Shown piece by piece: positions 1 through 38,561 of a stretch of 38,561 nucleotides of DNA. Both the position numbers and the translations under genes were made by a program. The DNA is taken from positions 1 through 38,561 of the IMG/VR virus record IMGVR_UViG_3300029821_000128; one strand, given 5' to 3'. Under the pieces are notes generated by a model. That model was not told where the DNA came from and made no database searches. It saw nothing but the letters and a program-made list of their open reading frames with translations. How positions within the stretch are numbered: the stretch's first letter is position 1; every line of letters starts with the position of its first letter. This stretch comes from a virus. Lineage: Duplodnaviria; Caudoviricetes.

Positions 1-501
1 TTAATTAAACAATCCCTGCACTCTGGCCAACATCAGCCGCCAGATGTTGGCTTTGTAAACCTGAAACGCGCAATTAGCAGGCGCTCCAGCAGTAAACAAT
101 GCCCGAACTTCGCCCGGCGATTTCAGACGCAATTCTTTGCTGTCGCCCCAGTAAAACTGGTGCTGTCCGAATCCGTTGACACCAGCCCAGACGACCCAGT
201 GCTGCTGCGTCGTTGATTTCTTCACCAGCACAATCGTCTTTCCCGGTTCGCAGTCACCGTTTAAAAGCATGGTCAAGGTGACGTTGCGCTTCCAGTAGCC
301 AGCCTTGATCAGTGCCCGGTATAGATTCCACGGATTGCCGTAGACGGGATTTTCGATCGGGCCGGGAAGATCGCGCCAGCTCAGTATATCGCGGGCTTGC
401 TCCCAGGTTATGCCGAGAGCAGTGGCAAGAGCGGCAACTTCGCAGTCTGTGCCGTGGCGCATTAGCACGATTTGGCGTGGAAGTGTGAAGGTGGTGGTCA
501 T
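1..501 (-). CDS. Papain-like cysteine peptidase (C39-like), 166 aa
   Basis: ATG at 501 overlaps upstream stop (ATGA) and has a GGAG RBS, so it is preferred to the 795 start; motifs HGTDCEVAALA (catalytic Cys), QHWVV (His) and downstream GD. Confidence 0.6.
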   Translation of the reverse strand: MTTTFTLPRQIVLMRHGTDCEVAALATALGITWEQARDILSWRDLPGPIENPVYGNPWNLYRALIKAGYWKRNVTLTMLLNGDCEPGKTIVLVKKSTTQQHWVVWAGVNGFGQHQFYWGDSKELRLKSPGEVRALFTAGAPANCAFQVYKANIWRLMLARVQGLFN

Positions 502-731
502 CGTTTTAGCTCTCCCGACAAGTCTCTGGCGTCGATCGTGCCAGCAATTATTTTCATATCTTCGCCGCCAAGCATGGCAGCGGAAAGTCTGTCTGCTCGA
601 AGGCCAGAGCAAGCTATCTTTGAGCCGTCGATCGTGCCAGCCGCTAAGTTGCCGCAAGAGCCTCCAGAAAAGCCGTCTGGCATGTCGCCTGTTCCGATAA
701 TGTCTTCTGCTCTGATTTGTTTTGCCATCAT
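498..731 (-). CDS. Small hypothetical protein with AGTID repeats, 77 aa
   Basis: Coupled (ATGA overlaps) to both neighbours, GGAGG RBS; repeats AGTIDGSKI / AGTIDARDL. Confidence 0.65.
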   Translation of the reverse strand: MMAKQIRAEDIIGTGDMPDGFSGGSCGNLAAGTIDGSKIACSGLRADRLSAAMLGGEDMKIIAGTIDARDLSGELKR

Positions 732-3700
732 CGCTCAACCTCCTGCATAATGTTGTTATATGCCGCTTTGACGTGGCTATCAGCTGCTTTTTCAATCTCT
801 TCGGCGGTCAATTCAACAACGGCTTGTTTTTTCTGCTTTTCGGGCATTTTCGGCAGACCAAGCATTTCAAGAAGCAGCGCTATTTGCTCAGACTGCACTG
901 CGATTGTTTCGGCCTGATCGTCTACGATCTCGGCCAGTTCTTGAATTGCGCGGAGGGCTACACCGATAGCGTCAGTGAGATTGTATGTTTCTTCGTTGTT
1001 ATTGCCGATTCCAAACGCTTTGTTGAAGTCCTGAGCCATGACTCCTATCGACTTGCATGGGTTGTAGTTTTCAACCTCTGGCTCCGATGGGAACGCCGAT
1101 TTAGAGGCAATCACGTTGTTGCTTTTCAAATTTCCGAGCAGTTCTTTTTCGTGTCTAATCTTGGCAATTTTATAATCGTCAAGATGATACTTTTTTACTC
1201 TGATCTGCCTCAGGCTATTGAGAACCGAAACATCCTCAATCTCTGACTTGCAGTTTTCGTCAGACGCTGGGTGGAATCCGCCATCGGCATAAACTTTTCC
1301 AGTGGTATAAAAGCCGTAGTATGAAGTAGAAGTCACTTGTGTTCTAATTGGAGACGAAAAAGACGACCCAGAGCCAGAGCCTGTTGTTATTGAAACTGCA
1401 GACTGCACCACATTAGAAATCCCCAGAGACATAATAATTCCGCACGGATTCAAATCTTCTGCTGATTCTATTCTAATGTCGTTCCAGCTAGTGCCGCTGG
1501 AGTAGTCCGAAAACAAATCATTCCCGTCAATCGTGTAGCCGCCTATTATGCCGCTAGTTGCCGTAATGGCTCCGGTAAGGGTCGCATTACTAGCCACCAA
1601 CGCTCCTGCATGAGTAACCCGAAACGGCGCACTACTCGACGTAGCACTCCCCGCCCAAAACGCCCACTTCGCCGTGTCCGTGCTTATGCCAATCGCCGTA
1701 GTTGTTGCGCCCGCCGTTAAATCGGTAGCATTAAACGTAAATCCCGCAAACACGCCGGTATTCGTGCTGTTGGTAAAGCTGAATCGTGGCGCATCTGAGC
1801 CGCCCATTTTTATATCGCCAGAATCTAGGTCAATAAGGCTCCCGGCGGTTGTTGAGTAGTTCAGACTCTTGATTTGCCCGGTAACAACGCGGTCGGCGGT
1901 GATTATGCCGGATTCAGAGTCTGTGCCAAGCATGTAGAGGGTTTTTACTTCGGCGGCTGTGAGAGCGCGGGGGTAGATTTTTGGATTGACTATAAGCCCG
2001 TTGTAATAAGTAGACGCCCCTGTGTAAACAGCGCCTAGCGTAGAAGTGGTAGACAAATCGTTAGACGTGAATGCAACAGAAGCAGCAATTGCGCCATTTT
2101 TATAAACATTTGCAGTAGTGCCGTCTGCGGTAATAGTTAGGGCGCAATTTTCGCCAGCGCTGACGGTAATGCCTGTTTCTCGCCATGCGGTATCATAGAT
2201 TCTCAACGCGCCAGTGGATTCGATTTGCACAATAAATCGAGTTGGGCCAGTATCAAAAATTCTAGCCGGCAGCACGCTTGGAATAATTCTCATATGAACA
2301 GTTATAGCGCCGGTTCCGCATGACAAACCGCTGATATTGATATAGTCATTTGTGCCGTCGAAAGAAAACGCCTGACCTATTGCGCTATTAACAATCGCAA
2401 CGCCGCCAACCGCTGTGCCATGCTTGCTATTGCCGGAAACGTCTTTAACGCCGCCAGACAAAGCGATGCTAGCGGTTGTCGCGCCTTTGGCTGACCACGC
2501 TGCGATCGCGCCAGCGGGAGCCTTGAGGGCTGCGACATTCAAGGCCTCTGCAAAAACAGTGCCGGTGTAAAGTTTAGCCCCGTTAATATACGTCAAATCG
2601 TTATTAACAGCCCAAGCAAAAATAGCCGCGTCGAGAGCCGCTACGACGTCTTTATTGGTTTTTGGCGGGGTAAATAGCTGCGTCCCGATCAGCGCGCCCT
2701 CGCTTGATGGCGATGTAAAAGTCAGCAACACAATATCTGTTCCTGTCGCCCATGTCCAAGTGCCGAGAACAGACCCCGCGTCGGCGGCTGAATACTTCCA
2801 AGCCATTGACTCGGTTTCAAACCAGACAATATATTTCGTGCCGCTGCGCTGGACAACGAAAAGCGGCACGTTATAGGGGCAAATGGCGTTTGGGTTTATC
2901 ATGCCCTTTGTGACCGTTACGTCTGCGCCGTTCCATTCAACCCAGCCATCAACGTCAGCCGCTGCGCCAGTGCTGGCAACAAAGCCATGCAAATACAATT
3001 CACCACTATTCGCCGTAGAAAATGCCGAGAAATTCACTTTAACGCCCAGCCCAGTTGCCGCTAGATTCCCGGCTTTGGTGTTAGCTGTCGCCGCATCGCT
3101 CACCGCTGTATTTGCTGTGCCTTGCGCCGTGTCAGCAAGCGTTTTTGCTTTTACTGCAATGGCGTTCAGCAATGCCGTTCGCGCATCGTAATAGGCTTTC
3201 CAGTTGGCTCTGAAAGTTGCGCCGACGATTGTGGTGGTTGCGGCAAGGTTGGCGTCAGCAATCCATGACGGTATGCCAGATGACCACGTAGTGCCCGCAT
3301 TTAAGTAAGTCGCAAGCGCCTGAAAAGCGTTGTTGTAGGTGGTGTTCTCGGTGGTAATTCCGAAAGTTGTTGCTTGAGAATTGATGCCAGCTTTTTCGGC
3401 TGCGATTATGTCCCATTCGCGGCGCGCGTCTTGCTTTTCAGACGCAACCAGCTTGTTGTCTGCTGCGATGTCAGCAAGCAGACCGTTTGCGGTTGCGGCG
3501 TTGGTGACCGCCGTATTCGCCGTGGTCTGAGCCGTCGCCGCATTAGATAATGCTGTGTTTGCGGTGCCTTGTGCTGTGGCCGCGTTTGTAAGCGCTGTGT
3601 CGGCGTTGGTAAATGCCGTATTGATGGTGGTCTGCGCCGATGATTCAAGACCTGTGATTGCCAGTGTGCCCGCGGCAACCTTGCTGCCGTGTAGCTTTAT

Positions 3701-6571
3701 GATGTTGGCATCGTCTACGGTCAGATTGGCCATCTGCGCCTTATCGGTGATGACGGCTTCATTTACAACTAAATGTTTAGCGCGAATTGCATTTGCGCCA
3801 ATCAAATCGGCTGTAAGCTGAGCAAAAACCGCATTTTCTTCCAGCATGTAGAGGGTTTTTACTTCAGGAGCAGTCAATACCCTGTCGTAAACGCGAATGT
3901 CGGCGAAAACACCAGCAGCCCACGAAGATATCCCCTGATACTGCGAACCAATCGTAGAAGTTGTGTCGAAATCGCTGCTTGTAAAGTTGATGGTGGCGGT
4001 TAATGCGCCTTTTTGGTATATTGCAGCGGTGGTGCCGTTGCAGCAAACAGTCAAAGCGTAATCTGTGTCTGTGTTAAAAAATACGCCGGTTGCTCGCCAT
4101 GCAGTGTCATAGATTCCAAGCTGGCCGGTTGCGAAAATTTCTAGAACCAAACGAGTTGTTGGCCCTGTGTCAACTAAGCGGGCCGGCAGCGCAGACACAT
4201 TGAATCTCAGGTGAATTGAAATTGCGCTAGTTCCGGTATTCACGCCGCTGATGTCAAGAAACCCGTCAACGCCATCTAAGCCAAACGCTTTGCCAAAGGC
4301 AGAATCTACAATAGTAACGCCGCCAAACGCCTGACCGTGATTGCCGTTAAACGACACATCTTTAACCCCATCTTCTTCGGCAATCGAAGCATCGGTGCAG
4401 TTGTTAGCCGACAATCGCATAATCGAGCCCATCGGCATTTTAAGAAGCTGGTTGCTGATGTCGCTGTTGACGATAGCGCTGATCGTGATCGGGCCGACAG
4501 AATCGCTGAACGCTGATGGATTGCCCCATGTGTCGATTGCTTTGGCCCAATAGTAATAGCTTGTGCCGTATTCGGTGTTGATGTCGAAGGTCTGGGCAAA
4601 ACCCTTGGTGCTTGCTACGTAGCCGATTTGATTGGCTGTGCCGCTGACGTTTGTGGTATTTCGGAAGATCTGGAAGCCGGCCATGTCAGACGGCACGGAG
4701 GCAAGGAGCAGGCTGATTGATACGGTTTTTAAGCTGCTGGTTGCGCTGATGCTGGGTTTGCCGGGGGGCACGTCATCGCCTTGGGTTGTCAACGTTGCGG
4801 TGATATAGTCACTTTTGCCGGTAGAGCTGATCATTCTAATTCTTACGGCGTAGAGCTGCGCGGGCTTTACCGGCACAACTTCAAAGCTGTTACCCTGAAC
4901 CATACCGAGGCTTTTCCAGTCCAGAATCGGCAGCGCCCCTTCGCCGTATTCAATACTGGCGGCAAGGTAAGCGCTGGTTGGCTGGGTAAAAGTGCCTGAC
5001 AATACAACAATGTTTGTGCCGTCGGCGCCCGGCCGGATTTCGCTCGACAAAGTCAGACCGCTGGCGGCGCCCGGCGTGATAGACGGAATAATCGCCGCGT
5101 CAGTGACCCAGTCGATGGCGGTGCCAGGTGTGCCGGAAACGAAGATGGTGTCTGAAAATTTTTCGGCTTCGATGCGGTGTTTGCGGTCGCCGATGTCTAA
5201 AATGTTGATCTGCCATGTGCCTGAAAGACCTTTTTCCGGGTAGTCGACTGTGATGATATCGCCTTCGTGGCAATCATCGGGCAATTCTTTGGTTTCGAAA
5301 TAGACCTTGGTAGCGCCGATCAGTGATTTTTTGCAGGTATAGTCGATAAGCGCCTTGCCGGTGGCCATTTCGCTAACCAGGTAGCTCTGGCCGGTAAATT
5401 CCTGTTCATCGATTGCGCCGATGCTTGTCGCATCTTCATATTGCGCTGACTGGGTGAATTGCCCAACCAGCGGGTTAAAGCCGAATTCGATCTTGCCTTT
5501 GTTATATACCTGGCCGGTGTAAGCGCCTTTTCCGTAGCGCAGCAGCTTGATGTTTTTCTTTGTGTAAGTCTTTCGGCTGGCTGCCGAAGCGTTGACAAAC
5601 AACCGGCGCTTGCCGTTGTCGCCGATAGAGTAGCTGCCGCGAATGGCATGGCAGATCTGGTCGATCCAGCTCTGAGCGATCTGGCGGAAATAGAAGATGC
5701 CGTCCATTTTCAGTCCGGCCGTATCTATTCGCGCAATGGCAGTGTTGAAAGCATCGAGATCGATGTCGCTTTCTGCAATGCCGAGGCCCCAGCCGCCAAC
5801 GCCTTCACGCGCGGTTTTGAGCAGCCAGAGCAGAAATCGTGCGCCATTTCGGCACTCTTCGATCGTATGTGTGCCAAGCTTGAGACCGACCACGTCGGCG
5901 CTGATTTCGACGTAAGTTCCATCGTCGTTTTTGCGCAAAGTTTCGTCAGTGAGCTGAACATATGCGAAGCCTGGGTAATTGGCCTGGCCGGCTGTTCCGG
6001 TGTATGCGACAAAGCCGGCGGTCAGCAGCTCTGTTCCGCGATAAACATTTGGAATCTGATGATTTTCGCCAACACAGAGAAGATAAATGCCGGCTGTCTT
6101 ATCGATCAAAATGCCTTTTACCAGGATAGGCTTTTCGACCGTGCCACCGATAACCATGGGCAATGTCACATTGATAGCGGAAACGTGAAAGTTCTCATCG
6201 AGCGTGACCAGGCGGGCAACTTCATCTGGGAATTTTATCAGCAGCTCAGGAGCGCTCTTTTCGGTGGCGGTGATATACATAACTCCACCGCCATCTGAGT
6301 CGTAAGCTGTGATTTTGCCGCGCCAGGTGTAGCCAGAATCAGAAACTACCGTGACGTCTGCGCCCCAAAGGTCTATGTTGCTCGCTATGTAAGCATCATT
6401 GTTGCGAATGTTTATGGGCAGGGTAATTGGTGTGTTGCCGACACGCGCAAGCTGCTTCGTCATGCGCACTTCACTAAGCAGACGGCCCTGGTAAATACCA
6501 ACGCCATCTACCGGCACTGTTCGGCCGGCGATTCGCCAGATATTTATTCCAGACTGAATCGTGATTTTCAT
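728..6571 (-). CDS. Tail tip / central tail fibre protein (FN3-like, two LamG/ConA-like domains, coiled shaft, C-terminal S74-like intramolecular chaperone), 1947 aa
   Basis: YAVRIRMIS and YYYWAKAIDTWGN FN3-like motifs; two VKDVS..N/KHG...RVYDRVLT/KIYPRALT LamG-like repeats; ANTA/AATAQ heptads; SDENCK..I and IGVMAQD S74 motifs followed by coiled coil. Confidence 0.85.
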   Translation of the reverse strand: MKITIQSGINIWRIAGRTVPVDGVGIYQGRLLSEVRMTKQLARVGNTPITLPINIRNNDAYIASNIDLWGADVTVVSDSGYTWRGKITAYDSDGGGVMYITATEKSAPELLIKFPDEVARLVTLDENFHVSAINVTLPMVIGGTVEKPILVKGILIDKTAGIYLLCVGENHQIPNVYRGTELLTAGFVAYTGTAGQANYPGFAYVQLTDETLRKNDDGTYVEISADVVGLKLGTHTIEECRNGARFLLWLLKTAREGVGGWGLGIAESDIDLDAFNTAIARIDTAGLKMDGIFYFRQIAQSWIDQICHAIRGSYSIGDNGKRRLFVNASAASRKTYTKKNIKLLRYGKGAYTGQVYNKGKIEFGFNPLVGQFTQSAQYEDATSIGAIDEQEFTGQSYLVSEMATGKALIDYTCKKSLIGATKVYFETKELPDDCHEGDIITVDYPEKGLSGTWQINILDIGDRKHRIEAEKFSDTIFVSGTPGTAIDWVTDAAIIPSITPGAASGLTLSSEIRPGADGTNIVVLSGTFTQPTSAYLAASIEYGEGALPILDWKSLGMVQGNSFEVVPVKPAQLYAVRIRMISSTGKSDYITATLTTQGDDVPPGKPSISATSSLKTVSISLLLASVPSDMAGFQIFRNTTNVSGTANQIGYVASTKGFAQTFDINTEYGTSYYYWAKAIDTWGNPSAFSDSVGPITISAIVNSDISNQLLKMPMGSIMRLSANNCTDASIAEEDGVKDVSFNGNHGQAFGGVTIVDSAFGKAFGLDGVDGFLDISGVNTGTSAISIHLRFNVSALPARLVDTGPTTRLVLEIFATGQLGIYDTAWRATGVFFNTDTDYALTVCCNGTTAAIYQKGALTATINFTSSDFDTTSTIGSQYQGISSWAAGVFADIRVYDRVLTAPEVKTLYMLEENAVFAQLTADLIGANAIRAKHLVVNEAVITDKAQMANLTVDDANIIKLHGSKVAAGTLAITGLESSAQTTINTAFTNADTALTNAATAQGTANTALSNAATAQTTANTAVTNAATANGLLADIAADNKLVASEKQDARREWDIIAAEKAGINSQATTFGITTENTTYNNAFQALATYLNAGTTWSSGIPSWIADANLAATTTIVGATFRANWKAYYDARTALLNAIAVKAKTLADTAQGTANTAVSDAATANTKAGNLAATGLGVKVNFSAFSTANSGELYLHGFVASTGAAADVDGWVEWNGADVTVTKGMINPNAICPYNVPLFVVQRSGTKYIVWFETESMAWKYSAADAGSVLGTWTWATGTDIVLLTFTSPSSEGALIGTQLFTPPKTNKDVVAALDAAIFAWAVNNDLTYINGAKLYTGTVFAEALNVAALKAPAGAIAAWSAKGATTASIALSGGVKDVSGNSKHGTAVGGVAIVNSAIGQAFSFDGTNDYINISGLSCGTGAITVHMRIIPSVLPARIFDTGPTRFIVQIESTGALRIYDTAWRETGITVSAGENCALTITADGTTANVYKNGAIAASVAFTSNDLSTTSTLGAVYTGASTYYNGLIVNPKIYPRALTAAEVKTLYMLGTDSESGIITADRVVTGQIKSLNYSTTAGSLIDLDSGDIKMGGSDAPRFSFTNSTNTGVFAGFTFNATDLTAGATTTAIGISTDTAKWAFWAGSATSSSAPFRVTHAGALVASNATLTGAITATSGIIGGYTIDGNDLFSDYSSGTSWNDIRIESAEDLNPCGIIMSLGISNVVQSAVSITTGSGSGSSFSSPIRTQVTSTSYYGFYTTGKVYADGGFHPASDENCKSEIEDVSVLNSLRQIRVKKYHLDDYKIAKIRHEKELLGNLKSNNVIASKSAFPSEPEVENYNPCKSIGVMAQDFNKAFGIGNNNEETYNLTDAIGVALRAIQELAEIVDDQAETIAVQSEQIALLLEMLGLPKMPEKQKKQAVVELTAEEIEKAADSHVKAAYNNIMQEVER
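1929..1951. repeat. 23-nt exact direct repeat, copy 1 (AGCATGTAGAGGGTTTTTACTTC)
   Basis: Identical to 3843-3865; encodes EVKTLYML at the end of each LamG-like domain. Confidence 0.85.
3843..3865. repeat. 23-nt exact direct repeat, copy 2
   Basis: Identical to 1929-1951. Confidence 0.85.
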
Positions 6572-7299
6572 GTGCGTTCCCTCAGCACGAATTCAAGATC
6601 GCAGTCGATCTGGCTGCGCACTCTTGGCCGTTTTCCCTTGGGCGAATGGACAAGAAACGAGTCGGCCACGCTGCCGAGTTCGGTGTATAAAACAGCCATC
6701 TGCCAGCCTTTCAGTGGTGCGGCGTCGATCTCGGCTTTTGTTACGCTGAGCATCGAGGCGGTAAAAATATGGCGCTGCTTGCCGGTCGATTCTTCCGAAT
6801 AAGCGCCGCCGTCAGGTTCCCAGGCTTCAAAATTCTCTTGGACAAGCGGTTCCCAGCTTCCGACAATCAGGGTTTCAACGTCGCCAATGATAATGTTTCC
6901 GAGCCAGGGCAGTGTGTCGCCAAAAAGCAGAGTTTGAACTGGTATCACCAGGCGAACATACCGATAATTCGTTTCGCTCAAGGCAAAAAAGCCTTTGTAA
7001 ATTCCGACATCATCGCATGCAAGAGTAACGGCTTTCGACACCGACGGAGCGCCCCAGCTGTTTGTCGCGTTGGCCTGGATCGTCGCGCTGACGAAGTTTG
7101 CATTATTCAGCCAGATCTGCTTGATGCTCGACGCCACAGCCAGATCGATAACGATGGTCACATCTGCTGCGAAACTCGCGGCCGCCCAGATCAGGTCAGG
7201 GTCATACTGCAACAGGTTGGTGGCAGCAAAACCGGCCGCTTCGCTGCTGGCGGTAATCGCGTTGATTGTGCGCATGTTCTGGTCTGTGAGTAGTTTCAT
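6568..7299 (-). CDS. Putative distal tail / tail tip protein with galactose-binding-like fold, 243 aa
   Basis: Between tape measure and tail tip; ITASSE...NL...W and YRYVRLVI motifs typical of discoidin-like domains. Confidence 0.55.
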   Translation of the reverse strand: MKLLTDQNMRTINAITASSEAAGFAATNLLQYDPDLIWAAASFAADVTIVIDLAVASSIKQIWLNNANFVSATIQANATNSWGAPSVSKAVTLACDDVGIYKGFFALSETNYRYVRLVIPVQTLLFGDTLPWLGNIIIGDVETLIVGSWEPLVQENFEAWEPDGGAYSEESTGKQRHIFTASMLSVTKAEIDAAPLKGWQMAVLYTELGSVADSFLVHSPKGKRPRVRSQIDCDLEFVLRERT

Positions 7300-7305
7300 A
7301 AGACC

Positions 7306-7348
7306 AGAATAGGGTTATTCGCTCAACCTAAACAGGTGAAGCGCTTCA
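7306..7348 (-). promoter_or_regulatory. Late promoter 3 (activator box TGAAGCGCTTCACCTG, 21 bp, -10 TATTCT)
   Basis: Same box and spacing as 16882-16924 and 24370-24412; -10 lies 6 nt from the ATG at 7299. Confidence 0.75.
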
Positions 7349-10300
7349 GTATTTATTCCAGCGGGCCTTTGCTTTAGTCGTTTCAAGAGTGCTCTGCAAA
7401 ACCGCTGTCACTTCAGGGTTGTCAACAAATTCTATCATCAGCTCTTCTATCGCTGTTGCTGCATCGCCTGCCTGGATAATCATAATTCTATCGCCGCGCT
7501 GTGAAACTTCTCCGATCAGTGACAGAGCCGATTCCATTTTTGCCTGGCGGGCTTCTGCCATAAGCTGCTTTTCCTGCTCTTCCAGTTGCTTTTCTGTTCT
7601 GAGTTTGTCGAGTTTCGACTGGTGATAAGACGCCATGCTTTGTTCATAAAGATCGAGCGCCGACACGCGCTCTTCATAGGACTTGGCGCCATCCTTAAAA
7701 ATCTGCTCCTGTCGGCGCATGACCTCTTCAGATGCGGACATCTGTTTTTCTATCTGCTCCAAATAGCGCTCAGTATATAATTCTGGGTCTGTCAGCCTGA
7801 GTTCTTCCAGTTCGTAGCCGGCGGTTCCTGCCTGCTTGACCATATCGAGCAGATAGCTCGGAATATTGCGATCCATTAAGCTGGTCTGCAGAGCGGCAAA
7901 AGCATCATATTGTTGAGCGCTGCTGAGGTCGCTCATTTGGGAAGTAGTCGGAGCTTGCAAGAAGTTCTGCCAGCTTGTAGCGCCGCCAAAGATGCCGTCG
8001 CCACGCATGGAAATCCGCAAACCTGATGCCGCGTTCCCCGGCGTTTGGATCGAGTTCAACCAGGGCGCATACTTCGCGAACCCTCCGGCTACTGTCGCGA
8101 ATCTGTCGGCGTTAGCTTGACCAAGAGATCGCGCCATTTCAGCCGCTGCCATTTTGATTTCGTGTGCAGCTTCAGCCAGGTCAGCGGTATCTTTGCCGCC
8201 GTCTGACCAGTTGAGGGAATATGTTCCGCCGTATGCGTTCGCCGCCGCTCTTCGGTATGCCGATTCCTGGGCGACAAGGGCTTGGTAGTCGAGGCCTTTT
8301 GCCGACTGGAGTTCGTAACCCATTTCGACCGATCGATTGTATTTCTCGGCGTTCTCTATTGCCTTGGTCAGTTTTGCAAGAGCCGCGCTGGCACCCTGAT
8401 CAATCAAATTATATGTCCTGGTTTTGTCGCCGAAAGGCCAGCCGCCGCCGCTGTTGCTCCAGGAGTAGCCCGTCTGTGTTCCGTTATAGCTATATCTGCC
8501 CTCGGCAAGCTCTCGCTGATGATCATACGTCAGGTATGGCTGGATACTTGTCTCGAAAGATTTGACCCAAGCCTGGCCCATTTGAGACCGTAAATCTGAA
8601 GCGGCCTGCAATGTTTCAGCCTTAAACTTTTCCTGGCGTTTACCGAAGATGCCGCCCGTCCCCGTCAGTTTGTCGAGGGCAAAACCTGCGGCCATATTGA
8701 TTCCAAGATTGCCGAAATTAATACCTCCGGCTGCGTTCAGGATCGGATTGTTTTGCGCAATTGATCTGGAAAACACCTGAGAAAGCACGCTGCCCATAGA
8801 ATTGGCGAAGTTGGAAAGATCAGCGTTCGCAAATCCCTGGGCAACAGCTTCGGCAATGGTGCCAGAGAGCTTCTGTTTTTGCTTCTTATCATCGCTGTCG
8901 GTTCCGGCGCTCCAGATGGCAGATAATATGTTGCCGCCATACTGATCCCATGCCGAGGTTGTCTGTGATGGCACGGTTAGATTGAGATAGCCGGCAATTC
9001 CTTTTTGCAGATATTGAACAGTGGTCTTAGCGTTTGCGAGGCTCTTTTCACTAAATAGATCTGCATTGATTTTCACGTCTCCAAACGTGTTGGCTACTTC
9101 TGCAGCTTCCTTGGCGATTCTGGCAAGTTCTCCCCGAAACCAGTCTGGATTGCTTAGTCTGAGGTTGTCAGCGAAAGAGAGAGCGGCATCGCCAAGAGAT
9201 TCCATGCCAGCCTGAGCATTGTTGAGCGAAACTGGCAATTTTTGCCCCGAAGCATAGGCCGCGTCAATCGCGCTGGCCAGAGAATAATAGTATTCAGCGG
9301 CTTCTTTGGCACTTTTGCCTGATACCTTAGCTGCTTCGCCGGCATTTTTAGCAGATGATTGAAATTGGACTAACGACTCATCGCCCAGGTATCCGCTAGA
9401 CAAAAAGTTAAGAGTCTTCCACTGCCCCTGCTGCGAATCGAGACCTTTAAGTATGTTCTGCGCCGCAAATTGGGCTTTGCGAATCTCATTAGCCTGGGCT
9501 TCTTTAATGCTTTCAAGGCCATCGACTTTTGCCTTTTCGATCTCTTTGGTAAGCCGTGCAATCTCAATATTGGCGTTGCCAATCTGGCTCCATATCGCTT
9601 TTCGTATTTCCTCGATCGAAGCATTTCTGTCACCAGCGTAGTTTAAACCAATTCTCTGCTGATCATAGCTTGAAAAACCCCTCGAAGACTGTTGATATAG
9701 TCGCCCCAGCTCTTCTCGGCGCTTTTCTGCGTCAGCCACAAGAATTCGTTTCGTAGCGATAACACCAGCGGAACCCTGCTGTCTCAGAGTTTTTTCAATC
9801 TTTTCGTTAATATTTAACCATTCGGTAAAAATACTTATAACATCTCTGACAGCTGGAATTATATCGCTTCTAAGCGCGTAAACTACCGGCCTGAGGCCTT
9901 GAGACAAAAGACCGCCAAAATCATTTTTAAGGTTGGTGACCTCAGCCTCGAAAGCTCGCATTTCGTCAGCGTTGGTATTTGTCAGACCACCCATTTCTTT
10001 GAGCTGTTTGTTCCCCTCTACCAGCGTTAGTTCAAGAAGCTTGGCCGTTTTATCTGCGTCAGACATTCCTTTCGTCATCTCATCAAATCCGGCCGGAATC
10101 TTGATTCCGAGGTTGTCAAGAATAAGCGGCGAATTGCGGCCAAGGCCGGTAACGATATCTTCAAACGCCTGGTTTGTGCCGATTCCGAAAAGCCTTGCTT
10201 TGTTTCGAGCTATCTCAAGCAGATTGGCCATCTTGTCTGAATCGGTAGTAACACCGAGAGACATGGCTTTACTGGCAGTTGTAATCAGGCCCATATCATC

Positions 10301-10711
10301 GATCGTGCCGCCGCTGGCTTTTTTGAGTTTCGCCAGGATTTCGTCGGAGTTTTTTCCGATGCTGCGAGTATAATCGTCGAAGGATGATTTTGCTTCCTGA
10401 AGTTTGGCTCCCTGTGAAGCAATATCCCAGCCCTCTGCAAGCAACTGCTTGCCCTTGCCAAGAATTTCCCAGGCCTGGTTAACGCCAGTCGCGAAATCCG
10501 CCCATGAGAGTTTCGCCTTTTTGGTTTCCTGCGAGGTTTTCTGAAGCGAATTGCCGGTCTGCAAAATTGTCCGAACAAGCTTATCCAGATCGCGGCCAGT
10601 CTTTTGTGTTTCGCGGCCGAGATCGTCAAGACCCTGGTCGACTTTGTTGATTTCTTCAACAGCGACCGAACCGTCAGCCTTGATTATGATTTTCAGCTCG
10701 CGAGTATTCAT
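7346..10711 (-). CDS. Tail tape measure protein, 1121 aa
   Basis: Long Ala/Gln-rich helical ORF after chaperone; N-terminal ELKIIIKADG and GLGRNSPLILDNLGI motif common in TMPs. Confidence 0.9.
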   Translation of the reverse strand: MNTRELKIIIKADGSVAVEEINKVDQGLDDLGRETQKTGRDLDKLVRTILQTGNSLQKTSQETKKAKLSWADFATGVNQAWEILGKGKQLLAEGWDIASQGAKLQEAKSSFDDYTRSIGKNSDEILAKLKKASGGTIDDMGLITTASKAMSLGVTTDSDKMANLLEIARNKARLFGIGTNQAFEDIVTGLGRNSPLILDNLGIKIPAGFDEMTKGMSDADKTAKLLELTLVEGNKQLKEMGGLTNTNADEMRAFEAEVTNLKNDFGGLLSQGLRPVVYALRSDIIPAVRDVISIFTEWLNINEKIEKTLRQQGSAGVIATKRILVADAEKRREELGRLYQQSSRGFSSYDQQRIGLNYAGDRNASIEEIRKAIWSQIGNANIEIARLTKEIEKAKVDGLESIKEAQANEIRKAQFAAQNILKGLDSQQGQWKTLNFLSSGYLGDESLVQFQSSAKNAGEAAKVSGKSAKEAAEYYYSLASAIDAAYASGQKLPVSLNNAQAGMESLGDAALSFADNLRLSNPDWFRGELARIAKEAAEVANTFGDVKINADLFSEKSLANAKTTVQYLQKGIAGYLNLTVPSQTTSAWDQYGGNILSAIWSAGTDSDDKKQKQKLSGTIAEAVAQGFANADLSNFANSMGSVLSQVFSRSIAQNNPILNAAGGINFGNLGINMAAGFALDKLTGTGGIFGKRQEKFKAETLQAASDLRSQMGQAWVKSFETSIQPYLTYDHQRELAEGRYSYNGTQTGYSWSNSGGGWPFGDKTRTYNLIDQGASAALAKLTKAIENAEKYNRSVEMGYELQSAKGLDYQALVAQESAYRRAAANAYGGTYSLNWSDGGKDTADLAEAAHEIKMAAAEMARSLGQANADRFATVAGGFAKYAPWLNSIQTPGNAASGLRISMRGDGIFGGATSWQNFLQAPTTSQMSDLSSAQQYDAFAALQTSLMDRNIPSYLLDMVKQAGTAGYELEELRLTDPELYTERYLEQIEKQMSASEEVMRRQEQIFKDGAKSYEERVSALDLYEQSMASYHQSKLDKLRTEKQLEEQEKQLMAEARQAKMESALSLIGEVSQRGDRIMIIQAGDAATAIEELMIEFVDNPEVTAVLQSTLETTKAKARWNKY

Positions 10712-11004
10712 CGATTCCTTCGTTTCAGCGCAGACCTTCTTTCAGTCACGCTCATGGTAGTTTTGTCTTTCTTACCAAATAGCAGAGGCACTGTTTCATC
10801 GATAATTGGGCAATCAGCCAGGTCTTTACGTGCAATCAGATAGGCTAGATAGTCCATCGCTTCAACCTGTTCGACGCTGAAACCATATCCTCTGCAAATT
10901 TTCAGTTTACTTTCCCATCTCGTTACCTCAAGAGGCTTTGATGTTAATTCCCGGCTCCGCTTTACGGAGCCAGATGAGGGTCGAGTATCGAATCGAGAGC
11001 TGGG
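10708..11004 (-). CDS. Tail assembly chaperone extension (gpT-like), probably made by -1 frameshift
   Basis: Open -1 frame overlapping the chaperone 3' end with no good start; fills the gap to TMP and ends in ATGA overlap (...RRSALKRRNR*). Confidence 0.65.
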   Translation of the reverse strand, partial: PSSRFDTRPSSGSVKRSRELTSKPLEVTRWESKLKICRGYGFSVEQVEAMDYLAYLIARKDLADCPIIDETVPLLFGKKDKTTMSVTERRSALKRRNR

Positions 11005-11381
11005 TTAAAGACCTTTTTCTCCACCCAGGTGCGAGATATGATCTGCAGGAGATCGAGCTGTTCACCAAACAATTCAAGAACCTGTTCGCGAGTGAATTGT
11101 ATCTCAGACTTCGGATTCATGGCGATTTCAACAACCCTTACGGCATGGTCTACGCTTTTGCCGACTCTTGCGATAAGCATATCAGCGATATCGCGCTCTG
11201 CTTTGTTGGTTTCAGCTTCAGCTTTCGCCAGCTCTTTGTCTTCCTTTATAAAGTCTTGATATGCAAAACTCTGGGCCAAAGAATACTTCAGCTCAATGGG
11301 TTTGCCGTCAATTTCGATGAAGAGGCGATTGCCGGCTTCTCGCCAGAAGTAGCGGGTAGTTGTTTTATTGGTTAGTTTCAT
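10962..11381 (-). CDS. Tail assembly chaperone (lambda gpG-like), 139 aa
   Basis: Position between tail tube and TMP; GGGAG RBS. Confidence 0.7.
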   Translation of the reverse strand: MKLTNKTTTRYFWREAGNRLFIEIDGKPIELKYSLAQSFAYQDFIKEDKELAKAEAETNKAERDIADMLIARVGKSVDHAVRVVEIAMNPKSEIQFTREQVLELFGEQLDLLQIISRTWVEKKVFNPALDSILDPHLAP

Positions 11382-11404
11382 AATGATGTCTCCCTGCTGG
11401 TTTT

Positions 11405-11438
11405 AAAAAGGTCTGGAGCCACGCCTGTGGCCCCAGAC
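11405..11438 (-). terminator. Intrinsic terminator after major tail protein
   Basis: Minus strand GTCTGGGGCCAC-AGGC-GTGGCTCCAGAC followed by CTTTTT. Confidence 0.7.
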
Positions 11439-11460
11439 AAGTCATATGGAGTTTCGAACG

Positions 11461-12705
11461 TCAACAAACAAAAAATTCGATGTTATCGTTGCCGGCGATT
11501 GTTGGTCGGCACTGGCCGGTGATACCGTAACGAAGGGTATCGTCCTGGTCGGACGGGCCAAGCGCGTCGAAAACTGCCCGGCGAATCTGCACATGCACGA
11601 TGTTGCCTGGTGTCGCGCCGACTTTAAAGCTGATCGGTATCTCAATGCGTGACCGCAGCTTCTCCCAGAAAGCAAATTCTGCTTCAGTCTTTGCCTCGGG
11701 GTCGATCGCGAACTGATTATCACGGGCTGTGATGCGGAAGTTTTCGATTCCCTGGGTAGCATTCACATTTCGCTTTTCAGTAATCGTGTTGTTCGACTCG
11801 ACCGTGATGTTTTCGACCACAAGCGTGTTGTCGCTGTCAACGTGCAGGTCTGCCTGCTCAACAATTTCAGGAACTCTGCTGCCAAAATCGTGATCGGGAA
11901 CAGCGGCATCGGTGATTGCGCTAAATACCGATTTGAAATCAAATGAGAGCTTGGCAATCTCGCCAGCCGGGGCAGGCAGTGTGACGTTACCCATTGCGCC
12001 GCCGCCCTTGAACAGCAGACCGCCGAGATAATGATAGAAGAATATCGTTTTCCAGGTGCCGCCGACCCCGGCGGTCGGGCGATATCTGATTCCGGGCGGA
12101 TAGCAGTAGACATACCAGCAATCACCTTCAACCAGGTTGCCACTGGCAAAAGTAAAGGTGATTGTCGCGCCCTCGTCACCAAGATTGATCGGAGTCGCGG
12201 TCGTGACAGTGTTTTCTACGCTATCCTGTGTTGCATCTTTAATGCAGGTTACAGAGGCTTCGGCAACGCCTGATGCGCCGCCAGTAGTGATCGTGATTTT
12301 GTAAATTCTCGGACTGGTGCCGGTGAAAGCTCCACCTTTCGCTACAGCAAGACCAGTCAGACCGGTATTTTCATATCCGTCGATCGGGTCTTCTATTGCA
12401 GCAACAGCAAGAGCCGATTTCGTGAAACCACATGCTTCGAGCAGCTTGCCCCACACAGGAGCAACACCGACAGTTCCGCTGGCCATGAGCTCTGTTTCAA
12501 AAACAAAGTCGATAGTTTCACGCCCAATAAGCTTTTTGGCGGCATCAATGCCTTTGTTCACGATAAGGCGCTGCAGTTCCTGGAAGTTGTAACCAGGAAG
12601 GAATTTGCCGGTCGGAACCGCGTCGGCGGTAGTGAGAGTCGGGTCAGTGTTGGGGCTGCTTTCGAGACCGGCCAGAAGCAGCATGGCATTAGTTTTGATG
12701 GTCAT
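11461..12705 (-). CDS. Major tail tube protein with inserted domain, 414 aa
   Basis: ETELMASGT.G.AP.WGKLLEACGF motif of siphovirus tube proteins; strong GGAGG RBS; followed by terminator and chaperone. Confidence 0.75.
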   Translation of the reverse strand: MTIKTNAMLLLAGLESSPNTDPTLTTADAVPTGKFLPGYNFQELQRLIVNKGIDAAKKLIGRETIDFVFETELMASGTVGVAPVWGKLLEACGFTKSALAVAAIEDPIDGYENTGLTGLAVAKGGAFTGTSPRIYKITITTGGASGVAEASVTCIKDATQDSVENTVTTATPINLGDEGATITFTFASGNLVEGDCWYVYCYPPGIRYRPTAGVGGTWKTIFFYHYLGGLLFKGGGAMGNVTLPAPAGEIAKLSFDFKSVFSAITDAAVPDHDFGSRVPEIVEQADLHVDSDNTLVVENITVESNNTITEKRNVNATQGIENFRITARDNQFAIDPEAKTEAEFAFWEKLRSRIEIPISFKVGATPGNIVHVQIRRAVFDALGPSDQDDTLRYGITGQCRPTIAGNDNIEFFVC

Positions 12706-12708
12706 TTA

Positions 12709-13137
12709 TCAACCTCCCTGGGTTAATTCGTTAAATCGATAGCGTATAGTCAAATCAAGTGTCCCTGATGCCCAGGGCTCATAAACTGAAGTATCTGGCT
12801 GTTTGCCGGTTATCTCAGCTTTAATCACCAGCCCGCCGAGCTGACGGTTCGCAGCTATGGTTTTGCCAACGATTGCGGCCTGTTCGCGCCAGTTGTCACT
12901 GGCAGAAAGCGTGGTGGTCTTTTTCACATGAAGTCGCAAAGGCACCCGCCAGTTCGATTCAGCCTGGCTCTGCAAGCCGATGTTTTGAGAGTCAGGGCCA
13001 GGCTCAATGATTACAGCGGAGAATTGAGCGGCGGTAAGTTCCTGCCAGCCGAGACGCCTGGTCGTTACCAGGGCAAACCCGGCAGCGGTCAGAACCGTCT
13101 TCAGCTTTGCCAGAATCAGATTACTCTGAGTTGTCAT
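12709..13137 (-). CDS. Putative tail terminator/completion protein, 142 aa
   Basis: Position before tail tube; LGGLV...LTIRYR C-terminal pattern. Confidence 0.6.
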   Translation of the reverse strand: MTTQSNLILAKLKTVLTAAGFALVTTRRLGWQELTAAQFSAVIIEPGPDSQNIGLQSQAESNWRVPLRLHVKKTTTLSASDNWREQAAIVGKTIAANRQLGGLVIKAEITGKQPDTSVYEPWASGTLDLTIRYRFNELTQGG

Positions 13138-13541
13138 GCCTGCCTCACAGTCATCCGCCAGGTCTGGCCCCAGACCCAGAGATTATCAATCAGCCGCAGC
13201 AATCCTTCGCTGACCATATACATGACACGATCGTCAGAAGCCGGTGACCAGCCACTCAGCGCCGCTCTGATATCTTCGAGATAATCATAGGCACCGTCAT
13301 GGCCGCGCAGGTCTCTGATCTGCAGCGTGACGCTGAATTCAAGAGCTCGATCCTGGATCAAGGCATCCATGTTGGTCGGCTCACTGAGAGCGCTGCCACT
13401 GTAAGCAACCAGGACAATGCCTTTGTTTCCGACCGGAAGCTTTTTGAATTCTTCCGGCCGGCTGGGGAAAGCTTTAATCGTCAGATCGGTGATCTGCGAC
13501 TCAAGCCTGCCTACGATAGCGCTTTCGATGGTATCAACCAC
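13134..13541 (-). CDS. Mu gp37-like head-tail joining protein, 135 aa
   Basis: LVAYSGS, QDRALEFSVTL, GAYDYLEDIRAALSGW motifs; follows gp36. Confidence 0.8.
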   Translation of the reverse strand: MVDTIESAIVGRLESQITDLTIKAFPSRPEEFKKLPVGNKGIVLVAYSGSALSEPTNMDALIQDRALEFSVTLQIRDLRGHDGAYDYLEDIRAALSGWSPASDDRVMYMVSEGLLRLIDNLWVWGQTWRMTVRQA

Positions 13542-13965
13542 TGTAATCCTTCAGCGTGTCGCTGTTGAATACTCTGTCCGGGCCGAAGTGCTCGGGAGCA
13601 TTTTCGACAGTTGGAGCAGTGCCAGTTGTGCCGACACCGATGACGGCGTCACCACGTGAAACGTTTTTCAAGAAAGCGATGGCATCGTTGTATCGCTTGG
13701 TAACTTCTTCAGTCAGCGACGAGCCATACAGCTGATAGCGCGCAATGTTACAGGTGAGCCTGACCAGAGTTTCCGGCACTTCGGCGAGAGGCAACGCATA
13801 CCTGCTTGCCAGATATGCGTTGATCTCTGCTTCAGCGTCGCTCAGGGCCTGTTCGATAAGTTCAGAATCGTATTCGCCGGTCGGCGTTTCGCTTCTGTCG
13901 GTCAGCTGAATCAGCTCAGCCGCGCCGAATCTGTCGACCATATCCTGAACAACGGCGTAACTCAT
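13534..13965 (-). CDS. Mu gp36-like (DUF1320) head-tail connector, 143 aa
   Basis: MSYA...DM..RFG..EL.QLTD, DAEAEINAYL..RYALPL, CNIARY motifs. Confidence 0.9.
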   Translation of the reverse strand: MSYAVVQDMVDRFGAAELIQLTDRSETPTGEYDSELIEQALSDAEAEINAYLASRYALPLAEVPETLVRLTCNIARYQLYGSSLTEEVTKRYNDAIAFLKNVSRGDAVIGVGTTGTAPTVENAPEHFGPDRVFNSDTLKDYSG

Positions 13966-14159
13966 TCGTTGTCACCTGCCGGAGAAGCCGTTCCCGCTGG
14001 CTCGACCGCCTTGGCAAGAAGCAGGTTCTGTGCTTCTTCGCCAGACAGCGTGATTGCGTCGCCGATTTCATAGACAGTGCCGTCAAAGCGGATTTTGGCC
14101 AGGCATTTATATTCGCCTGCTGCCGGCTTTGAATTGGTTGTTTTGCTGGCTTTAGCCAT
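13962..14159 (-). CDS. Small head-associated hypothetical protein, 65 aa
   Basis: GGAG RBS; IRFDGTVYEIGDAITL motif typical of small post-capsid genes. Confidence 0.7.
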   Translation of the reverse strand: MAKASKTTNSKPAAGEYKCLAKIRFDGTVYEIGDAITLSGEEAQNLLLAKAVEPAGTASPAGDNE

Positions 14160-14170
14160 TGGTTGTCTCC

Positions 14171-15103
14171 TTATGCGACTGCGTTCTGGATGAAGTAGCC
14201 GAGACGGTCAGCAGTGATAAGCTCTTTCACGGTTTCTCCAACACGAACCAACTGACCGCCGCGCAAACCGATGTTTTTATCGGGCGTGGAACCGGCAATA
14301 CGCGAGCCGCGCTGTGCAGTGAAGCCGAAAGTCATGCGGTTGCCAAAAGTATCCGCCATGCGATCACGATAGATCAGAGCGGCATGCTTGCCCCAGACTC
14401 GCGAGAGGGCAGCTGTTTCGCCTTTTTTTGCTGTATTGAGAAAAGCTTCGCCGACGAGCACATCTTCGAGCTCAAAAAGCTCGGCAATCTGCCGTCTGGT
14501 CGCAATGCCCGCATCGCCACTGTTGCCATGAACTGCCTTAAGGACTTTTGGGTGTCTGATGAGCTTTGAGAATACCGCACGGCCGAATACCGCCACATTG
14601 GCTCTCATGATCATACTGTCGAGCGAGTCCATGATGACTTCGATCGGGTCAGATGCCACGAAGTCATTGAACTGATCAGCGCCAGCCAGAACGACTTTGT
14701 TGTTGGCGTGGTATTTGGTGGCATCGAAAACCAGGCCGGCGGTGCGAACTTCGCGGTCGAGAAGAATCAGATCCATGAGACCTTCTGCTGCGCGGTTGAG
14801 CGGGTTATAGTTGGCAGGGGCTTCTTCGATGTCATCCTGAGGAATCGGATCATCGAGACCATGGTCGGCACACGAAGAAGTTTCTTCAGTCGCCGAGAAT
14901 TCAACCTGGTTGGGCTTGGATTTTCTGCCGACCAGGGTGTTGGGAACTGTGAAACCTTCTTCAAGCGTGTGCTTGAAATACTTGAATTCCTTTTTGCCAA
15001 CTGGCACGCGAGGCAGAACCTCGTCGGCAATCAGGAGTTTGTTGCTATAGGCAACAACGACAGCTGTCATTACAGGATCAACAGGAAACGGGAATTTGCT
15101 CAT
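14171..15103 (-). CDS. Major capsid protein, 310 aa
   Basis: DPVMTAV...IADEVLPRVPV N-terminus and ...GYFIQNAVA C-terminus; AAGGAGG RBS; position. Confidence 0.85.
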   Translation of the reverse strand: MSKFPFPVDPVMTAVVVAYSNKLLIADEVLPRVPVGKKEFKYFKHTLEEGFTVPNTLVGRKSKPNQVEFSATEETSSCADHGLDDPIPQDDIEEAPANYNPLNRAAEGLMDLILLDREVRTAGLVFDATKYHANNKVVLAGADQFNDFVASDPIEVIMDSLDSMIMRANVAVFGRAVFSKLIRHPKVLKAVHGNSGDAGIATRRQIAELFELEDVLVGEAFLNTAKKGETAALSRVWGKHAALIYRDRMADTFGNRMTFGFTAQRGSRIAGSTPDKNIGLRGGQLVRVGETVKELITADRLGYFIQNAVA

Positions 15104-15130
15104 TTAAACAAGCCTCCTTGGCTTTATGCT

Positions 15131-15484
15131 TTACGCAGTGTGCGGGATAACAAGACACCGCACGATTCGAGTTGCAGCGCCGGCTTCCAGGACGATGCCG
15201 GTCGCTCGCTCACCGGCGTTGGCAGCAACAGCTTTGCCGGCTCCATCGGAAGTGAACGATTTTCCGGCATCAATGTTGCCTGCGCACAGCACTTCGGCTT
15301 CGCCGAGAATAGTGATATCTGTTCGATCGCCGATAGCGACAGTGCCAGGCTGACAGATGACGCCGAGCTGATTTACAGCAGCGGCATCAGACTTCAGTGT
15401 CTTCTCGTTGGTAGTGCCGGCTTTGGCAATCAGGTATTGAGCAGTGGCATCTTCGGCCACATAGTTCTTATTTAACGGCTGCAT
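15131..15484 (-). CDS. Capsid decoration/cement protein (DUF2190-like), 117 aa
   Basis: GEAEV.CAGNI.AG...TSDGAGKAVAA...GIVLEA motif; directly upstream of MCP. Confidence 0.75.
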   Translation of the reverse strand: MQPLNKNYVAEDATAQYLIAKAGTTNEKTLKSDAAAVNQLGVICQPGTVAIGDRTDITILGEAEVLCAGNIDAGKSFTSDGAGKAVAANAGERATGIVLEAGAATRIVRCLVIPHTA

Positions 15485-16400
15485 CTTTGCCCTCCATTAC
15501 TCTTTCAACTGCGGTCGAGAACGAAATGACAGTGCCTGCGCTTTCAAGCTTGTGCTTATAAGCTACGGCGCGTTCAGCGATTGCCGCCGAGTTAGTTTTG
15601 TCGAGGTTCATCGCGCCTGTTTCTTTGGCGATTTCGGCGAATTCAACAACGTTGGGCTGCTTGGCCAGGTAATTCTTAAAAAACTCGACCGGGGTTACCT
15701 TTTTGTCGGCGGCGAATTCGATGGTCACGCTGTTGTCAAGTGATTCCATGAAGTTCACCAGGTCGTTTTCGAAAACCGGCAGAATTTTGCCTTCTTTTTT
15801 GAGACCATCGACGAAAGCGGAGAATTCGGCACGCTTAATCTCTTTTTCTTTCGCCTGGAGACCTTTTTCCTTTTCTTCCAGCTCTTTGCGCTTGTTTTCA
15901 AGCGCCTGTTTTTCCTTGTCCAATTTGCCCTCCTCGTTAGGTTTATGTTCGGGTGCCGGCATTGGCACGGCAAACTCGATGCAGATTTCATCGTTGTCGC
16001 CGGCCAGACTTACCGGCTGCAAGCCAGGTATCGCCGGAGCGGCGGCACCGAGAAAGCCGACGTGCTTGAGATAGAATTCGCCAGGCTTCGGGTTGGCCGG
16101 ATGATCTGGAGCGAACAGGCTGGCCGATACTTTTTTATAGAGCCCGGCAGCAACCATGTCGGCGAACTGCGGTTCGAGCTTTTCAGGCTCGGCAGTCAGC
16201 ACGCCGTTGGCGAAGGCCACAGACTGAATCCAGCCGAAAGCCGGGTCTTCGGTTTTCGGGTGGCCCACCACGATCGGCGATGGAAAAAGCTTCGGATCAT
16301 AGTTCTTCGCGATGGCTTCAAGGTCAGCGGCTGCAAAGCTGAAGTCCCTGCCATTCATTGCGCGAAACTTGCCGGGCTTGAGAAGTTGAATGGGTTTCAT
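15468..16400 (-). CDS. Prohead protease/scaffold (Mu gpI-like), 310 aa
   Basis: Start MKPIQLLKPG at 16400 with GAGG RBS; PIVVGHP, AFGWI, YKKVSAS, YLKHVGFLGAAAPA motifs; coiled-coil C-terminal scaffold. Confidence 0.85.
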   Translation of the reverse strand: MKPIQLLKPGKFRAMNGRDFSFAAADLEAIAKNYDPKLFPSPIVVGHPKTEDPAFGWIQSVAFANGVLTAEPEKLEPQFADMVAAGLYKKVSASLFAPDHPANPKPGEFYLKHVGFLGAAAPAIPGLQPVSLAGDNDEICIEFAVPMPAPEHKPNEEGKLDKEKQALENKRKELEEKEKGLQAKEKEIKRAEFSAFVDGLKKEGKILPVFENDLVNFMESLDNSVTIEFAADKKVTPVEFFKNYLAKQPNVVEFAEIAKETGAMNLDKTNSAAIAERAVAYKHKLESAGTVISFSTAVERVMEGKDAAVK

Positions 16401-16407
16401 AAGCACC

Positions 16408-16842
16408 TCACTCGCAAAGCAGCGTGCCGGTGGCCGCGCCTGCCCGACCGATGTAATAAACATTCGGAGTGGTGGTGCCGACGTGGAAGTAATCAGAAAT
16501 CGTGTCGCTTGCGATATCCGGCCAGTTCGTGCCACTTGCTACGCCGGCCGGCCCAAAATTTGCGCCAGCACCCGGAACCACATAAACCCGAAACTTTTTG
16601 GTTCCGTCTGGCAACGTCGGCACCTTGACGGCAGTATTTGCCGGAATCGAGAAGGTGGCGGTGGCCGGCGTCAGATAACCGGTCGATGGCTCGGTGATGA
16701 CCGGAATGACGTAGTCGGAGTTGGTCGTGCGCTGCGAGCCGCCCGGTATAAAATAGCGGGCTTCACCGGCGAGCGCCACGATGGCCAGACAGACCACCAA
16801 AGCCACCACGAGTGGCAGGGACTGAAACAGTTTGTTTTTCAT
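16408..16842 (-). CDS. Hypothetical protein with N-terminal signal peptide/TM, 144 aa
   Basis: AGGAGG RBS; MKNK + 20 hydrophobic residues + ALA/GEA cleavage-like site; beta-rich remainder. Confidence 0.7.
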   Translation of the reverse strand: MKNKLFQSLPLVVALVVCLAIVALAGEARYFIPGGSQRTTNSDYVIPVITEPSTGYLTPATATFSIPANTAVKVPTLPDGTKKFRVYVVPGAGANFGPAGVASGTNWPDIASDTISDYFHVGTTTPNVYYIGRAGAATGTLLCE

Positions 16843-16881
16843 TTACGCCTCCTGAAGCAATTTGAAACTTATGCAGGTTTC

Positions 16882-16924
16882 AAAATAGCAGTCAGGAAGC
16901 GAGGCAGACAGGTGAAGTGTTTCA
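16882..16924 (-). promoter_or_regulatory. Late promoter 2 (box TGAAACACTTCACCTG, 21 bp, -10 TATTTT)
   Basis: Shared motif and spacing; position equivalent to Mu PI. Confidence 0.75.
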
Positions 16925-17100
16925 GTAAAAACAGGTCTGATTTTTCACCTGGTAAATCAGGGTGATTTTACCCCGTTTTAAAATACCCTCACAATTCGCC
17001 GGAAACGGGTCAGATTTTTGTTTTCTCCCTCTATGGGGTATATCTGATGGTTTTTAATATGGAAAATGCAAATGCGGGCCGTTTTTAGAGATTTTGGGTT

Positions 17101-17733
17101 TTACTCTTCGGAGGCAATATAATCGGCCAGCATGCCAATGATGTTTTCAATGTTGCTGGGGTGCAGAGTCATAAACGGCCGGGCCGGCACGTCACCCCAG
17201 GGGATGGCCTGTTTTCTGAAATGCCCGCGCACCGACCGGCTAACCGCCAGGTCTCGTGCCTTGCCAAGTTTGCCATTTTTGCCGACGCGCTGGCCATGTT
17301 GGGTCATGTTGCTAACATGCGCCTTGATCAAAACGTCATGAATGCCAAACTCACCCTTTTTCGCACCGAAATGTTGCATGGCAGCGTATTCTTTACCTGC
17401 ACTTATCGACACTGTGTTTTTGTCGACCTTTTTACTCTTGCCGATCGAAGCAACCATACCTCCAGATTCAATGAGAATCTGATGTGGGCCTTTGAGGCCT
17501 TTTCGTTCTTTGATCGCCAATGTTGTGCGACTAAGCGCCTGCCACTTCTTATCGCCGCCAACAATATCTTCAGGAGAAGAATAACGTCCACCGGCAGCAA
17601 AGTTCTCCTCGACGCTGCTGATCATTTCATCACCGATGGCGTTAAGCGCCTCACTGGCGTCGCCGATTCTATTGACAATAGTATTCAGAAGCTCTTTAAC
17701 CTGCTCGTCGCGCCATATCAGCTCTGTGGTCAT
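17101..17733 (-). CDS. Virion morphogenesis protein (Mu gpG/gp31-like), 210 aa
   Basis: ENF...G...W..LS..T, YAAMQHFG, IPWGDVPARPFM motifs. Confidence 0.88.
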   Translation of the reverse strand: MTTELIWRDEQVKELLNTIVNRIGDASEALNAIGDEMISSVEENFAAGGRYSSPEDIVGGDKKWQALSRTTLAIKERKGLKGPHQILIESGGMVASIGKSKKVDKNTVSISAGKEYAAMQHFGAKKGEFGIHDVLIKAHVSNMTQHGQRVGKNGKLGKARDLAVSRSVRGHFRKQAIPWGDVPARPFMTLHPSNIENIIGMLADYIASEE

Positions 17734-17960
17734 ATTTTAACCCCACGACGGCGAAGCATGGCGTTAAATTCTTCATCAATTCTCGCCTGCTCTTCGGGAG
17801 TCGGCGGTTCATGCTCAACAACTTTTCCTAGCGCTGGAATATCATACTGAGTTCGCCACAAAAAGCGATCACGCTCGCTCATTTCACCAAATCGGGTGGC
17901 TTTTTCGCCATCAGGCAGCGCCAAGAATTCTTTGATCGTAAGCGTCGGTTTATTCGTCAT
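17730..17960 (-). CDS. Small hypothetical protein, candidate immunity to MuF-ART, 76 aa
   Basis: ATG at 17960 with GAGG RBS, overlaps MuF 3' end; not part of the canonical Mu F-G gene order. Confidence 0.6.
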   Translation of the reverse strand: MTNKPTLTIKEFLALPDGEKATRFGEMSERDRFLWRTQYDIPALGKVVEHEPPTPEEQARIDEEFNAMLRRRGVKI

Positions 17961-19173
17961 TGGCAACCTCTTCGAGCCAAATATAATACACATCGTTGCT
18001 CGATGTCACTTTCTTAACCTTGAACGATGAATTTCTTGCAAAAAGAACCTCTTGCTCCGCTGGGTTAAACTCAGTAAAATCAGCGCCATTCAGCGACTTG
18101 ATAAACATTTGCACCTGGCCATCGGGATTATAGACGTCGCCTTTTGTTGTAGAGAGAAATTGCTTAAAAGGGAATGTAGCTGATGGCTTAAATTGCGACA
18201 CATAATCTTGAGCGGCCTGTTTATCATTGAAGAAAAGCGACCTGGTAACCTCACCTTTATATTTTGGTTGAGCAGCAATGATCTTATCAAGGCTTTTAAC
18301 AATTTTTTCCTCAGTTTCTGTCAGCGGCGCATCGTCTCTAAGCTTTTCATTCAAAACATAACTGCCACCTGAAACATAAGCATTTACGGCATACTGGTCT
18401 TCATCTTCAAGCTGTTTGGCCTCTTTTATTACGGCATTAAGGCGAGGACGCAGGTCTGGCGGATAATTTTCAGGTTTTGGCTGCCAGACGTCTTTTCCCG
18501 GATTATAATCCCATCCATCAGGAACATGCGGGCTGATTTTGACTGCTTCGATTTCGCCTTTGCTGACTTCCAGGCCCTTCGTTTCAACTTCGAATTTGGA
18601 AAGCGAAACGACCCGACAACGACAGCCCCAGCCGTTCGGCGGGTAATATTTATCCCAGAATGGATCATCATGCCGGAATATTTTTCCGTTAAGCACGCGA
18701 TGAGCGTCTCTGGTTCTGCCGTCCATGACCGCAACGTATTTCCAGTAAGGGCGCAGCCTGGTGCTACCTTTCATTTCCTTGTATCGACCCGCCATGTAGG
18801 CAGTTTGCATATTGGTGCGGTAGATGGTTTTCAATCGCCAGGGCGCAGAAAGATCAACTTCTTTTTGTGAGCCGTCTGGGCGATCAATGTTCTTTTTGCC
18901 CCACCAGCCTTTCTTTTCGAGAAGCAGTTGCAGGTCTTTCTTGAAGCTTTCGAAACTTTTGCCGCCATTCTGAGCGTCCTCGACGGCCTTGCGGATATCG
19001 ACCAGCACGTCGAGTTGAGTGACACCGGCGACGGTGAAGGCTCTGGTGTGTGCTTCGCGCTTCATTTCGTGCCAATCAAAACTGACCTGGTAGCCCTTCT
19101 TTTCGAAGTATTTGATAGCTTCGTCAGGTGGCAGGTTGAAAGCGCCCTTTAAAATGTCGGCATCACCTGGCAT
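17950..19173 (-). CDS. muF: MuF (gp30/SPP1 gp7-like) minor head protein with C-terminal ADP-ribosyltransferase domain, 407 aa
   Basis: AFTVAG, RLKTIYRTNMQTAY.AGR, YPPNGWGCRC MuF motifs; C-terminal AY..G.Y.LNEKLR, VTR, FLSTT, EQEVLF (R-S-E clade ART). Confidence 0.88.
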   Translation of the reverse strand: MPGDADILKGAFNLPPDEAIKYFEKKGYQVSFDWHEMKREAHTRAFTVAGVTQLDVLVDIRKAVEDAQNGGKSFESFKKDLQLLLEKKGWWGKKNIDRPDGSQKEVDLSAPWRLKTIYRTNMQTAYMAGRYKEMKGSTRLRPYWKYVAVMDGRTRDAHRVLNGKIFRHDDPFWDKYYPPNGWGCRCRVVSLSKFEVETKGLEVSKGEIEAVKISPHVPDGWDYNPGKDVWQPKPENYPPDLRPRLNAVIKEAKQLEDEDQYAVNAYVSGGSYVLNEKLRDDAPLTETEEKIVKSLDKIIAAQPKYKGEVTRSLFFNDKQAAQDYVSQFKPSATFPFKQFLSTTKGDVYNPDGQVQMFIKSLNGADFTEFNPAEQEVLFARNSSFKVKKVTSSNDVYYIWLEEVANDE

Positions 19174-20679
19174 TCAGACGCCCCCATACGGCGGCAACGA
19201 AGTAGGCCCGTTCAAGCATTTTGGTGAGAGCATCGAATGACAGGCCGTCGTAAGTTTCGACCAGGTCAGTCATGATCTGCTCATAGCTCTGGCCATTCTC
19301 AATCAACTTAATAATAGGGGCCAGTATGCCTTCAGCCTGCTTTTGCAGTTCAACCGGGTTGATGTCGTCGACAAACTCTTCGACAACAGTCTGCGGATTC
19401 GCTAGTTTGCGAGGCATTCCCAGCCCTTTGCGCAGATAGTCAGCAATTTCTTCCTGAGATGGCACCGCAAAGTTTATCGGCTTGCCGGGTTGCTGGTTGG
19501 CTATCGGTGCCGATGGCTCTGCGAGGTCGAAGTCGTCTTCCTGCAGGTTGTATTCGCGCACGAAGTAGCTTTTCTTAAACTTGACGCCGGCCTGGCCGAG
19601 TTTGGTGTCGCGGTCGGCTTTTTGCGCCAGATCTTCGTCTTCTTCAAAATCGCGCCAGAGTTGCGGCACTGGAGCGCCGGGCATGTTGAGCTCGATAATC
19701 CATTTCACCAGGGTATTATTCAGGCATTCGCACAGCGCGTCAGCATCTGCTTTTGCAGTTTCGAGACGCACTTCGTTGCCGACCTCATCCCTGGCACGGC
19801 TGCCGCCGGCGGTATTCTGATTCGTGGTGCCAGTTTCGCCGAGAACGACTTCAGAGATTTGTTCGTCCATGTAGCGCACGAGCTTTTCGTAAGTGTCGAT
19901 ACCGCTTCTGGCCGCTTCGAGCAAAGTGACTTCCATGCCCTCGGGTATGGTTATGCCACTGTCGCTTGCTATAGCCTGCAAGGCAGCTTTTAAGGCGTCT
20001 TTCTCGCTTTTCGTGGCGCTGGCGAGCCGTATTTGTCGCAGAAAACCAGCCAGAAGGTAATACCTTTACGCTTGAAGAAGACCGGCCAGAAAAGGCTGTT
20101 GCCGAGCGCAAAACCATAAGGGTTTTCATAACGCGGCTCGAAGGTGAATTTGATGAATTTTCTTTCAGGCAGGGGGATGCCCTTGTATGTGTCTCGCATC
20201 GTAAGCAGGCGCATTTCAACACCGTCGCCTTCATCGACAAAAACGAAGCGCTGCGGCTTTCTGAATCTGATCTCGGCCGGTCGGATCTCGTTCTCTTCGC
20301 GCACCCACATCACTTCGCCGACTGAGTAGCCTTTCATGATTGCATCGAGAAAACCTGTGGTAGCTTTATCGATGTCGAGCTTGTCCATGTGTCGGCGAAG
20401 CAGCTCGGCAGATTCTTTGGCCTCAGCGGTATCGTCTGCTTCGTTGACTACCCATTCGCGTGAAGTTACAGCACGTTTGCGTTTGCTGATAACAGTTCTG
20501 ACGTGCGCGTCAGATTCGAGATCTTCGTAGGTATCGAGGGCAAGTGTTCCGCCGCGCGACTGCAAAACCTTGTCGGGATTCGGCAAAATGCCTCCGAACA
20601 GCGGCGTTTCGTCTCGGATAGGTGCTATTTCGACGGTCAGTTCTTTTGAAACGACCTTGGTATCTTTCTTTTTTGCCAT
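19163..20679 (-). pseudogene. Portal protein (Mu gp29, DUF935), split by a frameshift at about 20020
   Basis: 5' part has D.HV....KRK.AV, DAIMKGYSVGEVMW, W..FCDKYGSP; 3' part in another frame has SEVVLGETGTT, GNEVR...KADA; the usual xxGKYP between them is missing. Confidence 0.8.
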
Positions 20680-20681
20680 GA

Positions 20682-22160
20682 TCAGCCTCCGTAATAATCA
20701 GCCAGATTGCCAGCGCTGCATTCACGAGGGCCGGCCGAGTCGTATTCAATCACAACCGAATTCTGAAGCGTCGCAAACCACGCCAGACAGTAGCCGATGG
20801 CTCCATCACCGTGGCGCTGTTCACCGCCAATGCCTTTCCGCTTTGCGGTTGCCGGAACCTTTGGCACGCCTTTTTCAGTCTTAACCATGCGATGATCGGC
20901 CTTAATATCGGGATCATCGGAAAGTATAATCTGCCTGTCCTCAAGAGCGGTCTTGTATTTTGGGAAATATTCGCTATACCACTGCTCGGAAAGCATGACC
21001 TGGGTAATTCTGCCAGCGCCATACTTTTGCATGGCAACCTCGGCCAGGTATTGGCCGTTGCCTCTCGCATCGTGCGCGCCATGCATGAAACAGGGCATAG
21101 CATCAACGGTGTAAAACAGCAATTCGCGCTGCTGCGTGAACGGCACGTTCTTCATTTCGATAATAAAAGGCGTCATGCGCATAAGGCCATTAACGACCAG
21201 GGGCACAAAGACCGAAAGGTCGCCGGAACGTGCGAAGTCGAAGCCATAATATGATTTGACCGGGCCACTGACGACTTTCAGGAAGTCGATGACCGGTTTG
21301 ATGTTTTCTTCCCACCAGATTTTGCAGGTTGCGGTTCGTTCCTCTTCAGGCCTGGTTGTAAATTCGTCTTTAAACGCCAGCTTGAAAACCGGAATACCGG
21401 GCTGCATAACTGATTCGAGCAGCACGTTCGAGAAATACAGGCCGCTGCCTTTGCTCGGAACACAAAACAGTTCCTCGTCAGCGCCGTCACCGTAAAACTC
21501 AACTATCTCCTGTCGCCATGCGCGTTCTTTTTCTTTTGTCCAGGCAATACCCATTTTCAGGCAGATGCGCTTATACAGGCCATCGGCCAGCGCATCATCA
21601 AAGGTAACTCGATGCAGACTGTATTTGAGCTTGCCTTCACGGATTGCCTTAATCAATTCGTTAAAGGGGTTGTCTTCGCCGTTATGCGTTGAAATTAAGC
21701 AGACGCGGCCACCCCAGATCAACATTGCCATTGCAGCCTTGATCAATTCGTCCAGCTTCTCGTGAAATCCAGCCTCGTCTATTATGATCAGACCCTGCTT
21801 GCCGCGAAGATTGGAAGGCCGGGAAGACAGCGCGCTTACGCGATACCCGGAAGCGAAAGTGATTCTGAAAGTTAGAATATCCTTGTCTTCATCTGCCAGC
21901 ACGGTTTCCTCGATCTCACCGGCAGCGAGATTGTAATGCCTGGCCCAGAACGCGGAATCTCTGATGAATTCTTGAGCCATGTCTTTGTTGTAGCCGATAT
22001 ACCAGACGTCCATGCCGGATTCGGCTGCAGCAAGCAGAGACGCTTCGGCGGCTTCCCCCCAGGACAAACCAATTCGCCTGGATTTCTCAATCACCCGAAC
22101 TGGCGATGTATCTGAAATCCAGCGCTGCTGATAGCCGAGCAATACAACCGGTGCTGACAT
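20682..22160 (-). CDS. terL: Terminase large subunit (Mu gp28-like), 492 aa
   Basis: LLGYQQRW, EKSRRIGLSW, IIDEAGFH, ISTHNG, GFDFARSGD, HGDGA motifs. Confidence 0.95.
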   Translation of the reverse strand: MSAPVVLLGYQQRWISDTSPVRVIEKSRRIGLSWGEAAEASLLAAAESGMDVWYIGYNKDMAQEFIRDSAFWARHYNLAAGEIEETVLADEDKDILTFRITFASGYRVSALSSRPSNLRGKQGLIIIDEAGFHEKLDELIKAAMAMLIWGGRVCLISTHNGEDNPFNELIKAIREGKLKYSLHRVTFDDALADGLYKRICLKMGIAWTKEKERAWRQEIVEFYGDGADEELFCVPSKGSGLYFSNVLLESVMQPGIPVFKLAFKDEFTTRPEEERTATCKIWWEENIKPVIDFLKVVSGPVKSYYGFDFARSGDLSVFVPLVVNGLMRMTPFIIEMKNVPFTQQRELLFYTVDAMPCFMHGAHDARGNGQYLAEVAMQKYGAGRITQVMLSEQWYSEYFPKYKTALEDRQIILSDDPDIKADHRMVKTEKGVPKVPATAKRKGIGGEQRHGDGAIGYCLAWFATLQNSVVIEYDSAGPRECSAGNLADYYGG

Positions 22161-22161
22161 G

Positions 22162-22683
22162 TTAACCTGCTATACCGAGAATTTTACTTCTGATTGCCTG
22201 AACGGCCTCGTCTGTCAGGCCACCTTTTTTAGCGACGGTCTCAACGTCTTTTGCTGCTTCGACAGTTCGCTTTTTAACGTCAGCAGCGTATTTTTTAACA
22301 GTGGTCGAGGCTTTGCTGAGAGAGCCGATCATGTGCCCAAGGTCATCGAGATCAAGGTCACATTTATCGGCATCGAGTTTATTCAGAACCTGAAAAGCCT
22401 TTTGCTGCACAAGTCTGATCAAGGCATCGTTTAAGTTGCCCTGTTCATCCGGGCAGGCATCAACAAGCACTTTCGCTTGTTCTGTCGCCATTTTTACTGC
22501 AGCCAAAGTATCTTCGAAGTTCTTGCCGTATCGGTGCAGGCTTGATTTGCTGATGCTGTAGCCTTTGGCCTGAATTGCTTCGGCCAGAGCTTCGTAGCCG
22601 GAAAAGTTGCCATCAACCAGCGATTTATCGAGCCACTCTTTGACTTCTGTCGGAAGCGTGACAATGGAGCTGCGTGCTGGCAT
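22162..22683 (-). CDS. Terminase small subunit (Mu gp27-like, DUF3486), 173 aa
   Basis: MPARSSI..LP, ISKSSLHRYG, GLT.E....IR.KILGIA motifs. Confidence 0.9.
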   Translation of the reverse strand: MPARSSIVTLPTEVKEWLDKSLVDGNFSGYEALAEAIQAKGYSISKSSLHRYGKNFEDTLAAVKMATEQAKVLVDACPDEQGNLNDALIRLVQQKAFQVLNKLDADKCDLDLDDLGHMIGSLSKASTTVKKYAADVKKRTVEAAKDVETVAKKGGLTDEAVQAIRSKILGIAG

Positions 22684-22685
22684 GA

Positions 22686-22988
22686 CTACTCCTTCGCGAT
22701 GCCCGGAGGGGCCTTAACGGCAAATTCTACGATATCGATACCATAGGGCAGAATTTTTGCCGACCAGGTAGCGCGATCGCGATCGACTACTTCGATTGCC
22801 TTGAGAGATTCAAGATAGTCGAGATATTTGCGGATTTCATGGGACAGCACCGGGTAGCCAGCGCATTGGAGAGCCGTAAAAAGTGTTTTTTCGTTGGCTC
22901 CGACTGGGCCGGTAGCATGCAGCAGGCGTAAAATCTGGCGGCGAACCGTTTTAACTTCAGCCAGGCGAATTTCATCAGTTTCAAGCAT
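22686..22988 (-). CDS. Mu gp26-like winged-helix protein, 100 aa
   Basis: RRQILRLL...YL...GIDIVE...PPGIA pattern and position. Confidence 0.75.
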   Translation of the reverse strand: MLETDEIRLAEVKTVRRQILRLLHATGPVGANEKTLFTALQCAGYPVLSHEIRKYLDYLESLKAIEVVDRDRATWSAKILPYGIDIVEFAVKAPPGIAKE

Positions 22989-22993
22989 TATTT

Positions 22994-23392
22994 TTAACCT
23001 CTTTTTGCGAGTTCATCAAGCTTGCGGTTGATCATTGCCAGTGCCGATAACACCTGATCTTCCTGGCGGCGACAGTCGTCTTTCAATACATAACTGCGCG
23101 GCATTGCCGCAAATTCGGCCCGCATTTCAGCTATGCTCACTTCGATAGATCCCAGCCGCTGCAGAAGCGCAACATCCTGTTTATTTATGCTGTTCTCAAC
23201 GGCAGTCAGACGTTGCGACAAGGCATCGTCGTCTTTTTCGGCATTCTGTTTAATCGCCATCAGGCGTTGTGAAAGCGCCTCTTTGTTTTCGTTTTCATTC
23301 TTGCCCTGCAGCCAGCGAATCAGCCCGACGAGAAAGCCAGACCATGCGAGGACGAGCGTGAGAAGAATTGGTATGATTTGATGTATCTCCAT
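22994..23392 (-). CDS. Membrane-anchored coiled-coil protein (Mu gp25 position), 132 aa
   Basis: N-terminal TM; three 18-aa ALxQRLxxI/V repeats; YVLKDD motif. Confidence 0.7.
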   Translation of the reverse strand: MEIHQIIPILLTLVLAWSGFLVGLIRWLQGKNENENKEALSQRLMAIKQNAEKDDDALSQRLTAVENSINKQDVALLQRLGSIEVSIAEMRAEFAAMPRSYVLKDDCRRQEDQVLSALAMINRKLDELAKRG

Positions 23393-23406
23393 GGTTTTCT
23401 CCCAGG

Positions 23407-23568
23407 TTAGAATTTGAAATTGAAGCTGGTGCCGATCTTAAAATCAGGCTTCTGGCCTTTACCGACCTTGAGGTCAGCAAAGATATGCCGGGCCTTCAGT
23501 CCAAGACTGACACTTTTCTGATCAGCCTGAACGGTCACTTCGCCGCGTCCAGGCTCGATTGAGGGTTT
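23407..23568 (-). CDS. Unannotated -1 frame extension of holin-like gene (or 43-aa ORF from GTG 23538)
   Basis: Open frame KPSIEPGRGEVTVQADQKSVSLGLKARHIFADLKVGKGQKPDFKIGTSFNFKF* fills the intergenic gap; slippery A AAC CCT at 23562-23568. Confidence 0.65.
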   Translation of the reverse strand, partial: KPSIEPGRGEVTVQADQKSVSLGLKARHIFADLKVGKGQKPDFKIGTSFNFKF

Positions 23569-23933
23569 ACGGTAACAGCTTTCGAGAGCTTATCGGCGGC
23601 GCTCAAACCCTGCGCCATGAGCTTGGCATCAACTTCAAGCGCTTCAGGCAATTCTTTGCCGAAGGCATCTTTGAAACCATCTCGCAGAATCGACATGAAT
23701 TCGCCGTATTTATTAAGCTTGTCGAGTTTGCCTGCTTTCTGCAGCTGTTCGACCAGCGCCCAGATAGGGTAGGCATAGTCACGCACCCAGGGTCGGCCTT
23801 TTTCGACAAGCGCCACGATGCTGTCATCGATAGTGGTTTTCGTTTTCGGCGCAACAGCCTTGAGAATCGCATAGAGCGACATGATCAGCGAAACAACAAT
23901 AGCCACATTGGCCGGGGTCAGGTATTCAGACAT
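23535..23933 (-). CDS. Holin-like membrane protein, 132 aa
   Basis: Follows endolysin; AAGGAG RBS; single N-terminal TM followed by PKTKTTIDD. Confidence 0.6.
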   Translation of the reverse strand: MSEYLTPANVAIVVSLIMSLYAILKAVAPKTKTTIDDSIVALVEKGRPWVRDYAYPIWALVEQLQKAGKLDKLNKYGEFMSILRDGFKDAFGKELPEALEVDAKLMAQGLSAADKLSKAVTVNPQSSLDAAK

Positions 23934-23944
23934 GGTTTATCTCC

Positions 23945-24349
23945 TTAAAATCTGAGGTAAAAATGGGGCCGGTCGACAAACTTCTTATAGTTGCCGCCCC
24001 ACGAAAGGCCGATTTCAGCCGCAATTTCACCCATTCGCGCCCACAGCGCCGGGTCGTTCCAGATCGCGACTTTTCTGCCGTCAACCAGGCGTTGCGGCAC
24101 AGCGTCAAAAGCGAGAGATGCCGGCTTGTTGTTTACGGTATGATTGTGATCACTGCGACCGCCAGGCAGCATCGTCACCTTTTTGCCTGGTTTTGTTCGG
24201 CCCAGCGCGAAAAGATCATCCTGCTCCGCGTTCGAGCGCCAGGTCATATAGATCAGCACATCGATACCGTCTTTTTTGCACAACTGCACAAACTGCCGTG
24301 CCAGTGGCTGCAGCGTCGGATGCAGATCTTCAATTTTTCTGCTCGCCAT
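23945..24349 (-). CDS. Endolysin, peptidase M15 (L-Ala-D-Glu peptidase-like), 134 aa
   Basis: RS..EQ..L...GRT, S.HN, AFD, WGG...FVDRPHF motifs. Confidence 0.92.
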   Translation of the reverse strand: MASRKIEDLHPTLQPLARQFVQLCKKDGIDVLIYMTWRSNAEQDDLFALGRTKPGKKVTMLPGGRSDHNHTVNNKPASLAFDAVPQRLVDGRKVAIWNDPALWARMGEIAAEIGLSWGGNYKKFVDRPHFYLRF

Positions 24350-24369
24350 AAGTCACCTCCTGTTACCCG

Positions 24370-24412
24370 AAAATAGCAATTCCAGGCCAGGCAAAACAGG
24401 TGAAGTGTTTCA
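24370..24412 (-). promoter_or_regulatory. Late promoter 1 (box TGAAACACTTCACCTG, 21 bp, -10 TATTTT)
   Basis: Shared motif and spacing; directly upstream of endolysin, equivalent to Mu Plys. Confidence 0.75.
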
Positions 24413-24415
24413 CAC

Positions 24416-24450
24416 AAAAGAGAATTCCCCTCGAATTTCGAGGGGAATTC
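24416..24450 (-). terminator. Terminator hairpin after the 40-aa peptide gene
   Basis: Inverted repeat GAATTCCCCTCGAA / TTCGAGGGGAATTC (24422-24450) followed by TCTTTT on minus strand. Confidence 0.7.
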
Positions 24451-24497
24451 ATAGAACTAAAAGGTATTTGCTCTCAGAGACAGCCAGTTACCCTATA

Positions 24498-24620
24498 CTA
24501 TTTGCGCTTCTTGCCGCCGAAAGGCCAGGCTTTATAGCCGTAGTCTTTGGCGATCATAAGCTTGCCAGTTCTGTAGTGTCGATAGACAGTTACGTAACCG
24601 TGCTCTGTATGATGATCCAT
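24498..24620 (-). CDS. Unannotated 40-aa basic peptide MDHHTEHGYVTVYRHYRTGKLMIAKDYGYKAWPFGGKKRK
   Basis: Perfect AAGGAGG SD 8 nt before ATG; own downstream terminator. Confidence 0.75.
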   Translation of the reverse strand: MDHHTEHGYVTVYRHYRTGKLMIAKDYGYKAWPFGGKKRK

Positions 24621-24622
24621 AA

Positions 24623-24666
24623 GGTCGTCCTCCTTAAACTATGATTTTCACCTTAAGGAAACGACC
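24623..24666 (-). promoter_or_regulatory. SD-sequestering hairpin in the peptide 5' UTR
   Basis: GGUCGUUUCCUUA pairs with UAAGGAGGACGACC (13 bp, one bulge). Confidence 0.7.
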
Positions 24667-24668
24667 AA

Positions 24669-24697
24669 TTGACAAAAGATCATCTCTGAGTTAATCT
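24669..24697 (+). promoter_or_regulatory. Sigma70-type promoter for an antisense sRNA
   Basis: TTGACA - 17 bp - TAATCT with no plus-strand gene downstream. Confidence 0.65.
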
Positions 24698-24703
24698 TTC
24701 GAT

Positions 24704-24770
24704 AACAAATGATTCGATCGCTGCCTTAACGGTAGCAAAAAACTCAGATGCTCGTAACATCTGAGTTTTT
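24704..24770 (+). ncRNA. Predicted ~67-nt antisense sRNA with two hairpins
   Basis: Between the promoter and a terminator; hairpin GCUGCC-UUAAC-GGUAGC then terminator stem + U5; start position approximate. Confidence 0.55.
24737..24770. terminator. Bidirectional intrinsic terminator
   Basis: AAAAAA-CTCAGATG-CTCGTAA-CATCTGAG-TTTTT; abuts ImmA stop codon. Confidence 0.8.
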
Positions 24771-25356
24771 ACTTTTTCTTCATACTGTTAACTCTATAGC
24801 AGGCTGCCTCATATGAGACGCCAAAAACTTCAGCTATTTCATTAATTGTAGCTCCTTCTCGCAAAAGCATTTCCACTTGAAAAGTAGGCATCAAAAATCT
24901 TGCTGCAAAAGCGTTTGCCTGAATTTCTGGATCTTCATATGGTTTCAGAAATGATCTATTCAGACGTATTCCAGAACTTTCTCCTCGCAAAGAAGTCGAC
25001 TCTCTGAGATATTTCGCGTGAACAGCAATATGACAAATTTCATGCGCCACAGTAAATCTTGCTCGCCCATAACCCGAACTTGATTCATCACCAAGAGAAT
25101 CATATGTTTCATGCGATAGAATTATCTGCTTTGACTTACAAAGAGTCATAGCTTCCACATCTGAAGGCAAATGTTTAATTTGATACTCGTATCCCAACAA
25201 CCATTTCAAATCTGCTTCGAATAGTGAAGCCAAGTCAATCGAAGACGGTTCTTTCAAACTTTCAACAGCAACTCGCTGCCTTATTGCAAGTCCGATGCCT
25301 TCAAGATCGTTCCAGCTTCGCGAAGGGACTCTGGGAACTTTATTATTACTCGTCAT
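24769..25356 (-). CDS. ImmA/IrrE family metallopeptidase (DUF955), 195 aa
   Basis: RARFTVAHEICH (HExxH), EIQANAFAARFLMP, FGVSYEAA HTH tail. Confidence 0.92.
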   Translation of the reverse strand: MTSNNKVPRVPSRSWNDLEGIGLAIRQRVAVESLKEPSSIDLASLFEADLKWLLGYEYQIKHLPSDVEAMTLCKSKQIILSHETYDSLGDESSSGYGRARFTVAHEICHIAVHAKYLRESTSLRGESSGIRLNRSFLKPYEDPEIQANAFAARFLMPTFQVEMLLREGATINEIAEVFGVSYEAACYRVNSMKKK

Positions 25357-25711
25357 CGTCTTTGGGTTTCCCCCTTAATACTTTCAAGATCTGTTCTGCT
25401 TGGTCATCCGTTAAGCCTTTTAGAGCTCTACCCAAAGAGAGAGCTGCATCCAACTGAAGGTCATGCAAACCCTCAGTATCAAGTTCGATATGCTTTCTCT
25501 GCTGAGCCGCGAGCCTCAATAGTTCATTTTCATCCGCACCGATAATTTTCGCTATTTTGACTATTCTTTCTGGACTTGGTGGAGCTCTATGCCCTAACTC
25601 AACATCAGAAAGATAGACAGCGGAACATTCAAGCGCTTTACCTAGCTGTCTCAAAGTTATTCTTGAGTGCTCTCGAAGCTCTCGAACCCTTTCTCCGAAT
25701 TTCTGCGACAT
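25346..25711 (-). CDS. XRE-family HTH regulator, 121 aa
   Basis: ATG 25711 with GAGGAG RBS; FGERVRELR...LRQLG...YLSDVELG.RAPP. Confidence 0.9.
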   Translation of the reverse strand: MSQKFGERVRELREHSRITLRQLGKALECSAVYLSDVELGHRAPPSPERIVKIAKIIGADENELLRLAAQQRKHIELDTEGLHDLQLDAALSLGRALKGLTDDQAEQILKVLRGKPKDDDE

Positions 25712-25782
25712 TCCGTTTCTCCTCATTGTAAGTGCAGTTTGTTCTAGTTTTACTCGAACACATTTACCTGTCACTACATGAT

Positions 25783-25812
25783 ATTATACTGTAAGCTAAC
25801 GAGCTTACGCAA
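25783..25812 (-). promoter_or_regulatory. Promoter of XRE-ImmA operon with palindromic operator
   Basis: TTGCGT - 18 bp - TATAAT; inverted repeat GTAAGCT-N4-AGCTTAC (25791-25808) between the elements. Confidence 0.7.
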
Positions 25813-25851
25813 CCCCTATTTTTATTTTTTTCATAGATTCTGGACTTTGCC

Positions 25852-25878
25852 AAAAAAGCCGGCGAGTAAGCCGGCTTT
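25852..25878 (-). terminator. Terminator of early operon
   Basis: AAAGCCGGC-N6-GCCGGCTTT with T6 tail on minus strand. Confidence 0.8.
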
Positions 25879-25908
25879 AACACAAAATAAGAGAGTTGCT
25901 TTCATCTT

Positions 25909-26352
25909 TTAGACCATAGAAGCCTCCTGAGATTTTGATTCGGGCTCGATCAACTCAAGTCCTGTGATTTTTTTGAATTGGGTTACCAGGGCCTTTGCCT
26001 TTGCAAAAAATGGCACGTAGAAAATCAGTTTTTCACCCAGATCTGGGCATTCTTGAAGAACTCGCTTTTTTCCGTATATTTTGGTCATTGACGCTCGGAA
26101 CTTGGCCCGCCACTTCGCGCGACTTTTTTTACACCAGAACTTCTCAACAAGCGGATTATAATTTTTGTTGTCCTGTTTGTGTGTCCAAGCCGGTCTAAGC
26201 GAGCCGTTGAAATAGACAATCAATCTGCGCTCACCTTCTTTCCATGCTTCTCTAACAACACTGATTTTATCTTTTCCGAGATAAAAATCTTTGCTGCCAA
26301 AATAGCCGGCCAGGTCTTTTTCGATTTCGGCCCATTGCTCTTTTGTAATCAA
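25909..26352 (-). CDS. Conserved phage hypothetical protein, 147 aa
   Basis: TTG start overlapping upstream stop; ITKEQWAEIE N-terminus typical of Mu-like semi-essential early genes. Confidence 0.7.
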   Translation of the reverse strand: MITKEQWAEIEKDLAGYFGSKDFYLGKDKISVVREAWKEGERRLIVYFNGSLRPAWTHKQDNKNYNPLVEKFWCKKSRAKWRAKFRASMTKIYGKKRVLQECPDLGEKLIFYVPFFAKAKALVTQFKKITGLELIEPESKSQEASMV

Positions 26353-26531
26353 GCTGACTTCTCCTTTTTGGCAAGCAAACGACGGCAGGTTTTGCAGTTG
26401 TCTGGCGAATCGTCATTTCCCTGTTCCCGATGACCGGCATACATCCAGGCACGGCATAATGAGAACGGGCCGCTAAAGTAATGGGCTTTTTTTGCTGCTT
26501 CAGGCCAGCCCCAGCCTTCATTGTTTGTCAT
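26349..26531 (-). CDS. Small Zn-binding hypothetical protein, 60 aa
   Basis: GGAGG RBS; KAHYF...SLC..W...NCKTC. Confidence 0.7.
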   Translation of the reverse strand: MTNNEGWGWPEAAKKAHYFSGPFSLCRAWMYAGHREQGNDDSPDNCKTCRRLLAKKEKSA

Positions 26532-26562
26532 TTCAAAACCTCCGTATAGTCAAATCATCTGT

Positions 26563-26670
26563 CTACTGAACTTCGGTGTTTTCGGAACCGCAATCTGGAC
26601 AAGGGGCGTCGATCGGTAGATCACTTGTAAATTCACAACCACAGTCAGTGCAAACATACGGCAACAGCAT
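26563..26670 (-). CDS. Unannotated 35-aa zinc-ribbon protein
   Basis: AAGGAG RBS; MLLPYVCTDCGCEFTSDLPIDAPCPDCGSENTEVQ (two CxxC). Confidence 0.7.
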   Translation of the reverse strand: MLLPYVCTDCGCEFTSDLPIDAPCPDCGSENTEVQ

Positions 26671-26679
26671 AATTTCTCC

Positions 26680-26880
26680 TTAAAGTTTAAGTTTCAAGCG
26701 GAACTGGCTGATTACGAGCAGCCAGACGGTAGCGTTGATGGCGGCGTAGGTGTTAACGTCGCCGTGGGTCAGAACACGGTGCCGGCTCAGATAAGTCTCG
26801 ACGGCATCGACGGCAGCAGAAGGGCAGGGCGAAGCAGCTATCAGATCGCGCACTTCCTCAATTTTCATCAGGTCGGGCAT
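26680..26880 (-). CDS. Hypothetical protein, 66 aa
   Basis: ATG 26880 with GGAGG RBS, in operon. Confidence 0.55.
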   Translation of the reverse strand: MPDLMKIEEVRDLIAASPCPSAAVDAVETYLSRHRVLTHGDVNTYAAINATVWLLVISQFRLKLKL

Positions 26881-27046
26881 AAGCCTTCCTCCTGCATAAT
26901 TCGCGTTCAAGTGAGCGCACCTGGTCGCTGTCGGCTACGGCCTGGTCGAGCAGTATCTGAAACTCAAGGCAGTTGACCAGCGGGTGGCCCTGGCGATCGC
27001 GAAAGTCATGCTTTTCAAATCTGGCAACGATCTCTGCTCGATTCAC
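26858..27046 (-). CDS. Hypothetical protein, 62 aa
   Basis: GTGA-coupled; DFRDRQGHPLVNCLEF motif. Confidence 0.65.
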   Translation of the reverse strand: MNRAEIVARFEKHDFRDRQGHPLVNCLEFQILLDQAVADSDQVRSLERELCRRKAYARPDEN

Positions 27047-27195
27047 TCTTTCTTCTCCTGCATTGTTACCAGTTTGCGGTAAGCCTTTTTGATGCGCTTT
27101 TTGTCGCCAGAGAGAACTGCCGACACGTAAGCGTTCGTTACTTTGAACACTTCCCAGCAGCGCGCCTGGGTAACCCTTTCAATTTCAACCGACAT
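27043..27195 (-). CDS. Hypothetical protein, 50 aa
   Basis: ATG 27195 after GAGG RBS (MSVEIERV...); fills gap after mor. Confidence 0.55.
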   Translation of the reverse strand: MSVEIERVTQARCWEVFKVTNAYVSAVLSGDKKRIKKAYRKLVTMQEKKE

Positions 27196-27553
27196 TCGCC
27201 TCTTCCTCTTCAGTCGGAAACAGATCGAGCTGGGTCGGAACCTCAACGCCGTTGTGAACCGCGTTGATGATCTGGTAGACGCGACGGGAAGTAATGCCGT
27301 ATTTATCGCAGATTTCTCGCATGGATATCTGCCCAAACAGCCGGGCGATTTCAAGATCACGCGCGGTATATTTGAAGAAAAAGCCCTTCGGGATATAGAC
27401 ATTATCGCCGCCGATGGCAGTCATGACCGCGTGCGCGCATTTCAGCCCGAGATCGACGGCGCGGCGATCTTCGATGCCGTCAGCCATGAGCTGATTACCG
27501 ATAAATTCAGCAACGACCTGCATTATTTCGGGTAATTCGTCGGGCTTTTTCAT
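27185..27553 (-). CDS. mor: Mor/C family transcription activator, 122 aa
   Basis: GGDNVYIPKG, RDLEI...F, KYGITSRRVYQII. Confidence 0.92.
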   Translation of the reverse strand: MKKPDELPEIMQVVAEFIGNQLMADGIEDRRAVDLGLKCAHAVMTAIGGDNVYIPKGFFFKYTARDLEIARLFGQISMREICDKYGITSRRVYQIINAVHNGVEVPTQLDLFPTEEEEANVG

Positions 27554-27564
27554 AGTGACTCCTT

Positions 27565-27996
27565 TCAGGCTGTTCGGCGACCATGGCGCTGAGCGTCTCT
27601 AACCAGCGCCGAGATTATTCCATTCAGATGTTTTGGCTCACAGAAGGTCAGCGAATCGACCTTCCACATTGTTTTCGCAAGCTTGTCTGCATAAGACCAG
27701 GGACGCTGTGCCTCGGCAAGCAGTGCCTCGATCTTCTTGAGCAGACGACTGCGGTCTGGAACATTCATATTTTTCGGGCGCTTCTGGGTGTGATCGCGTC
27801 GGCCCCAGCCGCGCCCGCGAAAGAAGGCCAGCAGCTTGCGCCGGTTCGGAGCATCGAGCTCGGCTGCCGATTCGGCCTGACAGCACTGCTGAAGAATGTC
27901 GCGATACATATCATCATCGAGGCCGAGGTCTTTTTTCGCCAGGTGAATCATGGCCAGGTCTCGGCGTCTTTGTTCCGGGCTGTCATTTGTTGTCAT
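27565..27996 (-). CDS. gemA: GemA / Mu gp16 family protein, 143 aa
   Basis: AMIHLAKKDLGLDDDMYR..L, KIEALL, WSYA motifs. Confidence 0.92.
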   Translation of the reverse strand: MTTNDSPEQRRRDLAMIHLAKKDLGLDDDMYRDILQQCCQAESAAELDAPNRRKLLAFFRGRGWGRRDHTQKRPKNMNVPDRSRLLKKIEALLAEAQRPWSYADKLAKTMWKVDSLTFCEPKHLNGIISALVRDAQRHGRRTA

Positions 27997-28270
27997 CGGG
28001 TTCCTCCTTTTTTGCCGGCAGAGGCAGCTGGCCCTGTTGTGGTTTCACTGCACCAGGCAGCTCACGTTTTTTGATGTCAGATTCCGGGATGCGTGGCATC
28101 AAGCCTTTGCGCTGTTTGTGGTCGCAAGACGCGCAAATTTTCTGATCTGCTGCGATAGGCGTCTTTTTGCAGATCGAACACAGGTGCCAGCCGTCAGATT
28201 TCAGATGTTTCCACCATTCGCGCTGTTTTGCTTTGATGCGCGTAACTATGTCCTGGTAACTTTCAGTCAT
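27983..28270 (-). CDS. Zn-finger hypothetical protein, 95 aa
   Basis: ATG 28270 with GGAG RBS; CSIC...CASC. Confidence 0.6.
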   Translation of the reverse strand: MTESYQDIVTRIKAKQREWWKHLKSDGWHLCSICKKTPIAADQKICASCDHKQRKGLMPRIPESDIKKRELPGAVKPQQGQLPLPAKKEEPDDNK

Positions 28271-28342
28271 ACTCAACTCCATTGGCTGCTCATCAGGCCG
28301 AAACCGCCACGTTCCGGCGACAGGGCAAGCGCCCTGTTTCGC

Positions 28343-28486
28343 TCAACCAAAAATTGCCGCGATAATCAATGCAAAAACGATTGCTGGCCAGCCGACTTCA
28401 GCTGTGTTAGTCAACTTGAGCGTAATCAATACAAGCGCAAGAGCTTTCCAAAATCCCATGCCATTGACATCCAGCTCCTTGCTCAT
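28343..28486 (-). CDS. Unannotated 47-aa two-TM membrane protein
   Basis: TGATG coupling to gam; MSKELDVNGMGFWKALALVLITLKLTNTAEVGWPAIVFALIIAAIFG. Confidence 0.65.
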   Translation of the reverse strand: MSKELDVNGMGFWKALALVLITLKLTNTAEVGWPAIVFALIIAAIFG

Positions 28487-29004
28487 CAGCCGACGGCCTC
28501 CAGCTTGACTTCGTAAGGCTCGATGCTGAGTTCTTCTTTTTCGCTGACGATGGCGATGCCCTTGACTGCGACAATGGCCTCTGGTTCAGCCAGAATCAGA
28601 TCTTTGCTGATTTCTTCCTTTACGCGAATAAAGCGGCTCAGGCCTTTTTTCTTGAGCATCGCGATAACGTCTTCAGGCTTGGTAATGCGGCATGACGGCG
28701 GGCACTTGCGCCATGAAAGAGTGCCGCTGGGAAGCGTGACGGTCTTGGTTTTGCCGCCGTCGGTAAGCTCTTCGCGATGCACTTCGCAATAAGCTTCGAC
28801 GCCATTCACGATAGCCTTAATCTTCTGATTGCAAGGCTCGGCTTCCTCTTCATAGCGCTTCTTGAGCTTGGTGATCGCCTCGTTCATCTCGTTCTCGATC
28901 TTGTTCCGCATGCGCTCCTGCCGGCCGAGTTCAGCTATCTGGTCAACAAGTTCCTGACGGGTTTTCGGGATTTCACGGTTCACTTCGATCTTGGTTCGGG
29001 CCAT
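28486..29004 (-). CDS. gam: Mu Gam host-nuclease inhibitor (Ku-like), 172 aa; in-frame upstream start at 29169 also possible
   Basis: AAGGAG RBS before MARTK; YCEVHREELT.GGKTKT..L.SG...WRK.PPS, FIRVKEEI.K. Confidence 0.92.
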   Translation of the reverse strand: MARTKIEVNREIPKTRQELVDQIAELGRQERMRNKIENEMNEAITKLKKRYEEEAEPCNQKIKAIVNGVEAYCEVHREELTDGGKTKTVTLPSGTLSWRKCPPSCRITKPEDVIAMLKKKGLSRFIRVKEEISKDLILAEPEAIVAVKGIAIVSEKEELSIEPYEVKLEAVG

Positions 29005-29156
29005 TTGATGTCTCCTTTCGATTTCCTGCCCGGTAAGGCAGTCGCAACATTTCCAGATCCAGGGGCGCATTTCGCCTCTGGCGAGTAACACCCTGGCATG
29101 CAGTCGTTTCAGCAGGCAGACCTGCTTTTCAACCTGCCGCCGCCAGGGTTGGCAGG

Positions 29157-29465
29157 TCAGTGTAGACATTGTTCTTTCCAGGCCTGCAGCACGCGCAAGA
29201 ATTGATTAAAACTTCGCTCGGAAAGCTCGGTGAGCCGACCAAGCTCTTCGACTCTGGCAAATCGGCTGCACATGGCATCGGCCATGGCACAAGCGTCCTC
29301 AGAAGCCTGCTGCAGGTATCCGGCAACTATTTCCAGGGAAAGGTCAGCAGATGTGCCGTCTTTGGCGTCATGGAACTGAAAAAGATCACCAACCATTCGC
29401 GATCTGATCTCGGCAGTCATGCTCTGCAGGTTTGCGATTCTTTCAACTGTGCTGGTGCTGTTCAT
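29157..29465 (-). CDS. Hypothetical early protein, 102 aa
   Basis: GAGGAGG RBS, ATGA coupling. Confidence 0.65.
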   Translation of the reverse strand: MNSTSTVERIANLQSMTAEIRSRMVGDLFQFHDAKDGTSADLSLEIVAGYLQQASEDACAMADAMCSRFARVEELGRLTELSERSFNQFLRVLQAWKEQCLH

Positions 29466-29704
29466 GGTCGTTTCCTCCTCGTGCTCTGAATTCGCCGAAT
29501 TGTTTCAAGATTCTCTCTGGCCTGCAGAAGCCGACAGCCGGCATCGTGGCCAGCCATGTAGCGATAGGCTTCGCGGCATACGCCACCGCAGATGTCACGG
29601 CAGTCGATGCAGCAGGCTATTTTGCAGCCAACCCGGTCGGTCGAGTTGCATTTCAGAGCGCGGATTCTTTTATTGAGGTATTTCTTTGCCGCTCTGAATT
29701 TCAT
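29462..29704 (-). CDS. Cys-rich hypothetical early protein, 80 aa
   Basis: ATGA coupling on both sides. Confidence 0.55.
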   Translation of the reverse strand: MKFRAAKKYLNKRIRALKCNSTDRVGCKIACCIDCRDICGGVCREAYRYMAGHDAGCRLLQARENLETIRRIQSTRRKRP

Positions 29705-29973
29705 CGTTTCATCTCCTCGGCGAACTTGCCTGGAGTCTGACCGCAGAACGGGCAGTGGTTGATTATGATGCCGTTGTCACCGCGTGCCTGCTGGTATTTC
29801 ACGCCGTATAAGATCGATTCCAGTGCCTGGCGACGATTCTCGTCCTTACTCAGAACGTAGACAGGCACAAAGCCTTTGCCTCGATGATTTAAAGACTCAA
29901 CCCGATCGGCGAGCCAGGTGCACATTCGTTCTGAACTGCATTTTTCAAACATTGGTTCTTTGTTCTCGCTCAC
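29701..29973 (-). CDS. Hypothetical protein with CPFCG motif, 90 aa
   Basis: GGAGG RBS, GTGA coupling; INHCPFCG. Confidence 0.7.
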   Translation of the reverse strand: MSENKEPMFEKCSSERMCTWLADRVESLNHRGKGFVPVYVLSKDENRRQALESILYGVKYQQARGDNGIIINHCPFCGQTPGKFAEEMKR

Positions 29974-30464
29974 GCGGCGACCTCCTGTTCTATGTTGTTG
30001 TCGATCAGAGCCGTTCGCTTTTTGTTCATGGCCGGTGGTCTGGGGCCGGTATCGCGCACCAGAAGAAAAATACGAGGATCATTAGAGACCAGGCGCAGAT
30101 AACGACACCGACACATAAGCCTGATTACCTGCCGGCAGTAGTCCGCCGACGCGCCTGTCACCGAAACGATTTCGGCGGCTGAGAATTTGCGCATGCAGCG
30201 CATCGCCTGCCAGATTCTGGCAAGAACATTCGGGTTGACACCACAGACGAAAGGCTTCTCAAGATACACAATCAGTGCCTTTTTAAGCTCTTCAGGACTT
30301 TTCGGCGTCTTCTGCTTTTTGAGCCATTTCAGCAGTGTTGTGAAAGGCTGATCCAGTTCCCTGCTCAGTTTTCTGGCGTTTTGACCGCAGCGGTTGTGCG
30401 CCAGAACGAGCAACTCATGCCAGTCTTGATCTGCATAGTTATTTGATTTGTTTGCCTCTTGCAT
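29970..30464 (-). CDS. Double-HTH DNA-binding protein downstream of MuB, about 164 aa
   Basis: IWQAMR.MRKFS..EI and LVRDTGPRPP motifs of Mu-like post-B genes, plus an N-terminal HTH. Confidence 0.75.
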   Translation of the reverse strand: MQEANKSNNYADQDWHELLVLAHNRCGQNARKLSRELDQPFTTLLKWLKKQKTPKSPEELKKALIVYLEKPFVCGVNPNVLARIWQAMRCMRKFSAAEIVSVTGASADYCRQVIRLMCRCRYLRLVSNDPRIFLLVRDTGPRPPAMNKKRTALIDNNIEQEVAA

Positions 30465-30466
30465 GA

Positions 30467-31198
30467 TCAGCAACCTCCGCGTTTTTTAGCCTTTGGTGAT
30501 TCGGATAGGAAAAAATTTGCCTTTCCCCATTCCTCCGAGCCTATCTCAGCAATAGCAAGCGTTTTGGCCCTGCGCTCGATTGCATCAAGGCCAATCACGA
30601 TCAGCCTGATAACACCCTTCGAAGCATCAAACAGCTTGCGCAGCAGCTCTATTTTGATCGTGATTTCGCATAACGATTTGCTGAGCAGCTGGCAGTCCTC
30701 AAAATCGACCGGCTTGAATTCAACCCACTGTGCGATTCGGTTGACGAACTGGTCTCTAAGCTGCACTTTCTGCTGAACGCCGTCCATGCCGACAAGCACG
30801 ATCGGAACCGAAGACAGGTCATGGATGTCTCTAAGGGTTTCGGTCATCTTTTTGTCTTCGACGATGTAGTCGAATTCATCGATAAACAGAGGTCGACCTG
30901 TGACCCTCAGAACATCGGCGATCTGTGAAACCATCGGGGCGGCACGCAATTTAGTCGGCGCCACATCAAGTTCGCGTAGAATCGCCTGCAACATCGAGCC
31001 GGGTGTCCATGTCGACAATGCCCTGACGTAGACCCCATTGCACTGGTTAACGAACCAGGCGGTTGCAGTGGTTTTTCCCAGACCTGACTTACCGAAGATC
31101 AGGCCGATGCCAGGCGTGCCCGGCGTCCTGGTCAGAAGCGCATCGCTGGCATCTGACAGATTTCCAATGTTTTTCACTGGAGCGACGATTGACCTCAT
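30467..31198 (-). CDS. muB: MuB-like transposition AAA+ ATPase, 243 aa
   Basis: Walker A GKSGLGKT, Walker B LFIDE, LRDIHD...PIVLVGM; follows transposase. Confidence 0.93.
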   Translation of the reverse strand: MRSIVAPVKNIGNLSDASDALLTRTPGTPGIGLIFGKSGLGKTTATAWFVNQCNGVYVRALSTWTPGSMLQAILRELDVAPTKLRAAPMVSQIADVLRVTGRPLFIDEFDYIVEDKKMTETLRDIHDLSSVPIVLVGMDGVQQKVQLRDQFVNRIAQWVEFKPVDFEDCQLLSKSLCEITIKIELLRKLFDASKGVIRLIVIGLDAIERRAKTLAIAEIGSEEWGKANFFLSESPKAKKRGGC

Positions 31199-31256
31199 GT
31201 TAAACTCCCTTATGACTTAAAATTTCTGGCCGGCTTCAACGCCGGTCTTTTTCTTT

Positions 31257-33506
31257 TTATTTTGCGTTGATGACCAGCTGGTTTTCTTCAGCGAGCCGCT
31301 TCATGCGTTCGTGGGTGCGACCTTCCGGGGTTTGTTCCCAGGAGCGACGCCACCGGTCATCTTCTTCTGAAATGCCCTTAAAATTCACGGCCCGCAGCGC
31401 TTCGTAACGTGCTACCCGGGCCTTTTTTTCATCCTGTTCGCGTTCTTCTTCTGACCGGCGGCGAGAGTCGAGGTCAACGATTTCAGCCAGCCTTTTTTCG
31501 GCTTCCGGCGATAAAGTCGCAGCAGCGGCGTTGATTTCTTCAAAGGTTGTCGGCTCCGACATGGCATCGTTCACAATCACTGCGTCTGAAGCAGCCTGCA
31601 GAGCCCTGGTGTTGTATTCGGCGGTGGTTTCTTCTGGGAGCGGTCTGTCGACAGACTTGTCTACATAGTTCTGAAGGATTTCGCCGGTGATATTTTTGAG
31701 ATTGGCCGTGCCCGCAAGCTTCTTGAGTTCGCGCTTTTTAGCAGAAACGAATTCTTTCTGTTTCGCTCGCGATACAGCGGCAACCTCTGAGCGCGGCAGA
31801 CCAAGCAGCTCGGGTCTGATGGCAGTGCAGATATAGTCACGGTCGGCGTTGAAGACCATAATCTTGCCGGCATCAAACGGGTCGTATTTAACAACGACGG
31901 TTTCACCGATGTAACAGGCAAGCTCAGGCGCAACAAAGCTGAAATGATCGATAGCGATACCCTTCTTGCCGACAACGCGGGTGCCACCACCGGGAGCCTC
32001 GGCCAGAAGATAGTCGAGCGCCCGCACGTCACTGATTCGTCTCACCAGGAAGCCTTCATTTATACAGGCAGCCACAGCATCAGCAGGCGTTTTACCATCG
32101 AGGCCCTCATGAGGGGTGTTGAAATATAGGTGATCTGTCCATTTGTCGCAAAATTCCTGCAGCTGCACGGCATCCATGAAACCCAGCTCGATCGGGTCGG
32201 ACTTGTCGCCGTGACGTTGCGCGAAACTCTTGCGATCTTCAATTTTCTTGCGCTCAGCAACGCTACAGCCGAGATATTCCTGGCAGAGCGGAAACAGGCT
32301 ATGATTGAAAGTGCCGAAAAAACTTTCGATAAATGGTTTGCGGTCTGGTGAGAATGGCGCGCAGATCAGATGTTCGATTTCGAGAGCGTTAAAAGCCTCG
32401 ACCAGGTATTTCGATGTATAGTCAGAGCCGTTATCGGTCTTGATGCTCTCAGGAACACCCCAGTCAAGGATTGCCCGTCTTACCAGAGCGGCGACGGCAA
32501 CGGCCTTACTGGTCTTATTGACCAGCATCTTGGCGCGGCGCGTCTTTATGTCAATTACGCCAACCAGTGTATGTCTGCCGTCTTTGAGCATAACGTCAGT
32601 GGGCGTGCTGTCCATTTCCCAGCACTGCAGGTATCTATCGATGCCGGCGGAAGCATCACCGAAAGCGGCGCCGCGTTTCCCGCGCCAGGCATCGGGGCTC
32701 TGAATGAATTCGAAAACCTGCTTGTTATTGTTTTTCCATGCCTCCATGAAGCGGGCAATCGTCTTAACATGCGGAACCTCTTCGAGCTCCATCTTGTCTT
32801 TGCGCGCCTCGATAGCCAACGACACCTGTTTGGCGTCACAGTGCGGGAACTCTGTCATCATAGCGACAGCCAGATCGTAAAGAGCCTTGTTGGTGTAAAA
32901 AATGCCGCTGCCACGTCGGGTGCCGTAGTTTCCGGCCAGGGCGGTGATGCCTTCCTGCCGGTATTTCTTGAGCCACTTCATCAGACTCGGCTGCGAGGTC
33001 TTCTCGATCACGCCGCGCACCCACTCGGGCGCCTGAATCTGGCCTTGATTGTAGGCATGACAGAACAGGAACTGAGCAGCAGTTGTGGTTTCAGTGCAGG
33101 TCTTTTTGAAGGTTTCCCACAACTTGATGATTTCGAGTTTTGCGTTCATTCTGTCTCTGGACATGCCTGTCAATCCTTCTGACTTGTTTAAACTGTCGAG
33201 GCGCTTTGCCTGGGTAACTTTTTGCGAGATCTCTTCTTTGATCTTGAGCTTTGCAGCTTCAGCCTTGCCCTCTTTAAAGGCCGGCTCAGCGCTCATCGCC
33301 TTAATGGTGTCGTTGGTGTTTTTGATCGCCAAGGCTCTTTGTGTCTCCTGGGGAAGACTTGAGATGTGATACTCAAGCCCACCGCCACGGCCCTGGCGCT
33401 CACGAGATTGCCAGTTTTCATTTCTGGCCTTTTTTACGATGCCGTATTTCGTAGTCGGCAGACCATCTAAGCCAGCCAATTCAGCCGTAGAGAACCATTT
33501 ATTCAT
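31257..33506 (-). CDS. muA: MuA-like DDE transposase, 749 aa
   Basis: N-terminal Mu HTH (GRGGGLEYHISSLP); WEMDSTPTD, KTDNGSDY, KPFIESFF; C-terminal RVVGKKGI...YDPFDAG. Confidence 0.96.
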   Translation of the reverse strand: MNKWFSTAELAGLDGLPTTKYGIVKKARNENWQSRERQGRGGGLEYHISSLPQETQRALAIKNTNDTIKAMSAEPAFKEGKAEAAKLKIKEEISQKVTQAKRLDSLNKSEGLTGMSRDRMNAKLEIIKLWETFKKTCTETTTAAQFLFCHAYNQGQIQAPEWVRGVIEKTSQPSLMKWLKKYRQEGITALAGNYGTRRGSGIFYTNKALYDLAVAMMTEFPHCDAKQVSLAIEARKDKMELEEVPHVKTIARFMEAWKNNNKQVFEFIQSPDAWRGKRGAAFGDASAGIDRYLQCWEMDSTPTDVMLKDGRHTLVGVIDIKTRRAKMLVNKTSKAVAVAALVRRAILDWGVPESIKTDNGSDYTSKYLVEAFNALEIEHLICAPFSPDRKPFIESFFGTFNHSLFPLCQEYLGCSVAERKKIEDRKSFAQRHGDKSDPIELGFMDAVQLQEFCDKWTDHLYFNTPHEGLDGKTPADAVAACINEGFLVRRISDVRALDYLLAEAPGGGTRVVGKKGIAIDHFSFVAPELACYIGETVVVKYDPFDAGKIMVFNADRDYICTAIRPELLGLPRSEVAAVSRAKQKEFVSAKKRELKKLAGTANLKNITGEILQNYVDKSVDRPLPEETTAEYNTRALQAASDAVIVNDAMSEPTTFEEINAAAATLSPEAEKRLAEIVDLDSRRRSEEEREQDEKKARVARYEALRAVNFKGISEEDDRWRRSWEQTPEGRTHERMKRLAEENQLVINAK

Positions 33507-33707
33507 TTACGCAGCATCCTTCTCCCAAATTTCTGGCGGGCAGCCCATGTCTATAAAAACCTGTTTGATGTTTGCGCTCGTCATTTTGCCTTTCATGACG
33601 TTAAAAACTGCGGTCTGGCTCACGCCAGCCTTTTGAGCAATATCTTTTTGCTTTATCTCTCTTTCTACGAGCCACTTTTTAAGCTCAATAAATCTTCGGT
33701 TGCTCAC
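33507..33707 (-). CDS. Ner/Cro-like HTH regulator, 66 aa
   Basis: IKQKDIAQKAGVSQTAVFNVMKG HTH directly before transposase. Confidence 0.85.
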   Translation of the reverse strand: MSNRRFIELKKWLVEREIKQKDIAQKAGVSQTAVFNVMKGKMTSANIKQVFIDMGCPPEIWEKDAA

Positions 33708-33719
33708 CTTTACAGCTCC

Positions 33720-34130
33720 CTAATCCGGTTGGCTTAGAACCATAGCAAGATAGGTAAAATCATCGAGGTCTGACTCAGAAATGCTTGGAATCTCTTCCGC
33801 AACCCATTCGGGAACTTTTAATTCCCCGCTGTTATAGGCTTCGCAGAATTGATTCTTCAGAAGAAAACGCCGCCAATACTCGGCAATACGAATCTTGGCG
33901 CGTGCGCGTTCTATATAAGGGATTTTGGTGCTTTTGGTGATTTTGGTAGCATCCAGCCAATTTTGGGTCACCTGAGGCAAACTTGAAACATGATATTCAA
34001 GCCCGCCGCCACGCCCCTGACGCTTCCGACTCTGCCAGTTTTCGCGCTTGGCCTTCTCAAGAATGCCGCGTCTACTAGACGGCAAACCATCCAACCCGAC
34101 CAATTTAGCTGTAGAAAACCATTCCCGCAT
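33720..34130 (-). CDS. Stand-alone Mu DNA-binding domain protein (mini-MuA paralog), 136 aa
   Basis: WFSTA.L.GLDGLP...ENWQSR.RQGRGGGLEYH.SSLPQ.TQ nearly identical to the MuA N-terminus. Confidence 0.85.
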   Translation of the reverse strand: MREWFSTAKLVGLDGLPSSRRGILEKAKRENWQSRKRQGRGGGLEYHVSSLPQVTQNWLDATKITKSTKIPYIERARAKIRIAEYWRRFLLKNQFCEAYNSGELKVPEWVAEEIPSISESDLDDFTYLAMVLSQPD

Positions 34131-34154
34131 TATTTTACCGCCCTTGCTTTTTTG

Positions 34155-34182
34155 TTGACAGATTCCAAAATTTTGTTAGAGT
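34155..34182 (+). promoter_or_regulatory. Candidate repressor promoter, convergent with early promoter
   Basis: TTGACA - 16 bp - TAGAGT with extended -10 TG. Confidence 0.4.
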
Positions 34183-34229
34183 TTCTATTCATGGTTGTGA
34201 AAATAATTTATTTTCTTAACCTATCTGCA

Positions 34230-34258
34230 ATAGTATCAAAATATTTTGATACGGTCAA
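34230..34258 (-). promoter_or_regulatory. Early promoter with operator in spacer
   Basis: TTGACC - 17 bp - TACTAT; perfect 20-bp palindrome GTATCAAAATATTTTGATAC at 34233-34252. Confidence 0.8.
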
Positions 34259-34264
34259 GTGAAA

Positions 34265-34282
34265 TGTCAAAATATTTTGATA
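34265..34282. promoter_or_regulatory. Second operator copy
   Basis: TGTCAAAATATTTTGATA, same palindromic core TCAAAATATTTTGA. Confidence 0.75.
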
Positions 34283-34408
34283 AAAAAATTTGGTTGTATG
34301 TTTAGGCTCTAGCAAAATTCGCTCTGGTAGCCAAAACAAGTCGAAAGAGACAAACATACAACTGTTGGAAGTTCACTTAGGGTTTTTACGGGGGTAATTG
34401 AAGAGGAA

Positions 34409-35209
34409 ATGGGCCAAAACAAGGACAAAAACAGAGCTTCAGGCAACATACAACTTCATGAAGGCGGCATCAAAAAAGTTGGATGTTTGGAAAACGAACA
34501 TACAACTTTTTCGACAAGGCTTCAGTTTGTGTTGGGCGAAGAATCGGCAAGGGCTTTTGCCAAGAGGGCTGACATCTTACCAGCCACATTCCACAACTAC
34601 ATAAAAGGCACTAGTGAGCCTACTAGGCCTGTTATTGTCGCCATTGCCAAAACAGCCGACGTTAACATCGAGTGGCTTGCAACCGGCACCGGCCCGATGC
34701 GCAAGGGTGAAACCTTACTCGCGACGATCGAACCGGCAGCATTCACAATAACCAACCTAGAAGGTCGCCAGGTGGAGTTTAAACCCTCACCAAACTTGTG
34801 CCACCTTCCGATCCTCGACTTGCGCGTCTCATGTGGATCGGGTTCGTTTATTGACAGCGAGGCTGTTCAGGCTGTTTTTTCGGCAACTGCCAGCTGGATC
34901 AGGCGAGAGTTGGGTGCAAATCCAGAAGATCTTACCCTGGTGTTTGCCGATGGCGATTCGATGACCGACACAATCAAACCGGAGGAAATCGTTATCGTTG
35001 ATCGCTCCAAAGCCAAGCGCCCCGGAGACGGTATATGGGTCTTTCTATACGACGATGGCCTTTTCATCAAACGTCTGCAGTTTATGCCAGGGAAACAGGT
35101 CGAAGTGACAAGCGACAATCCTCGCTACAAAACATATTCCCTGACCCCCGACGATTCCTTCCGCCTCCTGGGCCGAGTCATCGCCGCCCTACCGCTGAGA
35201 AGGCTATAG
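34409..35209 (+). CDS. CI/LexA-type repressor (XRE HTH + S24 peptidase), up to 266 aa
   Basis: HTH ...VNIEWLATGTGPM; VSCGSG cleavage loop, GDSM (Ser), FIKRL (Lys); divergent from early operon. Confidence 0.92.
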   Translation: MGQNKDKNRASGNIQLHEGGIKKVGCLENEHTTFSTRLQFVLGEESARAFAKRADILPATFHNYIKGTSEPTRPVIVAIAKTADVNIEWLATGTGPMRKGETLLATIEPAAFTITNLEGRQVEFKPSPNLCHLPILDLRVSCGSGSFIDSEAVQAVFSATASWIRRELGANPEDLTLVFADGDSMTDTIKPEEIVIVDRSKAKRPGDGIWVFLYDDGLFIKRLQFMPGKQVEVTSDNPRYKTYSLTPDDSFRLLGRVIAALPLRRL

Positions 35210-35246
35210 AATAATGATTTTTAATTATAAAACGAGGAAAATTGAT

Positions 35247-36050
35247 ATGAAAAAAACGATGCTATTAGTGACTCTTGCCTTACTTCTTGCCTCATCGTCT
35301 TTTGCTGCTTTCTGCTCTAAATGCGGCTACAAGGCCGGCGATGAAAGTGTTTTTTGTTCTAAATGCGGCACCAAATTAGATGGCTCAGCGGCAAACGACT
35401 CGAAACATTCTGAAACAGATACGTTGGCGTTAATTGATGATAAATTTTCGCCAGTAAATGATTTTGAAATCTTTGTTTATAGCTCTAACTACCTGACTTG
35501 CGTTGCAAAATTTCCAGAATTTCAAATTCTATTCAATAAAAATATCAAAGATATCGAGGAGATTGAAAAAACTGCGGGAAAACGCGACAAACAGATTATT
35601 GCATATTATTACAGGAAGTGGGAGATTCTTAAAACTCTTCAAGATGTGTGGAGTTCAAACATTGGCACTAATATTCGCAAACAAGCATATATGGTTAAGT
35701 TTGCAGGGGTTTTGAAATATATCAACGAGATAATTGCAAAATTAAAAGTCGGAATATCTGACCCCGATTTGAAAGCTTTAGAAACAAAACTGAATGTGCT
35801 TTTGAAAGTCTACAAAGTTACTTCTCGATACATACTTGTCAATGACTTTCGCCTTCCCAAGCAGCAAGAAATAGGTATAGAAGAAATTCAGGAAGATAAA
35901 GTAAAGGTTATACATCTTGGGGATTGGTTTGAAAGCGTTGTGCTAACAGGCTCCGTGGAAACTTCTGTAGAAAACTTAACGAGTCCTATATCTGGCTGGG
36001 TTTCAAAAGAAGAGTTCAAGAAGCGAACAGACGGTGCAGAACTAGATTGA
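35247..36050 (+). CDS. Exported zinc-ribbon protein, 267 aa
   Basis: GAGGA RBS; signal peptide MKKTMLLVTLALLLASSSFA; FCSKCG...FCSKCG. Confidence 0.75.
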   Translation: MKKTMLLVTLALLLASSSFAAFCSKCGYKAGDESVFCSKCGTKLDGSAANDSKHSETDTLALIDDKFSPVNDFEIFVYSSNYLTCVAKFPEFQILFNKNIKDIEEIEKTAGKRDKQIIAYYYRKWEILKTLQDVWSSNIGTNIRKQAYMVKFAGVLKYINEIIAKLKVGISDPDLKALETKLNVLLKVYKVTSRYILVNDFRLPKQQEIGIEEIQEDKVKVIHLGDWFESVVLTGSVETSVENLTSPISGWVSKEEFKKRTDGAELD

Positions 36051-36204
36051 TCTGAATTAACGGATCGTGCAAATTAGGTAATATAGTGAAATTAAAACCA
36101 GTTCCGGCTTCACCGGCTGGGTCAGTAGCTGGTTTGTAAAAGAGAATTAAAAAAGGACGAGTAATCGATAATCTCTCCTTGAATAAACTATAAGGCTTTG
36201 GCAA

Positions 36205-36855
36205 ATGACTTCGGACGAACTTGTATCGGCGATTGATCCATTCAGCAAATCATCGGAACACCTGCTTGTAGTAATTTTCACCAAAAGCAGCTCTATAAAT
36301 TTTCCGCTTGCTTTGAATATAGCTGAAGGTGCCAACAGGTTTGTAACTGCAGACATAAAAGGAAAGCCTACTTACTTTGTTCAATTTGCAAAAAGCAATG
36401 ATGATGCTGGTCGCGCAGTTGCGTTGCTTGATCTCGTTAAAGATTGGAAAGGTGTTCAGATTTTTTCAAGAGGTCGGCTGCTGGCAAGCGTTTTCACTGT
36501 GAATATGGTGCTAAACTGTTTTATAAATTCACTTTCTTGCCGCGATTATACTGCTCACTGCCACGAAATAATCGATGATCCATTTCGTGAAGATGTTAGA
36601 AGTTCTGGGTTATCTCTCTCTATAAATCTTGTTACCAAGCCCCCAATAAAGCAAAAAGTAGTAATAGATCGCTTTTCATTCCCTTGCAAACACCTTTATT
36701 TTCATTTCCGCTTTCAAAAGGATCATCCAGCATCATTGCCAGATCAAATACAGGCTGGCGCTGTAAATTATGGCTGTGATTGGTGTCCGAATTTTAGTCC
36801 TGATAATTGGAAAAAAGTTGGCGAAAAAGAGCTATTCAAAGACTTTTTTGAATAG
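36205..36855 (+). CDS. Hypothetical Cys/His-rich protein, 216 aa
   Basis: Long AT-rich ORF; C..SL.C.DYTAHC, FPC, GCDWCPNF. Confidence 0.75.
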   Translation: MTSDELVSAIDPFSKSSEHLLVVIFTKSSSINFPLALNIAEGANRFVTADIKGKPTYFVQFAKSNDDAGRAVALLDLVKDWKGVQIFSRGRLLASVFTVNMVLNCFINSLSCRDYTAHCHEIIDDPFREDVRSSGLSLSINLVTKPPIKQKVVIDRFSFPCKHLYFHFRFQKDHPASLPDQIQAGAVNYGCDWCPNFSPDNWKKVGEKELFKDFFE

Positions 36856-36876
36856 CACCAAACCAAGGAGAGAATT

Positions 36877-37662
36877 ATGTCAGATAATGAGAGTAAAAAC
36901 CCAATTACACAAGCTTTAGGCCCCGCTGCCTCAAATTTTGGCAAAGAGATTGCGCCACTGGGCACTGATGCAGGCAAATTAGTTTATGGTATTTATGAAA
37001 CAGTTTTGAAGAAACCATACGACTGTGTTATTGCGATAAAAAGCGAGGCTTGGAAGTATTTTAAATCAAAATTAGATGAAAGGTTGTCGAAAGAAACACC
37101 TGAAAATTTGATTCCACCCAAATTAGCAATAGCCGAGCCGATAATCGAACATGCTGTTCGACTGGAAAACGAGAAAGAGCTTCAAGACATGTTCGCAAAC
37201 CTGCTGAGCTCATCAATGATAAAGAATTCTTCGAATAAAGTGTTGCCTTCTTTTGTTGAAGCTTTGAAGCAGCTGAGCTCTGACGAAGCAAAAATAATCA
37301 AGAGTGTTTTCAATTCGTCATCGCGCTCGTTTGCATGCTTAACAATTAAAGCCTTTAACAAAGAGCGTTTTACTACCGTGCAGGAGTGTTTTTCGTTAAT
37401 CTGCGTGGAAGCAGGATGCGAAATTCCGAACAGAACACACATCTACGTGCAAAGCCTTGCACGGCTTGGCATTCTGCAGCAAATACAGAACACCATGTTT
37501 GCAGATATGAATAAATACAAAGAGCTTGAGCATGCCGTTGCATTGCTAGATCTTGTAAAAGATTACGAAATTCTTGCACCTGGGTGCAATATTGTTTTTG
37601 AAAAAAACCTTGTTCAGCTTACTGATTACGGGAAGCTTCTGTGTGAGGTTTGCGTGAAGTAA
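36877..37662 (+). CDS. DUF4393 / Abi-alpha-like protein, 261 aa
   Basis: PPKLAIAEPIIE, LQDMFANLL.SSM, PSFVE.LKQLS.DEAKI, L.RLGIL, LTDYG..LC..C. Confidence 0.8.
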   Translation: MSDNESKNPITQALGPAASNFGKEIAPLGTDAGKLVYGIYETVLKKPYDCVIAIKSEAWKYFKSKLDERLSKETPENLIPPKLAIAEPIIEHAVRLENEKELQDMFANLLSSSMIKNSSNKVLPSFVEALKQLSSDEAKIIKSVFNSSSRSFACLTIKAFNKERFTTVQECFSLICVEAGCEIPNRTHIYVQSLARLGILQQIQNTMFADMNKYKELEHAVALLDLVKDYEILAPGCNIVFEKNLVQLTDYGKLLCEVCVK

Positions 37663-37780
37663 TCTTCCCAAAGTCGGAGCTCACGATCCAGATCATCAAT
37701 GCGCCCACAGTAATCACCGCACCGGAGACAAAGCCAAGTGCATAAATAATGGACGCGGCCAACGCGCTTGAAATAGTCAT
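37619..37780 (-). CDS. Unannotated 53-aa membrane peptide
   Basis: AAGGAG RBS; MTISSALAASIIYALGFVSGAVITVGALMIWIVSSDFGKITSRKPHTEASRNQ. Confidence 0.55.
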   Translation of the reverse strand: MTISSALAASIIYALGFVSGAVITVGALMIWIVSSDFGKITSRKPHTEASRNQ

Positions 37781-37832
37781 ATAGAACTCCTTTTGTAGTT
37801 ATTCTGCAAAAGCAGGCGTATATTCCATAATT

Positions 37833-38561
37833 CTAAAAGCAGGTGTGGCTACTTTGGGCCCCGCCAGGATGTTTCCCAAGAACGAGATCAAGAATCCAGG
37901 CTAAGCACTCGAAGGTAATGATTAAGCCTTTTTTGACACCTAAACGAAGCACACCTTTTTCTCCGATAGCGACATTCATCGGGCCAAGTGGAGTATCTAA
38001 CAAGCCATAAATTGATTTAATGCCGTGGTTCCGAGAATCAATGACATTATAATCAGTATAGTTCTCGATACTCCCAGACAAGCGTGCCAACCGAACTTCT
38101 TTTTCTTTGGGATTTATCAAGACAATGGATTTCAGTCTCGTCATTCTATTGCCGGCCTGGAACATTTCGTTATGCTCAAACTTGTGCAAATCAAAATGTG
38201 TCCCGCTAAGCGCTGACATTGCCGAGAACAAAAGTCGCCTGGCGCCTTGATGCCCGAACGCAAACAGCCTGGTGCCATCGGTGATAAATTCACAGCTGCG
38301 AATTCGCTTGTGTAAATTCTTCGCCGTGGTGCCATCAACCAGTTCTTCAATTTCAAACGGTTCGACGAAGCTGTAAAAGCCACGCAGTAGACTGGATTCG
38401 CAATCTACATCATGAAAACCCGGAATTTCGGTTTCCAGGTTAAATTCATCGCCTTTATCTGCAATAAGCGCATGCAATTTGTTCGCTAAGAGCTCACTGC
38501 AATCCACAGCAACGGACACGGCCAGGCTCGCGCCAAGAATTTCTATTTCATTTATCAGCAT
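37833..38561 (-). CDS. Hypothetical protein, 242 aa
   Basis: Long ORF, ATG at window edge; no motif recognised. Confidence 0.65.
   Translation of the reverse strand: MLINEIEILGASLAVSVAVDCSELLANKLHALIADKGDEFNLETEIPGFHDVDCESSLLRGFYSFVEPFEIEELVDGTTAKNLHKRIRSCEFITDGTRLFAFGHQGARRLLFSAMSALSGTHFDLHKFEHNEMFQAGNRMTRLKSIVLINPKEKEVRLARLSGSIENYTDYNVIDSRNHGIKSIYGLLDTPLGPMNVAIGEKGVLRLGVKKGLIITFECLAWILDLVLGKHPGGAQSSHTCF

Follow-up and report, generated by a model that had tools for sequence, protein, structure and literature searches.

The locus examined here raises the question of how a phage without a recognisable spanin might break the outer membrane of its host. Such phages account for 91 of the 677 phages of Gram-negative hosts covered by one survey (PMC6139136), about one in seven. 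The initial annotation had proposed that a programmed −1 frameshift in a holin-like gene appends a β-strand tail with an outer-membrane-like end. Gene callers cannot see such a product, and the predicted tail is a concrete, testable candidate for the outer membrane step.

The window, that is, the whole stretch of DNA analysed, is a virus record of 38,561 bases carrying a Mu-type transposase, Gam, GemA, Mor, a gp27 terminase, a portal and head genes. It is a Mu-like prophage, probably with Ca. Riflebacteria as its host. The 132-aa protein encoded by the holin-like gene is identical in a genome contig of Ca. Riflebacteria (L006), and its family is present in 8 of 87 genomes of that phylum. Omp85 was found in all five tested Ca. 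Riflebacteria genomes that carry the family, and the host therefore likely has an outer membrane and BAM. Two further features of the record were observed. The portal gene (19163-20679, minus strand) is split in two with a break near 19985. Relative to L006, in which the two portal halves share one frame, 25 bases are gapped in the window, and the split probably reflects a misassembly or a recent deletion. A pair of genes for an XRE-type HTH protein and an IrrE/M78 peptidase (24769-25774, minus strand) is inserted, in a low-GC stretch, between the early genes and the lysis cassette.

The lysis cassette runs on the minus strand in the order M15 endolysin, 132-aa gene, −1 tail, PHROG 462 membrane protein, PHROG 436 and terminase. 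The endolysin (23945..24349) is an M15-type peptidase (Pfam PF13539, E 1.5e-7; PHROG 465 endolysin, E 7e-24) in whose sequence no N-terminal hydrophobic anchor was seen; it looks soluble, and a holin would therefore be needed. Only two membrane proteins are encoded in the cassette, one of them by the 132-aa gene. The other, a small protein at the position of Mu gp25 (22994..23392, minus strand; PHROG 462, E 1.2e-8; no Pfam match to DUF2730), is a candidate for the other holin or a releasin. Mu has its endolysin at gp22, its spanins at gp23 and gp23.1 and its releasin at gp25 (PMC9239132); by this numbering, the 132-aa gene therefore sits in the spanin slot, between the endolysin and the gp25-like gene. 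The PHROG 436 gene (22686-22988, minus strand) has G GCC CCT six codons ahead of its stop, a −1 frame that reads for 182 codons into the terminase small subunit, and a weak stem (−4.8); this pattern possibly arose by chance.

The gene for the 132-aa short form occupies 23535..23933 on the minus strand and encodes an N-terminal transmembrane helix, a PxTxTxxDD motif and three more helices, in an LL-H-holin-like arrangement. Near its 3′ end, the slippery site A AAC CCT (23562..23568, minus strand) is in frame (GTA AAC CCT) and has no long homopolymer run; no upstream Shine-Dalgarno-like stimulator was evident by eye. A spacer of 6 nt (23561-23556) separates the heptamer from a stem (23524..23555, minus strand) of 10 bp (23555-23546 with 23533-23524) around a 12-nt loop containing the 0-frame TGA. 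Read from 23568, the −1 frame gives 53 residues ending FKIGTSFNFKF*, for a predicted long product of 175 aa. The tail itself (23407..23565, minus strand) comprises 52 residues and a stop, with a short linker followed by four amphipathic β-strands. The heptamer, spacer, stem and 53-codon frame of the initial annotation were thus all confirmed, the stem at 10 bp. The hairpin in the window alone is moderately above chance, with z scores of −3.0 and −2.4 in tight windows and −0.75 and −0.37 in wider ones, and the case against chance rests on its relatives.

Homologues were gathered as 79 proteins and 64 loci (L001-L064). Duplicates, loci cut by contig ends (L041 and L047) and all loci scoring <55 bits, mostly proteins that share only the PxTxTxxDD motif, were removed, leaving 23 distinct full-length loci, including the window copy, with identities down to about 30%. 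A homologous β-rich −1 tail, running 30-64 codons beyond the 0-frame stop, is present in 21 of these 23 loci. The other two, L032 and L048, have neither slip site nor tail, so that the tail is not obligatory for the family.

At the site, 20 of the 21 tailed loci have C_CCT and the remaining one C_CCC. The proline codon of the site is CCT in these 20, against 13 of 96 other proline codons in the same genes; when the loci are gathered by hand into 12 groups, CCT is retained in 11 (binomial p 3e-9). The preceding codon ends in C in all 21 loci, compared with 115 of 202 Asn/Asp codons elsewhere. In 19 of 21 loci the base ahead of the P-site codon equals that codon's first base (A AAC, G GAC, T TCC), the pattern that re-pairing of both tRNAs would produce. 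The heptamer nevertheless varies in its first four bases (A AAC, G GAC, T TCC, C AAC), and the conserved core is therefore C_CCU. The site described earlier as a canonical heptamer formally fits X XXY YYZ, but what has been conserved is this core rather than the heptamer as a whole. An Asn-Pro pair, N123-P124, is invariant in 21 close homologues, directly after a linker of variable length.

Stems starting 3-10 nt downstream have a median of −15.0 kcal/mol, against −4.2 kcal/mol at control positions. In 17 of 21 loci, which are not independent of one another, the stem is strong, being equalled by ≤6% of the locus's own controls; it is weak in L009, L031, L044 and L045. Stems of distant loci differ in sequence and loop size. 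Among seven close loci, 97% of stem cells are paired, with one compensatory and three one-sided changes, a covariation that does not clearly beat its shuffled control (34/500). The same seven loci differ, beyond the 0-frame stop, by 213 synonymous and 75 non-synonymous codons in the −1 frame, with no stops; the corresponding figures for the other two frames are 8/264 and 29/249, with 8 and 11 stops. This pattern indicates that the −1 frame is under coding selection and that the other two frames are not. In 10 of the 21 tailed loci, the tail has no ATG, GTG or TTG from which it could start.

One relative, P0071, encodes the N-domain and the tail in a single frame. Its tail matches the tail profile with a probability of 94% (E 1.3e-7) by profile comparison, which alone detects the likeness, as the window tail and P0071 give no alignment by BLASTP. 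The DNA surrounding the fusion was not found, so a sequencing or assembly indel may underlie it, although three contigs carry the record. Searches for other longer proteins containing the tail returned none, which is weak evidence since the same searches also missed P0071.

A tail-profile search of the host phylum gave 10 matches in 8 of 87 genomes. In genome G026, two loci (L083, 1082-1510, and L084) carry the same site and tail, with a long-range stem, on a 143-aa membrane protein that matches neither the 132-aa family profile nor any other family; the usual version of the gene is found in the same genome (L029). Comparison of these loci documents the transfer of the site-stem-tail module to a second membrane protein.

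The window contains a second signal of the same type. A gene (11381-10962, minus strand; feature 10708..11381) flanked by a tail gene (PHROG 290) and a gene for 1,121 aa has C GAC CCT at 10983-10977 together with a stem; its −1 frame of 90 codons ends at the start of the next gene. From its position, it is presumably a tail assembly chaperone gene. A −1 frame of 79-94 codons is present in 13 of 13 distinct loci of its family, with [AG]AC CCT as the slip site in 11 and G GGA AAC, a slip site of the textbook type, in 2. In-frame RAC CCT occurs only five times in the 9,852 codons of the window, and a stem below −13 kcal/mol accompanies it at the lysis gene and chaperone-position sites only. Frameshifts in tail assembly chaperone genes are established (PMC5009743). 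Because the fusion, the module transfer and the chaperone-position signal add weight to the conservation data, we consider a programmed −1 frameshift in the 132-aa gene very likely. The original frameshift claim is strongly supported by site, stem, coding selection, missing starts and fusion taken together.

The AF2 model of the short form (pLDDT 86.5) has helices at residues 7-30, 34-66, 72-91 and 97-120. From hydropathy and flanking K/R counts, residues 10-28 (23850..23906, minus strand) form a predicted transmembrane helix. K/R residues are more frequent after this helix than before it in 77 of 79 homologues and absent before it in 65 of 79. This bias predicts an N-out/C-in orientation and hence a cytoplasmic C-terminus, extending to the whole family an early caveat that the lysines after the helix point that way. 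A simple bridge from the inner to the outer membrane would then require a translocation step.

The term ‘holin-like’ fared less well. The best viral fold matches of the short form are holins, including LL-H, but at non-significant values (Foldseek E 0.17-1.3, TM 0.33-0.47), and the top Atlas feature match, an LL-H holin cluster at 0.83, is of lead level. No Pfam family matches the N-domain significantly across 66 members, none of which is hit by the PF09682 (LL-H holin) profile at E <= 0.1; over the 87 genomes of the host phylum, this profile gave one sub-threshold hit. Foldseek searches of the PDB with the short-form and tail models returned nothing at E <= 0.001, and no match was found among 50,697 GenBank phage records. 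The similarity to holins is thus weak, and the 132-aa short form is likely a holin-type inner-membrane protein.

In PHROG, the only matches of the N-domain are three small families of unknown function (402, 9685 and 2738), reached through PxTxTxxDD. This motif also follows a hydrophobic helix in proteins of 50-90 aa (L025, L026, L053, L058, L060, L062, L064), some of them from viral contigs and resembling PHROG 402/2738/9685. It occurs twice after a helix in an MscS-like channel (L049), in a loop that we take to be cytoplasmic, and is possibly a general membrane-interface motif.

The tail is modelled as a four-strand meander (pLDDT 87.4). Across 24 tails, the β moment exceeds the α moment in every case, β-periodicity is significant in 18 (p < 0.05 vs shuffles), and the terminal residue is always hydrophobic (18 F, 4 L, 2 I). 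Gly stands at −6 or −8 in 22 of the 24, whereas the strict terminal GXXΦXΦ is found in 8; the window copy of this motif ends two residues early. All 24 tails carry a net charge of +2 to +7. The last strand of the window tail, KIGTSFNFKF (23410..23439, minus strand), has an aromatic last residue, a charged penultimate residue and an aromatic at −3. It fits the description of a β-signal given in PMC13721041, and BamA proteins of the host have similar C-terminal ends. No internal signal sequence was found in the tails, whose best 12-residue hydropathy is 0.2-1.4. The earlier claim of a β-strand tail with an end like that of outer membrane proteins is therefore supported, at the level of prediction, by the model, the periodicity and the terminal Phe.

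Fold comparison is less specific. The tightest overlays of nearly the whole tail model are on outer-membrane barrels, namely the membrane anchor of AtaA at 1.5 Å over 45 residues (Z 5.6), CdiB at 1.4 Å and Hia at 1.8 Å, every Z being < 6 and the AtaA/Hia values of 5.0-5.6 not decisive. All fold matches of the tail fall below Z 8, with gasdermins and soluble enzymes at equal Z. No Pfam family was significant for 19 tails, and the tail profile matched nothing in the PDB but antibody chains, all at E > 1, which were rejected. Longer tails of 70-73 aa occur in L020 (4354-4563) and L030 (1226-1444), with apparently one extra β-hairpin before the final strand and, by eye, growth from four to six strands.

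Fifteen loci, from Mu-like and non-Mu phages, were inspected for their lysis neighbourhood. In ten, a match to a wall-hydrolase family (M15, amidase_2, PHROG 894) lies within two genes upstream, two of these matches being below the Pfam cut-off. Two more have upstream DUF5675, which we take to be a possible endolysin, and in L029 the upstream gene resembles the L083 endolysin by eye; in L022 and L048 no endolysin was seen near the gene. In several non-Mu loci a further small gene for a membrane protein lies upstream and could encode the true holin. The non-Mu loci L020 (3766-3984), L024, L028, L039 and L044 have, between the endolysin and the 132-aa-type gene, a small ORF that is often Cys-rich.

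No lipobox o-spanin or u-spanin was found in or adjoining the gene by a rule-based scan of the window and 25 loci, which covered both strands of the window and up to 2.5 kb upstream and 1.5 kb downstream, with short flanks in several loci. The few hits all lie away from the gene. This agrees with the initial reading that the lysis cassette has no visible lipobox o-spanin. The LambdaSo spanin, however, was first missed and proved nested (10.1101/2024.01.23.576932), and hidden spanins are therefore possible in these phages too. No lipoprotein was found near the tail-less genes of L032 and L048. L032 lies in a Mu-like prophage; behind its tail-less gene comes a helical ORF of 83 aa (1929-2177), with no significant family hit and, by eye, a likeness to the soluble portion of LL-H holins.

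Starting from the signal, its conservation, the coding selection on the tail frame, the in-frame fusion, the module transfer and the lysis-cassette position, all documented by comparison of sequences, we infer the steps that would follow the frameshift. We propose that the frameshift makes a 132-aa holin-type protein and a 175-aa form that delivers the tail to the outer membrane on triggering, in place of a spanin, and we put the probability of this reading at about 0.45. At the site, the Pro tRNA would slip from CCU to CCC, aided by the preceding tRNA, which would re-pair as well, while the stem pauses the ribosome; the frequency of slippage would fix how many tail-bearing subunits there are per plain holin. 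Short and long forms would co-assemble N-out/C-in, with the tail harmless in the cytoplasm until triggering, when the C-terminal part would cross through, or flip at, the lesion. Once the wall is degraded, the tails may oligomerise, three four-strand tails forming a 12-strand barrel, and enter the outer membrane, perhaps with the help of BAM. Inserted tails would then tether the two membranes or hole the outer one.

It is the C-in charge bias that favours a holin-like protein delivering its tail upon triggering. Given an outer-membrane-like tail on a C-in anchor, the design would be one that keeps the tail in the cytoplasm up to holin triggering. Export of the tail would depend on an unproven step, with the anchor predicted C-in and no internal hydrophobic segment; that a holin can flip C-terminal cargo is a published proposal, backed by holin-endolysin fusions (PMC9527704). 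A more far-reaching view, which we hold tentatively and regard as doubtful, is that one gene is holin and spanin at once, an outer-membrane lysis factor that would stand as a third class next to spanins and disruptins. The C_CCU frameshift would then arm a fraction of the holin subunits with a mini β-barrel tail, the holin itself would flip this tail over the inner membrane on triggering, and the tails would assemble in the outer membrane without a signal peptide or a lipid anchor. The site-stem-tail cassette may be portable among unrelated holin-like proteins, and may be a common solution in phages without a recognisable spanin.

Five other explanations were weighed, and are given here in order of decreasing probability. 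The first of them, though unlikely, places the tail in the inner membrane, where long forms would oligomerise from the cytoplasm into a gasdermin-like β-pore that is itself the holin lesion. The short form would act as filler or antiholin, the short:long ratio setting the time of lysis as in a dual-start holin. Such a pore fits the predicted C-in topology without an export step, and gasdermin pores match the tail model at Z 5.1-5.4; the soluble-looking endolysin, and a gene that is one of only two for membrane proteins in the cassette, also agree with it. The gasdermin overlays are loose, however, with an rmsd of 3.5-4.6 Å against 1.5 Å for AtaA. An inner-membrane pore would also leave unexplained the always hydrophobic last residue, usually Phe, and the Gly that 22 of the 24 tails have at −6 or −8, and would leave the outer membrane step without an agent.

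A somewhat less probable reading inverts the unimolecular spanin. Here the helix would be a signal anchor, the C-terminus would be periplasmic from the start and the tail would be inserted by BAM, so that the long form spans the two membranes for as long as the wall is in place, with the short form as partner subunit. The β-signal-like end, Omp85 in the host genomes, the spanin-slot position, the variable linker length and the existence of an always-long form in P0071 would all suit such a bridge. What it does not accommodate is the charge distribution, with no K/R before the helix in 65 of 79 homologues and more after it in 77 of 79, nor the position of PxTxTxxDD after the helix of the MscS-like channel, in the presumably cytoplasmic loop.

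The frameshift may also be real and the tail not an inserted barrel, which we judge no more probable. The tail would then be a tethered, disruptin-like cationic peptide active on membranes, a β-signal mimic that jams BAM, or a soluble sheet that binds the endolysin or another phage protein. Every tail is cationic, and soluble proteins match its fold equally well; phiKT gp28, a small cationic peptide, can replace spanins (10.1101/515445), and β-signal mimics block BamA (PMC13721041). But gp28 is helical and free, whereas the tail is β-stranded and tethered, and both the strict hydrophobic alternation and the growth by whole hairpins, from four to six strands by eye in L020 and L030, fit a barrel better.

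A reading without frameshift, in which a small gene of its own encodes the tail and is translationally coupled through the GTGA overlap, is very unlikely. The initial annotation had named such an alternative, a 43-aa ORF from the GTG at 23536..23538 (minus strand), which overlaps the 0-frame stop. Of the 21 tailed loci, 10 do have a GTG or TTG across the stop and one more has it three codons earlier, and start/stop overlaps are common in phage operons. Beyond the ten loci that have no start, however, the close relative L001 has GTA in place of GTG and an intact tail. The ribosome-binding duplex of the window GTG, calculated with the anti-SD motif, reaches −3.9 kcal/mol, against −7.0 to −14.6 kcal/mol at four neighbouring starts. 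A separate gene would, moreover, explain neither the in-frame fusion nor the fixed CCT and the stem, and the 43-aa ORF is therefore disfavoured. Finally, a chance pattern in non-coding DNA, to which the non-significance of the hairpin by itself in wider windows might point, has a negligible probability in the face of the coding selection on the −1 frame and homologous tails in 24 sequences.

If the preferred reading, delivery of the tail to the outer membrane on triggering, is true, it would be an undescribed way for phages to break the host outer membrane. It would also bear on a problem raised by disruptins, namely how attack on the outer membrane is kept under holin control (10.1101/515445); a tail locked in the cytoplasm until triggering would answer it. 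No description of a frameshifted holin or of a β-tailed lysis protein was found among the papers listed by searches of an open-access library, and the available part of a frameshift review (PMC5009743) makes no mention of a holin.

As predicted from its sequence, the product falls outside the definitions of two-component spanins, u-spanins and disruptins (PMC6139136, 10.1101/515445). It shares with lambda Rz/Rz1 and Mu gp23/gp23.1 (PMC6139136, PMC9239132) the slot after the endolysin, an N-terminal helix followed by a helical domain, and a second reading frame overlapping the 3′ end; 116 o-spanins in a −1 frame are reported (PMC6139136). Here, in contrast, the second frame lacks a start, a signal peptide and a lipobox, and would be joined to the 0 frame through the shift; the N-in, C-out anchor of i-spanins is likewise not matched, the charge bias being opposite (N-out/C-in predicted in 77 of 79). 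Like the T1 u-spanin gp11 (PMC6139136), the long form is one chain from a lysis cassette, with a transmembrane helix and a β-rich region, and would in principle be able to touch both membranes. In gp11 the lipoprotein anchor is N-terminal and the helix C-terminal, whereas the long form has an N-terminal helix and no lipobox, and its presumed outer anchor is a C-terminal β sheet made by frameshift. The phiKT gp28 disruptin (10.1101/515445) is likewise a small cationic segment with a proposed role in breaching the outer membrane of a phage in which no spanin was found, but it is a free helical peptide independent of the holin, and the tail is β-stranded and tethered to a membrane protein.

The resemblance to TpeE-type holin-endolysin fusions (PMC9527704) lies in a single-helix N-out holin with an acidic N-terminus and C-terminal cargo. 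The cargo there is an in-frame endolysin, and here a β tail on a fraction of the subunits; the ‘membrane-weakening and flipping’ model is itself a proposal (PMC9527704). The anchors of the trimeric autotransporters AtaA and Hia share with the tail, as modelled, a four-strand C-terminal meander and an aromatic end (rmsd 1.5-1.8 Å), but the tail has no signal peptide, passenger or Pfam hit. LL-H holins (PF09682) resemble the model of the short form in having one N-terminal helix followed by further helices; they differ in that none of the 66 members of the present family gives a Pfam match. To our knowledge, neither a tail nor a frameshift is known for the LL-H family.

Whatever the function of the tail, this lysis-cassette gene is a likely further case of programmed frameshifting, and its C_CCU shift signal, used twice in one phage, could be used for mining other genomes. 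The slip site of the lambda G/GT frameshift is G GGA AAG. As in lambda G/GT, a −1 shift near the 3′ end yields a short and a C-terminally extended product in a set ratio (PMC5009743), whereas here the shift would act on a lysis-cassette membrane protein and its core is C_CCU.

What the first reader, a model, noticed from the sequence alone, without database searches (positions are those of the whole stretch)
24416..25812. Self-contained cassette: XRE repressor + ImmA/IrrE protease + antisense-gated 40-aa peptide, inserted between early and lysis operons
Seen: an AT-rich unit insulated by terminators at 25852-25878 and 24416-24450. It has a promoter with a palindromic operator (GTAAGCT-N4-AGCTTAC), XRE HTH, HExxH ImmA/IrrE peptidase, a bidirectional terminator, a structured leader and an unannotated peptide gene. 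Established: ImmA/ImmR, IrrE/DdrO and CapP/CapH pairs derepress transcription by proteolysis of the HTH partner after DNA damage, and CapP/CapH control defence operons. Inference: the only cargo here is the peptide. Cleavage of XRE would raise read-through mRNA until it titrates the antisense RNA, giving thresholded peptide expression. The peptide could be a toxin/abortive-infection effector, an antirepressor or a modulator of the protease. I do not know of a described system with this four-part layout.
Basis: partly seen in the sequence, partly recalled or inferred. Interest (0 to 1): 0.88.

Follow-up and report, generated by a model that had tools for sequence, protein, structure and literature searches.

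The report
Protease-switched, antisense-gated mini-protein cassette
A mobile cassette in this Mu-like prophage joins a repressor and its likely cutting protease to a conserved, unnamed 40-residue basic mini-protein whose translation is predicted to be held off by an antisense RNA; the same layout recurs in many unrelated phages, and the mini-protein is likely a growth-arresting defence toxin that would be released when the repressor is destroyed.

Summary
Observation confirmed and widened. Window 24420-25851 is a low-GC insert in a variable slot of a Mu-like phage. It holds an XRE repressor, a GAF-less M78 (ImmA/IrrE-type) peptidase, an antisense promoter-terminator unit and a 40-aa basic peptide. 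The peptide is a real gene of a large unnamed family (190 clusters at 50% identity). Of 79 viral loci picked by a peptidase motif alone, 76 carry a short basic peptide 120-260 nt downstream; 0 of 27 other M78 genes hit the family profile. An antisense sigma-70 promoter beats shuffles in 26 of 44 loci against 0 of 27 controls. The hairpin behind the peptidase has its U-tract on the antisense strand in 20 of 38 loci and on the sense strand in 2. In the window, masking the RNA-covered leader raises the cost of opening the ribosome site from 8.3 to 17.8 kcal/mol. The peptide-antisense unit also sits behind other DNA-binding genes and, once, under a CRISPR-like repressor RNA. Best reading: a derepression-sensing, type I-like toxin module. 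Transcripts, cleavage and toxicity are all untested. Not found in the literature searched.

The parts
25852..25878 (-). Terminator of the phage early operon; upstream border of the slot, not part of the cargo
   Evidence: Hairpin z -4.5; 27 nt at 96% identity in sister phages L278 and L279 that lack the cassette
25783..25812 (-). Predicted sigma-70 promoter of the cassette (-35 TTGCGT 25812-25807, 18 nt, -10 TATAAT 25788-25783)
   Evidence: the -35 box and most of the spacer are kept in homologue L020
25791..25808 (.). Palindrome in the promoter spacer; likely operator for XRE autorepression
   Evidence: Single occurrence in the window with up to 3 mismatches; p=0.05 against shuffles; core kept in L020. 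Binding is inferred.
25346..25711 (-). XRE/CapH-like helix-turn-helix repressor, 121 aa
   Evidence: Pfam HTH_31 E 7e-14; PADLOC capH E 9.5e-13
24769..25356 (-). M78 (ImmA/IrrE-type) zinc peptidase, 195 aa, peptidase plus short helical domain, no GAF domain; overlaps the XRE stop
   Evidence: PF06114 E 1.3e-17; H105, E106, H109 invariant and E144 nearly so in 57 sequences; model pLDDT 94, best match CapP 7t5t with TM 0.57 on the query and 0.42 on the 278-residue target
24738..24770 (.). Hairpin T1 at the peptidase stop: predicted terminator of the antisense RNA; here also followed by a U-run on the sense strand
24704..24776 (+). Predicted antisense RNA of about 70 nt (start inferred from the promoter)
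   Evidence: Promoter and terminator in sequence; enrichment in homologues; no transcript data
24713..24735 (-). Leader element that can pair with the anti-Shine-Dalgarno arm and free the ribosome site; covered by the antisense RNA
   Evidence: Inverted repeat I10; fold of the nascent leader, z -5.5; opening cost 8.3 against 17.8 kcal/mol
24669..24697 (+). Predicted antisense sigma-70 promoter (TTGACA, 17 nt, TAATCT)
   Evidence: -35 box kept in L028 and L154
24623..24666 (-). Hairpin that hides the peptide's Shine-Dalgarno sequence
   Evidence: Fold z -2.7; local lock 17.8 against 7.4 kcal/mol in shuffles
24498..24620 (-). 40-aa basic beta-hairpin mini-protein of a large unnamed family
   Evidence: 23 hits; 190 clusters; third-position differences 501 against 175 and 185 in 33 comparisons; model pLDDT 75
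24416..24450 (-). Terminator T2 closing the cassette before the lysis genes
   Evidence: Hairpin z -5.4; listed

Best explanation
The cassette is likely a self-repressed operon whose third gene, a basic mini-protein, is predicted to be kept untranslated by an antisense RNA and would act as a growth-arresting defence toxin once the repressor is cut or otherwise lost. Step 1 (inferred): XRE binds the palindrome in its own promoter and keeps the mRNA low. Step 2 (sequence shown, transcript inferred): a sigma-70 promoter between the peptidase and the peptide makes a ~70-nt RNA on the opposite strand that ends at hairpin T1. Step 3 (computed): the peptide's ribosome site is locked in a hairpin; an upstream leader element can open it; the antisense RNA covers that element. 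Step 4 (by analogy with ImmA/ImmR and CapP/CapH): an unknown signal activates the peptidase, which cleaves XRE; mRNA then outnumbers the antisense RNA and peptide is made above a threshold. Step 5 (inferred, weakest): the peptide binds nucleic acid or an acidic host protein and arrests growth, which protects the lysogen population by abortive infection or keeps the element in place. The peptide-antisense unit is a portable output that is also wired behind other likely self-repressed genes.
For: Linkage: 76 of 79 motif-picked viral M78 loci have a short basic peptide in the slot (55 by profile, 21 read by eye, 3 carry DUF4417 instead); 0 of 27 other M78 genes hit the profile. Antisense promoter p<=0.05 in 26 of 44 against 0 of 27 controls, sense promoter 2 of 44; 26 of 69 against 3 of 69 in peptide-picked loci. 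T1 U-tract is antisense in 20 of 38, sense in 2 of 38. Masking the covered leader raises ribosome-site opening cost by over 1 kcal/mol in 19 of 30 loci and lowers it in 2; 19 against 7 of 33 at a 0.5 cut in the other set. The operator occurs only once in the window, so the peptide is the only cargo there. The slot is variable among sister phages. Same-strand upstream ORFs of other kinds in 36 of 54 non-M78 loci, several with weak winged-helix or MerR hits. In L050 a homologue lies between cas3 and cse1 behind a solitary repeat whose 32-nt spacer matches the upstream promoter region at 12 of 13 positions next to AAG, the layout of CRISPR-repressed toxins (10.1101/2024.01.05.574328). A three-component XRE-COG2856-toxin circuit was predicted in PMC2701414; COG2856 proteins themselves were not toxic in PMC4257102. 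XRE is intact in 117 of 117 cassettes and the peptidase is split in 2.
Against: No direct evidence of toxicity. The peptide has no hydrophobic segment (best 19-residue mean -0.32; family maximum 0.74), unlike most type I toxins (recalled). In the window the minimum-energy fold of the full leader still hides the ribosome site, so activation would be transient or co-transcriptional. The switch is weak or reversed in some loci (7 of 33), and only 6 of 30 loci beat all 15 upstream shuffles. 18 of 44 loci have no significant antisense promoter. The peptidase lacks GAF, so the trigger is unknown. Controls are chromosomal Gammaproteobacteria genes, not viral. The 0-against-2 count of broken genes is too small to weigh and the 117 cassettes are redundant. 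The CRISPR case is one genome of 70 in its family. Palindromes upstream of XRE were significant in only 12 of 54 loci.
Confidence: 0.5

Rival explanations
1. The peptide is a regulator, not a toxin: a nucleic-acid-binding cofactor that activates the GAF-less peptidase (positive feedback, a bistable switch) or an antirepressor acting on neighbouring operons or co-resident prophages.
For: The peptidase lacks the GAF domain that forms half of the ssDNA groove in CapP and IrrE, so a partner in trans is plausible. Coupling to this peptidase clade is nearly complete. The peptide is basic and aromatic (net charge +6, family median +8). Some loci have further same-strand genes behind the peptide.
Against: 54 of 69 peptide-picked loci have no M78 gene upstream. 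At least two peptide families with different C-terminal halves fill the slot. In the window such a loop would have no output, as the operator occurs once and T2 closes the unit.
Confidence: 0.25
2. RosmerTA-like system: the peptidase is the antitoxin that destroys the peptide, XRE only balances expression, and the antisense RNA is a second lock.
For: ImmA-type peptidases are antitoxins for varied toxins in RosmerTA (PMC10440598, passages); PADLOC RmrA models hit the peptidase at E 1e-9.
Against: The RmrA models are 357-400 positions long and both window proteins hit different parts of them, so RmrA is a fusion, while here the genes are separate and capP scores far better (E 2e-20). Peptides persist behind a split peptidase (L071, L086) and with none at all.
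Confidence: 0.12
3. The peptide is a phage counter-defence or host-modulating protein (for example an inhibitor of a host nuclease or repair factor) made only on stress or induction.
For: The family is common in prophage accessory slots, also without any regulator gene (L013-L022). Small basic proteins are a common form for such inhibitors (recalled).
Against: A copy sits inside a chromosomal cas operon under apparent Cascade repression, and others lie beside defence-type genes such as SIR2-like, SUa-2TM and HNH. A double lock on transcription and translation fits a harmful product better.
Confidence: 0.1
4. The peptide ORF or the antisense promoter is incidental, and the locus is an ordinary XRE-M78 pair.
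For: The consensus scan did not list the antisense promoter; in the window alone p=0.06.
Against: Codon-level purifying pattern (335 synonymous against 219 non-synonymous codon differences), 190 clusters, strand-specific promoter and terminator signals absent from controls.
Confidence: 0.03

Closest known systems
CapH/CapP and DdrO/IrrE (10.1101/2022.04.27.489752, passages; PMC13228613, first quarter of the text)
   Same: Separate XRE repressor and HExxH M78 peptidase; the peptidase model matches CapP and IrrE best.
   Different: No C-terminal GAF domain; the controlled gene lies downstream in the same operon, not on the opposite strand; the cargo is a 40-aa peptide with an antisense gate.
ImmR/ImmA of ICEBs1 and phage phi105 (as described in 10.1101/2022.04.27.489752 and PMC2701414, passages)
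   Same: Short M78 peptidase next to an XRE gene in a mobile element.
   Different: The phage has its own CI-like repressor (34409-35209) and the operator occurs only at the cassette promoter, so this pair does not appear to control the lytic switch.
Predicted three-component COG2856-Xre toxin-antitoxin circuit (PMC2701414, passages)
   Same: A protease cleaving an XRE repressor that controls a third component.
   Different: There the third part is RelE or PIN, mostly with fused HTH-peptidase; here it is an unnamed basic mini-protein with a cis-antisense RNA.
Type I toxin-antitoxin systems with activating 5' leaders (hok/sok, tisB/istR, timP/timR; recalled, no call)
   Same: Short ORF, hidden ribosome site, antisense RNA acting on an upstream activating element.
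   Different: The peptide is hydrophilic and basic, has no promoter of its own in most loci (sense promoter 2 of 44), and is the last gene of a repressor operon.
RosmerTA (PMC10440598, passages)
   Same: ImmA-type peptidase next to a variable partner in phages.
   Different: Separate HTH gene; partner is a tiny soluble peptide; antisense RNA present.
CreTA/CreP (10.1101/2024.01.05.574328, first eighth of the text and passages; 10.1101/2024.12.27.630466, first sixth)
   Same: Homologue L050 lies in the gap after cas3 with a solitary repeat whose spacer partly matches the upstream promoter next to a PAM-like triplet.
   Different: CreP is a 103-aa KilAC protein in type I-F; L050 is type I-E and encodes this peptide family. 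The window itself has no CRISPR part.

Membership tests
CapH/CapP (DdrO/IrrE type) | XRE repressor gene next to an HExxH M78 peptidase with intact zinc ligands | tested here: met
CapH/CapP (DdrO/IrrE type) | C-terminal GAF domain forming the ssDNA groove | tested here: not met
   195 aa, model ends in helices; TM 0.42 on the 278-residue CapP; GAF role from PMC13228613
CapH/CapP (DdrO/IrrE type) | Encoded opposite to a defence operon with a shared promoter region | tested here: not met
   Upstream neighbour is a same-strand phage gene and its terminator
CapH/CapP (DdrO/IrrE type) | Peptidase cleaves the repressor after DNA damage | not testable with these tools
   Needs an in vitro or in vivo cleavage assay
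ImmR/ImmA | Short M78 antirepressor paired with an XRE gene in a mobile element | tested here: met
ImmR/ImmA | Repressor controls the element's excision or lytic genes | tested here: not met
   Operator found once, at its own promoter; separate CI-like repressor at 34409-35209. Very divergent sites could be missed.
Type I toxin-antitoxin | Small conserved ORF | tested here: met
Type I toxin-antitoxin | Cis-antisense promoter and terminator overlapping the mRNA leader | tested here: met
   Sequence signals only:
Type I toxin-antitoxin | Ribosome site hidden in mRNA structure and controlled by the RNA's target | tested here: inconclusive
   Strong in the window; consistent direction but modest size across loci
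Type I toxin-antitoxin | Hydrophobic membrane peptide (usual class) | tested here: not met
Type I toxin-antitoxin | Peptide toxic and neutralised by the RNA | not testable with these tools
   Needs expression tests
RosmerTA | Fused HTH-peptidase antitoxin RmrA | tested here: not met
   Two separate ORFs; partial hits to 357-400-position RmrA models
CreTA (homologue L050 only) | Solitary repeat-spacer unit with partial match and PAM at a promoter in a cas operon | tested here: met
   Only minus-strand hit among 56 repeat matches; 12 of 13 match next to AAG; PAM and position-6 rule for type I-E are recalled
Any named peptide or RNA family (Pfam, NCBIfam, PADLOC, PHROGs, PDB, Rfam) | Profile or structure match | tested here: not met
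   Window peptide: no hit; relatives hit only PHROGs of unknown function (4533, 33859, 21154, 30400); Rfam 0 hits at E<=1

The most novel reading that the evidence does not exclude
A widespread, unrecognised class of 'guard' modules: soluble basic beta-hairpin toxins under antisense control that are appended to any self-repressed promoter (protease-cleavable XRE, winged-helix repressors, CRISPR Cascade) and fire when that repression fails. This would give the many orphan XRE-M78 pairs of prophages their missing output and define a new non-membrane type I toxin superfamily.
Probability: 0.4. Interest if true: 0.88.

Novelty: new variant of a known kind. Interest (0 to 1): 0.74.

Why it matters
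XRE-COG2856 pairs are abundant in prophages and were predicted in 2009 to control a third component (PMC2701414). This work names a candidate third and fourth component for one whole clade of them: an unannotated mini-protein and an antisense RNA, both missed by gene callers (unannotated in Escherichia phage LLS and a Geobacter plasmid). The module is present in a phage of E. coli K-12 and in 32 of 5,426 E. coli genomes, so every step can be tested in a laboratory strain. If the peptide is toxic it adds a soluble toxin class and links type I RNA control to protease and CRISPR sensors.

Tried and rejected
Complex prediction of peptidase, zinc and peptide gave no verdict (score 0.02, mark 0.32); it is not counted either way. 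Sequencing runs: no RNA holder listed. Peptide fold search found no match at Z>=2 and the PDB sequence search none of note. ESM Atlas gave only unnamed clusters below 0.9 and no named hit. Rfam gave nothing. A search with the single peptidase found no viral relatives. My early idea that the intergenic region holds the peptide's own repressed promoter was rejected: sense promoters are at chance level (3 of 69, 2 of 44). An antiterminator role for downstream genes was set aside because downstream genes vary in kind and strand. CreP identity was rejected (CreP is a KilAC protein). A role of XRE in the phage's lytic switch found no second operator. The third row was in the wrong orientation and was ignored; one search replaces it. 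Literature: nine searches ran; six peptide motifs gave 0 papers, and none of the listings described this four-part layout. The library lacks most subscription papers, and supplements were not read; gene tables in the supplements of the CapP, NetFlax and CRISPR-regulation papers could list members of this family.
Full report
Setting. The window is a 38.6-kb virus record of a Mu-like transposable phage: Mu transposase, Gam, GemA, Mor, gp27, portal, F and a CI-like repressor are all present. A Ca. Riflebacteria genome holds the identical peptide and intergenic region (L027), which points to the host group but may be the same source and is not independent support. Sister phages share the terminator at 25852-25878 and the lysis genes from about 24420 down. 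The site between them is empty in L278 and holds another gene in L279 and L273. The slot has 41% GC against 51-52% outside. The cassette is therefore cargo in a variable slot.

Observation. XRE (25711-25346), M78 peptidase (25356-24769), hairpin T1 (24738-24770), peptide (24620-24498) and T2 (24416-24450) are as described. The palindrome lies in the spacer of the cassette promoter and occurs once in the window. An antisense promoter sits at 24669-24697. The plain consensus scan missed both promoters and found no excess of terminators (3 against 3.3), so the window alone is not decisive.

The peptide is a real gene. It has 23 relatives in one search and 190 clusters at 50% identity in a profile search. 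Over a 26-codon core, 33 relatives differ from the window at 501 third positions against 175 and 185 first and second positions (34 of 69 loci matched the ungapped core). The model shows a beta-hairpin, a short helix and a third strand (pLDDT 75). It is basic and has no hydrophobic segment. It has no Pfam, NCBIfam, PADLOC, PHROG or PDB match; relatives hit PHROGs of unknown function only.

Linkage seen from the peptidase. I scanned viral contigs for a motif of the peptidase clade (taken from alignment A3, whose members were mostly found next to peptides; the window itself differs from the motif at one residue) and got 87 loci. Two had no M78 hit and six had under 300 nt downstream. Of the remaining 79, 55 have a family peptide by profile (29 of 46 clusters at 70% identity), 21 have another short basic ORF in the same place (read by eye), and 3 have DUF4417. 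In 400 Gammaproteobacteria genomes the only two full-length clade members both carry the peptide; 27 more distant M78 genes do not (one further locus was left out and four matches had no locus). An XRE gene was found upstream in 55 of 56. The same three genes occur in Escherichia phage LLS, two other P2-like phages and a Geobacter plasmid, and DNA like the LLS cassette covers 80% of the query in 32 of 5,426 E. coli genomes.

Linkage seen from the peptide. Of 145 peptide-picked loci, 130 had a usable start and enough upstream sequence, giving 69 non-redundant loci with the window. Fifteen have the peptidase upstream and 54 do not. In 36 of the 54 a same-strand ORF of 100 aa or more ends 60-420 nt upstream; these fall into many groups, several with weak winged-helix hits. 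The peptide is thus not tied to the protease, although this protease clade is tied to a peptide.

The antisense gate. I scored sigma-70 promoters with recalled E. coli base frequencies against base shuffles. Antisense sites reach p<=0.05 in 26 of 69 peptide-picked loci (sense 3 of 69) and in 26 of 44 peptidase-picked clusters (sense 2 of 44; controls 0 of 27; two of the 46 clusters were left out). A hairpin follows the peptidase stop in 30 of 44 against 5 of 27. Its U-tract is on the antisense strand in 20 of 38 loci and on the sense strand in 2 (38 of the 44 had a read peptide start). So in most loci the mRNA would run on into the peptide while the antisense RNA stops. The window's T1 has both tracts. 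For translation, the window's ribosome site costs 17.8 kcal/mol to open when the RNA-covered part is masked, 8.3 with the whole leader, and 16.5 when that part is shuffled. The nascent leader folds into the activating helix (z -5.5), although the full-length minimum-energy fold is locked. Across loci the direction holds but the size is modest: masking raises the cost in 19 of 30 and lowers it in 2, median 2.3 kcal/mol; the full leader beats the mean of upstream shuffles in 22 of 30 and all 15 shuffles in 6 (30 of 44 loci). In the other set (33 of 69) the counts are 19 against 7. No transcript was seen; all of this is sequence and folding evidence.

The peptidase. Zinc ligands are conserved in 57 sequences. 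The model (pLDDT 94) matches CapP and IrrE best but covers only their first two domains. CapP binds ssDNA between its peptidase and GAF domains (PMC13228613, first quarter read), so that trigger cannot be assumed. ImmA, also short, responds through RecA or RapI (10.1101/2022.04.27.489752, passages). Cleavage of XRE is inferred from these families.

A CRISPR-wired homologue. In L050 the peptide gene lies between cas3 and cse1. Upstream is the only minus-strand match among 56 repeat matches in that genome. The 32-nt spacer next to it matches the region upstream of the peptide at 12 of 13 positions, with the mismatch at position 6, beside AAG. This is the layout of CRISPR-repressed toxins and immune genes (10.1101/2024.01.05.574328, first eighth and passages; 10.1101/2024.12.27.630466, first sixth). 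It is a single case, but it shows the unit under a wholly different repressor.

Mechanism and odds. I commit to a derepression-sensing toxin module (0.5): XRE autorepression keeps mRNA below the antisense RNA; loss of XRE lifts mRNA above it; peptide is made and arrests growth. The gene layout, the peptide's coding status and the strand-specific signals are shown. The transcripts, cleavage, threshold and toxicity are inferred. Rivals are a regulatory peptide (0.25), a RosmerTA-like protease antitoxin (0.12), a counter-defence protein (0.10) and chance (0.03).

Comparison with what is known. It works like ImmR/ImmA or CapH/CapP on the input side and like a type I toxin-antitoxin pair on the output side, but it fails defining tests for CapH/CapP (GAF, divergent operon), RosmerTA (fusion) and ordinary type I toxins (hydrophobic peptide). 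PMC2701414 (passages) predicted three-component COG2856-Xre circuits with RelE, PIN or an unknown third part; PMC4257102 (passages) found COG2856 proteins not toxic; PMC10440598 (passages) covers RosmerTA; 10.64898/2025.12.09.693261 (passages) added nothing on this module. Ten paper searches showed no description of this layout; supplements and subscription papers were not seen. An earlier AI note (e1-9830693) describes a conserved 38-codon gene between such a regulator and a defence operon. I could not see its sequence, so it may be the same family; it is not counted as support, and in my loci a downstream defence operon is not the rule.

Verdict. A real, widespread and apparently undescribed four-part module; a new variant built from known kinds, with a new peptide family. 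Interest 0.74, limited by the lack of any expression or function data.

Noticed in passing
window 19163-20679 (-): The Mu-type portal gene is in two ORFs in different frames (229 and 272 aa), both hitting PF06074: a broken gene or an assembly error.
   Followed up: no
window 17950-19173 (-): Mu F head protein with a C-terminal ADP-ribosyltransferase domain (PF03496, E 5e-7), followed by an 87-aa ORF that could be its immunity gene.
   Followed up: no
window 35214-37662 (+): A second low-GC cargo block behind the CI-like repressor, including an Abi_alpha/PDC-S47 gene at 36877-37662.
   Followed up: no
L050 3170-3630 (G001): Peptide homologue between cas3 and cse1 of a type I-E system, behind a degenerate repeat-spacer-repeat unit whose spacer matches the promoter region (12 of 13, next to AAG). 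Found in 1 of 70 genomes of the family; the same genome has a second peptide copy (L282).
   Followed up: partly
L159, L164, L170, L176, L184, L189, L191, L200, L202, L226, L235: A second peptide family (PHROG 21154; 12 invariant columns in 10 sequences) fills the same slot with the same RNA signals.
   Followed up: partly
L163, L166, L168: A 222-aa DUF4417 gene takes the peptide's place behind the same peptidase clade.
   Followed up: no
L020 2812-3063: A close relative of the window cassette with a deletion that fuses the peptidase start to the peptide end, removing active site, antisense unit and most of the peptide in one step. Could be an assembly error.
   Followed up: no
L157, L184, L201, L213: Four clusters have a peptidase that ends shortly after the third zinc ligand, without the last helical domain, and still carry a peptide.
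   Followed up: no
L007, L009, L117; L043, L054, L128; L039, L041; L046; L057: Other genes directly upstream of the peptide: coiled-coil plus winged-helix proteins (weak HARE-HTH, Mrr_N, DUF5343 hits below cut-off), a MerR-type and a P63C-type protein.
   Followed up: partly
L278, L279, L273: Sister Mu-like phages share the flanks of 24420-25851. The site between terminator and lysis genes is empty in L278; L279 and L273 carry a 171-180 aa gene on the opposite strand there.
   Followed up: partly
L159, L170, L177, L217: Genes right after the peptide look like DUF2188 and a Panacea-type antitoxin (labels recalled from the sequences, not from a call).
   Followed up: no

Follow-up and report, generated by a model that had tools for sequence, protein, structure and literature searches.

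The window, by which we mean the whole 38,561-nt stretch analyzed (virus record IMGVR_UViG_3300029821_000128), is a Mu-like prophage in which transposase A and B, Gam, GemA, Mor, terminase, portal, and major head protein are all recognized, and it matches locus L027, from a Candidatus Riflebacteria genome record, with 0 mismatches across 5.1 kb. Between its middle genes and its lysis genes lies a minus-strand insert of lower GC content than its surroundings, coding for an Xre/HTH repressor, an ImmA/IrrE metallopeptidase, and, after a 150-nt gap, a 40-aa open reading frame closed by a terminator (Table 1). The H-E-x-x-H motif of M78 peptidases is invariant (22/22). A perfect 7+4+7 palindrome (25791–25808), present once in the window, overlaps the spacer of the candidate operon promoter and is a candidate Xre operator, which we compared with six upstream regions of homologs. 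No immune operon adjoins the Xre-ImmA pair, its neighbors being Mu-type middle and lysis genes, and a search of viral contigs for close relatives of this ImmA found none. Elsewhere in the window, the portal gene (19163–20679, minus strand) is split into two open reading frames, with 25 nt missing after position 20020 relative to the matching region of G001, in which the portal frame is open over 519 codons; the split is either a variant or an assembly error. An Abi_alpha family gene (36877–37662, plus strand) lies in the AT-rich cargo beyond the repressor.

Table 1. Features of the Xre-immA insert and of the leader of the 40-aa peptide gene (positions are those of the window)
Feature	Position	Strand	Basis or role
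Terminator 3′ of the peptide gene	24422–24450	−	Shields downstream lysis genes
40-aa basic, aromatic small protein	24498–24620	−	Family profile; selection in related subfamily
Segment C: SD AAGGAGG (24635–24629) plus spacer	24623–24637	−	Sequence, folding
Segment B: anti-SD, core 24666–24653 (partner C, OFF; partner A, ON)	24650–24668	−	Folding
Predicted sigma70-type antisense promoter: −35 TTGACA (24669–24674), 17-nt spacer, −10 TAATCT (24692–24697)	24669–24697	+	Matrix score
Predicted ~70-nt antisense RNA, perfectly antisense to A	24704–24772	+	Inferred from promoter and terminator
Segment A: anti-anti-SD, core 24729–24716	24714–24733	−	Outer arm of nascent ON rod with 24650–24668
Intrinsic terminator hairpin, U-tracts on both strands	24738–24770	.	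Would end the predicted antisense RNA
ImmA/IrrE zinc metallopeptidase gene (Peptidase_M78, CapP-like)	24769–25356	−	Intact HExxH; PADLOC capP 2e-20, Pfam Peptidase_M78
Xre/HTH repressor gene, CapH-like	25346–25774	−	PADLOC capH match 1.5e-12
Candidate operon promoter TTGCGT-18-TATAAT	25783–25812	−	Read by eye

The 40-aa open reading frame belongs to a real, widespread, and unnamed family of basic, non-membrane proteins sharing the motif F/Y-V-x-x-Y-x-H-x-R-T-G-K-x-M-x-A-x-D-Y-G-Y-K-A-W-P-F. A near search finds 22 other clusters (23 with its own) and a profile search 190 representative clusters at E ≤ 0.001, in records labelled Riflebacteria, Myxococcota, Acidobacteria-type, Planctomycetota, Nitrospirota, Bacillota, and Proteobacteria. 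The family is present in 15 of 5,426 Escherichia coli genomes, while within the phylum of the host just 3 of 87 genomes have it; its loci are associated with mobile elements and predicted layered repression. The peptide has no match in Pfam, PADLOC, or the PDB sequences; NCBIfam gives a weak, unrelated match for one of 62 family members, and the ESM Atlas returns only hypothetical clusters. PHROG phrog_33859 (function not annotated) matches 16 of the 62, with a value of 1.5e-26 for the E. coli-phage member, and the peptide of the window itself falls short of E 0.01 for this PHROG. The proteobacterial subfamily is tied to the window's peptide through phrog_33859, an invariant A-x-x-Y-G, and gene context, with no direct pairwise match. 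We found no account of the family or of the cassette in the portions of the literature available to us.

Purifying selection acts on the related proteobacterial subfamily (mean pN 0.10 versus pS 0.68 across 22 distinct 49-codon members). The preliminary description of this DNA had called the peptide basic rather than hydrophobic, and the family bears this out: net charge is positive in all 83 members examined (median +8), and one of the 83, with a marginal hydrophobic window, reaches a 17-residue hydropathy mean of 1.6, so that a transmembrane helix of the kind found in DinQ, TisB, TimP, and Hok is not seen among these 83. Lack of such hydrophobicity does not rule out a type I toxin, SymE and RalR being non-membrane type I toxins (PMC8167048). 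AlphaFold2 models the peptide as a small beta-sheet (a beta-hairpin, a 4-residue helix, and a beta-strand). Fold searches with two peptide models (pLDDT 74 and 90) returned nothing at E ≤ 0.001 or Z ≥ 2, the best viral rows being uncharacterised Siphoviridae proteins at E 0.64 and above. In a P2-like phage (L179:2123–2233), the peptide behind Xre-ImmA is itself followed by another small basic peptide (V-H-V-R-R-Y...C-E-H-C); a simple motif search of 71 other loci did not find it. Many enterobacterial leaders (L180:1946–1952 and relatives) have overlapping starts, ATG-n-ATG, after the Shine-Dalgarno (SD) sequence, the first leading into a short out-of-frame open reading frame.

The leader between immA and the peptide gene holds three segments, A, B, and C, which the preliminary description had read as an anti-anti-SD, an anti-SD, and the SD of a two-state RNA switch; their sequences and coordinates, and those of the peptide, are correct. 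Within the limits claimed for it, the B:C helix has 13 pairs, including one U-G pair, with one bulged G (24630), and it goes on with a 14th pair at 24637 and five further pairs above. Of the 14 positions of the A:B helix, 13 are paired, two of them as G-U, and one is a C-U mismatch; the helix continues for five pairs past the 14-mers, where the flanks of C differ from those of A. All three 14-mers had been described as mutually complementary, which is true of A:B and B:C; A and C are imperfect direct repeats of each other. That such an arrangement is unlikely by chance is borne out by shuffling: with the SD-to-ATG stretch fixed, 10 of 5,000 dinucleotide shuffles match the strength of B:C and none of the 5,000 also matches A:B, and when B is fixed and the upstream part shuffled, A:B is as strong in 4 of 5,000.

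Folding predicts both of the claimed alternative states, although they are unbalanced, with OFF as the ground state. At equilibrium, the full-length leader is expected to have ~13.9 B:C pairs and <0.03 A:B pairs, with an SD unpaired probability of 0.13, and forcing A:B costs 4.1 to 6.0 kcal/mol. Fragments representing a growing RNA behave differently: with the 3′ end at 24650–24635, 12.7 A:B pairs are expected, forming the outer section of a 33-pair rod, which prevails until nearly all of C has been made; by the time the RNA has grown to 24620 it has switched to 13.7 B:C pairs. We therefore predict that ON is a transient of the nascent RNA, an order that comes from equilibrium, pseudoknot-free folding of growing fragments. 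The energy needed to open the ribosome footprint in the window rises from 13.2 to 23.4 kcal/mol when A is blocked and is 9.7 kcal/mol when the rod is held; the equilibrium leader is OFF with or without blocking of A (SD free 0.11 versus 0.11), and an antisense RNA directed at A would thus matter only if the nascent ON state is long-lived. Three other readings of the leader were rejected. Leader-peptide attenuation is ruled out, as the terminator lies after the open reading frame and the downstream genes vary; so is transcription attenuation by B:C, which has no U-tract after it; and the inner palindrome at 24675–24699, considered as an operator, is single-copy and fits the rod's inner stem better.

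On the opposite strand, a predicted promoter and terminator define a putative antisense RNA spanning, by its in silico geometry, all of A, with a predicted hairpin (24720–24736) whose 5′ arm and loop contain the complement of A. The promoter also falls in the inner stem of the ON rod, and in this region TTTGTCAA is invariant in 3/3 leaders from the Riflebacteria phylum; a stricter consensus scan of the window did not list it. The terminator carries a second U-tract, U6, on the sense strand and probably also stops most Xre-immA transcripts. A can enter an mRNA only by terminator read-through, a point that the preliminary description overlooked, and because of the sense-strand U6 tract little mRNA may contain A.

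The antisense unit recurs among relatives. A set of 138 homologous loci was reduced to 125 with the motif and a start, and then to 66 that are non-redundant; manual start fixes, four additions, and the removal of three near-duplicates gave the 71 loci analyzed. Reverse promoters were scored with an approximate sigma70 matrix using our own weights. At a score of at least 7, and with the −35 element at −18 to −66, a reverse promoter is found by this matrix in 38 of 71 loci versus 36 of 194 control open reading frames, leaving 33 loci without one, and a reverse promoter together with a terminator in 21 of 71 versus 3 of 194; the controls are mechanical open reading frames of the same loci, and both contrasts are inflated because these are unmatched for intergenic gap length. 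A test free of that control used 29 distinct proteobacterial leaders anchored on the best reverse −35 alone: a spacer of 17 nt precedes T-A-x-x-x-T in 20 of the 29, and no other spacer length does so in more than 2. The loops of the antisense terminators are often GGCGCCAACC or GTTGGCGC/GTTGCAGC (L180:1790–1830 and other loci). Loops of these types resemble the UUGGCG recognition loops of plasmid antisense systems. A sense U-tract is present on only 6 of the 21 antisense terminators, the window's being one of these bidirectional cases (the antisense tract was required by the search), and, of 82 loci examined, 70 have an upstream gene, co-oriented in 62. Since upstream genes are co-oriented and sense U-tracts few, read-through is the likely source of A-containing mRNA.

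These findings bear on a switch close to the one first read, acting in cis only without an antisense RNA and triggered by temperature, a protein, or a ligand. Both A:B and B:C are beyond chance, as that reading expects, and timP is activated by a purely structural switch (PMC13000454); it leaves unexplained, however, the conserved reverse promoter and the strand-biased terminator, and no Rfam aptamer match was found, nor any Rfam family reaching the gathering threshold at the leader (only two matches at E 3.4 in window positions 23500–26500, both outside the leader, and, among 17 related loci, two C4 matches far from the leader). We regard a cis-only switch as highly improbable. The logic of SD, anti-SD, and anti-anti-SD is itself supported by folding, recurrence, and covariation; what the preliminary description had missed is the antisense promoter and terminator, and it named no trigger.

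Conservation of the pairing had been put forward as a check on the switch, and we find it in part of the family. In the two other leaders from the Riflebacteria phylum, L028 and L141, the sequences of A, B, and C differ from those of the window and the logic recurs: all three leaders form the rod when nascent and the SD hairpin when complete, and opening the ribosome footprint takes 9.7, 6.7, and 9.9 kcal/mol with the rod held versus 23.4, 16.6, and 20.7 kcal/mol with the antisense zone blocked. Covariation near the window is limited to these three leaders because so few genomes of the phylum carry the peptide, and we therefore turn to the proteobacterial subfamily, where A lies in a hairpin loop and B shares positions with both the anti-SD and the SD-hairpin loop. 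A MAFFT alignment was made of 24 of its 35 distinct leaders, two near-duplicates and nine too diverged being excluded. Profile and context alone connect this subfamily with the window's peptide. Pairing in its A:B helix stands at 84.8%, versus 38–57% in slid controls, and six of the seven pairs show changes on both sides; the 24 leaders, which are related by descent, include 14 A/B variants and 11 distinct B sequences. The whole ON structure (14 pairs) beats 500 of 500 shuffles on four of five measures. The SD hairpin is 94% paired, is recovered unaided by RNAalifold, and includes two conserved U-G pairs that could form in the sense RNA only; it shows no compensatory change because the SD is fixed. 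In an alignment-free comparison, cognate A-zone/B duplexes average -9.0 kcal/mol versus -5.8 kcal/mol for swapped ones (permutation p 5e-5, with composition uncontrolled), and 5 of the 18 cognate duplexes are weak, all of them from diverged leaders. Pseudoknot-free folding of five nascent proteobacterial leaders gives A:B in two (L217 and L223).

Covariation of this kind helps to weigh three further explanations. The inverted repeats could be DNA elements, such as operators or cruciform arms, whose RNA folds are incidental, and the tests of strand asymmetry would permit this: the family-wide sense-versus-mirror test is not significant (p = 0.22), nor is an excess of 7 G-U over 5 A-C (p = 0.39), the sense strand is better in 9 of 18 duplex comparisons, a null result, and a further raw count gave G-U 9 versus A-C 4. 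Yet the repeat sequences vary freely while pairing is kept, the SD hairpin has its conserved U-G pairs, and the repeats are unlike the candidate Xre operator, itself single-copy, all of which make this explanation extremely improbable.

A second explanation gives the peptide mRNA its own promoter downstream of A and lets the divergent small RNA pair with the SD in trans, A:B being a by-product of the resemblance of A to C. The two are indeed imperfect direct repeats, and the complement of A pairs with C at -9.6 kcal/mol; there is also a weak sense match in the window (TTGTTA-18-GATGAT, score 6.3) and a good sense promoter near the start codon in L013 and L025. Across the family, however, promoters on the sense strand close to the start are no stronger than in controls (11/69 versus 32/138 at score 8), and in the 11 loci with significant A:B, which were selected on that pairing, A:B is stronger than antisense:C (-19.9 versus -14.1). 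Moreover, only two of the seven B positions lie in the SD stem, and the A:B covariation extends to positions without an SD partner, so trans pairing of a small RNA to the SD cannot explain it. We consider this explanation quite unlikely. The third would have the antisense promoter act mainly through transcriptional interference, termination, or RNase III cleavage of a 70-bp duplex, with the switch secondary. It draws on the perfect overlap predicted for the transcripts over ~70 nt, including the terminator, and on a window leader that is OFF at equilibrium regardless of blocking; for interference, though, neither covarying A:B pairs nor the display of A in a hairpin loop would be necessary, and as the main mode of action it is very unlikely. 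It could coexist with the switch, by analogy with the RNase III cleavage described for dinQ/agrB (PMC5066626).

Taken over the whole peptide family, the switch is clear only in part. A:B reaches p ≤ 0.05 in 11 of 38 loci versus 11 of 194 controls, leaving 27 of the 38 without a significant A:B, and a rod is present in 26 of 38 loci versus 19 of 83 controls. Among these 26 loci, holding the rod leaves the SD free in 14 and hidden in 2; the corresponding figures for the controls are 4 and 7 of 19. Occlusion of the SD is barely above control (32/69 versus 55/138, or 14/48 for controls with an SD).

The genes upstream of the peptide also vary. Peptidase_M78 accounts for 24 of the 62 co-oriented upstream genes and others for 38; leaving aside the proteobacterial additions, it is only 11 of 47. 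In an E. coli prophage (L239:1094–2200), the unannotated leader-plus-peptide module follows a RelE/ParE-HTH type II toxin-antitoxin pair. Six loci (L007, L009, L036, L040, L043, and L054) have, in place of ImmA, an upstream protein of ~150 aa with a coiled-coil-like start, with weak winged-helix matches in two; at L050:155–2623, in one genome, the peptide gene is immediately 3′ of a Cas3 gene; and in a close relative (L020:2327–2563) the N terminus of ImmA is fused in frame to the C terminus of the peptide, with the leader and antisense unit gone, through a natural deletion or an assembly artefact. With M78 at only 24 of 62 loci, and with the E. coli locus behind RelE/ParE-HTH, the module is not bound to ImmA. 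This matters for the main rival as to peptide function, in which the same RNA control governs a peptide that serves not as a toxin but as a cofactor or feedback regulator, either of the Xre/ImmA pair or of other regulators of the phage. The M78 neighbors fit that idea, as does a nascent ON state, which permits the co-transcriptional translation that potent type I toxins avoid (PMC11295053 and PMC6733600); the 38 other neighbors and the RelE/ParE-HTH locus count against it, and we judge it unlikely.

The closest parallels are dinQ/agrB of E. coli and timP/TimR of Salmonella. In dinQ, a duplex of sequences 2 and 3 opens the SD, and binding of agrB to sequence 2 closes it (PMC5066626); the window's module shares an upstream element that pairs with the anti-SD and opens the SD, and an antisense RNA that would bind this element so that the SD hairpin closes. 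Expression of dinQ/agrB is tied to LexA, a repressor cleaved upon DNA damage, a role that Xre/ImmA would take here. The same source describes DinQ as a 27-aa membrane peptide and its primary mRNA as inert until 5′ processing, unlike the basic, soluble peptide of the window and its leader, which is predicted to be ON first; and agrB is a separate gene, whereas the promoter of the predicted antisense RNA is embedded beside the anti-SD and its transcript would overlap the leader perfectly. With timP/TimR the module shares a processing-independent structural switch, in which long-range or pseudoknot pairing frees the SD, and a small RNA that blocks the active fold (PMC13000454 and PMC11295053; see also PMC11228461); the loop-to-B pairing of the proteobacterial subfamily is pseudoknot-like, as in timP. 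TimP, by those accounts, is a membrane protein, TimR is divergent and non-overlapping, and timP mRNA is OFF at the outset and slowly switches ON, an order opposite to that predicted for the window. The module would work like both systems, yet it belongs to neither family: its peptide lacks a transmembrane helix, its antisense gene overlaps perfectly, and it is predicted to be ON first.

Set against the wider type I class, the likeness is partial. SymR overlaps the SD and start codon directly, not via an anti-anti-SD. A soluble small protein under antisense control, as we predict, is shared with SymE/SymR and RalR/RalA (PMC8167048), and unlike SymE and RalR the peptide matches no Pfam family. 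A hallmark of type I systems is a nascent transcript that is untranslatable and activated later (PMC6733600 and PMC11295053), and here folding predicts the opposite, ON first and OFF later, in all three leaders from the Riflebacteria phylum. Sequestration of the SD by an anti-SD in the full mRNA, also a mark of type I systems, is found in silico in the window, in its two relatives, and in the proteobacterial subfamily.

The two upstream genes have their own relatives in CapH/CapP, ImmR/ImmA, and DdrO/IrrE (COG2856-Xre), with which they share the capP/capH matches, the HExxH M78 motif, and a candidate operator over the promoter (PMC13373217 and PMC2701414). In CapH/CapP, ssDNA activates the protease (PMC13373217). 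The window's pair differs from CapH/CapP in that nothing but the 40-aa gene lies downstream of it as cargo, preceded by a terminator and by a leader under predicted antisense control, and the accessible text of PMC13373217 and PMC2701414 makes no mention of a third gene of this type for CapH/CapP-like pairs.

We propose that the leader is an antisense-RNA-gated translational switch, turned ON by read-through and OFF by the antisense RNA, and assign this reading a probability of roughly 0.6; the RNA-level mechanism taken by itself we hold with good confidence. Transcription would read through from the Xre-immA operon, and A would fold with B first, leaving the ribosome-binding site open. By the folding models, the long A:B rod would form co-transcriptionally and then relax to the stabler B:C when C has been fully transcribed, which would leave only a brief co-transcriptional period for translation. 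The ~70-nt opposite-strand RNA, for which the conserved promoter and terminator argue, would mask A and leave B to hide the ribosome-binding site, and output would be set by the ratio of read-through mRNA to antisense RNA. By analogy with CapH/CapP, ImmA/IrrE may cleave Xre after DNA damage and so tip this ratio. We tentatively suggest that the peptide is a soluble growth-inhibiting effector that acts on nucleic acid or on a nucleic-acid machine. The fullest version, a cross-phylum, non-membrane type I module in which Xre/ImmA-driven read-through and a born-ON leader yield an antisense-limited pulse of a 40-aa beta-sheet toxin, is doubtful as a whole.

Known type I systems mostly code for membrane peptides and come from few phyla. 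Here, a dinQ-like RNA logic is predicted for an unnamed family of soluble peptides that extends across several phyla, with a predicted kinetic order, ON first and OFF later, opposite to the type I rule; because the family is found among sequenced E. coli genomes, the module can be tested in a laboratory strain. Stand-alone Xre-ImmA/IrrE pairs were once proposed as parts of three-component toxin-antitoxin systems (PMC2701414), and the peptide is a possible output for many of them. If the fullest version is true, a DNA-damage-sensing protease pair would release a toxin pulse only when mRNA outruns the antisense RNA embedded in its own leader.
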